In this document: in pieces, positions 1 to 32,000 of the stretch | How positions within the stretch are numbered: the stretch's first letter is position 1 | Layout of the letters: the number at the start of each line of letters is the position of its first letter | Assembly (NCBI RefSeq): GCF_003428155.1 | Contig: NZ_QLIR01000005.1 | Coordinates: 1 to 32,000 of the forward strand | Length of the DNA stretch: 32,000 nucleotides | From: Fastidiosibacter lacustris | GTDB taxonomy: Bacteria > Pseudomonadota > Gammaproteobacteria > Francisellales > Francisellaceae | Direction: 5' to 3' | Notes under the pieces: generated by a model | The model's database searches: none | What the model was told of the DNA's origin: nothing | Seen by the model: the letters and a program-made list of their open reading frames with translations, nothing else | Made by a program: the position numbers and the translations under genes

Positions 1-153
1 TCTCCGTGTACTAAATGAAAACGTAATAGGCATGTTAAAACGTTTTAAAATTATTGCCGACAAATATCGGAATAGACGAAAAAGGTTTGGACTTCGATTT
101 AATTTAATAACGGGAATTTACAACTTTGAATTGACTAATTGAGGTTTGGAAAG
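1..153 (+). mobile_element. Right-hand end of an insertion sequence (partial, continues beyond the window start), inserted into cas1
   Basis: An open frame at 2..142 reads like the C-terminus of a transposase. cas1-like coding sequence begins abruptly about 10 nt after its stop codon, so the IS terminus must lie at about 143..153. I could not define an inverted repeat because the other end of the element is outside the window. Confidence 0.5.
2..142 (+). CDS. DDE transposase, C-terminal 46 codons only (IS5-like / DDE_Tnp_4 Harbinger-type by eye)
   Basis: Frame 2 translates without stops to LRVLNENVIGMLKRFKIIADKYRNRRKRFGLRFNLITGIYNFELTN*, with TGA at 140..142. The pattern h-G-x-L-K-R-F-x-I-h-x-x-x-Y-R-N-R followed by an L-x-x-G-I-x-N-F tail is typical of the C-terminal end of IS5-like/DDE_Tnp_4 transposases. 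The family call is from memory, not a search. Confidence 0.45.
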   Translation, partial: LRVLNENVIGMLKRFKIIADKYRNRRKRFGLRFNLITGIYNFELTN

Positions 154-543
154 AACTCTATTAGTGCAGCTTTGCAGGGTGTAGGACTTGATCCACAAAT
201 GGGGTTTTTACATCAAGTGCGTTCAGGTAGAGATAGTTTGGCTCAGGATATTCTAGAAGAATTTCGGTCTTGGTTTATTGATCGTATGGTATTAAGTTTA
301 ATTAATCGTCGTCAGATTAAACCACAGGATTTTGAAGTAGAAGTAAGTGGAGCAGTAAAGCTAAAAGACGATACCAGAAAGCTTTTACTGACTACGTTAC
401 AGACTCGTAAGCAGGAAAAAATTCAGCATCCGTTTTTAGGTGAAGAAGTACAAATTGGTCTTTTACCACATATTCAAGCTCTGCTTTTAGCAAGGCATTT
501 AAGGGGGGACTTGCAAGAATATCCACCATTTGTGCCACGCTAA
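139..543 (+). pseudogene. cas1: cas1 (type I-C style), 3' fragment only; the 5' two-thirds are missing or displaced by the IS
   Basis: The translation ...SISAALQGVGLDPQMGFLHQVRSGRDSLAQDILEEFRSWFIDRMVLSLINRRQIKPQDF...GLLPHIQALLLARHLRGDLQEYPPFVPR matches the conserved C-terminal third of type I-C Cas1 (GLDPxxGFLH, LINRxQ, LLARHLRGD..YPPF). Only about 130 codons are present, whereas Cas1 is normally about 300-350 aa. Stop codons and the transposase tail lie immediately upstream. The TTG at 139 is an ORF-caller artefact, not a real start. Confidence 0.8.
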
Positions 544-553
544 GGAAATAAAC

Positions 554-847
554 ATGCTTATTCTAATAACCTATGATGTATCGTTAAAAGATGAGACAGG
601 TAGTAAACGATTAAGAAAAATTGCTGAAGTCTGTTTGGACTATGGTATAAGAGTACAGAATTCGGTATTTGAGTGTGATGTCAGTTCAGATCAATGGTGT
701 ATATTAAAAGCAAAGCTTTTGGATATCTATGATGCAGATGTAGACAGTTTAGGTTTTTATAAGCTTGGTAAAAATGGGCATAATAAGGTTGAGCATTTCG
801 GTGCTAAAAAAGCGCCAGATGTATTTAAATCTGTCTTGATACTATAA
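554..847 (+). CDS. cas2: CRISPR-associated endoribonuclease Cas2 (97 aa, looks full length)
   Basis: MLILITYDVS...RLRKIAEVCLDYGIRVQNSVFECDV...DSLGFYKLG...VEHFG is the classic Cas2 pattern. The ATG at 554 is preceded by AAGGA at 542..546. The gene follows the cas1 stop directly and precedes the CRISPR repeats. Confidence 0.9.
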   Translation: MLILITYDVSLKDETGSKRLRKIAEVCLDYGIRVQNSVFECDVSSDQWCILKAKLLDIYDADVDSLGFYKLGKNGHNKVEHFGAKKAPDVFKSVLIL

Positions 848-1070
848 AAATGCTTAGCTTCCTAAGCTGTAATTTGATGTTTAACAATTGAAAAATATAT
901 CATTCGCTAATGTGCTGTGCTCATAATTTTTCTATACCTTTAGCGATTAAGTTTCTGCTTGCCCTTAAGCGTTTATATGTTACATTAATACTTGTGTAGA
1001 TAGTTTGGTTTTAGAGGTTAGCGAATAAGCTTGTGTACAGCTAATAAAATCAAGGTTGATTATCTATGCA
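848..1070 (+). promoter_or_regulatory. Putative CRISPR leader (AT-rich, 223 bp between cas2 and the first repeat)
   Basis: The call rests on position and AT-richness. The degenerate repeat is at the far end of the array, which fits a leader on this side. I could not identify a promoter with confidence. Confidence 0.45.
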
Positions 1071-1169
1071 GTCGCACCCCGCATGGGTGCGTGGATTGAA
1101 ACCAACTGTTTAATTGCAAATACAAGTTGCGATTCTTGTCGCACCCCGCATGGGTGCGTGGATTAAGAC
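1071..1169 (+). CRISPR. Minimal CRISPR array of 2 repeats and 1 spacer; the repeat is of type I-C class
   Basis: Repeat 1 is at 1071..1102: GTCGCACCCCGCATGGGTGCGTGGATTGAAAC. The spacer is at 1103..1137: CAACTGTTTAATTGCAAATACAAGTTGCGATTCTT (35 nt). Repeat 2 is at 1138..1169: GTCGCACCCCGCATGGGTGCGTGGATTAAGAC, with 2 mismatches in the last 8 nt as expected for a degenerate terminal repeat. The repeat has the GCACCC/GGGTGC hairpin and the ATTGAAAC 3' handle characteristic of type I-C repeats. Confidence 0.85.
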
Positions 1170-1413
1170 ATCATAACTCAACTCCGATATTGGGTGATAA
1201 ATTGTTTTTTACTAAGTGTTGCTGATTGTTTCTATGAAATTTAATTGAATTACTCCTTAATTTCTAATAAATCTATGTTTTTATTAAACGCTTGGTTTGC
1301 TAGTACTTCGACTAGCACGATAAAGACTTTATAATTATACTAGCCTGCATTGGAATGGTTAGGTTGAATAAACAGTAAAAGAACCAAAAGAATTAAGTTT
1401 AAGATAGGATAAT

Positions 1414-2064
1414 ATGATAAAAAAATGTTTAACTGCAATGGGTATCATTTTAGCAGCAGGAAGTGTGATGGCAAATATTAAAACAGGTTATGGTTATGTT
1501 GAACAGATTTTGCTTTTACCAAGTCAGACTATCCTTGAGGCAAAACTTGACACGGGTGCAGGTATATCATCTATTTCAGTAACTAATATTTATATTTATG
1601 ATAAAGATGGTCAAAATTATATCCGCTTTGATGTAATGCACGAGATGATTAAAGATGATGAAAAAACGGATAAGTCTAGAAAAAAATCCTATGATTTACC
1701 ATTAAAGCGTGACATGAAAATTAAAAATCGTCTAAGTGAGAATATAGAAGAACGATATGATGAGCGACCTGTTGTTGACATGCCTATTTGTTTTGATGGA
1801 AAAATTTATAATATTGAGATGAATCTAACGGATAGATCAAGGTTTAAATATCCTGTGTTATTAGGTCGAAAGGCGTTAATTAAATTAAATGCTGTAGTTG
1901 ATCCTGGTCAAAAATTCACGATAAATCTAGATGATTGTATTAAGCTTTTGGAAAAAGAGAACGAAAAAATAAAGCAAAAATCTAAAGACGCATCAACAAA
2001 TAAAGTGCAAAAGATAGAAACGACGATTGATAGTGAAAAATTAAAAGAAGAAGAAACAAATTAG
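1414..2064 (+). CDS. Secreted retropepsin-like aspartic peptidase (the family is usually annotated 'ATP-dependent zinc protease', Zn_protease/RimB-like) with a Lys/Glu-rich C-terminal tail
   Basis: There is an N-terminal signal peptide, MIKKCLTAMGIILAAGSVMA|N. A D-T-G-A active-site motif (AKLDTGAGISSI) has its DTG at nt 1549..1557. The motif ...YPVLLGRKAL... is conserved in this family. It is the first gene of a conserved three-gene cassette. Confidence 0.7.
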   Translation: MIKKCLTAMGIILAAGSVMANIKTGYGYVEQILLLPSQTILEAKLDTGAGISSISVTNIYIYDKDGQNYIRFDVMHEMIKDDEKTDKSRKKSYDLPLKRDMKIKNRLSENIEERYDERPVVDMPICFDGKIYNIEMNLTDRSRFKYPVLLGRKALIKLNAVVDPGQKFTINLDDCIKLLEKENEKIKQKSKDASTNKVQKIETTIDSEKLKEEETN

Positions 2065-2105
2065 TATAAAGTAAGCAAATCAATTGATACTTGGATAGAT
2101 ATATT

Positions 2106-3695
2106 ATGAGTAAAGTTAATAAACAATTTTTTACCCTATTAATTATTTTATTGCTAGCAGGGATTGGTTTTACTTTATATCAGCATTATAAGCTGGGGTT
2201 ATCCTGGTGGCCAAATGATGAAAATATGACTTGGAAATTTAATACTGAATTACAAATCTTACCTGATACGACAAATTCATCTTTAAAGGTGAACCTGGTT
2301 GTACCAAATTTGCAAAAATCAGATGTATTAGATGAAAATATTAATGCCTCTGGTTTTGGTAAGATTATTTTACGTTCAGAAAATAAGAATAATAGAGTGG
2401 CAGTTTTGTCAAAAAGTGAAGTTAGTTCAAAGCAGACAATTATTTATGATGTAACTGTTGCAAGTAATTCAAGCTTTATTGAGCCCCCTATTCCTGATTT
2501 AGGAAAGGAGAAAAAAAAAATAAAGAACGCTCTTGAACCTAAAAAGCTTATTACGCTTTTGACAACAGCAAAAGACATTGCAGAAAAATCGGCTGATTCG
2601 ACAACTTTAGTTACTCAAACCATTAATTTTGTTAACGATGATGGTAATTTATATTTTTGGCAGGAAATGACTAATGGTAAACCAACAGCAAAAGGTCGAG
2701 CGCAATTGCTCAATTACCTGTTAACACAGCTGCATTTACCTAACGTGTTATTACACGTTGTACCTTATCAATATGAAGGTAAGTTGAACTTAAAAAACTT
2801 GCCAGTATGGGTCAATGTTTATTATGACAATGCATGGCATGTATTTGACGTAAAATCAGGTGCCCCCATTGATGATCCAAATATGCAAGCAATGGTATGG
2901 TGGATGGGCAATGGCAATTTTGTGGATGTTGAAGGTGGTACGGTAAAAATTGTCTCATTTACTGCAACAAAGCAAAGTATTCCAATGGAGCGTTATTTAG
3001 ATTTAAGAAATAATGTAATGAAGCAAAATGTCTATGAATTTTCGTTGCTAAACCTTCCTGCGCAGACACAAGAGATTTATAAAATCATATTAGTGGTACC
3101 CTTTGGTGTGTTAATACTTTTAGTTTTGCGTATTATTATTGGCGTGCCAACCTTAGGGACATTTATGCCTGTACTAATTGCTTTGGCATTTAAAGATACA
3201 ACTTTAATTTGGGGAATTGTGCTTTTTTCTTTGGTTGTTATTTTGGGATTAAGTTTTAGAACATATTTTGAAAAACTACAACTTCTTGTAGTGCCGAGAC
3301 TTGGAATGATCTTGACAGTTGTAGTATTAACGATGGCTTTGATTAGTATTGTGATGCATAAAATGGAACTATCTCAAGGCTTATCAATTACACTCTTTCC
3401 AATGGTGATTCTGACAATGTCAATTGAACGTTTGTCAATAACTTGGGATGAGCGTGGTAGCACAGAAACAATTAAAATTGCGCTTGGTAGTTTGCTTGCA
3501 GCAACGGTTTGTTATGTTTTCATTTTTAATAACTACCTGGAGTATTGGTTTTTTACTTTCCCGGGCTTATTGCTTCTTGTGATGGCTGTTATGTTGTTAA
3601 TAGGGCGTTATCGAGGGTATCGTTTGACTGAGCTATATCGTTTTGAAGCGCTAGCATTAAAAGCAAGTAGCAAAGAAAAAGGAAAAGGGGTCTAA
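2106..3695 (+). CDS. Membrane protein: N-terminal anchor, about 300-aa periplasmic domain (inactive-transglutaminase-like) and a C-terminal 7-TM block (Transglut_i_TM / 7TM_transglut, 'UUP1' type)
   Basis: The start is preferred at ATG 2106 (MSKVNKQFFTLLIILLLAGIGFTLY...) rather than TTG 2091. A hydrophilic region of about 300 aa is followed by multiple hydrophobic helices (IILVVPFGVLILLVLRIIIGVPTLGTFMPVLIALAF... to ...FPGLLLLVMAVMLLIG). The gene lies between the peptidase gene and the ATP-grasp gene, as in the known conserved triad. The stop codon abuts the next ATG. Confidence 0.65.
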   Translation: MSKVNKQFFTLLIILLLAGIGFTLYQHYKLGLSWWPNDENMTWKFNTELQILPDTTNSSLKVNLVVPNLQKSDVLDENINASGFGKIILRSENKNNRVAVLSKSEVSSKQTIIYDVTVASNSSFIEPPIPDLGKEKKKIKNALEPKKLITLLTTAKDIAEKSADSTTLVTQTINFVNDDGNLYFWQEMTNGKPTAKGRAQLLNYLLTQLHLPNVLLHVVPYQYEGKLNLKNLPVWVNVYYDNAWHVFDVKSGAPIDDPNMQAMVWWMGNGNFVDVEGGTVKIVSFTATKQSIPMERYLDLRNNVMKQNVYEFSLLNLPAQTQEIYKIILVVPFGVLILLVLRIIIGVPTLGTFMPVLIALAFKDTTLIWGIVLFSLVVILGLSFRTYFEKLQLLVVPRLGMILTVVVLTMALISIVMHKMELSQGLSITLFPMVILTMSIERLSITWDERGSTETIKIALGSLLAATVCYVFIFNNYLEYWFFTFPGLLLLVMAVMLLIGRYRGYRLTELYRFEALALKASSKEKGKGV

Positions 3696-4637
3696 ATGTG
3701 GTGGATAAGCAAATGGCTAGCATTACGCAAGTCTGGTGTTTTAGGTATTAATGAGCGTAACCTATCTTATATTAAAAAATTTAATAATCGCAAATTTTAT
3801 CCGCTTGTTGATGATAAATTAAAGAGTAAAAAACTTGCATTAGAGCATGGTATTAATGTGCCTGAATTATATGGCGTGATTCATTCAGAGCACGATAATA
3901 AAAATTTAGACAAGATGCTTACCGGTAGAAGTCAATTTGTAATTAAACCTGCTCAAGGAGCAGGTGGTGAAGGCATTTTGGTTATTACTCATTTTATCAA
4001 TAATCGTTATAGATTATCCAATGGTAGGCTTATGACTTTGGACCAGTTAAAATATCATACTTCAACAACATTAAGTGGTGCGTATTCGCTAGGTGGTCGG
4101 CCAGATAAGGCAATGATTGAATATCTTATTCAATTTGATCCAATTTTTGCTAAAGTTGCTTTTCAGGGTGTGCCTGATATTCGGATTATCTTAGTCAAAG
4201 GCTTCCCGGTGATGGCAATGGTGCGCTTACCTACTCAAGTATCCAATGGTAAAGCAAACTTACACCAAGGTGCAATTGGAGCGGGTGTTGATTTAAAAAC
4301 AGGTATAACTTTGCATGGTGTTTGGCACAATGAGATCGTTACTCACCATCCAGATACTTTGCATGAGGTGGAAGGTATTACCATACCTTATTGGCAGAAA
4401 TGCTTAGATATTGCAAGTGCTTGCTATGATATGACTAAGCTTGGTTATTTGGGGGTAGACTTGGTACTGGATAAGGTTTATGGACCACTTATGTTGGAAT
4501 TAAATGCTCGTCCTGGACTTAATATCCAAATTGCAAACCAAGTTGGATTGATCGAGCGTTATAAATTGATTAAGCCTGTGATAAATGGAGATATGACAAA
4601 AGAAGAGCGAATTAAATATGTGCTTGATCGTTTATAA
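3696..4637 (+). CDS. RimK-related ATP-grasp enzyme (alpha-L-glutamate ligase-related protein, rimK_rel_E_lig type)
   Basis: GINERNLSYIKKFNNRKFYPLVDDKLKSKKLALEHGINVPELYGV...FVIKPAQGAGGEGILVI...GVPDIRIILVKGFPVMAMVRLPTQVSNGKANLHQGAIGAGVDL...GVDLVLD...PLMLELNARPGLNIQIAN is the signature of the alpha-L-glutamate-ligase-related ATP-grasp family. The ATG directly follows the upstream TAA (TAAATG), so the two genes are probably translationally coupled. Confidence 0.85.
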   Translation: MWWISKWLALRKSGVLGINERNLSYIKKFNNRKFYPLVDDKLKSKKLALEHGINVPELYGVIHSEHDNKNLDKMLTGRSQFVIKPAQGAGGEGILVITHFINNRYRLSNGRLMTLDQLKYHTSTTLSGAYSLGGRPDKAMIEYLIQFDPIFAKVAFQGVPDIRIILVKGFPVMAMVRLPTQVSNGKANLHQGAIGAGVDLKTGITLHGVWHNEIVTHHPDTLHEVEGITIPYWQKCLDIASACYDMTKLGYLGVDLVLDKVYGPLMLELNARPGLNIQIANQVGLIERYKLIKPVINGDMTKEERIKYVLDRL

Positions 4638-4747
4638 AACAAACGTTTGGAAATTTAGAACTACAAGCTATCGTTTATTAGACATTATTGTAACGTAAAA
4701 GCTATAATCAAATTAACTTATAAAGAAATGTAATCTATATTAAAACA

Positions 4748-5938
4748 ATGAAGTATAAAGCAATGAACGCTATTGTATTAAAAAATAAATATGAATTAAT
4801 GGTAAGAAGTCTAAGAAAAGTATTTCTGAACCTAATGCTGGTGAGCGTAATAAGTTTCTTACTCAATTTATCTTATGCCCAAGATAAAGCACAAAGTGTT
4901 CCAACGGTCGCAGTGAACGTTGGAAAGGTAGAGAAAATCAATGTGCCTGAAACAATTACAGCAGTAGGACATATGCTTGCAGTGAAACAAGTCAATTTAA
5001 GCTTTGATAATAGTGGTAAGTTAGAAGATAAGTACTTTAAAAATGGTGATCGAGTACTTAAAGGTGAAACGGTGGCGTCTCTTGACGATCAACAAAATGT
5101 GGCGAATCTACAGGCTTTACAGGCAAAGCTTAATTTAGCAAAACAAACTTACTCTAGGGTCAAATTATTAGAGCAATCAGGTGCAATTTCAAAAGAGGAT
5201 ATCGACCAGAAATATGCAGGTTTACAACAGGCACAAGCAGATGTTGATCAACAAAAAGTTGTAGTCAATCAGGATAAATTACAAGCCCCTTTTACAGGTG
5301 TATTAGGAACCTATCAGTTTGACGTAGGGGCTTATATTGCAGCAGGAACTGTCGTTGTGCAGTTAACGCAAGAAAGCCCACTTAAAATTCGATTTGCCAT
5401 TCCATCAGAAATGAAACCAAAGATTGCAATTGGGAATGAAGTTGAGCTAACAACAGAAACTTATCCAGAAAAAACCTTTAAGGGAATAGTGAATTATATT
5501 TCTCCTACAGTTAACACCAATACTGGTACGCTTGAAATAGAAGCCGAGGTAAAGAATGATGATTATTTATTATCGCCAGGTATGTTTATGTCTGTATTAC
5601 AAGTTTTACAAGAAAAACGACCTATGCTAGTTTTGCCAGATATGGCTATACAAATAAATCAGCAAGGGAGTTTTGTTTATGTTGTTAATCCTGACCATAC
5701 TGTCAGGGCAACTCAGATTGAAACAGGGCTTATTCGCAAAGGGTGGACGCAGATTACAAAGGGTTTAGCAGAAGGGCAAGAGGTGGTTACCATTGGCGGT
5801 AATAAATTGATAAATGGTGCAAAAATAACCTTTTCAGATGTTCCAGTTCCGTCATTTGATAAGCTACAAAAAGAGGTAAATATTCATATCCATACGAAAG
5901 AAAATGCTAATATTTCAACTACTAAAATAGTGAATTAA
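4748..5938 (+). CDS. RND efflux periplasmic adaptor subunit (membrane fusion protein)
   Basis: The protein has a hydrophobic N-terminal signal or anchor, a coiled-coil stretch (LQALQAKLNLAKQTYSRVKLLEQSGAISKEDIDQKYAGLQQAQADVDQQK), a 'APFTGVLG' lipoyl/beta-barrel motif, and lies immediately upstream of an RND pump. The true start may be the internal Met at 4799 (MVRSLRKVF...). Confidence 0.85.
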   Translation: MKYKAMNAIVLKNKYELMVRSLRKVFLNLMLVSVISFLLNLSYAQDKAQSVPTVAVNVGKVEKINVPETITAVGHMLAVKQVNLSFDNSGKLEDKYFKNGDRVLKGETVASLDDQQNVANLQALQAKLNLAKQTYSRVKLLEQSGAISKEDIDQKYAGLQQAQADVDQQKVVVNQDKLQAPFTGVLGTYQFDVGAYIAAGTVVVQLTQESPLKIRFAIPSEMKPKIAIGNEVELTTETYPEKTFKGIVNYISPTVNTNTGTLEIEAEVKNDDYLLSPGMFMSVLQVLQEKRPMLVLPDMAIQINQQGSFVYVVNPDHTVRATQIETGLIRKGWTQITKGLAEGQEVVTIGGNKLINGAKITFSDVPVPSFDKLQKEVNIHIHTKENANISTTKIVN

Positions 5939-5941
5939 AGC

Positions 5942-8900
5942 ATGAAACTATCAAAAATTTGTATTCAAAGACCCGTATTTGCGGTTGTACTAAATCTTAT
6001 GATCATCGTGTTAGGGATTGTGGGTTTTAGCTATTTGGAAATACGCTACTTTCCTAAAATTCAGCAAAAAACTGCTACGGTATCTATTTCCTATTCAGGT
6101 GCTTCGCCAACACTTATTAAAAATGACGTTACTATTCCTGTTGAAGATGCCCTATATAATATTGATGGACTTGTAAAAATTACATCAACAAGCTCATATG
6201 GTAGTAGCACAATTAATTTAACCTTTGCTGATGACGCTGATATGACTGATATGATGGGGCAAGTACGCGACAACATTTCTAGTATTATGTCACAAAGGCT
6301 TCCTGCTGATATTAATTCCCCTAATATTAGCCAAGGCGGGGTTGAGCGACCCGTACTGAATTTAGGTGTGATGGATAAAGATTTGACTTCAGCTCAAATT
6401 CGAGATTATGTACAAAGAAATATCATGCCTATTTTTCAATCTGTCCCTGGTATGGGCGCTGTTTGGGTATATGGTGCTAGTGATTATGCAATGCGTATTT
6501 GGCTAAATCCGCAAAAAATGGCTGCTTTAGGCATTACGATAAGTGATGTTCAAAAGACACTAAATAGTAATAATATTAGTTTTTCAGGGGGTAGTATTAG
6601 AGGAAAATATCGTAACTTTTCAATTAGTTCAGATACTGATTTAAAAACTGCTCAGCAATTTAGAAATCTGGTAGTAAGAGACGATCCTAATGCCCCTGTT
6701 TATTTGAAAGACATTGCAAAAATTGACTTAGGCAATGCAAGCTTAAGCGATTCTCCAATGCTCATTAATGGTCAAAATGCGATTAGTGTGCAGCTAAGAC
6801 CGACAGATAATGCTAATCCAATTATGGTAGCAGCTCTTGCTAAAAAAGAGCTAAAAAAAGTTGAAGGCAATCTGCCACACGGTATGGAAGTTAAAATTGT
6901 ATATGATCAATCTACTTTTTTACAAAAATCTATAACAGATGGGTATGATACTTTAATTGAAGCAATTATTTTGGTGATGATTGTTGTCTTTATTTTCTTA
7001 GGCAGTATTCGTGCGTCACTTATCCCTATTTTAACTATTCCTGTATGCGTGATTGGTGCTTTTGGTGTCATGCTGTTGTGTGGATTTAGCATCAACGTTG
7101 TCACATTATTGGCGATTATTCTTGCAATTGGTCTTGTCGTTGATGATGCAATTGTTGTACTAGAAAATATCCATAGACATATCGAAATGGGCAAAAAACC
7201 ATTTAATGCAGCTATAGAAGGCTCAGCTGAGATTGGCTTCTCAGTGATTGCAATGACTTTAACCTTAGCAGCTGTTTATGCACCAATTGGCTTTTTATCT
7301 GGATTTAGTGCAACTATTTTTAGAGAATTTGCTTTTACATTGGCAGGTTCCGTACTTATTTCTGGGTTTGTGGCACTTACTCTTTCACCGATGATGTGTG
7401 CTTATATTCTTAGAGCACGAGAAAAAGAAACAAGAATTGAAATTTGGCTCAACCATGCATTTGATAAGCTCAATGCTGGTTATGGAGAAGTACTTAATAT
7501 TGTATTAAAAGCAAAATATTGGGTGGTAGGATTACTAATTTTATTAGCTGGATTATGTTATCTATTATTTAGAATTATGCCACAATCCTTTATTCCAAAA
7601 GAGGATATTGGTTATTTTGAGGCCAATATTAATTCACCGCCAAGTGCTGCACTTGATTATACAAACTACTACATGAACATATTGAGCAAGCGTGTTTATG
7701 CTGATAGTCCCTACATTTTAAACAATGCCGAATATATTTTTTCAGGCTCAGGTAATAATTTTGTGACGATGCAACCTTGGGGAGAGAAGCGGAAGGTGCC
7801 AACACAAGAAATCATTCCAAATCTTCTCAAAGAAGCTCAACAAATTCCAGGTATAAAGGTGAGTATGAATATTCCCGATCCTGTGAGCTTTGGACCAGAT
7901 GCAGATAGTTCAGATTTAATTATTTATCTTCATAATGTCGGACCTGTTGAGAATTTAGTCAAGGCAGCAGATGTGCTTACTAGTAAACTTATGCAGTATC
8001 TAGGTTTAAATAACGTTAATAATGGTCTTAAGTTTGATAACGTTGCTTATAATGTAACGTTTCAACGCAATTTGGCTGCAAGTGTTGGGGTGGATCCACA
8101 GAATATTGCAGATACTTTTAGTATTTTAATGAGTGGGAAACATATTACCGATGTCAAGACTGATGAAAAAAGCTATCAAGTATTAGTGCAAATGAATTTA
8201 CAAGACCTTTCAAGTTTTGGTAGTTTAGATAAAATCTATGTACCAAGTAAATCAGGTCTAATGATTCCATTATCAAATTTAATCAAGATCAAACCAGAAG
8301 TCAGACAAAGTAGTTTTTTTAGATATAATCGGGTTAACACGGCTCAGATTACGGCCAATATTAACGATGGTTATAGCATGAGTGAGGTTTATAATGCGGT
8401 GAATAAAATTGCTAGTCAAACTCAACTCAATGGGGCGAGTATTGACTATGGTGGACGTATGGCTGCATTTTTATCTTCAAATGGAACTATGTTTGGATTA
8501 TTTGCTTTGGCATTGATCTTTATTTATTTGGTATTGGCTGCCCAGTTTGAGAGTTTCGTCGATCCTTTTATTATTTTGTTGACTGTGCCTTTATCTACAG
8601 TTGGCGCTTTGATTACAACATTATTAACAGGTGGAAATTTGAACCTCTTTACAAATATTGGTTTAATTACGCTGGTTGGCTTGATTAGTAAACATGGAAT
8701 TTTAATTACTCAGTTTGCAAACGAAAACTTCAAAGAGGGAGTCAGTCTTGTTGAAGCAGTTAAAGTCGGGGCCATTACACGCTTGCGTCCTATTTTAATG
8801 ACAACATCTGCAATGGTGTTAGGTTCTCTTCCATTAGCACTAGCAACAGGAGCAGGAAATATTTCGAACAATATGATTGGTTGGGTGATCGTTGGTGGGC

Positions 8901-16737: not shown

Positions 16738-18042
16738 ATGCTGAAAACTTACTATCATACTATTCTGCGTTTAGGATTTCCCTTAACCTACGCGGGGGTG
16801 TTTTCATACGCTGCGGGCATGGTTGAAGTCATACTATTGGGGCGTTTATCCTTGGCATTGCTCGGAGTTCTTGCGCTATCAACAATGTTTATCAGTCTTA
16901 TCATGTCAGGGATGATGAGTCTTGTTACAGCCAATCAATCTGCTTTTGCTAGGCTTATATCAAGAAAGCGTGATCGTAGCATGCTTTCTGAGTTTTTTTT
17001 CTGTTCTATCCTCACATCTGCTGTGATTGCTGTTAGTGTGTTTTTGTGCTTTAGGATGGTGTTGTTTTTCATTGCTTTTCATTATCCAGCCAGCGACACT
17101 GGGAATATGAGCCTTATTCTTGATTATTTGAATATCGCTTCGTTTAGCATGTTGTTGGTGCCAGTGTTATTTTCCATTAAAGGCACACTCAACGGTAGAG
17201 GACTCACGCATCTTAGTTTCAGAATTTCGGCGATGGAGAATGTCATAAGAATAGCGCTACTTACAATTTTTTTGGGTTTATTAAGGGACTGTGTTATCGC
17301 CGATAATTCCCTGATAAGACTGCCCGCTTATGCCTTATTGGGAGGAGAAATCATTGGCGTACTATATGCCTTGGTTATCATCTGGTTTCATGATGTATCA
17401 TTACTAAAATTAAAAGTTAAATTCAGCACTTTTATCCTATATTGGCGTAAAGTCAGATCAATTATCGGCGTTTCGGCTGTTTATAATATGGTAGGTGCAT
17501 GCTCTTTGCTATACTTTATGTCAAAAATAGGTGATCTTAGCATGGTCTATCTGGGCATATTTAGAATAATATTAACCGCATTTAACTTTAATCGACTTAT
17601 ATTTTCGGGTATTACTCAAGCCAATGGCATCTACTCTGCGCAGATCATCAGTCATAAGGTAGAGAAAAGCGCACAAACCATTAGGGAAAACACCTATCAT
17701 ACACTGCTTTTTTCCTCGCTTTTTAGCATTATTATTGCTGGCATTTCCATTGCCATACTCTTAAAGACACAGACGCTCGATTTTAGCTTTGTAATCGTAT
17801 TAGCGTTTATTTTTGAAGGGATGTCATTAGTGTTATACCATGTATTGGTGCATTGTAGATTTGAAAAAGCCATCTCCATGATTGGAGCACTTTTGCATAT
17901 TTTATGCCTTATGATCCTTCCAACCGTTTGGGCATGGACCACTATGCAATTAGGAATAATTTTTTTGTTGTTCGAAATTATTATACTGCTATTCTATATC
18001 ACAAAATACCGACAGTTTATAAGTAACGTCAGTTCGGCATAA
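16738..18042 (+). CDS. Polytopic membrane protein, divergent MATE / MOP-superfamily transporter-like (434 aa, about 12 TM)
   Basis: The N-terminus ILRLGFPLTYAGVFSYAAGMVEVILLGRLSLALLGVLAL follows the MATE pattern (ILxLxxPxxxxxxxxxxxxxVDxxxxGxLGxxxLAA), but Val-Glu (VE) replaces the usual Val-Asp (VD). The length and a two-halves hydrophobic architecture fit. Similarity is weak, so the family call is tentative. Confidence 0.45.
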   Translation: MLKTYYHTILRLGFPLTYAGVFSYAAGMVEVILLGRLSLALLGVLALSTMFISLIMSGMMSLVTANQSAFARLISRKRDRSMLSEFFFCSILTSAVIAVSVFLCFRMVLFFIAFHYPASDTGNMSLILDYLNIASFSMLLVPVLFSIKGTLNGRGLTHLSFRISAMENVIRIALLTIFLGLLRDCVIADNSLIRLPAYALLGGEIIGVLYALVIIWFHDVSLLKLKVKFSTFILYWRKVRSIIGVSAVYNMVGACSLLYFMSKIGDLSMVYLGIFRIILTAFNFNRLIFSGITQANGIYSAQIISHKVEKSAQTIRENTYHTLLFSSLFSIIIAGISIAILLKTQTLDFSFVIVLAFIFEGMSLVLYHVLVHCRFEKAISMIGALLHILCLMILPTVWAWTTMQLGIIFLLFEIIILLFYITKYRQFISNVSSA

Positions 18043-18046
18043 ATGT

Positions 18047-18223
18047 TTACAATACGATCAATTCATTTGTCTTTTTAACCCGCAAACTTGGTTTCTTAGG
18101 TTGAAAGCAATAGGCGATCAAGCCACACAATAAATTTGTCATAAAACTCTAAATTGAGCGGTGTCTTGTATGTTCAATTTGACTGATATTTGTCAGTTGA
18201 TCATTGATGGATTCAATATTGGC
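18047..18223 (-). pseudogene. Relic of an IS982-family transposase gene (C-terminal about 58 codons, in-frame stop)
   Basis: The minus-strand translation is [57 protein letters not shown]. The block IExxNDQLKNIxQIEHSRHRS...N..xGLIAYxxQPKKPSL is, from memory, the conserved C-terminus of IS982-family transposases. There is an in-frame TAG at 18149..18151, and no upstream catalytic region is left. Confidence 0.55.
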
Positions 18224-18406
18224 AGTTGAATGATAAAACACAGAGGAACTATAGTCATTCCAATAAATATCCACATTATCCAACCTATACTCCAAAATGG
18301 TTATCATGAAATATATAGGATTGGTTATATACTGGAATGACTATAAATTAATGACTAAATTTCGTTCTTTTATATCGAATTTGTATTATAAATTAGGAAA
18401 TGGATT

Positions 18407-20197
18407 TTAATTATTCTTTTTTAGAACAGATAAAAATGCTTCTTGAGGTACTTCAACATTACCAACTTGTTTCATACGTTTTTTACCTGCTTTTTGTTTT
18501 TCCAGCAGTTTACGTTTGCGTGAAACGTCACCACCATAACATTTTGCTAAAACATTTTTACGCATGGCTTTAACTGTACTTCTTGCAATAATAGTGCCAC
18601 CGATTGCTGCTTGAATCGCGACTTCGAACATCTGCCTTGGAATAAGTTCTTTTAAACGCTCAACAAGTTCTCGTCCTTTATATACGGCTTGATCTTTATG
18701 AACAATGCTTGCAAGGGCATCAACTTTCTCACCATTGATTAAAATATCTAATAGCACCATGTTAGCAGCTTGATAACGTTGTAGCTCATAATCTAAAGAG
18801 GCATAGCCACGACTGACTGATTTTAAACGATCAAAAAAGTCAGATACCACCTCAATCATTGGAATGTCGTAAATGATTGAGACTTGTCTACCCATATAGT
18901 TTAGACTAACTTGGACACCACGTTTTTCAACACAAAGTGTGATAATAGTGCCTACATATTCTTGTGGAACCAAGATAGATGCGCGGACAATTGGTTCACG
19001 CACTTCGGCAATCGCAGATGGTTCAGGGAGTTTTGCAGGATTATCGACGTCAACTTCGGTCCCATTTTTAAGTGTGACTTTATAAATAACCGTAGGTGCA
19101 GATGTGATTAAATCAAGGTCATATTCGCGTTCTAAGCGCTCTTGAATAATCTCCATGTGTAAAAGACCCAAGAAGCCACAACGAAAACCAAAACCAAGTG
19201 CTTGAGAAACTTCTGGCTCAAAGAAAAGCGAAGCATCATTTAAACTCAATTTATCTAACGCTTCACGAAAAGCTTCAAAATCGTCAGCACTAATTGGAAA
19301 CATTCCTGCATAAACTTGTGGTTGAACTTTTTTAAAGCCAGGTACAGGTTTATCAGTTGGATTCTTAGCAAGCGTTAGTGTATCACCAACAGGGGCACCA
19401 TGAATGTCTTTAATACCTGCAACGATAAAGCCGACTTCTCCTGCTTTTAGAGTTTGAAGTTTGTGCATTTTAGGTGTAAATACACCAAGTTGATCAACTT
19501 GGTATACTTGACCTGTAGACATGACTTTTATTTTATCATTGAGTTCAAGTTGTCCATTTTTAATGCGGACAAGCGATACTACCCCCAGATAAGGGTCAAA
19601 CCAAGAATCAATAATAAGTGCTTGTAAAGGTGCGTTAATATCACCTTTTGGTGGGGGAATCTTGGCGATGATTGTTTCTAAAACAGCGGTGACACCTATC
19701 CCCGTTTTAGCGCTACAAGTGGTGGCACCTACTGCTTCAATGCCGATAATATCTTCAATTTCTTCACAAACACGTTCAGGTTCTGCCGAAGGTAGGTCAA
19801 CTTTATTTAGTACTGGAATTACTTCAAGGTTTTGTTCAATCGCAGTATAACAGTTAGCAACAGTTTGAGCTTCAACTCCTTGAGCTGCATCAACGACTAA
19901 TAATGCACCTTCACAAGCAGCAAGAGAGCGTGATACTTCATATGAAAAGTCCACATGTCCTGGTGTATCAATGAAGTTAAGTTGATATGTATTACCATCT
20001 TTTGCTGTGTAATTGAGGGTAACGCTTTGTGCTTTAATGGTAATACCACGTTCGCGTTCAATGTCCATAGAATCAAGCACTTGTTCTTTCATCTCACGCT
20101 CAGTCAAACCTTGGCAAATTTGGATAAAACGATCAGAAAGGGTTGATTTGCCATGATCAATATGGGCGATAATAGAAAAGTTACGAATATGCTGCAT
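18407..20197 (-). CDS. lepA: Elongation factor 4 (translational GTPase LepA)
   Basis: [34 protein letters not shown] and the LepA-specific C-terminal domain are present. The protein is 596 aa. Confidence 0.95.
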
Positions 20198-20300
20198 GTG
20201 TATGTTTTAAGCTAAGTATCCTCATGTGAGGAGCATTATGCCGAAAAATTTTGATAAAAGGAATAAACTCTTGTTAGATGGGATATTTAAGTGTTTGAAC

Positions 20301-20894
20301 TTAACAGATTTCAATGAGTTTAAATTTTAGTTTTTCAAGCGCGCAAGCGCGATGACTGATACTATTTTTAATATGATTGTCTACTTCAGCCATCGTTTGA
20401 TGATAAGCGGGTAGGAGAAATATTGGGTTATAGCCAAAACCATTGTTGCCTTTCGGTGTGCAAGTAATAAAACCATCTACACGTCCCTCAGCAATAATAG
20501 GCATAGGATCATATTCGTGCATAACTAAAACAAGTACACATTGAAAATGTGCTTTACGTTTTTCGTCAGGAATGTGTTGCATTTCTTTTAATAGTTTATC
20601 GATATTCGCTTTATCATTACCATGTTGGGCATAGCGAGCAGAATAAATACCTGGTGCACCGTTTAAGGCATCAACACATAACCCAGAGTCATCTGCTAAC
20701 GTTGGCAGCTTAGTATAATACGAGCAATGACGTGCTTTTAGGATCGCGTTTTCAACAAAGCTTAAGCCTGTTTCTTTAGCATCGGGTATATTAAATTTCG
20801 TTTGGGGAATGACTTCTATACCTAAAGGATTTAATATTTCAGAGACTTCTTTTATTTTGCCTTTGTTGCTAGAGGCAAAAACAATTTTTTTCAT
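20301..20894 (-). CDS. rdgB: Non-canonical purine NTP pyrophosphatase (dITP/XTP pyrophosphatase, RdgB/HAM1 family)
   Basis: MKKIVFASSNKGKIKE...ADDSGLCVDALNGAPGIYSARY...FGYNPIF fits the family. The start is placed at the third Met of the track ORF (ATG at 20894), which gives the usual N-terminus of about 198 aa. Confidence 0.85.
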   Translation of the reverse strand: MKKIVFASSNKGKIKEVSEILNPLGIEVIPQTKFNIPDAKETGLSFVENAILKARHCSYYTKLPTLADDSGLCVDALNGAPGIYSARYAQHGNDKANIDKLLKEMQHIPDEKRKAHFQCVLVLVMHEYDPMPIIAEGRVDGFITCTPKGNNGFGYNPIFLLPAYHQTMAEVDNHIKNSISHRACALEKLKFKLIEIC

Positions 20895-21051
20895 AAAATG
20901 CATTAAGTTTATAAGTTTGGATGGTGAGTTTATCATAGTTAAGGTAGCATAAGAAAAATTTATTTTTTAAGTAATAAGTTAATGATGAAAAATGAAGTAA
21001 AAACTTTTATTGCTTTAGTGAATACGATGAAATAATCAAAGGGAAAGAAAG

Positions 21052-21897
21052 ATGGTTAATGCAGAAATTTGTTTTCTAGGTGGTGGCAATATGGCAAGCA
21101 GCATTTTGTCAGCACTTATTGCTGATGGAATATCAGCTAAGTCGATTGTGGTAGTTGATAGGAATCAGAATAAGCTTGATTTTTTAAATCAACGTTTTCA
21201 TGTACAGACAACTCAAGATGCAGCGTATGCTGTGAAAAAAGCGGATATTATTTTATTGTGTGTCAAGCCTCAATCATTAAAAGAGCTTATTTTATCGATT
21301 AAGCCTGCCATTAATAGGCATAGTAGACCACTTTTTATTTCGATTGTAGCGGGGATTGTTTTAGCTCAAATAGAAAGCTGGTTATTAACGGAATATGCAA
21401 TTGTAAGAGGAATGCCTAATACCCCGGCGTTGATTGGTTGTGGTGCAACTGCGCTTTATGCGAATGTCCATGTATCGCGCCAACAAAAAGAAATGGCAGA
21501 ACAAATTTTAAGAAGAACCGGAGTAATCACGTGGGTTAATGAAGAAGCGTTAATTGATGTCGCAACAGCTATTTCAGGTTCCGGTCCTGCGTATTTTTTC
21601 TTAATGATGGAACATATGGTCAAAGCAGCAGTTGATCTAGGATTGTCTGAAAAGCAAGCAACGTTGTTGGTAACTCAAACGGCTTTTGGCGCAAGTAAAA
21701 TGGCGCTAGAAAGTGCGGTTTCATTGTCAACTTTACGTCATAATGTTACGTCAAAAGAAGGTGTGACAGCCGCAGCATTAAAGGCATTTGATGAATCTGG
21801 CTTTGAGAAAAGCATTAAGTTTGCAATACAAAAAAATCTGGAGCGCTCGCATGAACTATCTCAACAATTTGGTGCAGCGCTCACACATGAAAAGTAA
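21052..21897 (+). CDS. proC: Pyrroline-5-carboxylate reductase
   Basis: ICFLGGGNMASSI matches the NADP-binding N-terminus. Also present are ...RGMPNTPALIGCGATAL..., SGSGPAYFFLMMEHM and VTSKEGVTAAAL. The protein is 281 aa. Confidence 0.9.
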   Translation: MVNAEICFLGGGNMASSILSALIADGISAKSIVVVDRNQNKLDFLNQRFHVQTTQDAAYAVKKADIILLCVKPQSLKELILSIKPAINRHSRPLFISIVAGIVLAQIESWLLTEYAIVRGMPNTPALIGCGATALYANVHVSRQQKEMAEQILRRTGVITWVNEEALIDVATAISGSGPAYFFLMMEHMVKAAVDLGLSEKQATLLVTQTAFGASKMALESAVSLSTLRHNVTSKEGVTAAALKAFDESGFEKSIKFAIQKNLERSHELSQQFGAALTHEK

Positions 21898-22054
21898 CGA
21901 TGTAAAAATAAATTGAATAATCTCTCTACATTGACCCCTGCGAGACTGTTTGCGTTTCTCTTGCAACGTATGTGAGGAAAAATAAATACTTAACTTATTT
22001 TGTATCGGTTACAAAATAGTAATTCATAAAAAATAAAATACTTGAGGAACACGT

Positions 22055-22618
22055 ATGACAAATGCTTTTATTAATATTGGTTTATTTTTGATTGAAGTTG
22101 TCTTTAGCTTATTTACCTATGCAGTGCTGTTACGTTTTTTTCTGCAATGGGTTAAGGCAGATTTCTATAATCCATTTTGTCAATTGATTATTCGTATTAC
22201 TAGTCCTTTGCTTAAGCCGTTGCGTCGTGTTATCCCTGGTTTTTTTGGCTTAGATTTTGCGGCAATTCTATTAGCCTACGTTGTAATATTTTTACAGTTG
22301 ATCTTAGTGCAAATGTTAGTAGATAAGTCATTTTATATTACATGGGCAGTCATTTGGGTGGTTGCATTCATTAAACTCATTTTAAACGTAATATGGCTGT
22401 ATATTATTTTGATTGTTATTCGCTCGATTGCGAGCTGGTTTAGTCATGCTTCTTATAATCCAATCCTCCTTGCCTTACATCAATTGACAGAGCCATTGTT
22501 GCGTAAAGCACGTCAAATCATTCCTCGAACTCAAAGTGGAATCGATTTTTCACCTACGTTGGTATTACTTATATTAATCTGTATTCAAATATTTATTTCA
22601 TCAATATTTAGTATGTAA
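22055..22618 (+). CDS. yggT: YggT family integral membrane protein
   Basis: This is a duplicated YggT-type membrane repeat (LLRFFLQW...NPF.QLI..IT.PLLKPLRRVIP; second copy IRSIASWF...NPI...L.QLTEPLLRKARQIIP). It sits downstream of proC, as in many gammaproteobacteria. Confidence 0.8.
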   Translation: MTNAFINIGLFLIEVVFSLFTYAVLLRFFLQWVKADFYNPFCQLIIRITSPLLKPLRRVIPGFFGLDFAAILLAYVVIFLQLILVQMLVDKSFYITWAVIWVVAFIKLILNVIWLYIILIVIRSIASWFSHASYNPILLALHQLTEPLLRKARQIIPRTQSGIDFSPTLVLLILICIQIFISSIFSM

Positions 22619-22628
22619 TAATAACAAT

Positions 22629-23234
22629 CTAGAATCCAACATGAAAGACTTTTCCGGTTTCGATGCCTGCAACTGATTTAAGGTAAGCAAGTGCAGCTTC
22701 ATCAGCGCTAATTGATTTAAAACCCGCAAAGAAAGAAGCATATTTATCTAGAGCTTCAGTGATTACAGTTGGGCTAACAGCATTAATGCGTGCTTTTTCT
22801 CTTAGCTCTAGGCTTGCTGCTTTAACATAACCCTCAATAGCAGCATTAACCATAGCAGCAGAACTACCAAGCGCAATCGGTTCATGGTTTAAAATCCCCG
22901 TTGTTAGTGTGAATGATCCCTCTTTTTTAATATACTTTAGACCTTCTTGTACAAGGTTAACCTGTCCCATTAGCTTGTTAGTTAAACCAAGCATAAAGTC
23001 GGCATAAGACATTTCTTGAATGGGTTTAAATGCTACTTTACCTGTTGTTGAGATTAAATCATCAAACGCTCCAATTACCTTATACATATTTCGGATAGAC
23101 TCAATATCACTAATATCAACACTTATTTGGGATGAACGTGAAATTGTAATAACCTGATATCCACTTGATGTGAGTTTTTTACAAACAGCATTACCAATTG
23201 TACCAGTAGCTCCAATAATAATAACTTTTTTCAT
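22629..23234 (-). CDS. Short (201 aa) SDR-like NAD(P)-binding protein, atypical (no obvious YxxxK)
   Basis: The N-terminal Rossmann motif is VIIIGATGTIGNAV. The overall pattern matches the roughly 200-aa 'short chain dehydrogenase' subfamily (INAVSP...). The expected catalytic YxxxK is replaced by GYVKAAS. Confidence 0.65.
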   Translation of the reverse strand: MKKVIIIGATGTIGNAVCKKLTSSGYQVITISRSSQISVDISDIESIRNMYKVIGAFDDLISTTGKVAFKPIQEMSYADFMLGLTNKLMGQVNLVQEGLKYIKKEGSFTLTTGILNHEPIALGSSAAMVNAAIEGYVKAASLELREKARINAVSPTVITEALDKYASFFAGFKSISADEAALAYLKSVAGIETGKVFHVGF

Positions 23235-23314
23235 ACAATACCTTTATTTAATTTACTTACTTCAAAAAATGATACTATTTTGAGCTAAGTTCATGCCTTT
23301 CACAATGGATTTTA

Positions 23315-24229
23315 CTAATAGATCTCATTTTCATTATCATTGACTATATAGATCAACCAGGCATAAAAACATGTGACTTTATCAAGTTGGAATTTATCCG
23401 GTGAGCTACAAAAATAATAGCTTTTCTCACATGGAAACTTTTGAGGGGCAATATTAATATTTCTTGTCTTTAAATCTTGTTTAATTAATGCCTCGTGTGT
23501 TACAAAACAACCATAACCACTAGCAACTATATCAATTGCTTGAATCGTTGATGAAACATAGAGTCTTTCATTCTCAGCTGGCTCGGAAATCTGTATGTTA
23601 TGACAAAATCGCTGCCAATCCTCTTTACGCAATTCGTCATTGACGTATATAGGTTTATAGTGCTGAATCATTTCATGTTTCTTCTGGAATTGTGTAGATT
23701 TAGGGTAAATAAGAATCAACGCATCGTCCAATAGCTTCTTGCAAACATAATCTTGTGGTAACTGTTGAGTTGTAACATATACAATTTCACAGTCATAGTT
23801 TTTATTATAAAAGTTAGTCAAATTTTTGTGAGATGACATCGTAAGTTTAATAAGTGGGTATTTTTCTTCAAAATGTTTTAAGTTAGGTACAATTATTTTT
23901 GTCATAAAAGAAGATGGGAGATTAAGAACAAGCTGATTTTTTTGTTGTTTATTTTTGATATCTGTGTTGGCTTGATAAATGAGTTCAATCGCAGATTGAA
24001 TTTGTTGATAGTAATGCTCCCCTAACAATGTCAATGTAATCTCTTTACCGTTTTGACGATTAAATAATTTAATTCCTAAATAAGTTTCTAAGGTCTTTAT
24101 ATTTTGACTGACCGCAGAATGCGTGACACATAACTCTTGAGCTGCTTTGCTAAAACTTAGATGCTTCACGACACACAAAAAAACAGGTAACATTTTTAAT
24201 GGCATATAATGGATTTTGCTCAGCTCCAT
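23315..24229 (-). CDS. LysR-family transcriptional regulator
   Basis: The N-terminal wHTH is LPVFLCVVKHLSFSKAAQELCVTHSAVSQNIKTLETYLGIKLFNR, followed by a substrate-binding domain of about 200 aa. The gene is divergent from the hydrolase gene. The start could be the internal Met at 24205. Confidence 0.85.
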   Translation of the reverse strand: MELSKIHYMPLKMLPVFLCVVKHLSFSKAAQELCVTHSAVSQNIKTLETYLGIKLFNRQNGKEITLTLLGEHYYQQIQSAIELIYQANTDIKNKQQKNQLVLNLPSSFMTKIIVPNLKHFEEKYPLIKLTMSSHKNLTNFYNKNYDCEIVYVTTQQLPQDYVCKKLLDDALILIYPKSTQFQKKHEMIQHYKPIYVNDELRKEDWQRFCHNIQISEPAENERLYVSSTIQAIDIVASGYGCFVTHEALIKQDLKTRNINIAPQKFPCEKSYYFCSSPDKFQLDKVTCFYAWLIYIVNDNENEIY

Positions 24230-24261
24230 GTTAGCTCTTCTTACAACACTGTTAGGAATTA

Positions 24262-24274
24262 TAAGTTTATCTTA
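24262..24274. promoter_or_regulatory. Candidate LysR box (T-N11-A dyad TAAG-N5-CTTA) in the divergent intergenic region
   Basis: TAAGTTTATCTTA at 24262..24274 is a perfect 4+4 dyad that fits the generic T-N11-A LysR motif. It lies between the LysR gene start (24229) and the divergent hydrolase gene (24332). The background is AT-rich, so a chance occurrence is plausible. Confidence 0.3.
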
Positions 24275-24331
24275 GCTTTTACCAAAACTATAATCTAGCT
24301 CAGTAACCAAGCAAAATATACGGAGAACAAA

Positions 24332-24913
24332 ATGAAAAAAATACTATTGGTGATTGATTTTATTAATGATATTGTGCATGAAAATGGGAAATTAGGTACA
24401 AACTTTTCCCCCTTTTTGCAAAAATATGCGGTACTAGATCATGCTAATCAGGCAATCTCACATGCGCGCAAGCAAGATATTTTAATTGCTCATGTTAAAG
24501 TCGGTTTTAGTCGCAGTTATATTGAGTGCCCTCAGCATTCACCTATATTTGGTAATGCCAAAAAGTTTAGCGCTTTAATGCTTGACACTTGGGGAACTAA
24601 ATTTCACGAAAAAATTGATGTGCAAATACAAGATCACATATTAGTTAAGCATCGTATTAGCTCATTTTATAACACGGATCTGGAGTGTGTATTACGTGCT
24701 AATCAGATTGAGGAAATTATTATTACAGGGGTTTCAACAGATATGGCGGTAGAGCTTGCAGCACGAGAAGCCCATGATCGCGATTATATTGTCACTGTGT
24801 TAAAAGATGCTTGTGGTGCCCATAGCGAAGAAAAACATGAAGCATCGATCAATAACATATTAAGAATTGCTCAGGTGAAAACGATAGATGATTGGATAAG
24901 ATCGTCAAAATGA
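24332..24913 (+). CDS. Isochorismatase-family (cysteine) hydrolase
   Basis: LLVIDFINDIV at the N-terminus contains the catalytic Asp region, followed by ...KHRISSFYNTDLE..LR...I.EIIITGVSTDMAVE.AAREAHDRDY.V.V..DAC. The Lys and Cys positions fit the isochorismatase/nicotinamidase-fold triad (the Cys lies in ...KDAC). The protein is 193 aa. Confidence 0.75.
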   Translation: MKKILLVIDFINDIVHENGKLGTNFSPFLQKYAVLDHANQAISHARKQDILIAHVKVGFSRSYIECPQHSPIFGNAKKFSALMLDTWGTKFHEKIDVQIQDHILVKHRISSFYNTDLECVLRANQIEEIIITGVSTDMAVELAAREAHDRDYIVTVLKDACGAHSEEKHEASINNILRIAQVKTIDDWIRSSK

Positions 24914-25920
24914 TCAATTTATGGTCTCATTTTATATACAGCACTTTAAATGTTAAAAAGTCATTGATCTGCTTCATTTCGATATTACCTAGCATGATAA
25001 TGGGTGGTTTGTCCCATAATCCATATTTCTTCTTAGCCAGTTTTTTTGCTATTAGTGCCCTTATGCCCTATGGCTTAAGCTTTTACAAAAAGCGCTATAT
25101 ATTTATGATGTTTACGCTGCTTTTTATTGGAAGCATATTAGGGGGCTACTTATTAAATAATGAACCTTATTATTTTTGGATAATTATTTTGGTTGTTAGT
25201 TTTTTATTAGGCTTTCTTGAGACAAATATTGGAACGCTTAAAAAATTAAGCGCGTGGACTTTTATTGGATTACTTTATGGGAGCTTTGAGCTACAACAAT
25301 ATTCCTTTGATATCACCTGGATAAACTATCTAAATCTATTTGTTTTAGGTTTAATCTGTATCACAACTTTTGTATATTCTGCCAAGATAAAGACAAAAAC
25401 GACTACGATAAATATCGTTTTAGTATTTAGCTGGCAAAACAGCATTCATTATTTTAAATATACCTTATATTTTATCATTGCACTGATCGTTTTTAGATTA
25501 GGACATGTATATGAACCACAGTGGTATCTTTGGTCTGGCTTATCCGTTTTGAATTTAAACACTGCTGATGCGACAATTAAAATTAAACACCGTATAAATG
25601 CTGGATCAACTGGTCTATTGATGGGTTTTCTCACCTTGAACTTACTACCAACAAATTTTTATATAAGCACAATAAGTTATATAGGAATTATGTTAAGCCT
25701 CATGTCATTTAAACTATATTCACATGGTTTTGGCTTACGCTGTTTTTTTATTGTTTTATTTGCAGCTAACCAAGGCTTAACAATAGGACAAATCAGATTT
25801 TATGACATTATTGCGGGGGGAGTTATTGGATTTCTTATGAGTCATCTTCTTGCTTATATAAATCAAAAAATGAGCGTTTTGTCTAAAAAAATCGAAAAGG
25901 TAAAATCTAAATGCACGTAA
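24910..25920 (+). CDS. Polytopic membrane protein of unknown function (possibly FUSC / aromatic-acid-exporter-like)
   Basis: The sequence is hydrophobic throughout. The start is preferred at ATG 24910, which overlaps the upstream stop as ATGA (24910..24913) and suggests translational coupling with the hydrolase gene. The family assignment is weak. Confidence 0.5.
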   Translation: MINLWSHFIYSTLNVKKSLICFISILPSMIMGGLSHNPYFFLASFFAISALMPYGLSFYKKRYIFMMFTLLFIGSILGGYLLNNEPYYFWIIILVVSFLLGFLETNIGTLKKLSAWTFIGLLYGSFELQQYSFDITWINYLNLFVLGLICITTFVYSAKIKTKTTTINIVLVFSWQNSIHYFKYTLYFIIALIVFRLGHVYEPQWYLWSGLSVLNLNTADATIKIKHRINAGSTGLLMGFLTLNLLPTNFYISTISYIGIMLSLMSFKLYSHGFGLRCFFIVLFAANQGLTIGQIRFYDIIAGGVIGFLMSHLLAYINQKMSVLSKKIEKVKSKCT

Positions 25921-26091
25921 GTACAATGAGCATTAACTTAGGTTGAAATTCAATCATATAAGAGAGTGTGAGGTATTTTACACTTGTGAGATTTGATGGT
26001 GTGTGAACTTTTTAAAGCCAATTAGTTTGAAGTGTGGAAGTAATTGATAGTCTCTATGTTAGAGATTCCTATTTCTGTAGTGGACTGAGTG

Positions 26092-32000: not shown

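Follow-up and report, generated by a model that had tools for sequence, protein, structure and literature searches.

The three tightly packed genes at positions 1414-4637 of the 32,000-nucleotide stretch of Fastidiosibacter lacustris DNA analysed here (the window) are, judging by sequence comparison, very probably orthologous to an operon of Pseudomonas aeruginosa PA14, rloA-rloB-rloC (for retropepsin-like osmotic stress tolerance; PA14_41690/41710/41730; Lormand et al., mBio 2025, PMC12239564). The initial annotation of the window held that no substrate or phenotype had been shown for such a cassette, and it made novelty depend on there being no prior functional characterisation; the first statement is outdated and the novelty falls away, since rloABC was characterised in 2025 (PMC12239564). 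That work showed that Pseudomonas RloA peptidases cut runs of at least eight Glu in vitro, that P. aeruginosa with a triple rloA deletion dies under hypo-osmotic conditions and is defective in biofilm formation, antibiotic (beta-lactam) resistance and cell shape, that deletion of rloB or rloC suppresses these defects, and that mutating rloB or rloC singly gives phenotypes as well (PMC12239564). In P. aeruginosa, RloA needs its polyGlu-contact residues in vivo; no periplasmic protein with polyGlu turned up in that species, and the authors leave the RloA substrate open (PMC12239564). Our literature searches with the Pfam and TIGRFAM names of the cassette gave no papers, and those with the NCBI label "UUP1 family membrane protein" gave only unrelated papers on Ureaplasma serovars. 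The "RloB/RloC" of the Menshen paper were set aside as a name collision with unrelated proteins, which we take to be restriction-linked ORFs that share the name.

All three open reading frames lie on the forward strand, at 1414-2064 (rloA, 216 aa), 2106-3695 (rloB, 529 aa) and 3696-4637 (rloC, 313 aa). The rloA stop codon, TAG, occupies 2062-2064 and is followed by 41 nt up to the rloB ATG at 2106; the rloB frame could also start at 2091, but the N-termini of its homologues (MSKVNKQ or MNKVNKQ) support the ATG at 2106, from which the 529 aa are counted. The rloB/rloC junction is TAAATG (3693-3698) with a gap of 0 nt. The frames and junctions lie exactly where they had been placed before. A sigma-70-like promoter candidate on the forward strand (TCGACT-16-TATAAT, 10/12 matches, 1308-1335) lies about 80 nt upstream of rloA, and the promoter-like site with the best match in the region (TAGACA-18-TATAAT, 11/12, 4679-4708) lies between rloC and the gene for the membrane fusion protein (MFP) of a downstream pump. 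Promoter-like sites are no more numerous in the region than expected from shuffles, and the site at 1308-1335 is therefore a candidate only. Given this, and given that a search of the interval between rloC and the pump genes found no terminator, the boundaries of the operon are ones that we infer.

RloA of the window (WP_116963642.1) is a secreted retropepsin-like aspartic peptidase. Profile searches match it to PF05618 (Zn_protease, now named RimB-like; E 1.6e-33) and to the NCBIfam models RloA1, RloA2 and RloA3 (about 1e-33), and its PDB matches are 9g59 (1.2e-24), 9g58 and 2pma, of which 9g59 and 9g58 are crystal structures of RloA. By eye, its N-terminus is signal-peptide-like (MIKK followed by CLTAMGIILAAGSVMA, with the cut before N); the predicted Sec signal peptide spans aa 1-20 (MIKKCLTAMGIILAAGSVMA, positions 1414-1473, forward strand) and would be cut after VMA, and alignments with homologues whose mature domains have been crystallised start at RloA residue 21-26. 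The catalytic DTGA motif (D46; aa 46-49, positions 1549-1560, forward strand) is invariant in 11/11 aligned RloA sequences. C126 and C175 align with Cys columns of all the Pseudomonas RloA sequences, and this Cys pair is, according to the paper that describes RloA, a disulfide specific to periplasmic orthologues.

Are the residues that contact polyGlu kept as well? The reference positions in P. aeruginosa RloA are K46, R92, K95, K97, R99, K109, R114 and R137, and they were mapped via P. putida RloA, which agrees with the published numbering in residue types and spacing. Seven of the eight are kept in window RloA (K44, R99, K102, K104, R106, R118 and R141), including the counterparts of R114 and R137, both of which are needed in vivo; the exception is K109, replaced by E113. 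The last residue of the fold, C175, is followed by a low-complexity, Lys/Glu-rich C-terminal tail of 41 aa (aa 176-216, positions 1939-2061, forward strand; 10 Lys, 8 Glu and 2 Asp). The RloA tails of Cysteiniphilum halobium and Fangia are similar in composition and different in sequence, whereas Pseudomonas RloA has no such tail and also lacks a short insertion that window RloA carries ahead of the flap. We rejected the idea that the tail is a built-in RloA substrate: cleavage requires eight Glu in a row, and the tail has no run longer than three.

RloB (positions 2106-3695) is an inner-membrane protein that matches PF14402 (7TM_transglut) at E 2.9e-91 and PF14400 (Transglut_i_TM) at E 6.8e-15. 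It also matches the NCBIfam model inact_TG_RloB over its full length (E 1.8e-111), with 373 bits against the 900-bit cutoff of this "exception"-type model. Helix hydropathy and an AF2 model (pLDDT 81.7, about 90 in the ectodomain) predict eight transmembrane helices, with TM1 at about aa 8-28, an ectodomain at about aa 29-318 and a 7-TM block at about aa 319-501, followed by a conserved cytoplasmic C-terminal helix; an invariant motif, GRYxGYRLTELxRF, lies in the cytoplasmic C-terminus. The modelled ectodomain superposes on 3isr, a transglutaminase-like cysteine peptidase fold from Cytophaga hutchinsonii (E 1.2e-8, target TM-score 0.59). Unlike 3isr, however, the ectodomain contains no Cys at all (the sole Cys of RloB, C469, is in a TM helix), so it has no thiol nucleophile and a Cys-His-Asp triad is impossible; it is also fused to a 7-TM block without a solved counterpart. 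By sequence RloB finds only noise in the PDB (E >= 0.06), and a structure search with the model found no solved relative of the 7-TM block, so any transport role is putative.

The longest homopolymer of the window, an A10 tract, lies inside rloB (positions 2511-2520, forward strand) in ectodomain codons for KEKKKIK. In the sister assembly GCA_024208055.1 the tract is A9 and rloB is split into ORFs of 138 aa and 378 aa. That the tract acts as a slipped-strand on/off switch of the system seems to us quite improbable.

RloC (positions 3696-4637) is predicted to be a cytoplasmic ATP-grasp amidoligase related to alpha-L-glutamate ligases. It scores 440 bits against TIGR02291 (rimK_rel_E_lig), above the family cutoff of 314, and matches PF14397 (ATPgrasp_ST) at E 6e-93. 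All of the ATP-grasp motifs are present, and K84, the Gly-rich loop Q87-G93, D255, E268, N270 and R272 are each kept in at least 97% of 81 sequences. Its nearest and only solved relative in a PDB search is RimK (E 7e-6), in an alignment of RloC residues 38-96 with RimK 97-153, and most of the RimK N-domain is missing from RloC. With 39.8 bits against TIGR00768 rimK_fam (cutoff 143.4) and 29.6 bits against PRK10446 (cutoff 331), RloC is by these profile scores a relative of RimK that falls outside the RimK family proper; weak matches to Ddl-type ligases were also seen.

The above comparisons bear out most of what had been read from the letters of the window, namely the three families (Zn_protease, Transglut_i_TM/7TM_transglut and rimK_rel_E_lig, all recovered with strong matches), a secreted DTG peptidase with a Lys/Glu-rich tail, a topology of an ectodomain of about 300 aa plus seven TM helices, and an inactive transglutaminase-like fold whose suspected lack of the triad could be verified. 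The cassette shares with P. aeruginosa rloABC the three families, their order, orientation and tight spacing, the RloA signal peptide, DTGA motif, Cys pair and polyGlu-contact residues, and an RloB that carries both Pfam domains and aligns over its full length (97% coverage). Identity to the Pseudomonas proteins is 33-37% for RloA and RloB and about 50-55% for RloC. NCBIfam already includes RloA and RloB models, which are the best matches of the window proteins, although both proteins score under cutoffs that are narrow and Pseudomonas-centred.

The triad had also been called a recurrent neighbourhood, for which the comparative-genomics source is reportedly Iyer et al. 2009 (Mol Biosyst 5:1636), and counts across genomes agree: rloC lies directly downstream of rloB in 80/80 genome loci and rloA directly upstream of it in 73/80. 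The order rloA-rloB-rloC also occurs in four further, distant lineages and in Fangia. The pair rloB-rloC is an invariant core, and rloA is sometimes encoded elsewhere. Neighbouring genes vary by lineage, with occasional envelope genes among them (an SLT lytic transglycosylase in Fangia and a PAP2 phosphatase in two lineages, L085 and L086).

Unlike the P. aeruginosa operon, the window cassette has a CRISPR-cas locus upstream and an efflux pump downstream, as the initial annotation said. Genes for Cas1c and Cas2 (139-847) precede a minimal type I-C array of two repeats and one spacer with a degenerate terminal repeat (1071-1169, forward strand), and genes for the MFP (4748-5938) and an RND pump (5942-9025), together 4748-9025 on the forward strand, are probably a separate transcription unit. 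From these neighbours a defence-related or accessory context had been suggested, and the corresponding reading, that the cassette is functionally tied to the adjacent type I-C system or acts in phage defence, draws its only support from the adjacency in F. lacustris, which the window shares with the sister strain, the latter with a full cas3-cas5-cas8c-cas7-cas4-cas1-cas2 set. Against this, PADLOC-DB v2 has no match to RloA, RloB or RloC at E <= 0.01, and tblastn with the window Cas1 and Cas2 found neither within 8 kb of rloB at 80 other rloB loci. The closest relatives have other genes upstream of rloA instead (a repeat-rich surface protein in C. halobium and an Impact_N gene in Fangia hongkongensis), housekeeping genes flank the cassette in six other lineages, and the remainder of the window is housekeeping and core metabolism. 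An Rfam scan of the whole window found nothing. The adjacency is a strain-level coincidence, and the defence reading, which we consider extremely improbable, is close to refuted.

What, then, might the three proteins do together? The reading that we favour, with a probability of roughly 0.55, is a three-step mechanism of ligation, presentation and trimming as follows: RloC would use ATP in the cytoplasm to make alpha-linked, Glu-rich chains that are free or attached to a carrier or target. RloB, a 7-TM block joined to a catalytically dead transglutaminase-like periplasmic domain, would act at the same step as RloC and make its product available in the periplasm. RloA, as a Sec-exported homodimeric DTGA endopeptidase with a basic substrate channel, would cut runs of at least eight Glu and so trim or remove the product, and when RloA is absent the RloBC product would build up and damage the integrity of the envelope. 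The product would not be merely toxic waste, since single rloB and rloC mutants have their own phenotypes. The RloC chemistry, the export or presentation role of RloB and the transfer of the Pseudomonas phenotypes to F. lacustris are all points that we infer. The general logic proposed at the outset, a cytoplasmic Glu-type ligase and a periplasmic peptidase linked through the membrane, still fits the data.

A signalling arrangement close to the original proposal, in which RloB senses a periplasmic or envelope cue through its pseudo-transglutaminase domain and allosterically switches RloC, RloC glutamylates a cytoplasmic target, and RloA acts upstream by cutting a periplasmic ligand or the RloB ectodomain, appears unlikely. 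Pseudo-enzyme ectodomains are often binding modules, and that of RloB is well folded in the model and has invariant non-catalytic residues in the homologue alignment; the invariant cytoplasmic motif at the RloB C-terminus would suit such a switch, and RloC, since it is missing most of the RimK N-domain, could depend on a partner. The epistasis data agree equally well with this arrangement and with the three-step mechanism. On the other hand, a stretch of at least eight consecutive Glu is encoded neither in the RloB ectodomain nor in any other part of the periplasmic proteome of P. aeruginosa, the in vivo need for the polyGlu-contact residues suggests a polyGlu substrate in the periplasm, and there is no known cytoplasmic target. 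Still less probable is a role in cell-wall precursor metabolism, in which RloC would add amino acids to a peptidoglycan-related or lipid-linked precursor, RloB would handle that precursor in the membrane, RloA would edit its peptide outside, and the phenotypes would follow from altered peptidoglycan. The phenotypes themselves (cell shape, beta-lactam sensitivity and hypo-osmotic lysis) favour it, as does the proposal of peptidoglycan homeostasis by the authors of the P. aeruginosa study (PMC12239564), and so do the name of the RloC Pfam model (sugar-transfer-associated ATP-grasp), the weak Ddl-type matches, the occasional envelope neighbours and the hypervesiculation of a Shewanella rloB-like mutant. 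But the best family of RloC is alpha-L-glutamate-ligase-like with RimK as its only solved relative, the long Glu runs that RloA needs are absent from peptidoglycan stem peptides, and the neighbour genes differ between lineages.

The three-step mechanism has a partial precedent in the Rim system (RimABK/RimB-RimK; S6 polyglutamylation in Pseudomonas and E. coli), which likewise combines a ligase of the ATP-grasp type with a retropepsin-like endopeptidase for polyGlu: poly-alpha-L-glutamate is made by RimK, and RimB trims the RimK product. The Rim system differs in that it is wholly cytoplasmic, RimB having neither a signal peptide nor the Cys pair, and in that a membrane protein of the RloB kind is missing from it. 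In vitro, RloA also cuts RpsF-8E, a substrate of RimB, and no genetic interaction was seen between rimB deletion and the rloA mutants (PMC12239564). Similar in concept is PgsBCA/CapBCA of Bacillus, a membrane amide-ligase system for extracytoplasmic polyglutamate that is cut by dedicated hydrolases, although its proteins are unrelated to RloBC and the RloBC polymer is only putative. PgsB is Mur-ligase-type rather than ATP-grasp, the linkage is gamma rather than alpha, and the system is Gram-positive. The discussion of the P. aeruginosa paper also draws an analogy to poly-gamma-glutamate synthesis (PMC12239564). A more specific idea, which we put forward only tentatively and regard as doubtful, is that RloB and RloC form a trans-membrane machine that makes alpha-polyglutamate, or a polyglutamylated carrier, for delivery into the periplasm of Gram-negative cells, where RloA meters the polymer. 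If true, RloBC/RloA would make up an envelope or osmoprotective polymer system, widespread in Gammaproteobacteria, that has so far gone unrecognised.

With these results, the known range of the rloABC envelope-stress operon takes in the Fastidiosibacteraceae, a family related to Francisella, and no new system is added. The retention of polyGlu-cleavage residues at about 35% identity supports a substrate conserved across Gammaproteobacteria. The question of RloC and RloB function is family-wide and already posed in the literature, and it is sharpened by the comparative data given here, i.e., an rloB-rloC core with rloA sometimes encoded elsewhere, a 7-TM fold without a solved relative, and an RloC that is missing the RimK N-domain. 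The ligation target of RloC and the role of the 7-TM protein matter because in Pseudomonas the operon affects antibiotic tolerance, biofilm and virulence-linked fitness.

The three genes rloA (1414-2064, 216 aa), rloB (2106-3695, 529 aa counted from the ATG at 2106) and rloC (3696-4637, 313 aa) all lie on the + strand at exactly the positions reported in the initial annotation, and the two junctions are also as described there: the rloA stop codon TAG (2062-2064) is separated by 41 nt from the rloB ATG at 2106, and the rloB stop runs straight into the rloC start as TAAATG. The mechanical start of the rloB ORF is a TTG at 2091, but we favor the ATG at 2106 because the RloB homologues of Cysteiniphilum, Facilibium and Fangia open with MSKVNKQ or MNKVNKQ. 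Profile searches recovered the three proposed family assignments as follows: RloA matches PF05618 (E 1.6e-33; labelled 'Zn_protease' in the Pfam copy used and 'RimB-like' in newer labels), RloB matches 7TM_transglut (E 2.9e-91) and Transglut_i_TM (E 6.8e-15), and RloC matches ATPgrasp_ST (E 6e-93) and TIGR02291 rimK_rel_E_lig (440 bits; cutoff 314). The top NCBIfam matches are the 'retropepsin-like aspartic peptidase RloA/RloA2/RloA3' models for RloA and the 'osmotic stress tolerance membrane protein RloB' model for RloB, and the window RloB is 35-37% identical to NCBI-named Pseudomonas RloB over ~97% of its length (82% to that of Cysteiniphilum halobium, 71% to Facilibium and 64-65% to Fangia). 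The three proteins are exact matches to the Fastidiosibacter lacustris entries WP_116963642/3/4, which NCBI labels 'ATP-dependent zinc protease', 'UUP1 family membrane protein' and 'alpha-L-glutamate ligase-like protein'. Some public labels are stale or misleading: the aspartic peptidase appears as 'ATP-dependent zinc protease' or 'RimK/LysX family protein', and the RloB orthologue as 'UUP1 family membrane protein'.

An rloA-rloB-rloC operon has been characterised in P. aeruginosa PA14 (Lormand et al., mBio 2025, PMC12239564). There, RloA and its paralogues RloA2 and RloA3 carry a signal peptide, are dimeric DTGA retropepsin-like proteins and have crystal structures; purified RloA cuts reporters with 8 or 10 consecutive Glu residues and none with 6 or fewer, and substitutions in its basic channel, R114A and R137A above all, lower cleavage in vitro, with R114A and R137A also abolishing complementation in vivo (PMC12239564). 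The triple rloA1-3 deletion does not grow in salt-free LB and has biofilm, antibiotic and cell-shape defects; when rloB, rloC or both are deleted as well, the osmotic defect disappears and the others are partly relieved, and rloB mutations recur in Pseudomonas screens (PMC12239564). The statement in the initial annotation that no substrate, signal or phenotype had been shown is thus outdated, since a phenotype and in vitro cleavage by RloA are both published (PMC12239564), and the cassette loses its novelty because it has already been characterised functionally.

The window RloA aligns with the RloA crystal structures 9g59 (E 1.2e-24) and 9g58 and with Legionella 2pma. It opens with a signal-peptide-like segment (MIKK, a hydrophobic stretch and VMA|N), has DTGA at residues 46-49, and contains the Cys pair C126 and C175, whose disulfide is reported to be conserved in periplasmic orthologues and not in cytoplasmic ones (PMC12239564). 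We mapped the eight published residues that contact runs of consecutive Glu (polyGlu) through a Pseudomonas RloA that matches the published numbering in residue types and spacing. K44, R99, K102, K104, R106, R118 and R141 are kept in F. lacustris, and the sole changed position is K109, which is E113 here; this position is variable (PMC12239564). There is good sequence-level support for the view that F. lacustris RloA would have the same substrate preference. Pseudomonas RloA differs from that of three Fastidiosibacteraceae genera (Fastidiosibacter, Cysteiniphilum and Fangia) in lacking a Lys/Glu-rich low-complexity C-terminal tail of 25-45 residues that follows the last structural Cys. This tail is encoded at 1939-2061 (+ strand), has counterparts at the 3' ends of rloA in C. 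halobium (locus L001) and Fangia (locus L081), and is alike among the genera in composition but not in sequence. As its longest Glu run is only 3, the published rule excludes the tail as a substrate of RloA.

That the triad is a recurrent gene neighbourhood, as the initial annotation had noted, is borne out by a scan of rloB loci with one genome per species, which gave 80 loci that are mostly from Pseudomonas and hence phylogenetically biased. An rloC gene follows rloB in all 80, and its start is within a few tens of nt of the rloB stop in 79 (the gap at L073 is ~300 nt), whereas an RloA homologue is encoded immediately upstream of rloB in 73. One of the seven loci without rloA is cut at a contig end, and the other six (L002, L003, L004, L005, L045 and L078) belong to two Halopseudomonas (H. 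salina and a MAG), a Pseudomonas MAG, P. matsuisoli, a Steroidobacter MAG and an unclassified gammaproteobacterial MAG. At least five of these six have divergent upstream ORFs that, judged by eye only, resemble a transcription regulator and a lyase. In such genomes the peptidase gene may lie at another site, and the occasional absence of rloA in cis agrees with the redundant RloA paralogues described in P. aeruginosa. Lineages added to counter the sampling bias (Fangia, two metagenomic lineages with 42-50% identity, Salinisphaera and Guyparkeria) all have the same order rloA-rloB-rloC among unrelated, housekeeping flanks. These counts, with the added lineages, indicate that rloB-rloC is the invariant core and that rloA sits next to this pair in most loci but not in all.

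The AlphaFold2 model of RloB, built from an alignment of 73 homologues (mean pLDDT 81.7), has an N-terminal TM helix, a beta-rich and helical ectodomain (~aa 29-318, pLDDT ~90), a hydrophobic helix block (aa 319-501) and a C-terminal amphipathic helix. The ectodomain matches 3isr, a transglutaminase-like 'putative cysteine protease' (E 1.2e-8, target TM-score 0.59), and a structure search with the model gave no credible match for the membrane block. The ectodomain has no Cys at all, and no conserved Cys column exists among the 73 homologues, so a Cys-His-Asp triad is excluded and the domain is inactive and transglutaminase-like, as originally suggested. D164 shows no variation and H217 is kept in at least 90% of the 14 homologues first aligned, though neither could be matched to a catalytic site. 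Other invariant motifs are TxGTFxPVL in the TM2-TM3 loop, FPMVILxMxIER...W.E in a charged intramembrane segment, and GRYxGYRLTELxRF at the cytoplasmic C-terminus. The GTFxPVL stretch (3156-3194, RloB aa 351-363) is invariant in the 73 homologues, yet the low-pLDDT loop there is the only part of the model with pLDDT <50; this loop may be a mobile or re-entrant functional element. An A10 run in rloB (2511-2520, + strand) is the longest homopolymer of the 32-kb window, and in the sister F. lacustris assembly GCA_024208055.1 the run is A9 (L084 9946-9954), a frameshift that breaks rloB into ORFs of 138 aa and 378 aa. This difference may reflect a mistake in assembly or sequencing, an allele that has truly lost function, or phase variation by slipped-strand switching.

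In an alignment of 81 sequences, conservation is at least 97% at K84, the Gly-rich loop Q87-G93, D255, E268, N270 and R272 of RloC, which we predict from its sequence to be a functional ATP-grasp ligase. By sequence its only solved relatives are RimK proteins (E 7e-6), and in profile searches it falls below the RimK family cutoffs. The alignment begins at RimK residue 97, so most of the N-terminal domain of RimK has no counterpart in RloC, which has in its place a conserved 37-residue N-terminus (W7, L10, G14, G17-N19, R21, N22) that, we speculate, might contact RloB.

The genes upstream of rloA encode the C-terminal part of a type I-C Cas1 and then Cas2, and a minimal type I-C array of two repeats and one spacer lies at 1071-1169. 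The sister assembly (99.4-99.9% identical) has a full type I-C cas operon upstream. Its array (L084 8372-8612) has four repeats and three spacers, and in both strains the terminal repeat is degenerate (GGATTAAGAC for GGATTGAAAC). It was this CRISPR adjacency, together with the efflux pump downstream, that had suggested an accessory, possibly defence- or stress-related context, but the adjacency is specific to F. lacustris. The upstream gene in C. halobium encodes a large repeat-rich protein, and in Fangia rloABC is preceded by an Impact_N gene and followed by one for a lytic transglycosylase. The 80 loci contain no homologue of Cas1 or Cas2 within 8 kb of rloB, and PADLOC gave no match for RloA, RloB or RloC. 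The cassette is not defence-linked, and we consider a defence role extremely improbable. The remainder of the window, with genes for PepA, an OMP, NadB, PlsY, a MATE pump, LepA, RdgB, ProC, YggT, GyrA and Dxr, is core chromosome and not an island. Between plsY and the MATE-family pump gene is a 752-aa ORF (13661-15919, - strand) with no Pfam match at E <= 1e-5 and no PADLOC match. Downstream of rloC, an HlyD-type membrane-fusion protein (MFP) and RND pump occupy 4748-9025; such a pump also follows rloC on the same strand in C. halobium (L001 6030-10268) and adjoins it, in opposite orientation, in a metagenomic lineage whose RloB is 50% identical (L086 7512-11551). The region's strongest promoter-like site is between rloC and the MFP gene, which suggests that the pump is a transcription unit apart from rloABC. 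A PAP2 phosphatase gene precedes rloA in two metagenomic lineages outside the scan (L085 and L086), and envelope-related neighbours of rloABC are recurrent but not universal.

How might the three proteins work together? Among cytoplasmic relatives, RimK makes poly-alpha-L-glutamate and RimB trims it. In the mechanism that we propose from the published epistasis and the conserved anatomy, RloC with RloB would generate a Glu-rich alpha-peptide product, this product would reach the periplasmic side, and RloA would cleave it; the product would be harmful when RloA is absent, and deletion of rloB or rloC would suppress rloA loss because it would no longer be made. We give this mechanism a probability of roughly 55%, its RloB and RloC biochemical steps being proposals. 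A receptor model for the cassette appears unlikely to us, and a model in which it acts on a peptidoglycan precursor quite doubtful. The window cassette is a further member of a known, recently characterised operon family, and the question that remains, the chemistry of RloB and RloC, is family-wide and has already been posed in the literature (PMC12239564).
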